NCBI RefSeq assembly: GCF_964213995.1
Contig: NW_027590177.1
Span: 124,001 to 188,000 of the forward strand
Origin: Mustelus asterias
Lineage: Eukaryota
Direction: 5' to 3'
DNA length: 64,000 nt
The notes beneath the pieces are model-generated. The model was not told the origin of the DNA and did no database searches. It saw only the letters and a list, made by a program, of their open reading frames with translations. The position numbers were made by a program, and so were the translations under genes. This document shows, in pieces, positions 1 to 64,000 of this stretch; position 1 is the stretch's first letter; each line of letters starts with the position of its first letter.

Positions 1-644
1 CCCTTTATAAGAGCTCTTACGAAGTGTCATCCAGACTCGAAAGGTTGGCTCTATTCTCTAATCATTTTAATCGATAAGTTTCTTGTTCTTAGTTCCCGGG
101 TTCCTGGCGCTGTGAGGCAGCAGTGCTAACCACTGTGCCACCGTGCCGCCCCAGTTTAATTCTAACTCATTCTGAGTAAATATTCTCACCAAGTCCTCTG
201 TTGGGGCCCTGCTGAGCAGTTTAATGGTCCGTGATTGCAGAAACTGAGCAGTCACAGGAATGTGGTCACGATAGTCCAGTCCCACAATGCCTCACATTCA
301 ATCTGCAGTCCTTCAATTATAACAGAATATGTGGCTGTATGTAGCTGCCTCGGCCATGGTCAACCCCAACACTGCCTTCCTGAACTGCTGCAATGCCTGA
401 GGTGTAGGTACACCCACAGTGCTGTTAGGGAGGGATTTCCAGCTACACATTCCAAAACTTTCACTAGACTGTAGATGGATACCAGATTGATATATTCCAT
501 TCAACCACACCCAAGGTGAGTTATTCCAATTCCTTTATTGTCCAGGACAATATATTCACAATATCTTTAAAACAGAAATTAAACATTCCCATTTGATTTC
601 AGGTATTAACATATTCTGTTAGTTTGTTCTTTATTGTCAATGTC

Positions 645-950
645 AGGCTGGGGTTGTTCCTCTTGGAGGAAAGGAGGTTGAGGGGAGATTTGATAGAGGT
701 GGACAAGACTCTGACAGGTTTAGATGAGGTGGACAAAGAAAAGCTGTTCCCATTAGCTGATGGCACAAGAATAAGGGGGCATAGAGTTAAGGTTTTGGGT
801 CAGAGATGCGGGGGGGGGGGGGGTATATGAGGAAGAATATTTTGATGCAGCGAATGATAATGACCTGGAACTCGCTGCCTATGAGGGTGGAGGAAGTGGA
901 GACAATAAACAATTACAAAGGAAATTGGATGGACATCTGGGGGAGTTTCA
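645..950 (+). mobile_element. CR1 3' fragment
   Basis: [18 protein letters not shown]. Confidence 0.75.
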
Positions 951-1205
951 AACAGAAATAGTGACTAAATATTTCTTAACTTCCTAACACCCTGTTACTC
1001 TGTGATCCATCTGAAATTTGAAACCAGGTATTCGCAACAAGACTCAAAGAGCATCAGTCCACTGGAGGCAAAGTCATGAGACTGGCCAGTCCAGCAGAAA
1101 GAAACCCCCCGACCATCCCCATTGACCAACTGTGAGAATGAACAAAACGCAGTCCTGGATGTAATTGAGAGCAGAAACAATAACAGCAGAATCCAACCCC
1201 TGTCA

Positions 1206-1880
1206 TCACTCGTGAACTCGCTGGTGTCTCAGCAGGTGGGATGACCGACTGAATCTCTTCTCACACACAGGGCAGGTGAAGGGCCTCTCTCCAGTGTGAA
1301 CTCGTTGGTGTGTCCGCAGGCAGGATGACCGAGTGAATCCCTTCCCACATTGAGAGCAGGTGAATGGACTCTCCCCAGTGTGAACTCGCTGGTGTGACAG
1401 CAGGCTGGATGAATCACAGAATCCCTTCCCACACTGAGAGCAGGTGAACGGTCTCTCTCCAGTGTGAATTCGCTGGTGTATCCGCAGGTGGGTTGACTGA
1501 GTGAATCCCTTCCCACACTGAGGGCAGGTGAATGGCCTCTCCCCAGTATGAATGCGCTCATGTGCCCGCAGATTGGATGACCGAGTGAATCCCTTCCCAC
1601 ACTGAGAGCAGGTGAATGGCCTCTCCCCAGTGTGAACTCGCGGGTGTGTCTGCAGGTTGGATGACTGAGTGAATCCCTTCCCACACTGAGAGCACGTGAA
1701 CGGTCTCTTCCCAGTGTGAACTCGCTGGTGTGTCTGCAGGCTGGATGACTGAGTGAATCCCTTCCCACACTGAGAGCAGGTGAATGGTCTCTCCCCAGTG
1801 TGGTTGCGCCGATGAGCTTCCAGCTCATTTGGGTATCTGTATCCCTTCCCACAGTCCGCACATTTCCATGGTTTCTCCAT
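1206..1880 (-). CDS. C2H2 zinc-finger protein, 8 fingers (gene Z1, MEKPWKC type)
   Basis: ORF 1206-1916 begins at TTG; first ATG is at 1880. Eight CX2C-X12-HX3H fingers with TGERPF linkers. Splice acceptor tttcacag near 2232. Confidence 0.88.
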
Positions 1881-2750
1881 GGTGCAGGTGTCCTTGCCTC
1901 TGTCTTGGGTGGACAATCAATTGAAGCCTCATCCACACACAGAACACGGATACAGTCTCTACCCGCTGAGAATGGTGTGATAGTTATTCAGGCTGTTTAA
2001 CTGGTTAAAGCTCTTTAGTCAGTGCACTGGAACACTCTCACTCCAGTGTGGCAGAGTGTTGGTGCTTTTCCAGTCACACTGATGTTTGAAATCTTTTCAA
2101 ATCAACAGACCGGACAATCATTTCTCCTTCTCGATTCAAAGTCCGATGATATTCAGCTCCCAAGGAATATGACTCTGTCAGATCTAGACGTGATGTTTGA
2201 GATTTCGGGCTGTGATTCCTCTTTCAATATCCTGTGAAATGAGTTTACACATATCATCAGTGTCAGAACAGGATAGAAATTCAGAATAGGATTCTATTTA
2301 AAAATGAAAGTGGATGGGCACTTGAAGGAAATAAACTTTCAGGAGAATGGGGATGTAGAGTGGGAATGGGACTGGAATGTTATACAGAGAGTCAGCCTGG
2401 ACTCGAGTTACCAAATTGATTCCTTCTGTGCTGTAATGACTTTATGATTGGAAATGTATAACATTGCTACAGTATTATATTACAATGCAAGAAATAATAA
2501 TAAATGTATTTTATTACAGAAACATAAATTATATATCTAATCTGGGTACCATATAATAACACGAGACATATCTCTGTTCTATATTAATTTACTGTCCCCT
2601 TAAATGTCAGCCATCTCCTGCCCTTTAATTGTGTACATGAGGAAAGAGACCATCCTTTTAGACAGAAAGAAGATTAACGTTTCAGGGTGGGCAGAATGAA
2701 TTACAGGGAATAAAAATGTATCAGATTTTGTTGGTCAATATAAGCTCAGA

Positions 2751-3835
2751 ATGGGGGAGGTGGCTAGATGGGTGGAGAACTGCCTTGGTCACAGAAGACA
2801 GAGGGTGGTAGTGGAAGGGTCTTTTTCCGGCTGGATGCCTGTGACTAGTGGTGTTCCGCAGGGCTCTGTATTGGGACCTCTGCTGTTTGTGATTTATATA
2901 AACGATCTGGAAGAAGGTGTAACTGGGGTGATCAGTAAGTTTGCGGACGACACAAAATTGGCAGGACTTGCAGATAGTGAGGAGCATTGTCAGAAGCTAC
3001 AGAAGGATATAGATAGGCTGGAAATTTGGGCAAAGAAATGGCAGATGGAGTTCAATCCTGATCAATGCGAAGTGATGCATTTTGGTAGAAATAATGTAGG
3101 GAGGAGCTATACGATAAATGGCAGAACCATAAAGGGTGTAGATACGCAGAGGGACCTGGGTGTGCAAGTCCACAGATCCTTGAAGGTGACATCACAGGTG
3201 GAGAAGGTGGTGAAGAAGGCATATGGCATGCTTGCCTTTATAGGACGGGGCATAGAGTATAAAAGTTGGGGTCTGATGTTGCAGATGTATAGAACGTTGG
3301 TTCAGCCGCATTTGGAATACTGCGTCCAGTTCTGGTCGCCACACTACCAGAAGGACGTGGGAGCTTTGGAGAGAGTACATAGGAGGTTTACCAGGATGTT
3401 GCCTGATATGGAGGGGCTTAGTTATGAGGAGAGATTGGGTAAACTGGGGTTGTTTTCCCTGGTAAGACGGAGGATGAGGGGAGACTTAATAGGTATATAA
3501 AATTATGAAAGGCATAGATAGGGTGAACGGTGGGAAGCTTTTCCCCAGGTCGGTGGTGACGTTCACGAGGGATCAGAGGTTCAAGGTGAAGGGGGGGAGG
3601 TTTAACACAGATATCAGAAGGACATATTTTACACAGAGGGTGGTGGGGGCCTGGAATGCGCTGCCGGGCAAGGTGGTGGAGGCGGACACACTGGGAACGT
3701 TTAAGACTTATCTAGATAGCCATATGAACGGAGTGGGAATGGAGGGATACAAAGAATGGTCTAGTTGAGCCAGGGAGCGGCATTGGCTTGGAGGGCCGAA
3801 GGGCCTGATCCTGTGCTGTATTGTTCTTTGTTGTT
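2751..3835 (+). mobile_element. 5'-truncated CR1
   Basis: PQGSVLGP/FADD ORF 2751-3500, frameshifted C-terminus and 3' tail. Confidence 0.9.
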
Positions 3836-4079
3836 AGAAGTGGAAGGGAAATGATCTCCAGTGGAAGAGAAACAATTCCTGAACATTGTAAGACTAAGCT
3901 GGTAAATCAGCAGTGAATAGAGTTGTGAAGTGGTAAAGACCTCATCAAGACATAGCTTGCGGAAATAATAGTTAAAATACACCCATTATTAGAGGCAGAG
4001 GAAGGTAGACAATGGCAGAGAGCTGATCAGGGAGGGCAGAGGTGAAACAGAGAAATGGATGGCCGTTTAAAAATTCATA

Positions 4080-5470
4080 AAAAGCATGGTTAGTAAGTTT
4101 GCAGACGATACTAAATTAGGAGGTATCGCTGATAGTGAAGAAGGTTATCAAAAATTACAGGGGGATCTTGATCAGTTGATCGGTTAGGGAAGTGGGTCGA
4201 TGATTGGCAAATGGATTTTAGTACAAATAATAGAGTACAGAGGCACAACCTCAGGCTAAAGGGACAATCCTTTAAAACAGAGATAAGGAGGAATTTCTTC
4301 AGCCAGAGAGTGGTGAATTTGTGGAACTCTTTGCCGCAGAAGGCTGTGGAGACCAGGTCATTGACTGTCTTTAAGAAAGAGATATGTAGGTTCTTGATTA
4401 ATAAGGAGATCTGGGGTTATGGGAAAAAAGCAGGAGAATGGGGATGAGAAAAATATCAGCCGTGATTGATTGGCGGAGCAGACTCGATGGGCAGAGTGGC
4501 CTAATTCTGCTCCTATGTCTTATGGTCTTAAGTGTGAGTGTTGCATTTTGGAAAGTCAAATCAGGGTAGAACTTATAAAGTGAATGGTAAGGCCCTGGGG
4601 AGTGTTGAGGAACAGAGGAACCCAGGAGTACAAGTATATAGTTTGTTGAAAGTGGCGTCACAGGTAGACAGAGTGGTGAAGAAGGCATTTAGCACACTGG
4701 CCTTCATCAGTCAGGGCACTGAGTATAGGAGTTGGCACAGTAAGAAGTTTAACAACACCAGGTTAAAGTCCAACAGGTCTGCTGTTGGACTTTAACCTGG
4801 TGTTGTTAAACTTCTTACTGTGTTTACCCCAGTCCAACGCCGGCATCTCCACATCATGACTACTATAGGAGTTGGGACATTATGTTATCGTTGTATAAGT
4901 CGTTGGTGAGGCTGCACTTGGAGTATTGTGTAGAGTTTTTGTAACCCTGTTATAGGAAAGACATTGATAAACTGGAAAGAGTGCAAAGAAGATTTATGAG
5001 GATGTTGCCGGGACTAATGGGCCTGAGTGATTGCGTGAGGTTGGACAGGCTCGGGTTTATTCCTTCGAACGTAGGAGAATGTGGGGTGACTATAATGAGG
5101 TGTATTAAATAATGAGGGGCATAGATTGGATGAACCCACATTGTCTTTTTGCCAGGGTAGGAGAATTGAAAACTAGAGGGCATAGGTTTAAGGTGAGAGG
5201 GGAAAGATTAAAAGGGACCTGAGGGGCAACGTCTTCATGCAGAGGGTGGTGTGTACATGGAATGAGCTGCCAGAGAAAGTGGTTGAGGCAGGTTCAAACA
5301 GCAGGTTTAAACATTTAAAAAGCATTTGGATAAGTACATGAATTGGAAAGGATTAGAGGGATATGAGCCAAACATGGGCAATTGGGACTAGCTGGGAGGG
5401 CACCATGGTTGGCATGGATCAGTTGGGCCGAAGGGTCTGTTTCTGTGCTGTATTGCTCTATGACTCTATG
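4080..5470 (+). mobile_element. Degenerate CR1 with a nested CR1 3' end (about 4233-4530) and a Penelope insert
   Basis: FADD-region DNA at 4095, LHFG and C-terminal motifs, tail ctctatgactctatg. Confidence 0.82.
4736..4863. mobile_element. Penelope-type terminal fragment forming an inverted repeat, with a 12-bp TSD
   Basis: Palindrome centred near 4780; tataggagttgg at 4724-4735 and 4864-4875. Confidence 0.75.
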
Positions 5471-6251
5471 TGCTGGCTGCGTCAGCATCTATTGCCCTTG
5501 AACTGAGTGGCTTGCATTGCTGGGGGATGTAGTAATTTCCTTCTTTAAAGGACATTATTAAATTGGATGAATTTTTACAACAATTGTCATCAATGGACTT
5601 CTAATTCTAGATTTGTACTGAATTCAAATTTCAACATCTGGCCATTGTGGGATTCGAACCCAGGGTTCACAGTGTATTGCCCTGGATCCCTGTATTACTA
5701 GTCCAATGACACTAACACTGCACCATTGGCAAAGGAGCCACAATAGCCCGAGATCCATGGAATCAGAGCATGCTCTAAATTTAAATTAATGCTCACCAAC
5801 ACTCACCCCAAAACAATTTCACTGTTTTCAACATTTTAAATCTGCTGGAGTCTACATCTGCAAAGATCTCAGAGAGTTTGGTGTCCGGGAAAAATGTTGC
5901 AATCTTCAAATCTTCGCCGTGTAAATGAGGAAAGTTATAGGTGTAATTCAAGGTTTGTAATTCAGGACAGACAAACATTTCTTTTGGTCTGAGTTTGCTG
6001 TGAGTAAATCCTCCCCTTCTAACCCCCTGTAAAAGGAGTTTCCAAAATCCATCAGCATTTGTCCAGAACAGAAATTCAAAACATTCTCTCCTATTGCTTG
6101 CACAGAATTACTTTAGTGGGACAAAATTGCAGTGGAGGCAGTTCAGAGAAGATCCAGTTGGTTGATTCCTTTCAGGTTGAGCAGTTTGGGCCTGTACTCT
6201 TTGGAGTTTAGAAGACTGAGAAATAATCTTATTGAAACATCTGGGAATTTA

Positions 6252-6570
6252 AGGGTGGCATCGTGGTTAGCACTGCTGCCTCACAGCACCAGGGTCCCAG
6301 GTTCAATTCCGGCCTTGGGTCACTGTCTTTGTGGAGTTTGCACATTTTCCCCATGTCTGTGTGAGTTTCCTCCGGGTGCTCCGGTTTCCTCCCACAGTCC
6401 AAAGATGTACGGGTGTGGTGGACCGGCCATGCTAAATTGACCCTCGTGTCAGGGGGATTAGCAGTGTAAAAGCAGGGGGTTGTGGGGATGGGGCCTGGGT
6501 GGGATTGTGGTCGATACAGACTTGATGGGCTGAATGGCCTCCTTCTGCACTGTAGGGATTCTATGATTCA
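6252..6570 (+). mobile_element. HE1-type V-SINE with a CR1-type tail
   Basis: tRNA-like head (tggttagcactgctgcctcacagc..ggttcaattcc), V-domain body and tail ccttctgcactgtagggattctatga. Confidence 0.88.
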
Positions 6571-6807
6571 TATGATATAAGGTGCTTGACAACGTAGATG
6601 CTGAGAGGATGCTTCCTTTGGTGTGGGAATCAAGGAAAAATAAAGGATTTAAGGTTAAGATGGAGAGATCTTTTTTCTCAGTGGCCTGTTGATCTTTGGA
6701 ACTCTGTTTTCACCAGAGAGGATTGGAGGCAGGTCATTGAATATATTCAAAGCTGAGGTTCTGAACCACAAGAAACTCATGGGTATGGATGGGGTGGGGG
6801 TAGCAAA

Positions 6808-8095
6808 GTCATAGAGATTTACAGCATGGAAAATGGCCCTTTGGCCCAACTTGTCCATGCCGCCTTTTTTCAAAACCCCTAAACTGGTCCCAATTGCCCA
6901 CATTTGGCCCATATCCCTCTCTACCCATCATACGCAAGTAACTATCTAAATGCTTTTTAAAAGACAAAATTGTACCTGCTTCTACTACTACCTCTGGCAG
7001 CTTATTTCAGACACTCACCACGCTATCGAATTACAATGGGATCTTGATCAATTGGACGAGTGGGCTGACGAATGGCAGATGGAGTTTAATTTAGACTAAT
7101 GCGAGGTGATGCATTTTGGTAGATTGAACCAGGGCAGGACTTACTCAATTAATGATAGGGAGTTGGGGAGAGTTACAGAACAAAGAGATCTAGGGGTACA
7201 TGTTCATAGCTCCTTGAAAGTGGAGTCACAGGTGGACAGACTGGTGAAGGCGGCATTCAGCATGCTTGGTTTCATCGGTCAGAACATTGAATACAGGTGT
7301 TGGGACGTCTTGTTGAAGTTGTACAAGACATTGGTAAGGCCACACTTAGAATACTGTGTGCAATTCTGGTCACCCTATTATAGAAAGGATATTATCAAAC
7401 TAGAAAGAGTGCAGAAAAGATTTACGAGGATGCTACCGGGACTTGATGGATTGAATTATAAGGAGAGGCTGGATAGACTGGGACTTTTCTCTGGAGCATA
7501 GGAAGCTGAGGGGTGATCTTTTAGAGGTCTATAAAATAATGAGGGACATAGATCAGCTGGTCAATATCTTTTCCCAAAAGTAGGGGAGTCTAAAACTAGA
7601 GGGCATCGGTTTAAGTTGAGAGGGGAGAGATACAAGTGTCCAGAGGGACAATTTTTTCACACAGAGGGTGATGAGTGTCTGGAACAAGCTGCCAGAGGTA
7701 GTAGTAGAGGTGTGTACAATTTTGTCTTTTAAAAAGCATTTAGACAGTTACTTGGGTACGATGGGTATAGAGGGATATGGGACAAATGCGGGCAATTGGG
7801 ATTTTAATATAAAGACAGCATGGACAAGGAGGGCCGAAGGGCCTGTTTCCATGCTGTAGACTTCTCTGACTCTATGACTCTCTGTGTGAACAAATTGCTC
7901 CTCTGGGCACTTTCGTATCGCTCCCCTCTCACCTTAAACCCTTGCCCTTTAGTTTTAGACTGCCCTACCTTTGGGAAAAGATATTGACCGTCTAGCTGAT
8001 CTGTGCCCCTCAGTATTTTATAGACCTCTATAAGATCACCCCTCAGCCTCCTATGCTCCAGAGAAAAAAGTCCCAGTCTATCCAGCCCCTCCAAA
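6808..8095. mobile_element. Adjacent CR1 fragments: 6808-7022 (-), 7025-7878 (+), 7880-8095 (-)
   Basis: [13 protein letters not shown] in ORF 7106-7501; 3'-end sequence present in both orientations. Confidence 0.82.
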
Positions 8096-8194
8096 GTAGA
8101 CATGATCTTATTGAATGATGCAGCAGGCTCGATGGGCCGAATGACTGGCTCCTGTTCCGAATTCTTATGTTCTTATTCCGATGTTCTTGGATAG

Positions 8195-8645
8195 CTGCGC
8201 ATGCGCCCTGCTACCTATTGTCCCTCTGAAGATAGTGGTTCTGAACCAGCCCCTGAAACCACGCCCATTGTGACCTGCCACCGACAGCAGCGCATGCGCT
8301 CTCCTTCCCCGCTGAAACAAGATGGCGACCGAAAACCGGGGCCTGTTCCCGGGAAAAAACCCCGGGAGCTGCAAACCCGGAACCGGCATGGTCTTATTTG
8401 GGCCTTGCAATCTGGAGCGGGCATTTGTGAAGCCTCCGCTCCCTCCCCACCCCGACTCCATTCCTCCCTCCGCCACACTGACTCTCACCCGCTGGAAAAA
8501 GCGTCCCCCGCACTCGCAGGGCTGAGAGCAAAGTGGCACTGCGCACACTCCAGATTCAGCACTGCGCCTGCGCAATAGGCTCCTGTGGAATGAAGAGGAC
8601 ACTTTCCCACCCGCAGGCGTGCTTGGGAATTAACGGCGCCATTGT
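8195..8645 (-). promoter_or_regulatory. CpG-rich promoter/first-exon module P1 (probably for Z1)
   Basis: CpG-rich; GCGCATGCGC (NRF1-type) near 8197 and 8290; YY1-type AAGATGGCG near 8320; minus-strand donor gtgagagt starting at 8488. Confidence 0.75.
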
Positions 8646-9529
8646 CAAAGACATAATAGAAAACTATCTGGTGCAATTGAGATGAATTAATTTTTTTAAT
8701 ACATTCCTCTGAATTTGTGATTAATTGGCCTGTGTACTAAGCAGATATTAATGTTCCACTTAAAATTAAAAGAGAAGGTGCAGGAAAAACGCAGCAGGAT
8801 TGAGAGAGAACCCACAGAGGCAAGTTATGAATAGAGTTCAGACTGAAACAACAATAAAAAAACCCACACGGGGGACCATGAACTGAGTTCTGCATCCAAC
8901 AGACAGCCTGATTTATGCCAGCTCCTAACTGTGTTTCTAAACTCGAACCTATAAAACAGTAACACAGAAACAAAACTCTGTAGAGATTGTTTCTGGGACA
9001 AAGAAAACAAATACTGGAGATAGTCATCAGGCCAGACAGCCTGTGAGAGTCACAAACAGAATTGAGGGTTCAGGTTGCTGACCTGCCCTCAGTCTGCAAT
9101 TAAACATTTAGAGTTAGTCACTGACTAATGGCGGTCACAATTCCCACAATGCCCAGCGCCTCAGAAACCCCTCCATTCAAAAGTTGTTCGCCGGAATTCA
9201 CTAATCATAGAATCCTTACAGTGCAGAAAGAGGCCATTCGATCCATCGAGTCTGTACTGCAACGGCAACAATATATTCTGCACCCTACTCTTTTCCTTTC
9301 CCCCTATGTACTCTATCAATTTACTTTTTTTCTGTATAGCACGCAGGAAATAATACTTTTCACTGTATCCCAGAACATGCGACAATAATAAATCAAATTT
9401 GACACTACATATCTTGGACACCAAGGGACAACTTTACCTAACCTGCACATCTTTGGGCTATCAGAGAAAAAACGGAGCACCCAGAGGAAATGCACACAGA
9501 CAGAGGAAGATTGTGCAAACTCCACACAT

Positions 9530-9960
9530 GAGGTGGAGATGCCAACGCTGAACTGGGGTAAGCACAATAAGAAGCCTCACAACACAAGGTTAAAGACCAA
9601 CAGGTTTATTTGGAACCACAAGCTTTCAGAGCGCTGATGAAGGAGCAGTGCTCTGAAAGCTCGTGATTCCAAATAACCAAAAGAGAAAATGCTGGAAAAT
9701 CTCAGCATGTTTGGCAACATCTGTCAGGACAGAAAAGAGCTGACATTTCGAGACCAGATGACTCTTTGTCAAAGCTTTGACAACGGGTCATGTGGATTCG
9801 AAGCATCAGCTCTTTTCTCTCCTGACAGATCCTGCCATATCTGCTGAGATTTTCCAGCAATTTCTCTTTTGGTCTCAAATTCCAGCATCCGCAGTAATTT
9901 GCTTTGATTCCAAATAAACTTATTGGACTTTAACCTGGTGTTCTGAGGCTTCTTACTGTG
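9530..9960. mobile_element. Two nested Penelope-type inverted termini inside an HE1 SINE
   Basis: Outer family at 9530-9676 and 9905-9960; inner family at 9677-9904 with 13-bp TSD tgattccaaataa; hammerhead cores in both. Confidence 0.75.
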
Positions 9961-11594
9961 CAAACTCCACAGAGACAGTCACCCACCGCTGGAATCGAAC
10001 CCAGACTCAATGAGGCAGCAGTGCGAACCACTGTGCCACAGTGAAGGTAGTTTGCCGCAAATTTCGGGTGATAACAATGGGCTGGATGTTGCTCAGAATG
10101 TGGAGCACTGCAGCAAAGTACAGAGAGACAGAGACAGAGCAGCAGACTGGACTGAGAAATGGAGTCTGCAGACTGGAACTGGCAGCATGAGGAGAGGTTA
10201 TTTAGTCTAACACTCACAGCAATCTACAACCCACCCCTATTACCGAGACAGTGAGACAGAGATTATAAACACTCACCAACACAGCTCCAGTGAAACGTCC
10301 CAGGAAAAAGGGGGAATCTGTGGCAGTTCCTGTCCTGATATAGCCCCAGGACTGTCACTCAAACCCCCAACCCGGCCCAGTTCACAGCTCAGCCTCTCAG
10401 CTTGCAGCTTCCTGCACCTTGAGCCAACCCTAACCAGGTGTGGGAGGGATGTGGAACCCCAGAGTGGGGGGAGGGGTGACCTCCTGCTGTGCCCCAAATA
10501 GTTTCTCCTTCCCCTCCCCCTTGGCGCTCTAAGGTCTCAATGTGGATGTGTTGATGGGCATTGCAGAGCCTCACTGAGCTGCGCCTGTACCTTATCCTGG
10601 GTCACCCCCTCCCCCTGGGTTCAGTGTGTTCAGTTCGCTGCTTCTTTTCCTGCTGAACTTTCAGTTAATCAAAAACAGAAAGTGCTGGAAAACCTCAGCA
10701 GGCCTGACAGCATCTGTGATCATCCAGACTGGAAGCATTGACTCTATTCTCTCCACAGACGCTGAGATTTCCAGCATTTTCTGTTCCTGTTTCAGATTCC
10801 AGCATCCGCAGTATTTTGCTTTTATCTTAAACAAGCATTCTTTGATGGCCTTTACCCTCCGTGCTCCTTTCCAGAGCTTCCCACCTTCTGCTATTGTCCC
10901 TGACTCCCACATTAACTCTGTCATTCCTCCCCTTTACCCCGCTCACCCTGTCTGAAGTCAGGCTCAGAGTTTTAGCGCCATCTCCCCCTCCCCCAGCCTC
11001 CACATCCCAACACCCGGAATCTCTAACCCAGCGGTTCCAGTTTATCTGGTTTGAGTTCAGATTTGCCGCAGCACCGACAGGATTTCACTTCAAACCAGCC
11101 GGAACTGACTGCTCACAAATCCCTAAATGTTTCTCCAGCAGCCCGGGCTTGTTAATGTTGTTTAAAGTCAGCGCCCAAATGGAGCAACTCTCCTCAGTTT
11201 AAAAAACTTCTCCGTTTAATCTAAGGTATTATTCACACCAGACACAAATATAAAATTGTGACCGTTACCCCCCCCTCCCCCACCCGGCCACCCAGACCCG
11301 AGCTGGGGTGTCCTGAGTAAGAGACATCTGTTCCAGGTGTGACAATTCTTACACATTGTCTGGTTGACATCAAACGGAAAACGCTGGAAATATTCATGAA
11401 TGAAAGCAAATTGCTGCTTTTGTCAAAAGGGTCACCTGGACTCGAAACCTCAGCTCTTTCTGTCTCCTGCCAGACCTGCTGAGATTTTCCAGCGTTTTCT
11501 CTTTTGGCTGGAAATACTCAACAAGTCAGGCAGCCTCTGTGGAGAGAGAAACAGACTGAATGTGACCTGTCATCGGAACTGGGAAATATAATAT

Positions 11595-12040
11595 TATTTC
11601 TCGCAACTAAAAGAGACACTTTACAGCCTTCAGAACAAAACTGAGCTCAACAATTTTACACCACAATCTCTGCCCCCATTGTGTTCTGTGTTTCGTTGCT
11701 GCTTTTTTCACCTCATTTCCCTCTTGTTTACTTTACATTCAGACTTTTGCTAACCGGCTATTCACACCTCATCCAGAACATCTTTTGTGGTCTTTACTTG
11801 TCCCATTACCACTCGCTTTGGTCTTGGGCCGTGAAACATTTTGTCAGTTTGCAGATCTTTCATTTTGTCTCCTCCACCTCCCTCTCTCAATTCTTCAGAG
11901 GTCAGTCTTTGACAAAGGGTCACCTGGACTCGAAACGTCAGCACTTTTCTCTCCTGACAGATGCTGCCAGACCTGCTGAGATTTTCCAGCATTTTCTCTT
12001 TTGGTTTCAGATTCCACCATTCACTGTAATTTGCTTTTAT
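11595..12040 (+). mobile_element. Penelope-type 3' end/pseudo-LTR with a hammerhead motif
   Basis: Degenerate ORF end (ttacagcct..ctcaacaatttt), pyrimidine-rich repeat and hammerhead at 11907-11941. Related pieces at 10670-10825 and 11375-11560. Confidence 0.65.
11907..11941 (+). ncRNA. Minimal hammerhead motif with a U3-A8 core
   Basis: ct TTGACAA a gggtc-acctg-gactc GAAA cgtc ag; GUC triplet at 11937-11939. Confidence 0.58.
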
Positions 12041-12454
12041 CCTGATTTTCCCTGTGTGGCTCTGGAGAGCGCTTGAGACGTTATGAACAGAGAAAACGAG
12101 ATTTTTCTCTCTCTCTCAGAGGGTCTTTGGTCTGTGGAATTCTGTTCCTCAGAGAGCAGTGGAGGCAGAGTCAATGAATATTTTTAAGGCTGAATAAATG
12201 GATTCTTGATTGACAAGAGAGTCAGAGGATTTGGGGGGTGGGGGTGGGGGGGAGAGACAGAAAAGTGGAGTTCTGGCCACAATCAGATCAGTCGGGATCT
12301 TGTCAAATGCTGGAGCAGAGGGGCCCAATGGTCCACTGCTGCTCCTCATTCATATGGATGTTTAGCTGTATGTTTCACTCTGTTTTTACCTCCATAGAAG
12401 CTGCTGAGCCTGTTGACTATTTGTGGCATTGACTGTTTTATTTCAGATTTTAAG

Positions 12455-12618
12455 ACTCTGTAACATATCACTGTGTAATCCAACAATTAATCCAGTTCTC
12501 CTGGATTTCTACTCTGTAACATATCACTGTGTAATCCAACAATTAATCCAGTTCTCCTGGATTTCTACTCTGTAACATATCACTGTGTAATCCAACAATT
12601 AATCCAGTTCCCTGGATT
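12455..12618. repeat. 56-bp tandem repeat, about 2.9 copies
   Basis: actctgtaacatatcactg.. starts at 12455, 12511 and 12567. Confidence 0.93.
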
Positions 12619-12625
12619 ACTGCAT

Positions 12626-12952
12626 TGTGGCATAGTGGTTAGCACCGCTGCCTCACAGCACCAGGGACCTGGGTTCGATTCAAGTTTTGGGTCACTGTTG
12701 AGTTTATTTGTTGAGTTTGCACATTCTCCCCGTGTCTGCGTGGGTTCCCTCTGGATGCTCCAGTTTCCTCCCACGGTCCAAAGATGGGTGGATTATGTGG
12801 ATTGGCTATGCTAAATTGCCCCTTAGTGTCAGGGGGAACTAGCTCGGGTAAATGCATGGCGTTAAGGGGATAGGGCCTGGATAGGATTGTGGTCGGTGCA
12901 AACTCAATGGGCTGAATGGCCTCCTTCTGCACTGTTGGATTCTATGATTCTA
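12626..12952 (+). mobile_element. HE1-type V-SINE
   Basis: Same head, body and tail as 6252-6570. Confidence 0.88.
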
Positions 12953-13001
12953 GTTAGAAGTCTCACAACACCAGGTTAAAATCCATCAGGTTTATTTGGT
13001 A

Positions 13002-13038
13002 TCACGAGCTTTCGGAGCACTGCTCCTTCATCGGGTGA
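13002..13038 (-). ncRNA. Minimal hammerhead ribozyme motif (U4C variant)
   Basis: Minus strand reads tcac CCGATGA a ggagc-agt-gctcc GAAA gctc gtga. Confidence 0.6.
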
Positions 13039-13753
13039 GTCAATCGTCCATGATTCTAGATACGGACAAACTCACAGATGCACAAATACATTCACAGACA
13101 CGCAAATATGATTTCAAGAAGTAATTAGATATCGCTCATGGGGCGAAAGGGATCAAGGGATATGGGAGGAAGGGGGGATCAGGATATTGAATTCGATGAT
13201 CAGCCATGATCAAAATGAATGGTGGAGCAGGCTCGAAGAGTCGAATGGCCTACACCTGCTTCTAGTTTCTATCCTTCTATGGACACACACACACGCATGC
13301 ACACGCATGCATGGACGCACGCGCACACACACACACTCAATCTCAGACACTCTCACAAACACAGAGACAGACTGAGACCATGAAGGGTTGATGTTAGTCT
13401 CACTCTAATCCACCTGCTGGGCACCAAAATAATAACAGAAGCAAATCTGAAACTCAGTGTGCGGGTTTTATTGTGAAATTAGATAATTTATAAATATATC
13501 CCCATAGCTCCGGGTGGGAGTGGAATTGATGATTTCTTGACTGTCTGTCTGCACTGCTGCCTCACAGCGCTAGGGACCCGGGTTCAATTCCCGGCTTGGG
13601 TCACTGTCTATGTGGAGTCTGTACGTTCTCCCCGTGTCTGTGTGGGTTCCCTCCAGGTGCTCTGGTTTCCTTCCACAGTCTGAAAGATGCGCTATTTAGG
13701 TGCATTGACCCAAACAGGTGCCGGACTGTGGCGACTAGGGGAATTTCACAGTA

Positions 13754-14046
13754 GAACATAGAACATAGAACAGTACAGCACAGAACAGGCCCTTCGGCCC
13801 ATGATGTTGTGCCGAGCTTTATCTGAAACCAAGATCAAGCTATCCCACTCCCTATCATCCTGGTGTGCTCCATGTGCCTATCCAATAACAGCTTAAATGT
13901 TCCTAAAGTGTCCGACTCCACTATCACTGCAGGCAGTCCATTCCACACCCCAACCACTCTCTGTGTAAAGAACCTACCTCTGATATCCTTCCTATATCTC
14001 CGACCACGAACCCTATAGTTATGCCCCCTTGTAATAGCTCCATCCA
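13754..14046 (-). mobile_element. CR1 3' end (subfamily of 55187-59605) inserted in a SINE
   Basis: Near-identical to about 55190-55470; cagta repeated on both sides. Confidence 0.88.
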
Positions 14047-14126
14047 GTAACTTCATTGCAGTGTTAATGTTAGCCTTACTTGTGACTAATAAATAAATTT
14101 AACTTTTAACTTTCATTTTGTGATCT

Positions 14127-14453
14127 CATAGAATCATAGAATCTTACAGGGCAGAAGAAGGCCATTCAGCCCATCGAGTCTGCACCAACCACAATCCCAC
14201 CCAGGCCCTACCCCGGTAACCCCACATATTTAACTTGCTAATCCTCCTGACACTAGGGTCAATTTTAGCATGGCCAATCAACCTAAGCAGCACATCTTTG
14301 GACTGTGGGAGGAAACCTGAGCACCCGGAGGAAACCCACGCAGACACAGGGAGAACGTACTGACTCCGCACAGAAGTGACCCAAGGTAGGAATTGATCTC
14401 AGGTCCGTGGCGCTGTGAGGCAGTAGTGCTAACCACTGTGCCACCATGCCGCC
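14127..14453 (-). mobile_element. HE1-type V-SINE
   Basis: Full-length reverse-complement copy. Confidence 0.88.
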
Positions 14454-14824
14454 CTCATCTCCTTGAACAAATAGTAAATTGTAGAGATTATAAAGTTTGA
14501 ATTGTAATATCTAATGGTGTAAAGTATCTGGGAGCAGACTGGATGTGATAAAGGCTGGAATACAGACTGTGGGAATGAGGGTGAAACTGCTGTGCAGAGT
14601 GAATGGTTCTTGTAGGGAGGGATGGGAGGAGGGAGAGAGGGATGGATGGTGAGAGGGAGGGATGGAGAAAGGGAGGGAGTGTGAGGTGGATGGAGGGAGA
14701 GACGGATGAATGGGGGTGAATGTGAAAAGCTGAAGTTTACAGTTGAGGAGGTTCCCAGTCTCTCTGATCTCCAGTTGAACTGGGGAAGCTTTTGCACAGA
14801 CTGTGCTGCTGCTGTCTCCCCTCC

Positions 14825-14843
14825 TGTCCACCAGGGGTCGCTA
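14825..14843 (+). promoter_or_regulatory. Candidate CTCF site
   Basis: TGTCCACCAGGGGTCGCTA matches the core consensus TGGCCACCAGGGGGCGCTA at 17/19 positions. Confidence 0.5.
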
Positions 14844-14967
14844 TAGGCCTCCCAGCTGCTGTTCCTCCCAGTGTCACCACTTGCCCACTCCGGCCCCTCC
14901 AGTACACCTCACTGGGGCCCCGGACCATTCTTGCCATCCTGCCAGGTCACGAGTACTGACGCCAACA

Positions 14968-15260
14968 GTAAAGTTTATTTATGTGTCACAACTAGGTTTA
15001 CATTCACACTATAATGAAGTTACTGTGAAAATCACTGTGTTGCCACACTCCGGCACCTGTTCGGGTACACTGAGGGAGAATTCAGCATGGCCAATGTACC
15101 TAACCAGCCTGTCTTTTGAACTGTGTGAGGAAACCGGAGCAAATCCACACAGACACGTGGAAAATGTGCAAACTCCACACAGTGACCCAGCCGGGAATCG
15201 AATCCAAACCCCTGGTGCTGTGAGGCAGCAGTGCTAACCACTGTGCCACTGTACCGCCCA
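14968..15260 (-). mobile_element. V-SINE with an alternative 3' tail
   Basis: Same head; tail gtggcgactagggga..cagtaacttcattgcagtg..ttgtgac..aataaa. Other copies at 13549-14100, 20520-20790 and 60040-60240. Confidence 0.8.
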
Positions 15261-16689
15261 GTGCTCTAAGGTTAAGTTTCTTCTTCAAACCTAAGAAGAT
15301 TCAGTGTCACATCAGGGCGGGGAAAAAGGAGTCCATTGGCTTCAGATGGATAATGGTAAAAGTTAATATCCCAATTTATTCACTTTATTCCTTCAAGCTG
15401 AGATTTACAAAGTGAAAATTCCACTGTTTATAGCAGTGACTAAATAAGCAATGACCCACCACATAGCTGGTAATGCAGAATTTATCCCATAGGCAGCTCC
15501 TTGGCTCATTGTCTGCTGATGTGTCATCCAGAGCTGTTTTCCTGGCAGTTTGTGTCAGTAGCAGGCTGCCGTTACCATCCACTCTTGGGCAGAGTGAGGA
15601 GACAGCTCCGACACCGACCTCAGCTGGAATGGGAATTGATCCATACATTAGTCCGCAAGCCAGCAATGCTGCAGGAATTGCAAAGGGGCTGCACAGAGGT
15701 CCAGAATTAGAAGAGGGGGTTGTGAAGATGGAGGAAGCGTCTGCAAGACATGGGGACATTTTGGATTATCTCAAAATTACAGAATGTGGGAGACCAGTCA
15801 GGAATGTGTTGAAATTGTCAAGTCTGGCAGTAATGTGTGGATGTGGGATTCAGCAGCAGATGAAGGGCTGCACTGTGGAACAGTGGTTAACACTGCTGCC
15901 TAACAGCAGCGGTTTTGAATCCAGCCTTGGGTTTGTGTGTGGAGTTTGCACCTTCTCCCTGTGTCTGAGTTTCCTCTGGGTGCTTCAGTTTCCTCCTACA
16001 GTCCAAAATTGTGCAGGTTCGGTGGATTGGCCTTGTTAAATTATCTGTTAGCGTCCAAAGATGTGTAGGTTGGGGGGGTTAGCAGGGTAAATGCACAAGG
16101 GTACAGGGTCCATCGAATCTGCACCGACTCTCCAACAGAGCATCTTACCCAGGCCCTATCCCCGTCGCCCCACATATTTACCCCGCTGTTCCACTGTGTT
16201 ACTTATTCATTACAAAAGGACCAGAGTCTGAGGTTATAAATGGGTGAGTTTACTCCAATAGTAATTCCTTCAACATCTGACAAGTTTACAGCTATGAACA
16301 TCCCACCTATCAAATAGCTCCAGCCTACAGATGAGATTACCAACATTCAGAGCTTACACATCCTCATCCTGAAGTTACAAAACAGACTTTAGTCATTGGC
16401 CTGCTGATACATCGGCACATTCACACAGGGGTGGATTGGACTGTGATCTGTTTATTGTTCATCTTTAGTTCAATACAGTTTCTGAGTGATTTAAATTTAA
16501 AACAAGGTATGCAGGTGTGATTATTTATTGACATATGAATGTGAGATGCTGTGGGGCTCACCCCAAGTTCAACAGGGCCGATTTACATCAAAAATAAACT
16601 CCAGCTATCAGAATAAACATAATTCAGTCTGGGATGTGATTAACAGCAGCAATAACAGCAGAATCACACCCCTGTGATCACTGGTGAAC

Positions 16690-17880
16690 TCACTGGTGTT
16701 TCACCAGGTTGTGTGACTGGGTGAATCTCTTTCCACACAAGGAACAAGTGAACGGCTTCTCCTCACTGTGAACTTGTTGGTGTCTCAGCAGAGTGGATGA
16801 CCGGGTGAATCCTTTCCCACACTCAGTGGAGGTGAACGGTCTCTCCTCAGAGTGATTTCGCTGGTGTGCGAGCAGAAGTTTTCTGCTTTTAAAGCTCTTC
16901 TCACAGTCAGAACATTTGAACGGTCTCTCATTTGTGTGAACAAGTTGGTGAGAAGTGAGAGAGGATAAACAAGTGAATCTCTTCCCACACACAGGGCAGG
17001 TGAATGGCCTCTCCCCAGTGTGAACTCGCTGGTGTACAGTGAGGTCGCCTGATCGCCTGAAGCCAGTCCCGCAGTGAGAACACGTGAATGGTCTCTCGTC
17101 AGAGTGAACACATTGATGGTGACGCAGTTCCTCAGAACTTTTATAGCTCTTCCTGCAGTCTGGACATTTAAACGGTCTCTCTTCACTGTGAACTCGTTGG
17201 TGTTTCTGCAGGTTGGGTGATCGGTTAAATCCCTTCCCACATTCAGAGCAGGGGAATGGCCTCTCTCCAGTGTGAATGCATTCATGTGCCACAAGGTGGA
17301 ATGATGTCCTGAACCCTTTCTGGCAGTGGGAACAGCTGAACGCTGTGGAACCGGTGTGAATGTACTGGTGCTCCCGCAATGTGCATCGAGTTTTAAAATT
17401 CTTTCCACACTCAGGGCATTTAAACTCTTGTCGGTGTGAACTCGCTGGTGTCTCTGCAGGGCAGAGAAATCTGTGAATCCCTTCACTCACACGGAGCAGG
17501 TGAAAGGCCTCTCCCCTGTGTGAATGTGTCGCTGTATCAGCAGGGCCAATGACTGAGTAAATCCTTTTCCACATTCGGAGCAGGTGAACTGCCTCTCCCT
17601 GCTGTGAATGCGCTGGTGAATCAACAGGCCAGCTGTCTGAGTGAATCCCTTCCCACACACAGGGCAGGTAAAAGGTGTCCACTCCAGTGTGAGTGCGTTG
17701 GTGATTTTGCAGGTCAACTGGATAATTGAATCCTTTCCCACAGTCTCCACATTTATACGGTCTCTCCCTGGTGTGACTGCGCTTGTGTCTCGACAGGCCA
17801 GATGATCGATTGAAGCCTTGTCCACACACAGAACACATGTACAGTGTCTCCTCTCTGTGAACGGTGCATTTTTCTTCCAT
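16690..17880 (-). CDS. C2H2 ZNF with an internally frameshifted segment (Z2); gene or pseudogene
   Basis: ATG of MEEK at 17880. Two fingers, about 85 out-of-frame codons, then 7 intact fingers and one degenerate finger. The last finger is cut by TGA. Acceptor tttttcag near 17987. Confidence 0.6.
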
Positions 17881-19169
17881 GTTCAAAGGCCGATGATGTT
17901 TAGATCCTGATGAATCAAAGCTCTCTGTCTGATCTTGATGTGATCCTTGATTTACAATTTTCTGTAATTCCTCACCTTCTAATCCCCTGAAAAATGAATT
18001 GAAAACAGAAAGAGGGAAACATGAGAGACAAGCCATAAATATACAAAGACAAAATGTGAAACTGAGTTGAACTAATCTGGTAAATTGTGGGATTGGAACT
18101 AGGAAATAGTGGATATGAAAGCTGCTGGATTGTGACAAAGCCTCAAACTGTTCACCAATGCACTGAGGGAAAGGAGCCCTCCACCTCTTCAGAGCCAACA
18201 ACAAGAATTCAGCCTTTATGCGTGAAGAGGGAGAGGTCAGGAGGAGGGTGATGGAGAGAGACTTTATGCATCAGCAACTCAACCAGGATTTTGGCAGAAT
18301 CTCCTCAACCCACAATCTTCCCCACCTGGAAGTACCAGAGCAGCTGGTACATGGGAAAACCACACAACTCCCTGACTTGGACAAATATCACTGTCCCTTC
18401 AACGTGACTGGGTTAAAATTCTAATACTCTTGCATTGTGGGAGCACCTTTACTATATGGACTGCAGAGGTTCAAGAAGAACAAGGCCAACTATCACCATC
18501 ACAAAGGACAATTGGTGATTGGTAACGTATCGCTGTCTGTGATAGTAATTCAGGACAAATACCTGGGCCTTTTTTGTTCGTTTGCAAATCTGTATGAAAC
18601 CTGCAATTTCATAAGATATAGGAGCAGAATTAGACCATTCGGCCCCTCGGGTCCGCTCCGCCATTCAATCATGGCTGATATGCTTCTCATCCCCATTTTC
18701 CTGCCTTCTCCCCATAACCTTTCAACCCATAACCAATTAAAAATCTGTCCAACTCCTCCTTAAATTACTCACTGCCCAGCATCCACCGCACTTTGGGGTA
18801 GCAAATTCCACAGATGAAAGGAAAACAAGGAAACAAAACCCATGACCGCTACAATCTAGGAGGACAAGGACAGTGGACAGGTGGGGAAAACCACTACTTG
18901 GAAGTCCCCCTCCAAACCACTCACCATCTTGACTTGGAAATATGTCACTGTTCCTTCACTGTCATTGGATCAAAATCCTGGAATTCCCTCCCTAACAGCA
19001 CTATGGATGTACCTACACCACATGGATTGCAGTGATTCAAGAAGACAGCTCACCACCACCTTTTCAAGGGCAATAAATGCTCATCTAGACAACAACTAGA
19101 ATCCATTGAATGATTTTAAAAATGACTTGGAATATCCATGAGAAAACAATCCTGACAGTTACTCAAATA

Positions 19170-19250
19170 AATACTTCACTCAGTCACACCAGCTTCCGAG
19201 TTTACATTTGACTGGAGTGGTTGGATTTTGCTGTCATTGCTGCTGTTTGT
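19170..19250 (+). pseudogene. Small relic of a ZNF 3' end
   Basis: ttcactcagtca...cgagtttaca followed by the cluster 3' motif gttggattttgctgtcattgctgctgtt. Confidence 0.5.
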
Positions 19251-19269
19251 GGAAAACCTTGGGGCATTT

Positions 19270-19960
19270 GCCCAGTCCATTACGCAAACCAGCCTCCCAT
19301 CCATTTACTCTGTCTACACTTCCCGCTGCCTCGGAAAAGCAGCCAACATAATAAAGGATGCCACACACCCCAGACATACTCTCTTCCACCTTCTTCCATC
19401 AAGAAAAAGGTACAAAAGTCTGAGATCATCTACCAACTGACTTAAGAACACCTTCTTCCTTGCTGCCATCAGACTTTTGAATAGACCTACTTCTCATTAA
19501 GTTGATCTTTCTCTACACTCTAACTGTGACTGTAACACTACATTCTGCACTCTCTCCTTTCCTTACCTATGTACAGTATGCTTTGCCTGTATAGTGCACA
19601 AGAAATAATACTTTTCACTGTATACTAATCCACGTGACAATAATAAATCAAATCAAAAAAGAACCCCACACACCCTCTCTTCCACCTTCTTCCATCGGGA
19701 AAAAGATACAAAAGTCTGAGATCACGTACCAACTGACTCAAAAATAGCTTAATCCCTGCTGCCATCAGACTTTTGAATGGAGCTGCCTTATATTAAGTTG
19801 ATCTTTTGCTACACCCTAGATATGACTGTAACACTACATTCTGCACCCTTTTCTTCCCTTCTCTCCTATCTGCTCTATGAATGGAATGCTTTGTCTGTAC
19901 AGTGTGCAAGAAATAATAATTTTCATTGTAAACCATAACATGTGACAATAATAAATCAAA
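19270..19960 (+). mobile_element. Two tandem Rex1-type 3' ends
   Basis: IIKDATHP.H.LF.LLPS.KRY motif; two gtgacaataataaatcaaa tails (near 19640 and 19950). Confidence 0.8.
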
Positions 19961-20099
19961 ATTATCCACCAGTTCCCACTTCTGTTCTTTCTGATGAATG
20001 AAGGATCTGTGCACAGATTTTTCAACCCTCCTTCCAATCTCCACATCACAACAAAAAAATGACCTGTCAATAATAACGACTTTCAATGACGGAGCGTTT

Positions 20100-20480
20100 A
20101 CCCAGCATTCGCCGCGGTGGTGAATGCCCCCTATTTACACCAGAGGAAGTTACTGCGCAGCCGCAGTATCGCCCAGTACTGGAGCATGCGCACTGTCAGT
20201 CATGGCGATGGGGTGAGTCTCTCTTTTTGTCTCTTTGCCACGGGGAAGGAAGCGGAAACTCTGAGGGAGCGATGGAGCCGGCTCTGGATAGAGAAAGTTT
20301 CTAAACACCTGGTGGGCGCTCAAACCCCGATTGAGACTCCGCGCTTCCGTGTTTGCAGCTCCGGATCTTTTTCTGCCCGAGGCCCAAGTCCAGGTTAACG
20401 GCCGCCATCTTGGATCAACGAGAGGCGCATGCGCCAGGGTCTTCGTGACGCAACAGTGAGGGCGGGGCTTAGGTTTTACA
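20100..20480 (+). promoter_or_regulatory. Promoter/first-exon module P2 (Z3; lies between divergent Z2 and Z3)
   Basis: ctggagcatgcgcac; donor gtgagt at 20213; gccgccatctt; gcgcatgcgc; GC box gggcgggg. Confidence 0.75.
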
Positions 20481-21857
20481 GTTCCCACCGGATCCTAGTT
20501 TCCAGCACATCAGACTTCCAATTATTGATTCGTGTCAGAAGTAGGTTTACATTGACACTACAATGAAATTACTGCGAAAATCCCCTAGTCGCCACACTCC
20601 GGCGCCTATTCAGGTACACAGAGAGAATTTAACATGGCCAATGCACCTAACCAGCACGTCTTTCGGACTGTGGGAGGAACCCTGAGCACCCGGAGGAAAC
20701 CCACACAGACAGAGGGATGATGTGCAAACTCTACACAGAGAGTGACCCAATCCGGGAACTGAAGCCAGGTCTAACCACTGTGCCACCATGCCTCCCACCA
20801 AACTGGGCAACAGGTGTCTAAACAGTTTCACCCACTCCCAGCCTGCAGCTGATGTTTGCAGGGGTCCATGAACCATGTACATATTCAGTGTGAGAGGTTG
20901 CAGTCCCTGAAGGAGCTGCTTCTCCACTTTTAGTTCCACTTCTATTCTTCCCCACGCTCCTAATCATTGGCTGCCCATGTGGAGAAGGCTTGGGAGGTCA
21001 GAGGATCTTTTCCTGGACCTGCTCTTGGGGCTGGTTAAAACAGTGATTTGTAGATCTGCATGGGGTAACTAGGTTGTTGGCCTCTCTTCCGTGGTCTTGT
21101 CCATGCTTGTGTGGTCCTGCAGAAGAACCGTGCAGTGTCGACTGGAACACTCGAAAACTCCACAACTCAGGGTACAGAGTGTCTCATAGACACTGGAAAC
21201 AAAGTTCTGGTTTAGTTGAGATGGAAGTTTGATTGGACCACAAGATTGGGGAAACAAGATTTGAAATAATATTCCATGGAAACGAGAATTGTCTGTTCTG
21301 ACTTTCTATCCTGTGCTGACAATGATACTGACTCTGTCAATGTCTTTTACAAGGTCCACAAGGGTGATGAATTGCAGATGGGAAACTGAAACCAAACATC
21401 ACATCAAGAGCTGACAGAGTCACTCAATTCATCAGAACCTGAATATCATCGACCTTTAAATGTGGAAGGAGAAATGTTTTTCTGTTTTGGCGGTGCGGAA
21501 AGATTTCAAACATCAGTGTGACTGGAAAAGCACCAAGACTTACACACACACCCGAGTGAGAGTGTTCCAGTAAACTGACTTAGGAAAGAGCTTTAACCAG
21601 TTACACAGCCTGATTTTAAAAAAATCTCACTATTCACAGCAGAGTCAAAGGATGAGAAGATCTTGGAGCAGAATTAGGCCATTGGGCCCATTGAGTTTGC
21701 TCCACTATTCACTGATCTGATATAATCCTGAACTCCACGTTCCTGCCTGATCCCCATGACTCTTGATTCTCTTACTGAGAAATAATACACACGTTCTTTG
21801 TGTGGGCAAGGCTTGAACAGATTGTTTAACCTAGACGGACACAAGGACACCTGTACC

Positions 21858-22919
21858 ATGGAGAAACCATGGAAATGTGGGGACTGTGGGAAGGGATTCA
21901 GTTACCCATCGCTGCTGGAAATACATCGCCGCAGTCACACTGGGGAGAGGCCATTCACCTGCTCCGTGTGTGGGAAGGGATTCATTCAGTCATCCCACCT
22001 GCTGACCCACCAGCAAGTTCACATTGAAGAGAGGCTTTTTAACCACTCTGACAGCGATAACAACTCTAAAAGCTCTGAGGACCTGGTCAAGCACCAGGTT
22101 GTTCACATTGCGAGACAGTTCAGTTGCTGTCACTGTGGGAAGCTGTTTAAACGATCACAGAACCTCATTGAACACGAACGCACTCACACTGGGGAAAGGC
22201 CGTTCACCTGCTCTGTGTGTGGGAAGGGATTCACACGATCAACCCACCTCGCTGCACACCGACTGGTTCACACTGATAACAGACCTTTCAAATGTTCCGA
22301 ATGTGAGAAGAGTTATAAAACCACAAGTGATCTGCTGATACACCAGCGAGTTCACAATGAGGAGAGGCCATTCAGATGTACAGTGTGTGGGAAGGGATTC
22401 ATTCAGTTATCCAGCCTCCAGAAACATCAGCGAGTTCACACTGGGGAGAGGTCATTCACCTGCTCCTTGTGTGGAAAAGGATTCATTTATTTAACCAGCC
22501 TCAGATCACACCAACTTGTTCACTCAGATAAGAAACCTTTCAAATGTTCTGAATGTGAGAAGAGCTTTAAGACCTCAAGTATTCTGCTGAGGCACCAGCA
22601 AGTTCACTCCGGGGAGAGACCATTCACCTGCTCTGACTGTGGAAAGGGATTCACTCGCTCATCCAACCTGCGAACACACGAGCACATTCACACCAGGGAA
22701 AAACCGTTCACTTGCTCTGAGTGTGGGAAGGGATTTTCTCACTCACCCCACCTGCTGAGACACCAACACACTCACAATGGAGAGAGACCGTTCACCTTCT
22801 CTGAGTGTGAGATGGGATTCACTCAGTCAACCCATCTTCTAACTCACCAGCAAATTGACAAATGTCTGGAGGAATTGGATTCTGCTGTTATTGCTGCTGT
22901 TAATCACATCCACGACTGA
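21858..22919 (+). CDS. C2H2 ZNF, 10 intact + 2 degenerate fingers (Z3, MEKPWKC type)
   Basis: ATG at 21858 within ORF 21798-22919. The C-terminus reads into the 3' motif shared by the paralogues. Confidence 0.87.
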   Translation: MEKPWKCGDCGKGFSYPSLLEIHRRSHTGERPFTCSVCGKGFIQSSHLLTHQQVHIEERLFNHSDSDNNSKSSEDLVKHQVVHIARQFSCCHCGKLFKRSQNLIEHERTHTGERPFTCSVCGKGFTRSTHLAAHRLVHTDNRPFKCSECEKSYKTTSDLLIHQRVHNEERPFRCTVCGKGFIQLSSLQKHQRVHTGERSFTCSLCGKGFIYLTSLRSHQLVHSDKKPFKCSECEKSFKTSSILLRHQQVHSGERPFTCSDCGKGFTRSSNLRTHEHIHTREKPFTCSECGKGFSHSPHLLRHQHTHNGERPFTFSECEMGFTQSTHLLTHQQIDKCLEELDSAVIAAVNHIHD

Positions 22920-23574
22920 ACAATGTTCATTCTGACAGTTGGGGTGTGTTTTCGCTGATGTGTGTGATCGCTATAACTGGGCTGGAGTTTATTACTCCGG
23001 ATAAATGTCAAATTAACTAATATTATTTAAGACACAAAGCTGGGACCTTCATTTCTCCAGGATAAGAAAAGATTAATCAATGTCTTGTTACTAATTGCTG
23101 CATTTTTGTGGCCTTTTCTCCTTTCTAGTTCTAGATTATTTCAGTTTTTATACCTTCAGTTACTCTCCTGGGCAAGTCCCAGCTCCCCACACCTTCCAGA
23201 GTGTCTTTCCTGGCCTTGGAATCCATGGAAGGCATCAGTAACACATCCGCGATCACCAAACACAAATCACAGTTGTTTGCATTGATCCACTTCTTTCCCC
23301 AGTCATTCAGGATGGTGATGTTTGTGGAGCTTTCTCTCTCTGTGATTTGTTTAATTGTCCCCCACCATTCACGACTGGATGTGGGGGGACTGCAGCTCTG
23401 ATCTGATCCGTTGTTTGTGGGATCGCTTGGCCCTGCCTGGAACATGCTGCTTCTGCTGTTTAGTGTGTTTACAGTCCTGTATTATAGAGTCACCAGATTG
23501 GAATCTCAGGTTTAGGGTGCCCAGTGCTGCTCCTGACTTGTTCTCCTACACTCCATGTTGAACTAGGGGAGGTG

Positions 23575-23920
23575 ATGACTGGTGGTATTATTGCTGAACT
23601 ATTAATCCAGAAACTCAGCTAATGATTTGGGGACCGGGTTTCGAATCCTGCCACATCAGTTGGTGGAATTTGAATTCAATAAAAATAATCTGGAATTAAG
23701 AATTTACTGATGACCATAAAACCATTGTTGATTATCATAAAAAACCCGTCTGGCTCACTATGGCCCTTTAGGGAAGGAAATCTGCTATCCTTACCCGGTC
23801 TGGCCTACATGTGACTCCCTCTGAAATGGCCTCGCAAGTCACTCAGTTTAAGGGCAACAAGGACTGGGCCATAAATGCTGGCCATCCAGCAATGCCCATT
23901 TCCCACGAATGAATAAAAAA
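23575..23920 (+). mobile_element. Second tRNA-derived SINE family, near full length
   Basis: B-box-like gggtttcgaatcc, body agggaaggaaatctgc..ggcctacatgtgactcc and A-rich end. Minus copies at about 5470-5730 and 60790-60960. Confidence 0.7.
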
Positions 23921-24009
23921 GAATTTCAAGTTGAGGACTCCCAGGATGACTCACTTGCACTGTCCACCTCTGTGCTGCTCCCTCTACTCAGGTCTGAACT
24001 GCTGGTAGG

Positions 24010-25160
24010 ACAGGATATTCTGGCAGGAAGAATAAAAGGGAAGCAGATTATCTAAATGGTGAGAGATTGTAGAGCTCTGAGATGCAGAGGGATCTGAGTG
24101 TTGTAGAGATTGAATAAACTGGGATTGTTCTCCCTGGAAAGACGGAGGCTGAGGCGCGACCTGATAGAAGTTTATAAAATTATGAGGGGTGTGGATAGGG
24201 TGAACACTTGGGAGCTTTTTGCCAGGGAAGAAATGACAATTACAAGGCAGCACAAGTTCAAGATAAGGGGGAAAGGTTCAGTGGAGATGTGCGGGGGAAG
24301 GTTTTTACACAGAGGGTGGTGGGGGCCTGGAATGCACTGCCAAGTGAGGTGGTCGAGGCAGATATGTTAGTGACATTTAAGTCTCATCTGGATAGACACA
24401 TGAACAGGTGGGAATAGAGGGATATAAGCGGTTGGTCTAGAGAGGACAGTGTGATTAGCGATGGCCGAAGGGCCTGTTCCTGTGCTGTTCTTTGTTCTTT
24501 GCATGAATCACAAAAAGCTGGTAAGCAGGTAAAGCAAGTAATTAGGAAAGCTATCATTTATTGTGAGGGGAATTGATTACATAAATATGGAGGTTATGCT
24601 TCAGTTATCCAGAGCACCAGTGAGACCACATCTGGAGTACGGTGTACAGGATTGGTCATCTTGTTTAAGCAAGGATGTAAATACATTGGAAGCAGTCGAT
24701 TGACCAGACTAATGCCAGAAATGTGTGGATTATGGGTAAAGCTTGGACAGGCTAGGTTTGTGTCTGCTGGAGTTTAGAAGAGTAAGATCAATTTGATCGA
24801 AACATAGAAGAAACAAGAAGGGTCTTGACAGGTTGATGTGGAAAGGATGTTTCCTCTTGTGTGAGAATCTAGAGCTAGAGGTCCCTGTTTAAAAATAAGG
24901 GTTCACCCATTTAAAACGGAGATGAGGTGAAATATTTTCTTTCAGAGTCTCTGGAACACTCTTCTGAAAAGGCGGTGGAAGCAGAGTCTTTGAAGATTTT
25001 TAAGGCAGATGTAGATAGATTCTTGGCAAGCAAGTTGGCGATAGATTATTGGGGGTAGGCAGGATGCAGATTTAAAGTTACTATCAGATCAGCCCTGATC
25101 TGATTAAATGGTGGAGCAGACTCAAGGGGCCAAATAGCCGAATCCTGCTCCTTGTTCCTG
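24010..25160 (+). mobile_element. Old CR1 with a younger CR1 3' end nested at about 24105-24500
   Basis: [15 protein letters not shown] and two 3' tails. Confidence 0.78.
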
Positions 25161-25322
25161 TGAGACATTGGCAGTAAGATATGATTCAAAGTATGACTGT
25201 GTCAGCCTGCTGCTTGACTGGACTGTTCGACTGTAGGAATGGTCATATTTAATAGTTTGTAGCTTAGTTATGTGTAATAATCAAGTAATTGAAGCTTATT
25301 AATCACGATGGCACAGTGATTA

Positions 25323-26981
25323 TGAATATAGCTGAGGAGGACACTGGGTTGCAAGGGAGTAGAATAGACAGTATTACAGTTGATAAGGAGGATGTGCAGG
25401 ATATTCTGGAGGGTCTGAAAATAGATAAATCCCCTGGTCCGGATGGGATTTATCCAAGGATTCTCTGGGAGGCAAGAGAAGTGATTGCAGAGCCTCTGGC
25501 TCTGATCTTCAGGTCGTCGTTGGCCTCTGGTATAGTACCAGAAGATTGGAGGTTAGCGAATGTTGTCCCATTGTTTAAGAAGGGGAACAGAGACTTCCCC
25601 GGGAATTATAGACCGGTGAGTCTCACTTCTGTTGTCGGCAAGATGTTGGAAAAAATTATAAGGGATAGGATTTATAGTTATTTGGAGAGTAATGAATTGA
25701 TAGGTGATAGTCAGCATGGTTTTGTGGCAGGTAGGTCGTGCCTTACTAACCTTATTGAGTTTTTTGAGAAAGTGACCAAGGAGGTGGATGGGGGCAAGGC
25801 AGTGGACGTGGTATATATGGATTTTAGTAAGGCGTTTGATAAGGTTCACCATGGTAGGCTTCTGCAGAAAATGCAGATGTATGGGATTGGGGGTGATCTA
25901 GGAAATTGGATCAGGAATTGGCTAGCGGATAGGAAACAGAGGGTGGTGGTTGATAGTAAATATTCATCATGGAGTGCGGTTACAAGTGGTGTACCTCAGG
26001 GATCTGTTTTGGGGCCACTGCTGTTTGTAATATTTATTAATGATCTGGATGAGGGTATAGTTGGGTGGATTAGCAAATTTGCTGATGACACCAAAGTCGG
26101 TGGTGTGGTAGACAGTGAGGAAGGGTGTCGTAGTTTGCAGGAAGGCTTAGACAGGTTGCAAAGTTGGGCCGAGAGGTGGCGGATGGAGTTTAATGCGGAG
26201 AAGTGTGAGGTAATTCACTTTGGTAGGAATAACAGATGTGTTGAGTATAGGGCTAACGGGAGGACTTTGAATAGTGTGGAGGAGCAGAGGGATCTAGGTG
26301 TATGTGTGCATAGATCCCTGAAAGTTGGGAATCAAGTAGATAAGGTTGTTAAGAAGGCATATGGTGTCTTGGCGTTTATTGGTAGGGGGATTGAATTTAG
26401 GAGTCGTAGCGTTATGTTGCAACTGTACACAACTCTGGTGCGGCCGCACTTGGAGTACTGTGTGCAGTTCTGGTCCCCACATTACAGGAAGGATGTGGAG
26501 GCTTTGGAGAGGGTGCAGAGGAGGTTTACCAGGATGTTGCCTGGTATGGAGGGGAGATCCTATGAGGAGAGGCTGAGGGATTTGGGATTGTTTTCGCTGG
26601 AAAGGCGGCGGCTAAGAGGGGATCTTATTGAAACATATAAGATGATTAGAGGTTTAGATAGGGTGGATAGTGATAGCCTTTTTCCTCTGATGGAGAAATC
26701 CAGCACGAGGGGGCATGGCTTTAAATTGAGGGGGGGTAGTTATAGAACCGATGTCAGGGGTAGGTTCTTTACCCAGAGGGTGGTGAGGGATTGGAATGCC
26801 CTGCCAGCATCAGTAGTAAATGCGCCTAGTTTGGGGGCGTTTAAGAGATCCGTAGATAGGTTCATGGACGAAAAGAAATTGGTTTAGGTTGGAGGGTCAC
26901 AGTTTTTTTTTTAACTGGTCGGTGCAACATCGTGGGCCGAAGGGCCTGTTCTGCGCTGTAATGTTCTATGTTCTATGTTCT
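25323..26981 (+). mobile_element. 5'-truncated young CR1 with an open RT region, inserted in an HE1 SINE
   Basis: Stop-free RT to C-terminus within ORF 25289-26887; (tgttcta)3 tail. The SINE head at 25304-25322 resumes at 26982. Confidence 0.92.
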
Positions 26982-27305
26982 ATTAGCACTGCTGCTTCAC
27001 AGCTCCAGGGACCTGGGTTCGATTCCCAGCTTGGGTCGCTGTCTGTGTGGAGTTTGCACATTCTCCTCGTGTCTGCGAGGGTTTCCTCCGGGTGCTCCAG
27101 TTTCCTCCCAGAGTCCAAAGATGTGCGGGTTAGGTTGATTGGCCATGCTAAAATTGCCCCTTAGTGTCCTGAGATGCGTAGGTTAGAGGGATTAGCGGGT
27201 AAATATGTAGGGATAAGGGGGTAGGGCTTGTGTGGGATTGTGGTCGGTGCAGACTCGATGGGCCAAATGGCCTCTTTCTGCACTGTAGGGCTTCTATGAT
27301 ATTCT
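26982..27305 (+). mobile_element. HE1-type V-SINE (head displaced to 25304-25322)
   Basis: Body and tail intact. Confidence 0.88.
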
Positions 27306-28352
27306 AATCTGCTGTGATATTCTGCTGAATTGTAATATATTAGTATCATGTTACTGGCTTTGTCTGTAACTGCATTCTTATTTGACAAGTGAAATACATC
27401 ACATGACCCGAGGCCGGTGTAAAGCTTCACTTTTATACTTTAATTACAGAGTCCTGTGGATCCCATCAACTCTGGATGAGCTGAGGTCTGGAACTGTTAA
27501 CCCCTCAGCCATTGACAATAACAGTTATACTTGAATTAGAGGCCATATTGTGTGAAGAAACCAGCTGTGAAGTTTCAAACCTTCAGCACTGTGTCGTAAA
27601 TTAATGTATCCTTTTAACTTGTAATATCTTAAAAGAAGCAGTTACTTTCCTTCACACTATATCACCATATTTGGTTTGAAAAATTAAAGATTTCAGTTCT
27701 CCAGTTTTCATAACACAGTAGTTATTCTGACTCATTAGTTTTGAACATTTATCAATTGAATGTATCATACTGTATTTGTGTTTCCTGCTATCTCACCTTT
27801 TACACACTGATTTGATGCCCACTATCTTTGGATTTCAGATCTGAAGTAACTTTGTAATTTCTGTATTAGTTTAAGGCTGTGTGTCACTTTGTGTCCTTTT
27901 AATTAACTGTGTTCCAAGCTCTGGCAACCACTACAAAAACCAGCAAGCACTTTCTTTAACCAAAATATACTGATAGTCACCTGCCCCAATGAGAACTCTA
28001 CAGGATTTCTACACATCAATTAGACATTTGAGACAATGAACCCAAATGTTAACCATTGGGATTTGACACCATAAGCTTGCTTTTCTCAAATAAGTGACAA
28101 AGAAGATATCTTTAGGCCCCCATTATCTCAGTACGAAGCCATAAAATTTAATAAAATGACAGGAAAGGTTATAACGTGGGGCAAACTCCGAAAGTAACTG
28201 ATACATTAGAGGGCCAGTCGGGAGGTTGCAGGAAATGATCGGTAGATGACCATCACCATGAAGAAACCAATCAGAAACTGATTCAACACCACCGACATCA
28301 ATCAGGGACATCTTTCTTGTGTCCAACCAAATAAACAAAATCAGCTGAACTT

Positions 28353-28635
28353 ATGGTTGCTCTGAGAGGACACAGGTTTAAGGTGCTGGGGGGTAGGTAC
28401 AGGGGAAATGTTAGGGGGAAGTTTTTCACACAGAGGGTGGTGGGCGAGTGGAATCGGCTGCTGTCAGTGGTGGTGGAGGCAAACTCAATAGGGTCTTTTA
28501 AGAGACTCCTGGATGAGTACATGGGACTTAATATGATGGAGAGTTATAGGTAGGCCTAAAAGGTAGGGATATGTTCGGCACAACTTGTGGGGCCGAAGGG
28601 CCTGTTTTTGTGCTGTAGTTTTTCTATGTTTCTAA
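28353..28635 (+). mobile_element. CR1 3' end
   Basis: RGH..FFTQRVVGEWNRL followed by a tail. Confidence 0.82.
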
Positions 28636-28639
28636 CTTA

Positions 28640-28924
28640 GGGACAACTCAAAAGGGGCAGCTCCCTAAAAGGAGGGGAACCGCCCGAAACAAAAAACAAA
28701 GCGGAAAGGAAACTTAAAACATCAAATTAAAATGTGATTAAAGGGGTCAATAACACACCCCAGTCCCTGCAGTGCCCAGTGGGCATGGAAGGCTTCAGTG
28801 GTGCCCTCGGACACTGCATGCTTCCTTTCCAGGGACACCTGGCCATGAATATAGCTGCGGTAGAGGGGGCAGACAGTCAGGTTGAAGACCCCTTCGATCG
28901 CCCTCTGTCTGGACCTGTAGATGG
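28640..28924 (-). mobile_element. Tx1-like (L1 clade) LINE 3' end
   Basis: Minus strand translates IYRSRQRAIEG..LYRSYIHGQVSLERKHAVSEGTTEAFHAHWA..ILI* (stop at 28722-28724), resembling Tx1 ORF2 C-termini. Confidence 0.65.
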
Positions 28925-29129
28925 AATTAAATCAATCAGAGACTGATCATGTGAACCAGAGTTCAGGAACACCATTGATCATGTACAAGGGGCTGTGTCC
29001 AGAAAAGGTTAATAAATATCAGCTTTCAGCTGCCCGGTTCACCGCCCAGAGAAGCTGAGTAGGAAGAAGATAGACAACAGTCTATCTGTATTATGTCACC
29101 CAGTGGCGGCATGTAGATGAGAAACAGGA

Positions 29130-29615
29130 GGGGCAAAGGATAAACACTTGGGGGACACCTAGTTCAGGGGCTTTGGAGAGGAAAGAGAGGTTGGAGATGG
29201 GGTAGTAGTTGGCAAAGACTGTGGGATTTGAGTGTTTTTTTAGGATTGGTGATGACAGTAGATTTGAAAGTGAGAGGGACAGTGAGAGAGAAAAGAGAGA
29301 ACTGTCAACAATATCACCTAATGTGGGGAAGGTGGATGATCAGCAGTTTAGTGAGAATAGGGTTGATGGAGCACAAGGTGGTTCCCATGGACAAGATGCA
29401 GAGGGCATGAAGGGAGATAGGAAAGAAACTGGAGAAAGCTGTAAGTTCTGGGCTTGGGCAAGATGGAACTTTAAACACGGTTTGTCCCAGTGGGCTAGTG
29501 GAAGGGAGGGAAGCAGCAGAGGCAGCTGATCAGATTGTCCCAATCTTACAAAGAAGCTCCATGAGCTCCTCACACTTGGAGGTGAGGATGGAAGAGACAG
29601 GGGAGCGTGAGAACC
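29130..29615 (-). mobile_element. Old L2-like LINE fragment downstream of Z4
   Basis: Inverse-homologous to about 52900-53100 downstream of Z6 (gagacaatctgatcagctgcctctgctgcttcc). Confidence 0.6.
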
Positions 29616-29689
29616 CTTCAGAAGGAAATAACATATGTTAAAGGAGTTAAAAGATTAAACACTGTTAACACAAAGCTAATTTATTGAAA

Positions 29690-30802
29690 TTACTTGTGAA
29701 TTCGCTGGTGTCTCAGAAGGTTGGATGACTGAGTGAATCTCTTCCCACACTTGGGGCAGGTGAACGGCCTTTCCCTGGTGTGAACTCGCTGGTGTGTCAG
29801 CAGGGAGGATGACTGAGTGAATCCCTTCCCACACTGGGAGCAGGTGAATGGTTTCTCCCCAGTGTGAACTCGCTGATGTACAGTGAGGTCAGATGATGTC
29901 TTGAACCCAGTGTCACAGTGAGAGCACCTGAATGGTTTCTCGTCAGTGTGAACACGTTGATGGCGCATCTGTTCCCCAGAACTTTTAAAGCACTTCTCAC
30001 AGTCTGGGCATTTAAAAGGTCTCTCCTCAGTGTGAACTCGTTGATGGTGGAGCAGTTGTCGGGAACTTTTGTAGCACTTCCTGCAGTCTGGACATTGAAA
30101 TGGTCTCTTCTCATTGTGAACACTCTGGTGATTCAGCAGAGTGGATAATTGAGTGAATCCCTTTCCACACTCAGAACAGGTGAAAGGTCTCTCCCCAGTG
30201 TGAATTCGCTGGTGTGTCCGCAGGTTAGATGACCGACTGAACCCATGCCCACACACAGAGCAGGTGAATGGCCTCTCCCCGGTGTGAGTACACTGGTGTT
30301 CAATGAGTTGAGATGATTGTTTCAACCCAGTCCCACAATGAGAGCATCTGAATGGCCTCTCCTCACTGTGAGCACGTTGATGGAGTATCAGGTCCCGGGA
30401 ACTTTTATAGCACTTCCCACAGTCTGGACATTTAAATGGTCTCTCGTCAGTGTGAACTCGCTGGTGCGCCATCAAGTCAGAGGACCGAGCAAATCCTTTC
30501 CCACACTCTGAGCAAGTGAATGGTCTCTTCCCAGTGTGAACTTGCTGGTGTCTCAGCAGGTTGCCTGACTGAGCGAATCCCTTCCCACAGTTGGAACAAT
30601 TGAAAGGTCTCTCTCCAGTGTGAACTCGCTGGTGTTGCAGCAGGCTGGATGAGCGAGAGAATCCCTTCCCACACTTGGAGCAAGTGAATGACCTCTCCCC
30701 AGTGTGTCTGGGCCAATGAGTTTCCAGTTCCGATGGGGATCTGAATCCCTCCCCACATTCCCACTGTTTCTCCCCACTGTGAATGGTGCTTTTTCCTTCC
30801 AT
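29690..30802 (-). CDS. C2H2 ZNF, 12 intact fingers + 1 degenerate (Z4, MEGKS type)
   Basis: ATG at 30802; uninterrupted array; acceptor tttcacag near 30913. Confidence 0.9.
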
Positions 30803-31429
30803 GTTCAAAACTCACAAATATTCAGCTTACAATAAATTGGGTGACTCCAATCTGATCCTGATGTGATGTTTGGTTTGAGTTTTCTGATTGGAAATCCTCC
30901 GCTTCAGATAATCTGTGAAATTGATTTTAAACAGAAAACGGGATGAGAAAGAACTCACAAAGGCAGGTTGTGAAATTGAGCTGAATGAATCTGGTAAATT
31001 GTGGGGCTGGCACCAGGAAAAAGTGACCATGAAATCTGTTTGATCTTTTGTCAGAAATGAAATGGTCACTAATGTCCTTCAGGGAAGAAAGCCTGCCTCC
31101 GGTCTGAGTCTACACAAGAAATAGGAGCAGGAGTAGGCCATTTGGCCTGTCGAGGCTGCTCTGCCATTCAACACACATCTCATCATCTCAGCCTTAAATA
31201 TATTCACTGATGGAACCCTCTGGGCTAGAGAAATCTATGTCACAAGAGAGACAGTGAGAGAAAGCAAAACAGACAGAAAGAGACAGGGAGAGAGGGGGGC
31301 AAATGGGAGGCATTTTTATAGACCTAGAACTGAACCTCCTAAGCCCTCAACCTCCACCATCTGGATTGTCCAGGGCAGCAGGAGTATTTCAAAACCATTA
31401 CCTGTAAGTTCCCCTCTGAGCTCACACCA

Positions 31430-31790
31430 TCCGAACTTGTCTGACATCCAAGATTAGATGAGCAGAAATGTCCTCCATTTAAATATTGACAAGACTGAGC
31501 CCATTTCCTTCAGTCCCCTCGACAAACTCCAGTCCCTAGCCATCAACTCCATCCCAGTCCCTGCCAAATGTCTGAGACTGAAACAGGAGGTTTGCAGTCA
31601 TGGTGAAATATTTCACCCCAGATGATCTTCCAAACTGATCCACATCAGCACCAAAATCACCTATTTTCACCTCAGTAACATCGCCCAATTACACGTTAGC
31701 CTCAGTTTATCCACTGCAAAAACCATCATCCATTCCTTTGTTACCTCTAGACCAAGTTATTCAAACACACTCCCAGCTGGCTTTCAACAT
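31430..31790 (+). mobile_element. Old L2-like fragment in the Z4 intron
   Basis: L2-type C-terminal DNA (aaatattgacaagactga; cctttgttacctctagac); homologues at about 40660-40890 and 51030-51320. Confidence 0.6.
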
Positions 31791-31799
31791 TAAACAACC

Positions 31800-33135
31800 C
31801 CCTCCAGGCAGGTAAAATCACTGCCTCCAATGCGCTCAACATATTCTATGCCCATTTTGAGCAAGAGGTCAGTGAGAGCACGCCCTCCATCCCGGAAGCT
31901 CCGACGAACCTGTATTCGAGCTCACCACTGCTGACATCAGAACAGCCGTCTCAAAAGTCAACCCATGGCAAGTGACTACCCGGATGGACTATCTGGACGA
32001 GGGCTCAGATCTTGTGTAGACCAGCTCACAGGGGTATTCATAGACATCTTTAACCTCTTTTTACACCAATCTGGTGTCCTTATCTGCTTCAAGAAGGCAA
32101 ACATCATCCCGATACCAAAGAAAAGCCAGGCAGCGTGCCTTAATGACTGTTGCCCAGTGGCTCTGACATCCATCAGTATGAAGTGCTTCTAAAGGTGAGT
32201 CATGCCTCAAAATTAATTTCGACCTCCCAGATTGCCTGGATCCACTACAGTTTGCCCATCGCCGCAACAGGTCCATAGCAGACACTAACTATCTCCTTGG
32301 CCCTACACTCAACACCTGGAACACCTGAATAACAAAGACACTTATGTCAGGTTCCTACTCATTAACATTATTCTGACAGAACTCATCTCCAAACCGTGTG
32401 GCCTGGGGCTCAGCTCCTCCCTCTGTGACTGGATCCTAGACTTCCTAACCCACAGACCACAATCAGTAAAAATAGGCAACAACATCTTCTCCACAATCAT
32501 CTTCACACAGGTGCCCCACAAGGCTGTGTCCTCAGCCCTTTAATATGCTCCTTATACACCTATGACTGTGTGGACAAATTCCCTTCCAACTCAATTTCCA
32601 AGTTTGCTGATGACACCATCATAGTGGATTGGATCTCAAACAATGATGAGACAGAGTACAGGAAAGTGATAGAGAAGCTGGTGAACTGGTGCGGCGACAA
32701 TAATCTCTCCCTCAATGTCAAAAGGAAGGAGATAGTCGTTGACTTCAAGAAGCCGAGTGGAGGACACGCCCCTGTCTACATCAATGGAGATGAAGTGGAA
32801 ATGGTCGACAGCTTCAAGTTTCTAGGTGTCCAAATCACCAACAGCCTGTCCTGGTCCCGCCACGCTGATGCTATAGTTAAGAAAGCCCACCAACGCCTCT
32901 ACTTTCACAGCTTCTTCTTTGCTGTCATCAGACTTCTGAATGGACCTATCTTATACACCCCCAGCTATGATTGTAACACTACATTCTGTACACTCTCCTT
33001 TCCGTCTCCCCTATGCATTCTATGAATGGTATGTTTCTGTCTGTCCAGCACAAGAACAATACTTTTCAACTTCATAGTAATACTTGTGACAATAATAAAT
33101 CAAATCAATCAAATGTGACAATAATAAATCAAATC
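31800..33135 (+). mobile_element. Rex1/Babar-type LINE, degenerate RT and 3' end
   Basis: PDGLSGRGLRSCVDQLTGVFIDIFNL..PVALTS..MKCF; FADDT; FKFLGV; tail gtgacaataataaatcaaatc. Confidence 0.85.
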
Positions 33136-33339
33136 CCTTAAGACTCTTTAAAACTCACCACTTGTCCAATCTTTTGGTCATCTGTGCTAATATATCCTGA
33201 TGTATCTGGATGTTCCTGTGAAGTGCACTGGGATGATTTCTGATGTTAAGGATTTTAAATAAATAGAAGTTGTTGTTGACTGGAACCCTGACTTCCTGTT
33301 TTACAACCCATTGATTTCAATCTGAGGCTTTGCTCCTGC

Positions 33340-33985
33340 GGCTTTGCAGCCTGAGCCTAGCATCGGCAGTGCGCATGCTCCAGCTCACCCGGGGAGTGAT
33401 TGACGGCGGCTCTGGACCAATAGAAAGAGTGGGCGGGGCTGGAGGACCGAGCAGGAGAGGCTGGTCCTCCAGCCAATCGGAGTGAACGAGGGGCGGGTCT
33501 AGGCGCGAACACTCCTGTTGTGACTGAGAACATGCGCAGTGCCGATGAGAACTCACGATCGAGGCGGTTGTGGAGATTCTCAGCCGGTGAGATACCGTGG
33601 GATGGGTCATGAGGGAGGGATGGAGCCGGCGGGTAGGTTTGGAGGCCTCATAAACATCCCGTGCGGGCCGAAGCTCCGATGCGGCGTTTGTAGCGGCGGA
33701 AGCTGCTCAGGCTTTTCCCCGAGACAGGCCCGTGTAAACAGCCGCCATATTTACTGGTGTGGAGATGCCGGCGTTGGACTGGAGATAAACACAGTGAGAA
33801 GTCTCACAACAGCAGGTTAAAGTCCAACAGGGTTATTTGGTAGCAAAATATTTGGCTCAGAACACCAGGACTTTAACCTGATGTTGTGAGACTTATTACT
33901 GTATTTACTGGGGACAGTGTGCGGCCGGGCGCATGCGCAATGAGGGAGAGTTAAGAGATTCCAGACGTCACAATGGAATGGGTGA
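33340..33985. promoter_or_regulatory. Probably bidirectional promoter module P3 (between Z4 and Z5)
   Basis: Two CCAAT boxes and two GC boxes; NRF1-type motifs in both orientations; + strand donor gtgaga at 33587; gccgccat; gacgtca. Confidence 0.78.
33758..33901. mobile_element. Penelope-type inverted terminus inserted in promoter module P3
   Basis: Same family as 4736-4863; tatttactgg at 33748-33757 and 33902-33911. Confidence 0.75.
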
Positions 33986-33987
33986 GG

Positions 33988-34228
33988 GTTTGATTTGATT
34001 TATTGTCACATGTATTAACATACAGTGAAAAGTATTGTTTCTTGCGCACTACACAGACAAAACATACCGTTCATAGAGAAGGAAATGAGAGAGTGCAGAA
34101 TGTAGTGTTACAGTCACAGCGAGAGTGTAGAGAAAGATCAACTGAATGCAAGGTAAGTCCATTCAAAAGACTGACAGCAGCAGAGAAGAAGCTGTTTTCG
34201 AGTCGGTTGGTACGTGACCTCAGACTTG
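33988..34228 (-). mobile_element. Rex1-type 3' end
   Basis: Reverse complement of the same tail. Another + strand copy lies at about 9270-9400. Confidence 0.78.
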
Positions 34229-35335
34229 GAACACAGAACAGTACAGCACAGAACAGGCCCTTCGGCCCACGATGTTGTGCCGAGCTTTATCTGAAACCAA
34301 GATCAAGCTATCCCGCTCCCTATCATCCTGGTGTGCTCCATGTGCCTATCCAATAACCGCTTAAATGTTCCTAAAGTGTCTGACTCCACTATCACTGCAG
34401 GCAGTCCATTCCACACCCCAACCACTCTCTGTGTAAAGAACCTACCTCTGATATCCTTCCTATATCTCCCACCACGAACCCTATAGTTATGCCCCCTTGT
34501 AATAGCTCCATTCACCCGAGGAAATAGTCTTTGAACGTTCACTATCTATCCCCTTCATCATTTTATAAACCTCTATTAAGTCTCCCCTCAGCCTCCTCCG
34601 CTCCAGAGAGAACAGCCCTAGCTCCCTCAACCTTTCCTCATAAGACCTACCCTCCAAACAGGCAGCATCCTGGTAAATCTCCTCTGCACTCTTTCCAGCG
34701 CTTCCACATCCTTCTTATAGTGAGGTGACCAGAACTGCACACAATATTCCAAATGTGGTCTCACTAAGGTCCTGTACAGTTGCTGCATAACCCCACTGCT
34801 CTTAAACGCCAACCCCCTGTTAATAAAAGCTAACACACTATAGGCCTTCTTCACAGCTCTATCCACTTGAGTGGCAACCTTCAGAGATCTGTGGATCTGG
34901 ACCCCAAGATCTCTCTGTTCATCCACAGTCTTCAGAACCCTACCTTTGACCCTGTAATCCACATTTAAATTAGTCCTACCAAAATGAATCACCTCACATT
35001 TATCAGGGTTAAACTCCATTTCCCATTTTTCAGCCCAGCTTTGCATCCTATCAATATCTCTTTGCAGCCTACAACAGCCCTCCACCTCATCCACTACTCC
35101 ACCAATCTTGGTGTCATCAGCAAATCTACTGATCCACCCTTCAGCCCCCTCCTCTAAGTCATTAATAAAAATCACAAAGAGCAAAGGACCAAGCACTGAT
35201 CCCTGTGGCACTCCACTAGCAACCTGCCTCCAGTCCAAAAATTTTCCATCCACTACCACCCTCTGTCTCCGATCAAACAGCCAGTTACCTATCCAATCGG
35301 CCAACTTTCCCTCTATCCCACACTCCTCACTTTCA
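34229..35335 (-). mobile_element. 5'-truncated CR1, same subfamily as 55187-59605
   Basis: Near-identical to about 55195-56295; RT motifs in ORF 34627-35427. Confidence 0.9.
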
Positions 35336-35499
35336 TCCTGTGCTGACCATGATGCCTTAATTTTTAAAAAAATCAGCTGAGATTGGGTGGGGGGGGGGGG
35401 GGGGGGGGTGGAGTCAGGTGATGTCACTGAGGTGCAAGAACAGACAAAAGTACAGACAGGAACAGGCCCTTTGGCCCTCCAAGCCTGTGCTGACCATGA

Positions 35500-35762
35500 C
35501 CAGACTAGGAAAATGGGCTGAAAAATGGCAAATGGAATTTAACGCAGACAAGTGTGAGATATTGCACTTTGGAAGGACAAATCAAAGTAGAACATACAGG
35601 GTAAATGGTAGGACTCTGAAGAGTGCAGTTGAACAGAGGGATCTGGGAATACAGGTACAGAATTCCCTAAAAGTGACGTCACAGGTGGATAGGGTCGTAA
35701 AGAGTGCCTTTATAAATCGGAGTATCGAGTATAAAAGTTGGAGTGTTATGGTAAGGTTATAT
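35500..35762 (+). mobile_element. 5' piece of a truncated CR1 copy interrupted by the full-length element of the same subfamily
   Basis: Nearly identical to about 39052-39330, apart from a 15-nt deletion at a gccttt microhomology. Confidence 0.85.
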
Positions 35763-35957
35763 AGCAGCAGCCTGGGAAGGTTTTGGAGGGTTTAAAAGTA
35801 GGCCGCACCTTTGAGCGGGCAGTGGAGTGAGCAGGGGGCAGAGTGAGAGCTGAAGGGCTTTGGCTCAAAACAGGCTTCGGCGAGAACAGGCAGAGGCGAG
35901 AGTAAGTTTTTTCTTTCCCAGAAAGTTTATTCTTGTTTTTCCCCAGACTAAAAAAAA

Positions 35958-36899
35958 ATGCCAGGCAGGATGTTGGAATGCCCCTCTTGCAGGATGTGGG
36001 AGATCAGGGAGACCTCCGGTATCCCTGACGACAGCACCTGCAAAAGATGCATTCAGCTGCAGCTGCTAGCAAAGCGTGTTAGGGAACTGGAGAAGGAGCT
36101 TGATGACCTCCATCTAATTCGGGAGAATGAGAAGTTTATAGACAGTAGCTTTAGGGAGATAGTTACACCTAAGCAGCAGAGCACAGGTAATTGGGTTACT
36201 GTAAGGAGAGGAAATGGCAGTGTGAAAGGACAGGCAGAGCAGGGTTCCCCTGTGGCCATATCCCTCCACAACAGGTATACTGAATTGGATACTGTTGTGG
36301 GAGATGCTTTACCTGGGACAAGCTGCGACAGCCGGAACTCTGATACTGCGTCTGGTTCTACAGCGCAAAAGGGTGGGATGAAGAAGAGGAGAGCAGTAGT
36401 GATAGGGGACTCAATGGTCAGAGGTACAGACCGGAGGTTCTGTGGTCGGGACAGAGACTCCCGCATGGTTTGTTGCCTCCCAGGTGCCAAGGTCAGCGAT
36501 GTCTCTGATCGCGTGCACAGCATTCTAAAGTGGGAAGGTGATCAGCCAGATGTCGTGGTACACGTCGGTACTAATGACGTGGGAAGGAAGAGTGAGGAGG
36601 TCCTAAAGAGTGAGTACAAAGAGCTTGGAAGGAAGTTAAAAAGCAGGACCCCGAGGGTAGTAATCTCAGGATTGCTACCTGAGCCACATGCCAGTGAGGG
36701 CAGGAGTAGGATGCTTGGGCGGATAAACACGTGGCTGAGGAACTGGTGCAGGGGGCAGGGTTTCCAATTCTTGGATCATTGGGACCTCTTTTGGGGCAGG
36801 TGGGACCTGTACAAGAGAGACGGGTTACACCTAAACTACAAGGGGACCAATATACTTGCAGGGAGATTTGCTAGTGTTATTGGGGAGCGTTTAAACTAG
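35958..36899 (+). CDS. CR1 ORF1p (zinc finger/coiled coil + SGNH esterase-like domain)
   Basis: CPSC..CKRC, GDSM, HVGTND and DGLH. Confidence 0.9.
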   Translation: MPGRMLECPSCRMWEIRETSGIPDDSTCKRCIQLQLLAKRVRELEKELDDLHLIRENEKFIDSSFREIVTPKQQSTGNWVTVRRGNGSVKGQAEQGSPVAISLHNRYTELDTVVGDALPGTSCDSRNSDTASGSTAQKGGMKKRRAVVIGDSMVRGTDRRFCGRDRDSRMVCCLPGAKVSDVSDRVHSILKWEGDQPDVVVHVGTNDVGRKSEEVLKSEYKELGRKLKSRTPRVVISGLLPEPHASEGRSRMLGRINTWLRNWCRGQGFQFLDHWDLFWGRWDLYKRDGLHLNYKGTNILAGRFASVIGERLN

Positions 36900-37014
36900 A
36901 TTTGCAGGGGGTGGGAACCAGAGTGCCAGAGCAGATAGTGGAGCAGGGGTAAAAAGACAGGTTAGTTCAAGCAAAATCACAAATGGAAGGGTAGAGTGTG
37001 GTGGAAATAATTTT

Positions 37015-39821
37015 TTGAGGTGTGTCTATTTCAATGCCAGGAGTATTGTGGGGAAGGCAGATGAGCTGAAGGCGTGGATAGACACGTGGAAATATGACAT
37101 TATAGCCATCAGTGAAACTTGGCTACAGGAGGGGCAGGACTGGCAGCTCAATGTTCCAGGGTTCCAATGTTTCAGGCGGGATAGAGGCAGAGGGATAAAA
37201 GGTGGGGGGGTGGCATTGTTGGTCAGGGAAAATGTTACAGCGGTACTCAGGCAGGATAGATTAGGGAGCTTGTCTACAAAGGCCCTATGGGTGGAGCTGA
37301 GAAACAGGAAAGGTATGACCACATTAATGGGCTTGTATTATAGACCACCCAATAGTCAGCGAGAATTGGAGGAGCAAATCAGCGGAGAGATAGCTGACAA
37401 CTGCAAGAAACACAAAGTTGTGATAGTAGGGGATTTTAATTTTCCACATATAGATTGGGACTCGCATACTGTTAAAGGTTTAGACGGGGTAGAGTTTGTA
37501 AAATGTGTTCAGGAGAATTTTCTACATCCGTATATAGAGGTGCCAACTAGAGAGGATGCGATATTGGATCTCCTATTGGGAAATGAGTTAGGGCAGGTGA
37601 TGGATGTGAGTGTGAGGGAATACTTTGGATCCAGTGATCATAATGCCATTAGTTTCAACCTGATCGTGGATAAGGATAGATCTGGTCCTCGAGTTGAAGT
37701 TCTGAACTGGAAAAAGGCCAAATTTGATGAAATGAGAAGGGATCTGGGAAGTGTGGATTGGCACAGGCTGTTCTCTGGTAAGGATGTAATTGGAAAGTGG
37801 GAGGCCTTCAAAGGAGAAATTTTGAGAGTGCAGAGTTTGTATGTTCCTGTCAGGATTAAAGGCAAAGTAAATAGGAATAAGGAACCTTGGTTCTCGAGGG
37901 AGATTGTAACACTGATTAAGAGGAAGAGAGAGTTGTATGAAATGTACAGGCAGCAAGGAACAGATCAGATGCTCGAGGAGTATAAAAAGTGCAAGAAGCT
38001 ACTTAAGAGGGAAATCAGGAGGGCTAAAAGAAGACATGAGGTTGCTTTGGCAGACAGAGTGAAGGAAAATCCAAAGAGCTTCTATAGGTATGTTAGGAGC
38101 AAAAGGATAGTGAGGGATAAAATTGGTCCTCTTGAAGACCAGAGTGGTACACTGTGTATGGAACCAAAAGAGATGGGGGAGATACTAAATGGTTTTTTTG
38201 CATCCGTATTTACTGAGGAAACGGGCATGGAGTCTACGGAAATAGGGCAAACTGGTAGGGAGGCCATGGAACCGTTACAGATTAAAAGGGAGGAGGTGCT
38301 CGCTGTCTTGAGGCAAATCAGAGTGGATAAATCCCCAGGACCGGACAGGGTATTCCCACGGACCTTGAGGGAAGCTAGTGTTGAACTTGCAGGGGCCCTG
38401 GCAGACATATTTAAAATGTCAGTCTTCACGGGGGAGGTGCCGGATGATTGGAGGGTGGCTCATGTTGTTCCGTTGTTTAAAAAAGGTTCCAAAAGAAATC
38501 CGGGAAACTATCGGCCAGTAAGTTTGACGTCGGTGGTGGGCAAGTTATTGGAAGGTGTGATACGGGATAGGATCTACAAATATTTGGATAGACAGGGACT
38601 TATTAGGGAGAGTCAACATGGCTTTGTGCGTGGTAGGTCATGTTTGACCAATCTATTAGAGTTTTTCGAAGAGGTTACCAGGAAAGTGGATGAAGGGAAG
38701 GCGGTGGATGTTGTCTACCTGGATTTCAGCAAGGCCTTTGACAAGGTCCCTCATGGAAGGTTAGTTAGGAAGGTTCAGTCGCTAGGTATACATGGGGAGG
38801 TAGTAAATTGGATAAGACACTGGCTCAATGGAAGAATCCAGAGAGTGCTTGTGGAGGATTGCTTCTCTGAGTGGAGGCCTGTGACTAGTGGTGTGCCGCA
38901 GGGATCGGTGTTGGGTTCATTGTTGTTTGTCATCTATATCAATGATCTGGATGATAATGTGGTCAATTGGATCAGCAAGTTTGCTGATGATACAAAGATT
39001 GAGGTGTAGTGGACAGTGAGGAAGGTTTTCAAAGCTTGCAGAGGTATTTGGACCAACTAGAAAAATGGGCTGAAAAATGGCAAATGGAATTTAACGCAGA
39101 CAAGTGTGAGATATTGCACTTTGGAAGGACAAATCAAAGTAGAACATACAGGGTAAATGGTAGGACTCTGAAGAGTGCAGTTGAACAGAGGGATCTGGGA
39201 ATACAGGTACAGAATTCCCTAAAAGTGACGTCACAGGTGGATAGGGTCGTAAAGAGTGCCTTTGGTACATTGGCCTTTATAAATCGGAGTATCGAGTATA
39301 AAAGTTGGAGTGTTATGGTAAGGTTATATAAGGCATTGGTGAGGCCGAATTTGGAGTATTGTGTACAGTTCTGGTCACCTAGTTACAGGAAGGATGTAAA
39401 TAAGATTGAAAGAGTGCAGAGAAGGTTCACAAGGATGTTGCCGGGACTTGAGAAGCTGAGTTACAGAGAGAGATTGAATAGGTTGGGACTTTATTCCCTG
39501 GAGTGTAGAAGATTGAGGGGAGATTTGATAGAGGTGTATAAGATTTTGATGCGTATAGATAGAGTGAATGCAAGCAGGCTTTTTCCGCTGAGGCTAGGGG
39601 AGAAAAAAACCAGAGGGCATGGGTTAAGGGTGAAAGGAGAAAAGTTTAAAGGGAATATTAGGGGGGGCTTCTTCACGCAGAGAGTGGTGGGAGTGTGGAA
39701 TGAGCTGCGAGATAAAGTGGTAAATGCGGGGTCACTTTTACCATTTAAGAAAAAGTTGGACGGGTTCATGGATGAGAGGGGTGTGGAGGGATATGGTCCA
39801 AGTGCAGGTCAGTGGGACTAG
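37015..39821 (+). pseudogene. CR1 ORF2 (endonuclease + RT), frameshifted just after FADDTKI
   Basis: ORFs 37015-39009 and 39009-39821 are contiguous parts of one protein; attgaggtgta is found where attggaggtgta is expected. Confidence 0.85.
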
Positions 39822-39892
39822 GCATAAAATGGTTCGGCACAGACAAGAAGGGCCAAAAGGCCTGTTTCTAAGCTGTAATTTTCTATGGTTCT

Positions 39893-40458
39893 ATAAGGCA
39901 TTGGTGAGGCCGAATTTGGAGTATTGTGTACAGTTTTGGTCACCTAGTTACAGGAAGGATGTAAATAAGATTGAAAGAGTGCAGAGAAGGTTCACAAGGA
40001 TGTTGCTGGGACTTGAGAAGCTGAGTTACAGAGAGAGATTGAATAGGTTGGGACTTTATTCCCTGGAGCGTAGAAGATTGAGGGGAGATTTGATAGAGGT
40101 GTATAAGATTTTGATGGGTATAGATAGAGTGAATGCAAGCGGCTTTTTCCGCTGAGGCTAGGGGAGAAAAAAACCAGAGGGCATGGGTTAAGGGTGAAAG
40201 GAGAAAAGTTTAAAGGGAATATTAGGGGGGGCTTCTTCACGCAGAGAGTGGTGGGAGTGTGGAATGAGCTGCCAGATAAAGTGGTAAATGCGGGGTCACT
40301 TTTACCATTTAAGAAAAAGTTGGACGGGTTCATGGATGAGAGGGGTGTGGAGGGATATGGTCCAAGTGCAGGTCAGTGGGACTAGGCATAAAATGGTTCG
40401 GCACAGACAAGAAGGGCCAAGGGCCAGTTTCTGAGCTGTAATTTTCTATGGTTCTATG
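39893..40458 (+). mobile_element. 3' piece of the same interrupted CR1 copy
   Basis: Direct repeat of about 39327-39892 with only a handful of differences. Confidence 0.88.
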
Positions 40459-41392
40459 ATGCCTTAATTTAAGAAAACATCTTTTGCCCTTACTCAGTAC
40501 TTATCCCTCTATTCCCTCCCGATGCATGCACCCATCCAGATGCCTCCTAAATGTTGCTAATGTGCCTATTTCCACCACCTCCTCTGGTAGCGCATTCCAG
40601 CCACCCACCACTCTCTCCCTGAAACTTTCTCCCTCTCGCCTTGAACCTGTGTCTCCTTGGAAATAGGCGGTCTTAATCATGATGTGGATATGTGGTTGGA
40701 AGCTCAAATTGGGGTGAAATATTTCACCACAGTTGCGAACAGCCTGGTTCAGCCTCAGATAGTTGCCAGGAAGTTGTTGGCGAGGGAATGGAGTTTGTAG
40801 TTCGGACTGAAGACAATGGTTTCAGTCTTCCCAGTATTTATAAAAAAAGTTTCTGTTCTTTGAGTACAGGATGTCAGATAAGTCAGGATGATGTGTGAGT
40901 TGGAGGGGAACTTGGAGTTGATGGGGTGTACTTTTACCTGCTACCCTGGTCTTTGGTAGTGGAGGTTGAGGTCTTGGGAGATTCTGTCAAAGATCTGTTG
41001 AGTTGTAGATGTATAAAATCCCTCTCCTTCACCCCCGATCTCTCCTATTTTTCTCTGTCTCCTCCAAGAGTGTCCACAGTCTTGTGTTGATCCAGACTGG
41101 GTGTCAGGTTTCCTTCCCTGAAGGATATTGGTGAACCAGTTGGGTTTTGATGAAAAACCAGCAATTTTCCTAGTGTCGACCCCGCAAATTCCCAGATTCA
41201 TTCAGCTCAATTTCACAACCTGCTTTTGTGTTTTTGTGGGTTCTCTCTCACTCCCTTTTTTCTGTTTTAAATCAATTTCACAGGGTTTCAGAAGAGGAGG
41301 ATTTGTAGTTTGGAAACTGAAACCAAACATGATATCAGAACCTGATGGAGTTGGTCAATTTATTATAACCTGAATATCGTTGTATTTTGAAC

Positions 41393-42346
41393 ATGGAAGA
41401 AAAAAGCACCGTTCACAGTGGAGAGAAACTGTACACGTGTTCTATGTGTGGACAAGACTTTAACCAATCATCAAGTCTTTCGGAACATAATTGTCGTCAC
41501 AACAGGGAGATGGCATGGAAGTGTGAGGATTGTGGGAAGGGATTCAATTGCCCATCCCTGCTGGAAACCCATCGATGCAGTCATGCTGGGAAGAGACCAT
41601 TCACTTGCTCCCTGTGCGGGAAGGGATTCAATTGGCCATCCAACCTAGCAATACACCAGCGAGTTCACACTGGGGAGAAACCGTTCACCTGCTCCCAGTG
41701 TGGGAAGCAATTTTCTCACTCGTACAACCTGCGGATACACCAGCGAGTTCACACTGGGGAGAAGCCATTCACTTGTTCTCAGTGTGGGAAGGGATTCGCT
41801 CATTCAGCCAATTTGTTGAGACACCAGCAAATTCACACTGGGGAAAAGCCGTTCACCTGCTCCCAGTGTGGGAAGGAATTCGCTAACCAATCTCACCTGC
41901 TAATACACCAGCGAGTTCACACTGGGGAGAGGCCGTTCACTTGTTCTGTATGTGGGAGGGGATTCACTCAGTCATCTGACCTGCTGATACACCAACGAGT
42001 TCACACTGGGGATAGGCCTTTTATCTGCTCCCAATGTGGGAAGGGATTCACTCGTTCAGCCAAGCTGCTGATACACCAGCAAGTTCACACTGGGGAGAAG
42101 CCATTCACCTGCTCTGTGTGTGGAAAGGGATTCAGTCAGTCATTCAATCTATTGGCACATCAGCGAATTCACACTGGGGAGAGGCCTTTCACTTGTTCTC
42201 AATGTGGGAAGAGATTCAGTCAGTCATCCCATCTGCGGACACACCAGCGAATCCACACTGGGGAGAGGCAGTTCACTTGCTCCCAGTGTGGGACGGGATT
42301 CACTACCTCATCCAATCTCCTGAGACACCAGCGAACTCACAAGTAA
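41393..42346 (+). CDS. C2H2 ZNF, 11 fingers (Z5, MEEKS type)
   Basis: ATG at 41393; uninterrupted array; acceptor tttcacag ending at 41283. Confidence 0.9.
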
Positions 42347-42509
42347 CTATTGTGATTGGATTTTGCTGTTAATCATATTCAAACTGAACCATGTTCATTT
42401 GGGTCTGTTGGTGGAATTGAAAAATAACTCCAGCTCTGTTACAGATGTTAATATAGTTGGTCTTAGAAGGGGAGGATTTGGGTTCAGGAAGCTCACACAA
42501 AACATTAGT

Positions 42510-43640
42510 TCAAGGTACCACATGGTAGGTTGTTGCATAAGATTAAATCTCATGGGATCCAGGGTGAGGTAGCCAAATGGATACAAAATTGGCTTAATGA
42601 CAGAAGACAGAGGGTGGTTGTAGAGAGTTGTTTTTCAAACTGGAGGCCTGTGACCAGTGGTGTGCCTCAGGGATCAGTGCTGGGCCCACTGTTATTTGTC
42701 ATTTATATTAATATTGTGGATGAGAATTTAGTCGGCATGTTTAGTAAGCTTGCAGATGACACCAAGATTGGTGGTACAGTGGACAGTGAAGAAGGTTATC
42801 TAGGATTGCAAAGGGATCTTGATCAATTGGGCCAGTGGGCTGACGAGTGGCAGATGGAGATTAATTTAGATAAATGCGAGGTGATGCATTTTGGTAGATT
42901 GAGCCAGGGCAGGACTTACTCAGTTAATGGTCGGCCACTGGGGAGAGTTACAGAACAAAGAGATCTCGGGATACATGTTCATAGCTCCTTGAAAGTGGAG
43001 TCACAGGTGGACAGAGTGGTGAAGAAGGCATTCGGCATGCTTGGTTTCATCGGTCAGAACGTTGAATACAGGAGTTGGAATGTTTTGTTGAAGTTGTACA
43101 AGACATTGGTAAGGCCACACTTGGAATACTGTGTGCAATTCTGGTCACCCTATTATCGAAAGGATATTATTAAACTAGAAAGAGTGCAGAAAAAATTTAT
43201 TAGGATGTTACCGGGATTTGACGGTTTGAGTTATAAGGAGAGGCTGGATAGACTGGGACTTTTTTCTCTGGAGCGTAGAGGCTGAGGGGTGACCTTATAG
43301 AGGTCTATAAAATAATGAGGGGCATAGATCAGCTAGATAGTCAATATCTTTTCCCAAAGATAGGGGAGTCTAAAACTAGAGCACATAGGTTTAAGGGGAG
43401 AGGGGAGAGAGACAAAAGTGTCCAGAGGGGCAATTTCTTTCACAGAGGGCGGTGAATGTCTGGAACAAGCTGCCAGAGGTAGTAGTAGAGGCGGGTACAA
43501 TTTTGTATTTCAAAAACGTTTAGATAGTTACATGAGTAAGATGAGTATAGAGGGATGTGGGCAATTGGGACTAGTTTGGGGGTTAAAAAAAGGGGTGTCA
43601 TGGACAAGTTGGGCCGAAGGGCCTGTTTCCATGCTGTAAA
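42510..43640 (+). mobile_element. 5'-truncated CR1
   Basis: RT ORF 42530-43285 and 3' tail; similar to 7025-7878. Confidence 0.9.
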
Positions 43641-43654
43641 CCTCAGCACAATTT

Positions 43655-45125
43655 ATCATAACCTGAACAGCAGAGAATTTTGTCCATGGAAGCAAACCAC
43701 CATCCACAACCACAGTGAGAAACCAGGGAAATGTGGAGACTGAGGAGATATTCAGTTACACATCAGAGCTGGAAACTGATTGACGCACTCATCTGCTGTG
43801 TGTGTGGGAACGGCTTCACTGTCGTCCCAGCTTTCTGCACAACAGCGAATTTACACCGGGGAGATGCCATTTATAAGCTTCAAGTATGGGAAGTGTGATG
43901 AGAATGTTGCGATGGATATGTATGTATATATACTTATTATATACATATATATTACATACATTGTTTTTATGTTTAGAGAGAATGTTTAAAAATTCAGCTT
44001 TATTCTACAGGCTCAAGGGTTCTGAAAGCAAGTTAATAACTCATTTTAGCTAGAAATTTGTTTCTTTGATAGAGCTAATGAGCTTTTGTTTATATAAGAA
44101 GCTCCCCTTGGATTTCTGACTAGTATTGTTACAGGGTCATGGGATAGTGTGGGTCTGTGCAGCAAGAAAGAAGCTTTTGCAGTTCTGGCAAGGAACTGTT
44201 GGAGGGTTTCTACAAACTGATCTAAGGCTTGTTTTCTCTCTAAAAGCTTCAAGACTGTCTAGACTCAGTGAAGAATCCCTACAGTGCAGAAGGACGCCAT
44301 TCAGACCATCGAGCCTGCACCGACAACAATTCCACCCAAGCCCTATCCCCATAGCCCCACATATTTACCTTTCTCATCCCCGTGACACTGAGGAAAAACT
44401 TTACTGGGTCAATCTACCAAACCTGCACATACTTAGAGTGTGGGTGGAAATGGGAGCAATGGAGAAAACCCACGCAGACACGGAGAACGTGCAAACTCCA
44501 CATATTCATCCAAGGCCACAATTGATCCTGGCTCCCTGGCACTGTGAGCAATGCTGACATGCCACCCTAGCAAGTATACATATGGTTGCTAACTGTATTT
44601 AAAGTGTCATTTACATCTCTTAAGAGGAACTGAAACAATGAAAGGTTAGAAATTAAAGTTGTTTCATTTTTAAATGTTGTTCAACTGTTAATAACTGCTT
44701 CATTTGTTAGAGTTATCTTTGAACTGTGATATTAAATAAAGATTGTTTTACTATAAAAGATCCCCAAGTCAGTGAAATTACTCCTGGAATGAAACATTCT
44801 AACCTCACATTTATGCCAACATAGAAATGTTGTTGGGGTCTGGTCTGGCTTCCTAATGTAATTTAGGGGTTTTAGTCCAGGACCCTAACAGGATCCACCC
44901 TGCAAACACCCACGTTTCACACTGGGGAGAGACCTTAAAAGTGCCCAGCCTGTGGGAAGTGTTGCAAAAGCTTTGGACAACATGTTCACACTGATGAGAC
45001 CATTCAGTTGCTTTTCCTGTGAGACTGGGTTCAGGAGATCATCTCAACTCACTGTGCACCAGTAAGTTCACACTGGGGAGAGGCTATTCACCTGCTTTGA
45101 GTTTGGGAAGAGATTCACTCTGTTT
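43655..45125 (+). pseudogene. Decayed ZNF exon split by a solo LTR
   Basis: Finger-like DNA with stops and indels (gagaaaccagggaaatgtggagactga; cacactggggagagacc) at about 43655-43893 and 44891-45125. Confidence 0.8.
43894..44890 (+). mobile_element. Probable solo LTR, with a SINE inserted at about 44272-44570
   Basis: TGT...ACA ends exactly interrupt finger DNA gggaag|ggatcc. tatataag near 44090 and aataaa near 44735. No clear TSD. Confidence 0.62.
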
Positions 45126-45212
45126 TGAAGTTTTCTCCATTTCTGCGTGGGTTTTCTCCATTGCTCCCATTTCCACCCACACTCTAAGTATGTGCAGTTT
45201 CTGCAGTATCTG

Positions 45213-45500
45213 GAATCATAGAATCCCTGCAGTGCAGAAGGAGGCCATTTGGCCCATCGAGTCTACACCGACAACAATCCCACCCAGGCTCTGTCCGCAT
45301 AACCCCACATACCTACCCCACTAATCCCTCTAATCTATGCATCCTGTGACACTGAGGGGCAATTTAGCATGCCTAATGAACCTAACCAGCACCTCTTTTG
45401 GACTGTGGGAGGAAACTGGAGCACCCGGAGGAAACCCATTTAAACATGGGCAGAACATGCAAACTCCACACAATGACCCAAGCCGGGAATCAAACCCAGG
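45213..45500 (-). mobile_element. HE1-type V-SINE
   Basis: Tail and body on the minus strand. Other fragments at 95-151, 9205-10045 (interrupted) and 15868-16190. Confidence 0.82.
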
Positions 45501-45727
45501 TCTAGTTTTTGGGTCACTGTGGATCAGTTTTCTGTCACTTACCGTTACCTGTTTAAAGGTAAAGGAGTTTTTAAAGAATAAGGCAACAGTAACTGTCACC
45601 CTGTTCAACATGAAACTCTCTATTAATTCTTCCTCAGTAACAATTTTAAACACAAAGTTTGCAGTGGGGATTGAAGCGGGGACTTTCTCCTATAAAGTTG
45701 CAGTGATAATGAGTGTCCTGGGGAAAC

Positions 45728-45766
45728 CCACCTGATGAAGGAACAGCCGGTTCCGAAAGCTAGTGG
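45728..45766 (+). ncRNA. Minimal type I hammerhead ribozyme in a Penelope terminus (element continues to about 45825)
   Basis: ccac CTGATGA a ggaac-agccg-gttcc GAAA gcta gtgg: helix I ccac/gtgg, helix II 5 bp, palindromic AGCT at helix III. Confidence 0.72.
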
Positions 45767-45949
45767 CTTTTGCTACCAAATAAACCTGTTGGACTTTAAC
45801 CTAGTGTTGTTAGACTTCTTACTGTAATGACCCGGACAGAGGGGAACTGACCATCCATCCCCAGCTCGAATTCCCAAACAGAAAATGCTGCCAATAATCT
45901 TCAAGTCAGCCTGAGTCTGTGGCCCCTCCCTCAATCTGAACTGTCACAA

Positions 45950-46370
45950 TGCCCGGCTGATTGACGGCAGCTCTGGACCAATAGAGGCAGAGGGGCGGGA
46001 CTGGAGGACCGAGCGGGAGCGGCTGGTCCTCCAACCAATGGGAGTGAATGAGGGGCGGGGCTGGGCTGGGAGTGAAGCATGCGCAGTGTGGTGAATGGCG
46101 GTTGGAGAGGTGATTGTTATTTTGATCCACAATCGCTAGCAGAAAATAGTGGATGTGAGGGAGCGATGGATCCAGCTACCGGGCGGAGATGTTTCCTAAA
46201 CATGTTGTGTAATCCCCGAAAAAGAGCTTCCAGGGTCTTCCAGCTGCACTGAGTGGGTCTCCAGCTCCGAGTGATCGGTCCGGGTTAGCGGCCATCTTTA
46301 TTGGGGCCAATGTGCAACGGGGATAGTGTGCAACAGGGCTTATGCATGGCTGCCATCTTTGTAGGGGGCA
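45950..46370 (+). promoter_or_regulatory. Promoter/first-exon module P4 (probably for Z6)
   Basis: Collinear with P3: gattgacggc-ctctggaccaatag-GC box-palindrome-ccaat-GC box-catgcgcagtg; gccatctt motifs downstream. Confidence 0.75.
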
Positions 46371-46469
46371 AAGTTGTCAATGAGTGGGAGGAGCTTGTTC
46401 CCCATTGTTCAGAATGGAGACAACTTGTCCACCAAACTGCATCAACCCTCTGAGTCCCAGTGTCTTATC

Positions 46470-46530
46470 GATGAGGCGCTCTGGTGGCAGAAAAGGAAAG
46501 ATGAGGCGCTCTGGTGGCAGAAAAGGAAAG
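46470..46530. repeat. 30-bp tandem duplication
   Basis: gatgaggcgctctggtggcagaaaaggaaa x2. Confidence 0.92.
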
Positions 46531-46552
46531 AAAGGGAAATAAATGACTTAAA

Positions 46553-48080
46553 GATATGGCAAATGCACTAGTGGTAATTTACCAAAATTTGCTGGACTCT
46601 GGGGTGGTTCCCGCAGATTGGAAAACAGCAAATGTGACGCTACTGTTTAAAAAAGCAGGTAGACAAAAGGCAGGTAACTATAGGCCAGTTAACTTAACTT
46701 CTGTAGTAGGGAAAATGCTTGAATCTATCATCAAGGAAGAAATAGTGAGACATCTGGATATAAATTGTACCATCGATAAGATGCAGCATGGGTTCATGAA
46801 GGGCAGGTCGTGTTTGACTAATTTGGTGGAATTCTTTGAGAACATTACGTGCACAGTGGACAATGGGGAACTTGTGGATGTGGTGTATCTGGATTTTCAG
46901 AAAGCATTTGACAAGGTGCAGCACCAAAGACTGCTACATAAGATAAAGGTGCACAGTGTTACAGGTAATGTATTAGCATGGATAGAGGATTGGTTAACTA
47001 AGAGAAAGCAAAGGGTGGGGGTAAATGGGTGTTATTCTGGTTGGTGATCAGTGACTAGTGGTGTGCTTCAGGGATCAGTGTTGGGACCGCAATTGTTTCC
47101 AATTTACATAGATGATTTGAAGTTGGGGACCAAGTATAGTGTGTCAAAATTCACAGATGACATTAAGATGGGTGGCAGAGCAAAGTGTGCAAAGGACACT
47201 GAAAGTCTGCAAAGGGATATAGCTAGTCTAAGTGAATGAGCAAGGGTCTGGCAGATGGAGTACAATGTTGGTAATTGTGAGGTCATCCATTTTGGTAGGA
47301 ATAGCAGCAAAATGGACTATTATTTAAATGGTAAAGAATTGCAGCATGCTGCTGTGCAGAGGGACCTGGATGTCCTTGTGCATTAATCACAAAAAGTTGG
47401 TTTGCAGATGCAGCAGGTAATTAAGGCGGCAAATGGAATTTTGTCCTTCATTGTGAGAGGAATGGAGTTTAAAAACAGCGAGGTTATGTTGCAGCTGTAT
47501 AAGGTGCTGGTGAGGCCACATCTGGAGTACTGTGTACAGTTTTGGTCTCCTTACTTGAGAAAGGATATACTGGCACTGGAGGGGGTACAGAGGAGGTTCA
47601 CTTGGTTGATTCCAGAGTTGAGAGGATTGGCTTATGAGGAGAGACTGAGTAGACTGGGGCTATACTCATTGGAATTCAGAAGAATGAGGGGAGATCTTAT
47701 AGAAACATATAAAATTATGAAGGGAATAGATAACATAGAAGCAGCGAAGTTGTTTCCACTGACAGATGAAACTAGAACTAGGGGGGGCATAGCCTCAAAA
47801 TAAGGGGGAGCAGATTTAGGATTGAGTTGAGGAGGAACTTCTTCACACGAAGGGTTGTGAATCTGCGTAATTCCCTGCCCAGTGAAGCAGTTGAGACTAC
47901 CTCAGTGAATGTTTTTAAGACAAGGATAGATAAATTTTTGAACAGTAAAGCAAGCAAGGCTCATGGTGGGCAGGCGAGTAAGTGGAGTTGAGTCCATGAA
48001 AAGCTCAGCCATGATCTTATTGAATAGCAGAGCATGTTCGAGGGGCCAGATGGCCTACTCCTGCTCCTAGTTCTTATGTT
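46553..48080 (+). mobile_element. Degenerate 5'-truncated CR1
   Basis: RT fragments in ORFs starting at 46556, 47051 and 47402, with stops; tail ttcttatg. Confidence 0.9.
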
Positions 48081-50329
48081 AAATCCTGCTCTCCAGATCC
48101 CACTGTCTCATGGGATGTCCTTCCCCATTTGTCTAAAGATCTGCAGGTCTGCTACCAGTCCCACCTTAGCAGTGAACAAGGCATGAGATGTGAAGCGTGT
48201 CCTGGTCACAGACCCAGGTTATTGACCACCATCTTTCACTGGGCAAAGTGCAGAAGGGCATGTGGGCAGTGCTCCCTGTCAGCAGAAGAGAATATGGTGA
48301 ATTTGAAGAGAAGATGGTGAATTTCCATCCCGGACTGACGGTGATGGATTTTGGAAACTCCTTTTACAAGGCATTAGAAGGGGAGAATTTGCATACAGCA
48401 AACTAAAACCAAGAAAAACGTTTGTCTCTTCTGAATTGCATTTCTGCACTGTCAGTGCTGGGATTTGTAAACTTCGTTTACAGTATATTAGAAGAGGATT
48501 TGTCGAAAAGACATCAATATCTGATAGCACCATTTGATTACAGCATCTGGATGTTATCGGTCTTTGAGTGGAAGTATCGGGTTCCAGGTCATTACCACTC
48601 ACTGTGGAAAATTTCTTCCTCATATCCCCTTGGTAGATCATTTTCAAAATCCTCAATCTGTGTCCTGTAATCGGATAATGGGAATAGTTAAACCTTATCT
48701 ACGTTATCTATACCTGTCATAAATTTGTACACCTCTGTCAAATCTCCCCTCAATCTCCTTTGCTCCAAGGAGAATAACGCCAGTTTCTCGAGCCTAACAT
48801 TGTAACCATAATCCCTCATCCCTGGAACCATTCAGGTCAATCTCCTCTGCACCCTCTCAAGGAGTCTCACATCCTCCATAATGTGTGGTGATCACTGGTT
48901 TGCACAGACCCAGATGTTCTGTGTACCTCCTTGTGATCTCATCACACACCCACAATTCCACAGTGACATCAGCCCCACTCCCCAGGGATTTCCTCAACTG
49001 GGAGACTTTTCTCTGACTCCAGTGTTTCTGATATCTTTCCAGCTGCAGGTCCCAACAGAAGAGTTTAAATTTTAAACAGTGAAATTGTTTCATAGATGAG
49101 TGTTTCTGACCATTCATCTACAATTGAGAGTTGTTAGTGCTGAGTTTTGTTATCTGTGAGAGGTTCCATGTCTTTAGGGCTGGTCTGACTCCTTTACTGT
49201 GGATCTGACTCCATGTGCATTCATTGCTCTGTTTCACCTCTGCTTTCCCTGATCACCTCTCTGTCATTGTCTAACTTCCTCTGTCTCTAATAATGGGTGT
49301 ATTTCACCTGTGTTCAGTATTTCATTATTAGTTCTGCCAAATGTGTCGAAAGAAGGTTCCCACTTGTAACGATGCGCTGCTGGCTGACCAGCTTCCCGCA
49401 ATATCTTTAATAGTCAGAAATTATTTTTCCTGTGTTCTAATCCACTTCTCCTATTTCTGAGGTTACATTACATTTGGCACCATTTTTATTCCACATAGTT
49501 CACCCTGGATCATTGATTCTGTCTTTCTCACCCCAGCTACTGCCTGACCTGCTGAATATTTCCAATATAAGCTCTTTTTAATTCAGATTTCCAGCGGCAT
49601 CAGTATTGGGCTTTTATTTTGTTGCCGACATTTCTGAGTCTAGAAATAGAGAGGAACTACTTAAGAACTGATTTGTATCAGGGTGGACCCTTGCATCTAA
49701 TGCAGGTCCTTTTTCATTGAGTCATAGAATCACAGAATGATTACAGGTGGAGCCCTTTAGCGTGTTGCACCCTTGTGGCTCTCTGCAAGGACAAGGCAGT
49801 TAGACTCATTCCCCTGCCTTTTCCTCATACCCCAGCAGCTTCTTTCTCTCCAGGGTCTTGTCCAGTTCCCTTTTCTTTGTTGTATCAGTTGGAGCTGGAA
49901 TGGAGATGTAGGAGAGCCTGTTGTGTTTAACCGCAAGGACTGTGGAACTCAGTTGGACCCAGCAATTTCCAATGTGAAATTGTCAAGGGAGCTGGATTCT
50001 GGGGAGATCAGGTTGTGAAACAGACACTGTCCGTACAAAGGAAAAGGATATTGTTAGAGGAACAGGTATTTCTGCAGATGCTATTTTTATGTTTCACACA
50101 TACATATGTTTAAAATTTAATTTTGGAATTTAGGCATCATAACAAGACCAGCAGCAAATACTCCCCATCTCCAGTTACCTTTGGAGAAGATGATATTTGA
50201 CTTTCTTGAACCACTGCAGTCCGTGTGGTGAAGGTGCTCTCGCAATACTGTTCGGTAAGGAGATACAGATTATTCACCCGGTGACGATGAAGGAACAATG
50301 AAATGTCTCCAAATCGGTAATAGCAGTGT

Positions 50330-51320
50330 GTATTGGACAGCACTTTTTTGCGTAATGGAACATTTCAGGGTGTTTCACAGAGTTCTATGATGCCACATTT
50401 GACTCAGCCATATAAAGAGGTATGAGGACAGATGGTCGAAGGTTTGGTTAAAGAGGTTTTGAGGAGAATCTTAAAGGGAGAAGGTGAGGGAGAGAAGCAG
50501 AGAGGTTTCGGAAGGAAATTCCACAGCTTGTGGGCTTGGCAGCTGAAGGTGCAGCCTCCAAAGATCAAACAGTTAAAATAAGGAATGGTCAGGAGGTCAG
50601 GAAAAGAGGAGTGCAGAGATCAGCAAAGATTCGACTTCACAGATGTGTGCGTGAGGTGGATTGGCCATGCTAAATTGCCCCTTAGTGCCAGGGGGATTAG
50701 CAGGGTAATATGTGGGGTTACAGGGATAGGGCCTGGGTGAGATTGTTGTTGGTGCAGGCCTCCTTCTGCGATTTAAGGATTCTATAATTCTATCTCAGAG
50801 ATTTGAGAGTCTCGAGGAGATTACACAGATAGTAAGGAGCCATGGAGGAATTTTAAAATAAGGACGAGAATTTTTTAAAAGTTGCTTATTGATCAGAAAT
50901 CTTTGTAGGTGAGTGCGCACAGGGGTGATGGGTGAACAAGACTTGATGTGAGTAAGCAGATTTTTGGATGAGCTCAAGATTACAGAGAGGTTGAATGTGG
51001 GAGGCCGCTGGGAGTGCGTTTAGATAGTTACATCTAGAGGTAACAGGAATGGATGATGGTTTCAGCAGCAGTGAGCTGAGACTGGAGTGGAGTCAATGAC
51101 GTCAGTGAGGTGGAATCGACGCTCTGGGTGATGATGTTGATATGTGATTGGAAGCCCATCTCAGTTACACAAAATACTCCCTGGCTGTGAACAGTCTGGT
51201 TGAGCCTCAGACTGTTTACCAGTGGGAGGGATGGAGTCCATGTCCAGGGGATGGAGTTTGTAGAAGAGACTGAAGGCAATGGCTTTGTACTTCCTAATAT
51301 GCAAGTGGATTGTCAGACAA
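50330..51320 (-). mobile_element. Old L2-like fragments with a SINE tail inserted at about 50640-50795
   Basis: ctagaggtaaca..ggatgatggtttcagcag; HITPV-like peptide in ORF 50795-50977. Confidence 0.6.
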
Positions 51321-51842
51321 GTCAGTGCAGTGTGTGTGTTGGAGAACTTGCAGGTGATAGTGTTCACATAATCCCGCTGCCCTGGTCCTTTGAGGTGAGG
51401 AGGTTCAGTGTTTAATGATTCGGTCAAAGTTCTGGCTGAGTGGTTTATGTATAAAATCCCTCTTCTTTGCCTCCTGCCTCTCCACTTCTCTCTTCTTCCC
51501 TCTCTCCCTCCTTCTCCTCCCTCAGAGGCCAAAGTCTTGTCCAGACCAGGTGGTAGGTTCCCTCCCCTGTAGGACATTAGTGAATCAGTTGGGTTTTTAT
51601 GACAATCCAGCAGTTTTCATGGTCACTTTTTCTTAGTGCTGGCCCCAGATTCATTCAGCTCAATTTCACAACCTGCCTTTGTGTTTTGGGGGTTCTCTCT
51701 CACTTCCTTTTTTCTGTTTTAAATCAATTTTGCAGAGTAACAGAAGGGAAGGTTTGCAGTCATGGAACAGGAAACTAAACATCACATCAAAATCTGAGAG
51801 TCAATTATTTTATCGTACCCTGAATATCATTGGATTTTAATC

Positions 51843-52712
51843 ATGGAAGGAAAACGCCCTGTTCACAGTGGGGAGAAACTATACACATGTTCTGTGTGTG
51901 GACGAGACTTCAACCAACCATCTGCCCTGTCAGAACATCAATGTCACCACACTGAGGAGAAGCCGTGGAAATGTGGGGACTGTGGGAAGGGATTCGATTA
52001 CCCATCCCAGTTGGAAATTCATCATCGCAGTCACACCGGGGAGAAACCATTCACCTGCTCGGACTGCGGGAAGGGATTTACTAAATCTTCCACCCTGCTG
52101 ACACACCGGCGCACTCACACTGGGGAGAGACCATTCACCTGCTCCGATTGTGGGAAAGGATTCACTCAGTCATCCAACCTGCTGACCCACCAGCGAGTTC
52201 ACACCGGCGAGAGACCATTCATCTGCTCAGTGTGTGGGAAGGGATTCACTTTTTCAGCCAACCTGATGACGCACCAACAAGTTCACACTGACGTGAGACC
52301 TTTTCAATGCCCAGACTGTGGGAAATCTTTTAAAACTCCCCAGGAACTTATGTACCATCAACGTCTTCACACTGAGGAGAGGCCGTTCAGGTGCTCACTC
52401 TGTGGGACAGGATTCAGACGTTTGTCACATCTCACTGTACACCAGCGCACTCACAGTGGAGAGAAACCATTCACCTGTTCAGAGTGTGGGGAGGGATTCA
52501 CTCAGTCATCCACTCTGCTGAGACACCAGCGAGTTCACACTGGGGAGAGACCATTCATCTGCTCCAAGTGTGGGAAGAGATTCACTCAGTCATCCACTCT
52601 TCATCGACACCAGCGAGTTCACACTGGAGAGAGGCTGTTCATCTGCTCCAAGTGTGGAGAGGGATTCACTAAGTTTCCCAACCTACTGATGCACCAACAG
52701 GTTCACAAGTAA
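51843..52712 (+). CDS. C2H2 ZNF, 10 fingers (Z6, MEGK type)
   Basis: ATG-initiated 289-aa ORF; acceptor ttttgcag near 51735. Confidence 0.9.
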
Positions 52713-52899
52713 CTAAAGAGATTGGATCGCATCCAGGCCTGAACCATGTTCATTGGGGTCTGTTGCTGCTGATGTTCATAAACTCCTATCCAGTTATAAT
52801 AGATAGTATTCTGGATTCAAAATACAATTAAATTAGATTCATTTTAATCAAACACTGGCCAGTTTTTAAAAATATCTCTAACACAATTCAGATTCTTCT

Positions 52900-53735
52900 G
52901 AAGGGCTCTCCCTCTCCCCTGTCTCCTGCATCCTCACCTCCAACAACTGAGAAGAGCTCAGGAGGTTCTTTGACACAAACATTGAGACAATCTGATCAGC
53001 TGCCTCTGCTGCTTCCTCCCTTCCACTGGACCACCAGGGCAAACTGTCTGCTTTTGTCCAGGTTCTGAACTCTGATCTCCCTTTGATCCTAATCTCACTA
53101 ACCTGCAGGACAACCAACTTCCCCATGTCAAAAACTCTCTCTTTCTCTTTCTCCCCCTCTAGCTCACCCACTGTCTCTCCTTCATTATTTATTGTTGTCT
53201 TTCCCCCTCTTTATCTCAGAGTATTGCCATCTGTGTTTCTCTGCCCATCTCTTGCTCAGTCTTTATCTCTATATCTGCCTCTGTGTTCTCCCCACCTCTC
53301 TACCTTACGTACAGATTTGAAAAATACAACCCTACTCTCTCTCTTCTGGCACTGTCTCTCTTAAATCCACCGTCATCAAATCTTTTGACTGCACCACCTT
53401 TGCGAATTATTGTGCCATCTCCAACCTGCCTTTCCTCTACATACCCCCTGAACTCAGTGTCCCCCAAGGATCTATCCTTGGCCCCTCCTATTTCTCATCC
53501 ACATGCTGCCACTGGGTGACATCATCCAAAAGCACCGTGTTAGTTTTCACCTGTACACTGACAACACCCAGCTCTACCTCACTCCCATCCCTCTCCATTC
53601 CTCCACTGTTACTAAATTATCAAACTGCTCATCCCACATCCAGTACTGAATGAGCAGAAATTCCCTGCAGTTAAAATTCAGGAAGACCAAAGTCTTCAGT
53701 CACCACGACAAATTCCGTTACCTAACTGCCCAGTG
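52900..53735 (+). mobile_element. Old L2-like fragments downstream of Z6
   Basis: gtgtcccccaaggatctatccttggccc (PQGSILG) and tacactgacaacacccagctctac (YADDTQLY-like). Confidence 0.7.
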
Positions 53736-53744
53736 TATGTGGTC

Positions 53745-55186
53745 ATAGAATCATAGAGTTTACAGCACGGAGCAAGGCTCTTCAGCCCAAATTGGTCCAT
53801 GCCAATGCCCATCTAAACTAACCCCATTTGCCTGCATTTGGCCCATCGCCCTCTAAACCTTTCCTATCCATGCTTCTATGCAAATGGCTTTTAAATGTTG
53901 TCAATGTTCCTGCCTCAACTCCTCCAGCAGCTCATTCCACATACATACCACCCTCTGTTTAAAAAGGTTTTCCCCTCTTAACTTAAACCTATGCCCTCTA
54001 GTTTTCAATTCCCCAACCCTGGGAAAAATAATAAGTGCATTTACTCTATCAATGCCACTCATGATATTATACACCTCAAAAGATCACCCCTCAGTCTCCT
54101 ATGCTCCAAAGAAAAAAGTCCTAGCCTGTCTAATCTTTCCTTAACTCAGTCCCTTGAGTCCTGGCAACATTCTTGTAAATCTCTTCTGCACTCTTTCCAG
54201 TTTAGTAACATCTTTCCTGTAGCAAGGCGACCAAAATTGAACACAGTACTCCGGGTGTGGCGTCACCAATGTCCTGTACAACTGCAACATACTTCCAAAC
54301 TACTATAATTAATGCACTGACTGATGAAGGCCAGCACACCAAAAGCCTTCACTGTCCTATCTACCTATGACTCCACCTTTAGAAAACTGTAGATCTGACC
54401 TCCGAAGTCCCTCTGTTCCACGATACTCCTGCAATTCACCATGAAAGCCCAACCTTGATTTGACTTTCCAAAATGCAACACCTCACACTTATTTGTATTG
54501 AACTCCATTTGCCATTTCTCAGCCCACTTCCCCAGCTGATCAAGATCCTGCTGCAATTGTTGATAAACTTCCTCACCGTCTACAATAGCACCTATTTTAC
54601 TGTCATCTGCAAACTTACTGATCATGCCTTGTACATTCTCATCCAAATCGCTGATATCAATTTCAAACAGCAATGGGCCCAGCACTGACCCCTGAGGCAC
54701 ACCACTAGTCACAGGCGCCCAGTCCGAGATGCATCCTTCCACCATTATCCTCTGCTTCCTACCATCAAGCCAATTGTATATCCAATTTGTCAGCTCTCCC
54801 TGGATTCCATGTGATCTAACCTTCCAGAACAGCCCACCATTTCGAACTTAATTAAAGGCCTTACTGAAGTCCATATAGACTGTCTACCACCCTACCCTCG
54901 TCAATCTCCTGGTCACTTCATCAAAGAACTCTAACAAATTTGTGAGGCATGATCTCCCATGCACAAAGCCGTGCTGACTACTCCGAATCAAACCCTGTCT
55001 TTCCAAATGTCTGTATATCTTATCCCTCAGAATCCTCTCTAGTAACTTACCCACCACAGATGTTAGGCTTACCGGTCTATAATTCCCAGGTTTTTCTTTG
55101 CAGCCCTTCTTAAATAAGGCCACAGTATTTGCTGCCCTCCAGTCAACTGGTACCTCACCGTGGCTAACAATGATGCAAGTATCTCA
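53745..55186 (-). mobile_element. Old CR1 that hosts the full-length element; continues at about 59606-59810
   Basis: RT fragments; DKSPGPD..LAEI at 59.6-59.7 kb joins EILASL at 55.18 kb. Confidence 0.85.
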
Positions 55187-55262
55187 TAGAACATAGAACA
55201 GTACAGCACAGAACAGGCCCTTCGGCCCACGATGTTGTGCCGACCTTCATCTGAAACCAAGA

Positions 55263-58169
55263 TCAAGCTATCCCACTCCCTACCATCCTGGTGTGCTCCA
55301 TGTGCCTATCCAATAACCGCTTAAATGTTCCTAAAGTGTCTGACTCCACTATCACTGCAGGCAGTCCATTCCACACCCCAACCACTCTCTGCGTGAAGAA
55401 CCTACCTCTGATATCCTTCCTATATCTCCCACCATGAACCCTATAGTTATGCCCCCTTGTAATAGCTCCAACCACCCGAGGAAATAGTCTTTGAACGTTC
55501 ACTCGATCTATCCCCTTCATCATTTTATAAACCTCTATTAAGTCTCCCCTCAATCTCCTCCGCTCCAGAGAGAACAGCCCCAGCTCCCTCAACCTTTCCT
55601 CATAAGACCGACACTCCAAACCAGGCAGCATCCTGGTAAATCTCCTCTGCACTCTTTCCAGCGCTTCCACATCCTTCTTATAGTGAGGTGACCAGAACTG
55701 CACGCAATATTCCAAATGCGGTCTCACCAAGGTCCTGTACAGTTGCAGCATAACCCCACGGCTCTTAAACTCCAACCCCCTGTTAATAAAAGCTAACACA
55801 CTATATGCCTTCTTCACAGCTCTATCCACTTGAGTGGCAACCTTTAGAGATCTGTGGATATGGACCCCAAGATCTCTCTGTTCCTCCACAGTCTTCAGAA
55901 CCCTACCTTTGACCCTGTAATCCACATTTAAATTTGTCCTACCAAAATGAATCACCTCACATTTATCAGGGTTAAACTCCATTTGCCATTTTTCAGCCCA
56001 GCTTTGCATCCTATCTATGTCTCTTTGCAGCCTACAACACCCCTCCACCTCATCCACGACTCCACCAATCTTGGTGTCATCAGCAAATTTACTGATCCAC
56101 CCTTCAGCCCCCTCCTCTAAGTCATTAATAAAAATCACAAAGAGCAGAGGACCAAGCACCGATCCCTGCGGCACTCCGCTAGCAACCTGCCTCCAGTCCG
56201 AAAATTTTCCATCCACCACCACCCTCTGTCTTCGATCAGACAGCCAGTTACCTATCCAATCGGCCAACTTTCCCTCTATCCCACACCTCCTTACTTTCAT
56301 CATAAGCCGACCATGGGGGACCTTATCAAACGCCTTACTAAAATCCATGTATATGACATCAACCGCCCTACCTTCATCAACACACCTAGTTACCTCCTCA
56401 AAAAATTCTATCAAATTTGTGAGGCACGATTTGCCCTTCACAAATCCGTGCTGACTATCCCGGATTAATCCGCATCTTTCTAAATGGTCGTAAATCCCAT
56501 CCCTAAGGACCTTTTCCATCAATTTACCAACCACCGAAGTCAGACTAACCGGTCTATAATTACCAGGGTCATTTCTATTCCCTTTCTTAAACAGAGGAAC
56601 AACATTTGCCACTCTCCAGTCCTCTGGCACCATCCCCGTGGACAGCGAGGACCCAAAGATCAAAGCCAAAGGCTCTGCAATCTCATCCCTCGCCTCCCAA
56701 AGAATCCTAGGATACATTTCATCAGGCCCAGGGGACTTATCGACCTTCAGTTTATTCAAAACTGCCAATACATCCTCCCTCCGAACATCTATTTCCTCCA
56801 GCCTATTAGCCTGTAACACCTTCTCTTCCTGAAAAACATGGCCCCTCTCCTTGGTGAACACTGAAGAAAAGTATTCATTCATCACCTCGCCTATCTCTAC
56901 TGATTCCATACACAAGTTCCCACCACTGTCCTTGACCGGCCCTAACCTCACCCTGGTCATTCTTTTATTCCTCACATAAGAGTAAAAAGCCTTGGGGTTT
57001 TCCTTGATCCGACCCGCCAAGGACTTCTCATGTCCCCTCCTAGCTCTCCTCAGCCCCTTTTTCAGCTCGTTCCTTGCTAACTTGTAACCCTCAATCGAGC
57101 CATCTGAACCTTGTTTCCTCATCCCTACATAAGCTTCCCTCTTCCTTTTCACAAGACATTCCACCTCTTTTGTGAACCACGGTTCCCTCACTCGGCCATT
57201 TCCTCCCTGCCTGACAGGGACATACCTATCAAGGACACCCAGTATTTGTTCCTTGAAAAAGTTCCACTTTTCATCAGTGCCTTTCCCTGACAGTTTCTGT
57301 TCCCATCTTATGCCCCCTAATTCTTGCCTAATCGCATCATAATTACCTCTCCCCCAATTGTAAGCCTTGCCCTGCCGTCCGGCCCTATCCCTCTCCATTG
57401 CAATAACAAAAGACACCGAATTGTGGTCACTATCTCCAAAGTTCTCTCCCACAACCAAATCTAACACTTGGCCTGGTTCATTTCCCAGTACCAAATCCAA
57501 TGTGGCCTCACCCCTTGTCGGCCTATCCACATATTGTGTCAGGAAACCCTCCTGCACACACTGCACAAAAAGTGCCCCATCCAAACTATTTGACCTACAA
57601 AGGTTCCAATCAATATTTGGAAAGTTAAAGTCCCCCATGACAACTACCCTGTGACCCCCACACGTATCCATAATCTGCTTAGCAATTTCTTCCTCCACAT
57701 CTCTATTACTATTTGGGGGCCTATAGTAAACTCCTAGCAACGTGACCGCTCCTTTCCTGTTTCTAACTGCAGCCCATATTACCTCAGTGTGCATATCCCC
57801 CTCAAAGTGCTTCTCCGCAGCCGTTAAACTATCCTTGATTAACAATGCTACTCCTCCACCTCTTTTACCAGCTTCCCTACACTTACTGAAACATCTATAC
57901 CCCGGAACGTCCAACAACCATTCCTGTCCTTGTTCTACCCACGTCTCCGTAATGGCCACAACATCGTAGTCCCAAGTACCAATCCACGCCCCAAGTTCAT
58001 CCACCTTGTTCCGGATGCTCCTTGCATTGAAGTAGACACACTTCAACCCATCTTCCTGTCTACCGGTACCCACCCTTGACCTTGATACCTTCCCCAATAT
58101 CTCACCACCCTCAACACTGACTTCCGGACTACAACTCCTTTTCCCACTCCCCTGACAAATTAGTTTAAA
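55263..58169 (-). CDS. CR1 ORF2p (APE endonuclease + reverse transcriptase), stop-free
   Basis: YFNARS, ITETW, GDFN, LDL and SDH (endonuclease); PGPD, YRPVSL, QHGF, PQGSVLGP and FADD (RT). No AUG before the endonuclease motifs. Confidence 0.9.
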   Translation of the reverse strand, partial: FKLICQGSGKRSCSPEVSVEGGEILGKVSRSRVGTGRQEDGLKCVYFNARSIRNKVDELGAWIGTWDYDVVAITETWVEQGQEWLLDVPGYRCFSKCREAGKRGGGVALLIKDSLTAAEKHFEGDMHTEVIWAAVRNRKGAVTLLGVYYRPPNSNRDVEEEIAKQIMDTCGGHRVVVMGDFNFPNIDWNLCRSNSLDGALFVQCVQEGFLTQYVDRPTRGEATLDLVLGNEPGQVLDLVVGENFGDSDHNSVSFVIAMERDRAGRQGKAYNWGRGNYDAIRQELGGIRWEQKLSGKGTDEKWNFFKEQILGVLDRYVPVRQGGNGRVREPWFTKEVECLVKRKREAYVGMRKQGSDGSIEGYKLARNELKKGLRRARRGHEKSLAGRIKENPKAFYSYVRNKRMTRVRLGPVKDSGGNLCMESVEIGEVMNEYFSSVFTKERGHVFQEEKVLQANRLEEIDVRREDVLAVLNKLKVDKSPGPDEMYPRILWEARDEIAEPLALIFGSSLSTGMVPEDWRVANVVPLFKKGNRNDPGNYRPVSLTSVVGKLMEKVLRDGIYDHLERCGLIRDSQHGFVKGKSCLTNLIEFFEEVTRCVDEGRAVDVIYMDFSKAFDKVPHGRLMMKVRRCGIEGKLADWIGNWLSDRRQRVVVDGKFSDWRQVASGVPQGSVLGPLLFVIFINDLEEGAEGWISKFADDTKIGGVVDEVEGCCRLQRDIDRMQSWAEKWQMEFNPDKCEVIHFGRTNLNVDYRVKGRVLKTVEEQRDLGVHIHRSLKVATQVDRAVKKAYSVLAFINRGLEFKSRGVMLQLYRTLVRPHLEYCVQFWSPHYKKDVEALERVQRRFTRMLPGLECRSYEERLRELGLFSLERRRLRGDLIEVYKMMKGIDRVNVQRLFPRVVGAITRGHNYRVHGGRYRKDIRGRFFTQRVVGVWNGLPAVIVESDTLGTFKRLLDRHMEHTRMVGSGIA

Positions 58170-59086
58170 TCCCCCTGAAGAGCCGTAGCAAATTTCCCTC
58201 CCAGGATATTGGTGCCCCTCTGGTTCAGGTGCACCCCGTCCTGTTTGTACAGGTCCCACCTTCCCCAGAACGTGTTCCAATTATCCACGTATCTGAAACC
58301 CTCCCTCCTGCACCATCCCTGCAACCACATGTTTAAGTGCACTCTCTCCCTGTTCCTCAACTCGCTATCACGTGGCACCGGTAGCGTACCAGAGATGACC
58401 ACATGTTTTGTCTTTGCTCTCAGCTTCCAGCCCAGCTCCCGAAATTCCTGTTTTAAATCCCCGTCCCTTCTCTTACCTATGTCGTTGGTACCAATGTGTA
58501 CCACGACTTGTGACTGTTTCCCCTCCCCCTTAAGAATCCGGAAAACACGGTCCGAGACGTCACGGACCCTGGCATCCGGTAGGCAACAAACCATCCTCGA
58601 GTCTCTTTTGCTGCCACAGAACCTCCTATCTATCCCTCTAACTAACGAGTCCCCAATAACTATTGCCCTCCCGCTCTCCTCCTTACCCTCCTGAGCCACA
58701 GGGACGGACTCAGTGCCGGAGATCCTCTCACTGCGGCTCACCACTGGTATGTCGTCCCCCTCAACCGTATCCAAAGCGGAATACTTATTGCTAAGGGGAA
58801 CGGCCACAGGGGATCCCTGCACCGACTGCTTCTTCCCAGCCCCTCTCAGCGTCACCCATCTATTTTCATTCCGCGGAGTAACTGTATCCCTGAAGCTTCT
58901 GTCTATGGCCATCTCTGCATCCCTAATGATCCTAAGTTCCTCCAACTCCAGCTCCAGTTCCCTTACACGGTTTTGGAGGAGCTGCAGATGGATGCACTTC
59001 TCACAGGTATAATCAGCAGGGACACTGACGTCGTCCCTCACCTCGAACATAGTGCAAGAGGAACATTGCACTGCCTTCACACCCAT
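58160..59086 (-). CDS. CR1 ORF1p (CxxC..CxxC zinc finger, coiled coil, SGNH esterase-like domain)
   Basis: CSSC..CEKC, heptad ELELEELR, and the GDSL, HIGTND and DGVH blocks. Confidence 0.9.
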   Translation of the reverse strand: MGVKAVQCSSCTMFEVRDDVSVPADYTCEKCIHLQLLQNRVRELELELEELRIIRDAEMAIDRSFRDTVTPRNENRWVTLRGAGKKQSVQGSPVAVPLSNKYSALDTVEGDDIPVVSRSERISGTESVPVAQEGKEESGRAIVIGDSLVRGIDRRFCGSKRDSRMVCCLPDARVRDVSDRVFRILKGEGKQSQVVVHIGTNDIGKRRDGDLKQEFRELGWKLRAKTKHVVISGTLPVPRDSELRNRERVHLNMWLQGWCRREGFRYVDNWNTFWGRWDLYKQDGVHLNQRGTNILGGKFATALQGDLN

Positions 59087-59226
59087 CCCCTCTAGATACC
59101 TTGCCAGTACCAGGTAGAAACAGCAAAAAATGAATTAACTCACCCCTGCTCGCCCTTTCTGCCTAAGCCCTGTGAGCCAAAGCCCTACAGCTTTCACTCT
59201 GCCTCCTGCTCACTCTGCTGCCCGCT

Positions 59227-59601
59227 AATGAGGCTGAAAACTGCAAGTTAAGCACTTTTAAACCCTCCAAAAACCTTCCCAGACTCCTGCTGGGCCCACT
59301 TCCTGTTTTAAAAAAAAACCTCCGATTTTTTACACAAATTTAACTTAAAATAAATAAATAAATGTAGTGAACAAACCAACTGCCTTCTCCTCAGCCTGGT
59401 CCTGTGGAACAATGAGGCTGAAAACTGCAAGTTAAGCACTTTTAAACCCTCCAAAAACCTTCCCAGACTCCTGCTGGGCCCACTTCCTGTTTTAAAAAAA
59501 AACCTCCGATTTTTTACACAAATTTAACTTAAAATAAATAAATAAATGTAGTGAACAAACCAACTGCCTTCTCCTCAGCCTGGTCCTGTGGAACAATGAG
59601 G
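59227..59601. repeat. 184-bp tandem repeat x2 at the CR1 5' end
   Basis: Units start at 59227 and 59411; a 7-bp partial unit starts at 59595. Confidence 0.93.
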
Positions 59602-60349
59602 AACAATCTCAGCCAGGGCTCCCGCAATTTCTTCTCTAGCCTCACACTGTGTTCTTGGATATACCTGGTCAGGGCCAGGAGATTTATCCACCTTCATACA
59701 TTTTGACACATCCATCACCTCCTCTATTGTCCTGCGAACTTCCCCAATATAATCGGCACTAACTTTCCAAGGTTCCCAAGTCATGTCTTTCTCCACAGTG
59801 AACACAAAGGGGAATTAGTGTCCATTGGCTAGTTAAGCACACAAAGTGCCTGGTAGAGTTTAATTGAATATTTCTGCAGACCCCATACACCACAGTGACA
59901 TTATCAATAAAGGGCTAAGGAAGTAGTCTGTTGTGTTAAAAGAGGATGAATTCTGGAATTTTGCATTCATGTCCTGAATCTTCATAATTATCACTTAGCT
60001 GGGATGTTTCAGAATGAAAGAATCCCATGTACTTGTCAGTATGGGTTTCCTCCGGGTGCTCCGGTTTCCTCCCACAGTCCGAAAGATGTGTTGGTTGGGT
60101 GCATTGGTCGTGCTAAATTCTCCCTCAGTGAACCCGAACAGGCGCCGGAGTGTGGCGACTAGGGGATTCTCACAGAAATGTCATTGCAATGTTAATGTAA
60201 GCCTACTCGTGACACAAATGAATAAACTTTAAACTTTAAAACTTGAAAGGGGTCGTGTCCAATAGACCTGTTAAAGACAAATCACTGTGAGATTGACCTG
60301 GGGTTTATGTGATCAGGTCTCAGTTTTATGAACAAGGTCTGTATCAGAC

Positions 60350-62250
60350 TAGAGCTGTGTCTTTGATTCTCTGTAGCAGTTGTAGTGTCCTTACTAAATA
60401 TCCACCACAACTGCAACAGTTAGCCCAGAAATCTCACATTATTGTGATCACAGCCCTTCAAATCGTTACTGATGTAACTACTAAATATTCTGAAACGCAG
60501 CTTCTCCACAGCAGAAAGGAAGCCACTCCTCATCAATCCAAACTCTGAATGATTGGGGATGTTGCTGGTTAGAGTCCACAATAAACTGCTATTTGTCAGG
60601 TGAAGGTAGATCAGCAGCAGGAGTTAGTGAAGAGTGATGGTAAGAACCAGGCAGACTGACTCACCAGGAAAGCTGCTTTGGAAGGGATTCCATCCAAAAC
60701 ACAATCAATGTCACCGATATGATAGAGTCCAATTAAACCTGATTTAAAAACTTGTCAGGACTCTCACCCTGATGTGACTTTTTAAAATTCATTCATGGGA
60801 CATGGGTGTTGCTGGCTGGCCAGCATTTACTGCCCATCTCTAATTGCCTGAGGGCTGTTGAGAGTCAACCACATTGCTGTGGCTCTGGAGTCACATGTAG
60901 GCCAGACCAGGTAAGGACAGCAGATTTCCTTCCCTGAAGAATATTAGTGAACCAGATTTCTTTTCTGAAATGGCTGGATGCGAAGCCAAGTCCCATGACT
61001 GTGGCCAAAGAGGGTGCAGACCAGAGGAAACTTTCTTTCATCCCTCATAGCATCTCACGTATTTGATATAATGAGGTTTTCTATCACAAGCAGTGTTTAA
61101 ATTTTACTTCAGTCAATCCTCGATAACTTCAAAAAGAATTAGTATATTTGATGGATCAAAGCAGGGAATATTTCTGTTTTTTGAGTGCTCAATATTATAC
61201 ATAATTATGATACCATCAGTGGCTGAGGATGCATCAGAATGTCCATCACCTCCTGAAACTGTGCCTCATCTGTGTTCAAACTAATAAGACCCTGTGAAAT
61301 GTATTGTTCCATAACACGTCCCATATTATTGATCTTCCCAAGGAAACACTGCAGATTGATTATACAGACCCACCCTCCACATTGAGAGGGGACCGGCAGT
61401 TATATATATGTTTACTTATTGGACTGAAGCTTGCGCTGTTTGTAAAAACAATGTAGCAGTCACTACAGCTAAAACCTTGTGGGAACAGATCTTTACCAGA
61501 TGGGGCTTTCTGGAAAAGGGCAGAGAGTGACAATGGTTCTCATTTCACTGCAGAAACAATGCAGCAGCTGTGGGTCTGGAACAACATTCCCAAATCTACC
61601 TGCAATCTGGTGGGATGGTTGAGAGCTTCAATAACTCTGGAGAAACAACATTGAAAAAAGCCATCGTGAAGGGAGCTGATGATCTGGTTAAGGCCAATGA
61701 CTGGGTCACTCCCCTCCTATTCATGATCCCGGTCACAGTCCATTTCAGGTCATGACGGGTTAGCTAATCCAGATTGTGATTCTCACCAGGGCCCACTCCC
61801 CAATGCTACTCGACAGACTCATGAGCAGCTTTCCAGAATTTCCAACAAATCTTAGCATCCTCCCTGCTACAGACAGTGGAGAGGTTGGATGCTGCCCATC
61901 TCAACACCTCCATGGAGGAACACCTCACACATTAATCATTCAACAGGTGATGAGGTCATGTTAAAAACATTGTTAAAAAAAGGTGGGCCAGGTGGAAAAT
62001 TGGAAAGGTCCACATCGTGTTCTCGATAGATTGGAAAAAACAAATCTGATACTGGCAAATTGGAAATGAGGGAAGGAAACACAATATGTGTTACCATGGA
62101 GGTGAGTGTAAACTGTACAAAACTAAAAGGTCAGATAACTAGACGGAGAATAAACACTGTTTGATTTTATCACAGGGACAAGATGCGTATGGTCATTGTG
62201 CTCCTGGACTGTGTACAGGCTGAAGTTCTGTTCCTGCCATATGATCCTCC
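60350..62250 (+). mobile_element. Decayed LTR-retroelement pol (RNase H-like remnants, integrase)
   Basis: LKLCLICVQ (~61260), LQIDY (61349), TTAKTLWEQIFTRWG, SDNGSHFT (~61526), QSGGMVE (~61603), GDEVML and WKGPHRV (62001). Confidence 0.78.
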
Positions 62251-62482
62251 CCAAGACTGTCCTTTCTTGAGCTCCAGACAGGTGATGTTAAACACTCAGG
62301 TGGGAAAGACAAAATCTACAACAATGTGTTTAAACCAAAGCTGATTAATTTGAGATATACCCAGAATATTAAACTTCAGTTCAATTATTATCAGCAGAAA
62401 TAACACAAATAGTCAGAATGAACATGGTTTAGTCCCAAATGTGATTAACAGCAGCAATAACAGCAGAATCCAACTCCTACAG

Positions 62483-63409
62483 TCACTTGTGAACTTGCTG
62501 GTGTCGAACCAGGTTGTTTGACTGAGCAAATCCCTTCCCACAGACACAGCAGGTAAACAACCTCTCCCCAGTGTGAACTCGCTGGTGTCTCAGAAAGTTG
62601 GATGAATTGGCGAATCTTTTCCCACATTTGGAGCAGGTGAACGCCCTCTCCCCAGTGTGTGTACGTTGGTGTGACAGCACCTCACGTTTGCTTTTAAAAC
62701 ATTTTTCACAATCAGAACATTTAAAAGGTCTCTGATCAGTGTGAACCAGTTTGTGAACAGCAAGGTGGGATAATCGAGAAAAATTCTTGCCACACATGGA
62801 GCAGGCGTATGGTCGTTCCCCAGTGTGAATTCGCTGGTGTATCAGAAAGTCAGATGAATGAATGAATCCCTTCCCACATTCGGAACAGGTGAATGGCCTG
62901 TCTCCAGTGTGGGTACGTTGGTGTGTCAGCATCTGGTACCTGCTTTTAAAGCTCTTCTCACAGTCAGAACAGTGAAAAGATCTCTGATCAGAGTGAACCA
63001 GTTGGTGGGCAGTGAGGTGGGTCGACCGAGAGAATCCCTTCCCACACACACAGCAGTTGAATGGTCTCTCTCCGGTGTGAACTCGCTGGTGTGTCCGCAG
63101 GTGGGCTGACTGAGTGAATTCCCTCCCACATGCGGTGCAGGTGAATGGTCTCTCCCCAGTGTGAACTCGCTGGTGTACCCTAAGATCAGATGAATTAATG
63201 AATCCCTTCCCACATGTGGAGCAAGTGAACGGTCTCTCCTCAGTGTGAATGTGCTGGTGTCTCAGAAGGTCAGTTGACCGTGCGAATCCCTTCCCACACG
63301 TGGAGCAGGGGAATGGTTTCTCCCCAGTGTGAGTGTGTTGATGATATTCCAGCCGTGACTGGTATTTGAATTCCTTCCCACAGTCCTCACATTTCCACGG
63401 TTTCTCCAT
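62483..63409 (-). CDS. C2H2 ZNF, 11 fingers (Z7, MEKPWKC type)
   Basis: ATG-initiated 308-aa ORF; acceptor tatttacag near 63746. Confidence 0.9.
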
Positions 63410-64000
63410 GGTGCAGTTGTTCTTATGTCTCTCCAGGTTGGATGATCAGTTGAAGCCTGGTCCACACACAGAATGTGTACGATCTCTCCTCGCTGTGAAT
63501 GATTTTCAGGCTGTGTAACTGGATAAAAGTCTTTCCACAGTCAGCTCACTGGAACACTCTCACTCGGTGTGTGTGTGTCGGTGCTTTTCCAGTCACATTG
63601 ATATTTGAAATCTTCTCCCACAGACAGAACAGACAAACATTTCTCCTTCCACATTCAAATATTCAGGTCCTGATAAATTGAGTCACGATAAGATCCTCAT
63701 AATTGGTTTTACTTTCCTGTCTGTAAATCCTCCTCTTCTAAACCCTGTAAATAGAGTTCATATAAAATTACATAGAACATATAGAATAAAAACAGGTCAT
63801 TCTGCCCAGCTTGTCTCTGCTGGTGTTGAAACTCCACACACTTCTCCTCCATTGCATCTCCCTCAGCTCAATCTTTCAGTTGGTTTTTCTATTCCTCTCT
63901 CTCTCTCTCTCATGTACTCGTTTAGTTTCCTTTTGAAAGGATCTCAGCCTTTTGCCACAACCACTTCCTTTGGTAATGAATTCCACATTCTAATTATTCT

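Follow-up and report, generated by a model that had tools for sequence, protein, structure and literature searches.

A conserved slippery heptamer at the ORF1-ORF2 junction of a shark CR1 retrotransposon suggests that ORF2 is made by -1 ribosomal frameshifting

Elements of the CR1 group have been called the dominant retrotransposons in most species of vertebrates (PMC13343379), and the canonical CR1 LINEs of vertebrates are described with an esterase ORF1, an ORF2 that carries APE endonuclease and reverse transcriptase (RT) domains, and a short microsatellite tail (PMC13343379; PMC3905857), all of which are likewise present in the element described here. No treatment of ORF2 production was found in the main text of that survey (PMC13343379), and LINE ORF2 translation has been called an open question (PMC3894237; PMC5009743). 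SART1, which uses UAAUG coupling, and mammalian L1, which uses AUG-independent reinitiation, share with this element a bicistronic LINE RNA and, as would be expected here, a low ORF2 output (PMC3894237; PMC10275272; PMC1965478), but both make a separate ORF2p, whereas the present element has neither a UAAUG nor an inter-ORF spacer. For the APE-type non-LTR elements TRE5-A and TRE3-A of Dictyostelium, a review states that a -1 frameshift is required for ORF2 translation (PMC5911963), although their ORF1 is unrelated to that of CR1 and their host is an amoebozoan. No report of a CR1 frameshift was found in the literature searched, which left out Kapitonov and Jurka 2003, Kojima 2005, Kajikawa 1997/2012, Haas 1997 and Repbase, any of which may remark on the overlap.

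The window, by which is meant the whole stretch of 64,000 nucleotides of Mustelus asterias DNA that was analysed, contains an intact, young CR1 LINE of the shark type on the minus strand. Its 5' UTR (59227..59601) consists of two identical 184-nt tandem monomers, and no ATG occurs on the minus strand between 59620 and the start of ORF1. ORF1 (58160..59086, ATG at 59086, 308 aa) begins with a Cys motif and a stretch that, judged by eye, resembles a coiled-coil, and continues as an SGNH esterase with GDS, GTN and DGVH blocks (PF13472, E 3.9e-12); a profile of 31 ORF1s matched the 'ORF1-encoded protein' of PDB 4c1b with an E of 1.9e-35. ORF2, counted from the slip site, spans 968 codons (55263..58169), matches PF03372, PF00078 and L1 endonuclease structures, and places the APE endonuclease at about 58034-57423 and the reverse transcriptase at about 56582-55863. 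In the 3' UTR (55185..55262) there is a GGGCC..GGCC motif that recurs across the lineages, together with a short (GTTCTAT)n tail. Both features of CR1 membership, an SGNH esterase in ORF1 and APE with RT in ORF2, are present, and the esterase tree places members of the window's family together with the ORF1s of sharks, rays, fish, turtles and lizards (support 0.88) and separates them from an L2-like clade. The name CR1 is used as a probable assignment, drawn from this tree and the label given in a previous sequence-only reading rather than from a comparison with named RT references.

That reading had noted that ORF1 ends GAT TTA AAC TAA, and re-reading of the strand places TTTAAAC at 58169-58163 and the stop at 58162-58160. 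The last two ORF1 codons, Leu-Asn, form a slippery heptamer U_UUA_AAC in the X_XXY_YYZ register (58163..58169, minus strand), and the UAA that adjoins it (58160..58162) is a candidate pause signal. ORF2 indeed lies in the -1 frame, which is free of stops from a TTG at 58280 to 55263 and, translated from the heptamer on, gives F-K-L-I-C-Q; the linker between slip site and endonuclease (58041..58159) has neither AUG nor stop in this frame. The first in-frame Met (57792..57794) is residue 126 from the heptamer and, as claimed, falls 3' of the catalytic motifs, with N48 in YFNARS and E75 in ITETW; it follows the catalytic Glu by 51 codons. The counterpart of E75 in the L1 endonuclease chain is, by alignment, E43, which we take to be a catalytic residue. 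The fusion, estimated previously at roughly 1270 aa, computes to 308 + 966 = 1,274 aa, and the G-rich motif CAGGGGAGTGGGAA begins, as reported, 8 nt past the heptamer at 58154 (patch 58141..58154). The stop-overlapping UAAUG of SART1 type is absent from this junction, which reads UAAUU.

The window holds two instances of the pattern TTTAAACTAR where 0.22 are expected, each of them at the end of a CR1 ORF1, and a count of two was reached in 2 of 100 shuffles. The second occurrence (36890..36899, plus strand), a heptamer followed by UAG, belongs to another CR1 lineage with 55% aa identity, whose copy here lacks 1 nt of the G-run; 24 of the 30 loci of its family continue in the -1 frame and six, the window copy included, carry the deletion. 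Given these chance figures, and two further places among the 309 codons of ORF1 where a slippery heptamer stands in register, the single element is weak evidence and it is conservation that carries the case.

Conservation was assessed in the first 100 of 2,725 genomic matches to an ORF1 pattern, chosen without regard to the junction. Junctions were located by allowing up to two mismatches to the heptamer and stop, which succeeded in 96 of 100 copies, and because the search tolerated mismatches the four misses are counted against conservation of the slip site. The exact heptamer is present in 84 of the 96 located junctions and a UAG or UAA stop in 89; a lower mismatch rate of the heptamer within families was also seen but was set aside, since the junctions had been located by that very motif. 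Across ten lineages of 38-73% aa identity, TTA and AAC are retained in 10/10, synonymous bases included, and T is the last base of the codon before them in all ten, although this codon encodes seven different residues. Among control codons, 0/20 of those for invariant residues keep their codon and only 1/78 of those for variable residues keeps its third base. The sequence-only reading had named non-conservation of the heptamer or of the -1 register in CR1 families as evidence against slippage; heptamer, stop and register were all found to be conserved.

An endonuclease motif could be read in 77 copies, of which 49 are in -1, 17 in 0 and 11 in +1, the 28 outside -1 being read as probable decay. 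The modal distance from slip site to endonuclease in the five large lineages is 135, 138/144, 147, 156 and 183 nt, so that the linker varies in length between lineages while every value is a multiple of three, and in intact copies of further lineages the reading frame that starts at the heptamer stays open for 864, 930 and 1,006 codons. Upstream of the heptamer the -1 frame is closed by a stop, one codon before it in two lineages (family 1, 7/7; family D, 14/14) and five codons before it in most, which prevents a start further upstream from leading into ORF2. These stops bear on the possibility that ORF1 needs Leu-Asn while an ORF2 that starts further upstream needs Phe-Lys-Leu, a double constraint that, from the genetic code, would hold most of the seven bases constant without any slippage. 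In the window's own family there are 37 open codons upstream in the -1 frame, as such double coding would require. However, the upstream stops of the other lineages largely refute it, and it is hardly credible for two further reasons: a variant of the heptamer, described below, exchanges L for G and F for G simultaneously, and an L2-like clade shows Leu-Asn to be dispensable.

The same copies allow termination-reinitiation to be weighed, in which ribosomes would restart near the ORF1 stop in the -1 frame, either at an overlapping AUG or without an AUG as in mammalian L1. Precedents for both exist: SART1 uses UAAUG (PMC3894237), and any sense codon can replace the AUG of L1 ORF2 (PMC1965478; PMC5009743). 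Of the 96 copies, five have a UAAUG and one a UGAUG over the stop, and some lineages have an in-frame Met before the endonuclease motif (residue 49 in lineage D, 64 in L104, 75 and 79 in family 1, 4 in family 12), but a usable ORF2 AUG is absent in the largest lineages, and in the large lineages the -1 codon over the stop is GAT, GTT, GAA, GTA, GAG, AAT, ATT or ATA. In reinitiation of the calicivirus type, a UGGGA motif (TURBS) is conserved 40-80 nt upstream of the stop. Although the window's family has UGGGA at -41, no offset is shared between families and the motif is absent in 7/7 copies of family 17. Since reinitiation also leaves unexplained both the frozen synonymous bases before the stop and the switch to another slippery sequence, we regard it as unlikely.

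That switch is found in two distant relatives, L104 and L098, in which ORF1 ends G_GGA_AAC-UAG, another canonical slippery site; L104 continues for 930 codons in -1, and the L098 contig ends 26 nt past the stop. G_GGA_AAC is a compensatory variant of U_UUA_AAC. Junction DNA from outside this genome comprised three contigs (L089, L098, L104), tetrapods being represented by protein. Among 17 metagenome loci, three support a -1 site, four are L2-like with UGA in frame, five end before the end of ORF1 (L088, L093, L096, L100, L101) and five are broken or ambiguous (L090, L094, L097, L099, L102), L097 being a member of the L2-like clade that ends in the non-slippery C_CUG_AAC-UAG. A single GTDB match, L105, was rejected as a chance bacterial match; viral contigs and plasmids yielded no match, and long proteins with a natural fusion, sought in a weak search, numbered four, none a clean single-ORF CR1.

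Among the 139 ORF1 proteins with an intact end, whose counts are not independent, 72 end in LN, 18 in GN, one in KN and 48 in none of these; the residue before LN can take a U-ending codon in 71/72 and that before GN a G-ending codon in 18/18. One clade has ORF1s with FF(x) as their terminus. Carriers of LN include sharks, rays, sturgeon, eel, frog, lizards, snake, turtles and swallow. The ORF1 ends of birds, reptiles, frog and bony fish thus appear, at the protein level, to match the Leu-Asn of the heptamer, and the frame-broken gene models of stingray and anole read FKL at the junction. In the L2-like sister clade the ORF1 C-termini are variable, which indicates that the esterase fold has no need of Leu-Asn. 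L091, L092, L095 and L103 of this clade continue in frame past one UGA-C, the frame being open for 1,039 (L091) and 1,027 (L095) codons, and the L2-like ORF2 is only 23-25% identical to that of the window.

It is also conceivable that ORF1 and ORF2 are brought into one frame in the RNA itself, either through splicing or through a polymerase that slips and adds a base at the heptamer. Public gene models do link ORF1 to ORF2 (P0244, swallow; P0051, stingray), and the length of the G-run differs among copies. Nevertheless, this is very improbable: the G-run lies 3' of the stop, so that indels within it are unable to remove the stop; the runs within the heptamer are just 3 nt long; and LINE copies come from RNA, yet the heptamer is unexpanded in 84/96 junctions. 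Contigs from four presumed-RNA runs of other organisms, an assembly form that drops rare variants, list neither an insertion in the heptamer nor a joint that removes the stop, an outcome that speaks neither for nor against such joining.

As stimulator of a shift, the sequence-only reading had proposed the G-rich motif or the adjacent stop. The G-rich patch is conserved: in 8/8 lineages it ranks within the G-richest 0.1-3% of all 16-nt windows (as the best of ten offsets, a somewhat inflated figure). The patch could not be given a structure, and both elements stand as candidates. The canonical -1 signal has a stimulatory stem-loop or pseudoknot 5-9 nt downstream; in 48 folds of 16 representatives no conserved stem-loop was found, z reaching -2 or below in only three (plain MFE, pseudoknots not modelled). 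A quadruplex model was preferred in only 5/16. Pairing of the element's own tail behind the slip site is unsupported (-20.9 against -20.7 kcal/mol for foreign tails, the own tail ranking 2nd to 8th of 8), pairing across the element showed nothing conserved and no recurring tail partner, and Rfam gave no match. This absence of a classical stimulator in folding, tail pairing and Rfam would be expected if the heptamer were instead a conserved signal for 3' processing, ORF1p binding or termination context, with ORF2 made by another route. Such a role is, however, barely plausible, given that U_UUA_AAC, G_GGA_AAC and, from protein, A_AAA_AAC obey X_XXY_YYZ and its register exactly. Frameshifting is likely to be stimulated jointly by the stop next to the heptamer and by the G-rich patch (as a weak quadruplex or a protein-binding site) rather than by a classical hairpin or pseudoknot, and this is the weakest step of the argument.

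The conserved heptamer and stop, with an ORF2 that lacks an AUG and lies in the -1 frame, make frameshifting the likely source of ORF2. The canonical features present are a zero-frame X_XXY_YYZ, a -1 open frame that cannot be reached from upstream, and conservation beyond the needs of the protein. The slippage and ORF1-ORF2 fusion proposed earlier are supported by the frozen synonymous sites, the conserved register and the G_GGA_AAC variant, and we infer that ORF2 is very probably made by programmed -1 frameshifting as a 1,274-residue fusion. Most ribosomes would terminate at UAA or UAG and release ORF1p, and a minority would re-pair from UUA-AAC to UUU-AAA and continue in -1, giving a predicted junction peptide ..QGDLN-LICQG... 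Slippage would set a high ratio of ORF1p to RT and would tether the enzyme to an ORF1p subunit in the manner of Gag-Pol. The active enzyme is thereby predicted to bear an esterase and coiled-coil head, which would alter views of CR1 particle assembly and the design of engineered CR1s, and the slip site would explain the truncated or spliced CR1 ORF2 models of annotation pipelines. If true, this would be a very widespread case of -1 frameshifting in cellular genomes, with an unusual stimulator. A broader reading, which we put forward tentatively and at slightly short of an even chance, is that esterase-ORF1 LINEs as a group make their RT as a Gag-Pol-like fusion, the CR1s of jawed vertebrates and their distant relatives by -1 frameshifting and the L2-like sister clade by UGA readthrough, and that the CR1 shift depends on a new, structure-poor stimulator (the adjacent stop and the G-tract, possibly a natural quadruplex or bound by a host protein or ORF1p) conserved for more than 400 million years.

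The coronavirus 1a/1b and retroviral gag-pol sites belong to the same heptamer class (IBV U_UUA_AAC; G_GGA_AAC) (PMC5009743), and in these systems as in CR1 the polymerase lies downstream in -1 and a structural protein is joined to an enzyme. According to a review, no natural case of frameshifting stimulated by a quadruplex was known as of 2016 (PMC5009743). The CR1 site differs from the coronaviral and retroviral ones in that no 3' stem-loop was found, the stop is immediate and a G-rich patch follows 8 nt on. For the zebrafish element ZfL2-1, stop-codon readthrough was reportedly proposed by Kajikawa et al. in 2012. ZfL2-1 and other L2-type LINEs have an esterase ORF1 as in the window's CR1 and likely also an ORF1-ORF2 fusion, but one that would be reached by readthrough in frame 0, in contrast to the -1 shift of CR1.

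The intact CR1 on the minus strand is a full-length LINE (about 59601 to 55185) with two identical 184-nt monomers at its 5' end (59227-59601), an ORF1 of 308 codons encoding an SGNH esterase, an endonuclease-RT frame (ORF2) of 968 codons and a short microsatellite tail at its 3' end. The sequence-only reading had placed a slippery heptamer directly before the ORF1 stop, ORF2 in the -1 frame and the first ORF2 methionine past the catalytic motifs, and each of these holds exactly: ORF1 ends GAT TTA AAC TAA (heptamer TTTAAAC, 58169-58163), the -1 frame is open for ORF2 from the heptamer onward, and the first methionine is residue 126, beyond YFNARS and the Glu aligning with L1 endonuclease E43. 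The single upstream in-frame ATG (58316) is separated from ORF2 by a stop before 58280. The family is young, since all 40 junction matches scored, from 1,299 candidates in the 3.68 Gb Mustelus asterias genome, are ~100% identical; the closest named ORF1 homologues come from sharks, rays and skates. The 5' starts of family copies vary, within the monomers or beyond them, and in this resemble mouse L1 monomer promoters. The element is nested in an older CR1 ORF2 (59814-59584 and 55168-54077), and (T)GAGAT occurs at 59611-59606 and again where the tail ends, a possible target duplication of 5-6 bp. Its surroundings are a zinc-finger gene cluster of six C2H2 array ORFs (16690-18270, 21786-22919, 29690-30811, 41369-42346, 51798-52712 and 62483-63445), densely packed with CR1 fragments.

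Given that slippery heptamers occur in register at ~1% of codons, one element is weak evidence, and ORF1 copies were therefore sampled without regard to the junction itself, by means of a pattern that lies 300-400 nt upstream of it. Of 2,725 genome matches, the first 100 by position were taken; they formed 19 clusters, and the junction was located in 96 copies. Both the heptamer and the -1 register, which the earlier reading had proposed to check across CR1 families, are kept: TTTAAAC is exact in 84 of the 96, TAG or TAA follows in 89, and the endonuclease motif lies in the -1 frame in 49 copies, 0 in 17, +1 in 11 and an unreadable frame in 19. The commonest junction-to-motif distance is a multiple of three in all five large lineages (135, 138/144, 147, 156 and 183 nt), off-frame distances there are scattered, as decay would give, and no conserved methionine precedes the motif in these five. 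A second, near-full CR1 (35952-39821; 55% amino acid identity) shares the slip site, and its family continues in -1 at 24 of 30 loci. The copy here has lost 1 nt in the G-run, a deletion present at five other loci as well, and its frame is broken again near 39005.

Constraint on nucleotides and on protein was compared in the ten lineages with a gap-free ORF1-end alignment (nine from Mustelus asterias and one metagenome contig; lineages lacking a gap-free copy were excluded, and three of the ten are represented by one copy). Identity among them is 38-73% for residues and 32-75% for third bases. All ten have TTA and AAC, and the codon before these ends in T throughout, yet encodes seven different residues; among 126 control codons, a single codon is kept at none of 20 invariant residues and a single third base at one of 78 variable ones. 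Two metagenome contigs of a distant clade end ORF1 in G_GGA_AAC-UAG, the longer having 930 codons open in -1 with 42% identity to the window's ORF2. Eight of the ten lineages have a stop in the -1 frame exactly five codons upstream of the heptamer, and two of these eight carry a further one a single codon upstream. The five-codon stop might clear ribosomes that slip too soon, or its position might be no more than a consequence of the ORF1 protein sequence. For most lineages, -1-frame stops at one or five codons upstream rule out double coding by an ORF2 that begins earlier.

The junction carries a genuine signal under strong conservation, most probably for recoding by a variant of a known mechanism. 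It is highly probable that, with tRNAs for Leu and Asn on UUA-AAC, ribosomes would pause at the ORF1 stop and that a minority would then shift one base backwards, producing a 1,274-residue ORF1-ORF2 fusion. The main rival, production of ORF2 by reinitiation, is known from L1 and SART1 and might act in those few lineages that have UAAUG or an AUG further on, but it leaves the heptamer unexplained and is considered improbable.

Of 217 proteins homologous to ORF1, 139 have an intact end (LN 72, GN 18, KN 1, other 48). The residue preceding LN fits a U-ending codon in 71/72 and that preceding GN a G-ending codon in 18/18, although the sequences are related and these counts not independent. In an esterase tree that omits the last residues of ORF1 (short alignment, midpoint root), LN ends 29 of 32 members of the vertebrate clade, ends vary in the L2-like clade, and a third, unnamed clade holds GN, KN, LN and FF. 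Named LN carriers, known from proteins only, include sturgeon, eel, frog, lizards, snake, turtles and swallow; frame-broken gene models of stingray and anole read FKL at the junction. Among the distant ORF1s, one subclade (P0109, P0129, P0154, P0223, P0227) has FF or FF-x at its C-terminus, as would be compatible with a slippery site rich in U. Of two unusual records, P0008 bears the name of a Pseudomonas aeruginosa SGNH hydrolase but has 70% identity to the window ORF1, and probably represents contamination of a bacterial assembly with host DNA. In the other, P0052, a 1,031-aa ORF, endonuclease and RT are followed by an esterase at the C-terminus that ends in YLN; this is either an unusual architecture or a chimera of nested elements.

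In four L2-like elements from metagenome contigs (L091, L092, L095, L103), members of the sister group, ORF2 continues in the same frame beyond a single UGA-C (UGA-CUAG in L103, UGA-CAA in L092 and L095). This readthrough-type context suggests that these elements fuse ORF1 and ORF2 by readthrough, which would make a fusion the shared product of esterase LINEs. Readthrough was reportedly proposed for ZfL2-1 by Kajikawa in 2012.

No conserved hairpin 3' of the slip site was found in the 16 representatives folded, there was no Rfam match, and pairing with the element's own tail was not supported in the lineages tested. Conserved instead are the adjacent stop and, a few bases later, a G-rich patch that is among the element's G-richest windows in 8/8 lineages and is present too in the G_GGA_AAC relatives. 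As the patch encodes Gly-rich residues, part of its conservation may be at the protein level. A two-tier quadruplex is favoured by the folding model in 5 of the 16 representatives; according to the accessible part of a 2016 frameshifting review (PMC5009743), which does not mention 'CR1', synthetic quadruplexes can stimulate frameshifting and natural cases were then not known. Given that a LINE requires little ORF2p, as stated in the available text of PMC3894237, a low shift rate may suffice.

No report of CR1 frameshifting was found, older primary CR1 papers lying outside coverage, so that priority is uncertain; the accessible portion of a 2026 CR1 survey (PMC13343379) does not discuss translation. 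A -1 frameshift is stated for a LINE in the available part of PMC5911963, for Dictyostelium TRE5-A and TRE3-A, and that of PMC5006619 adds nothing further on these. The CR1 signal would work like viral -1 sites, but without their classical 3' structure.
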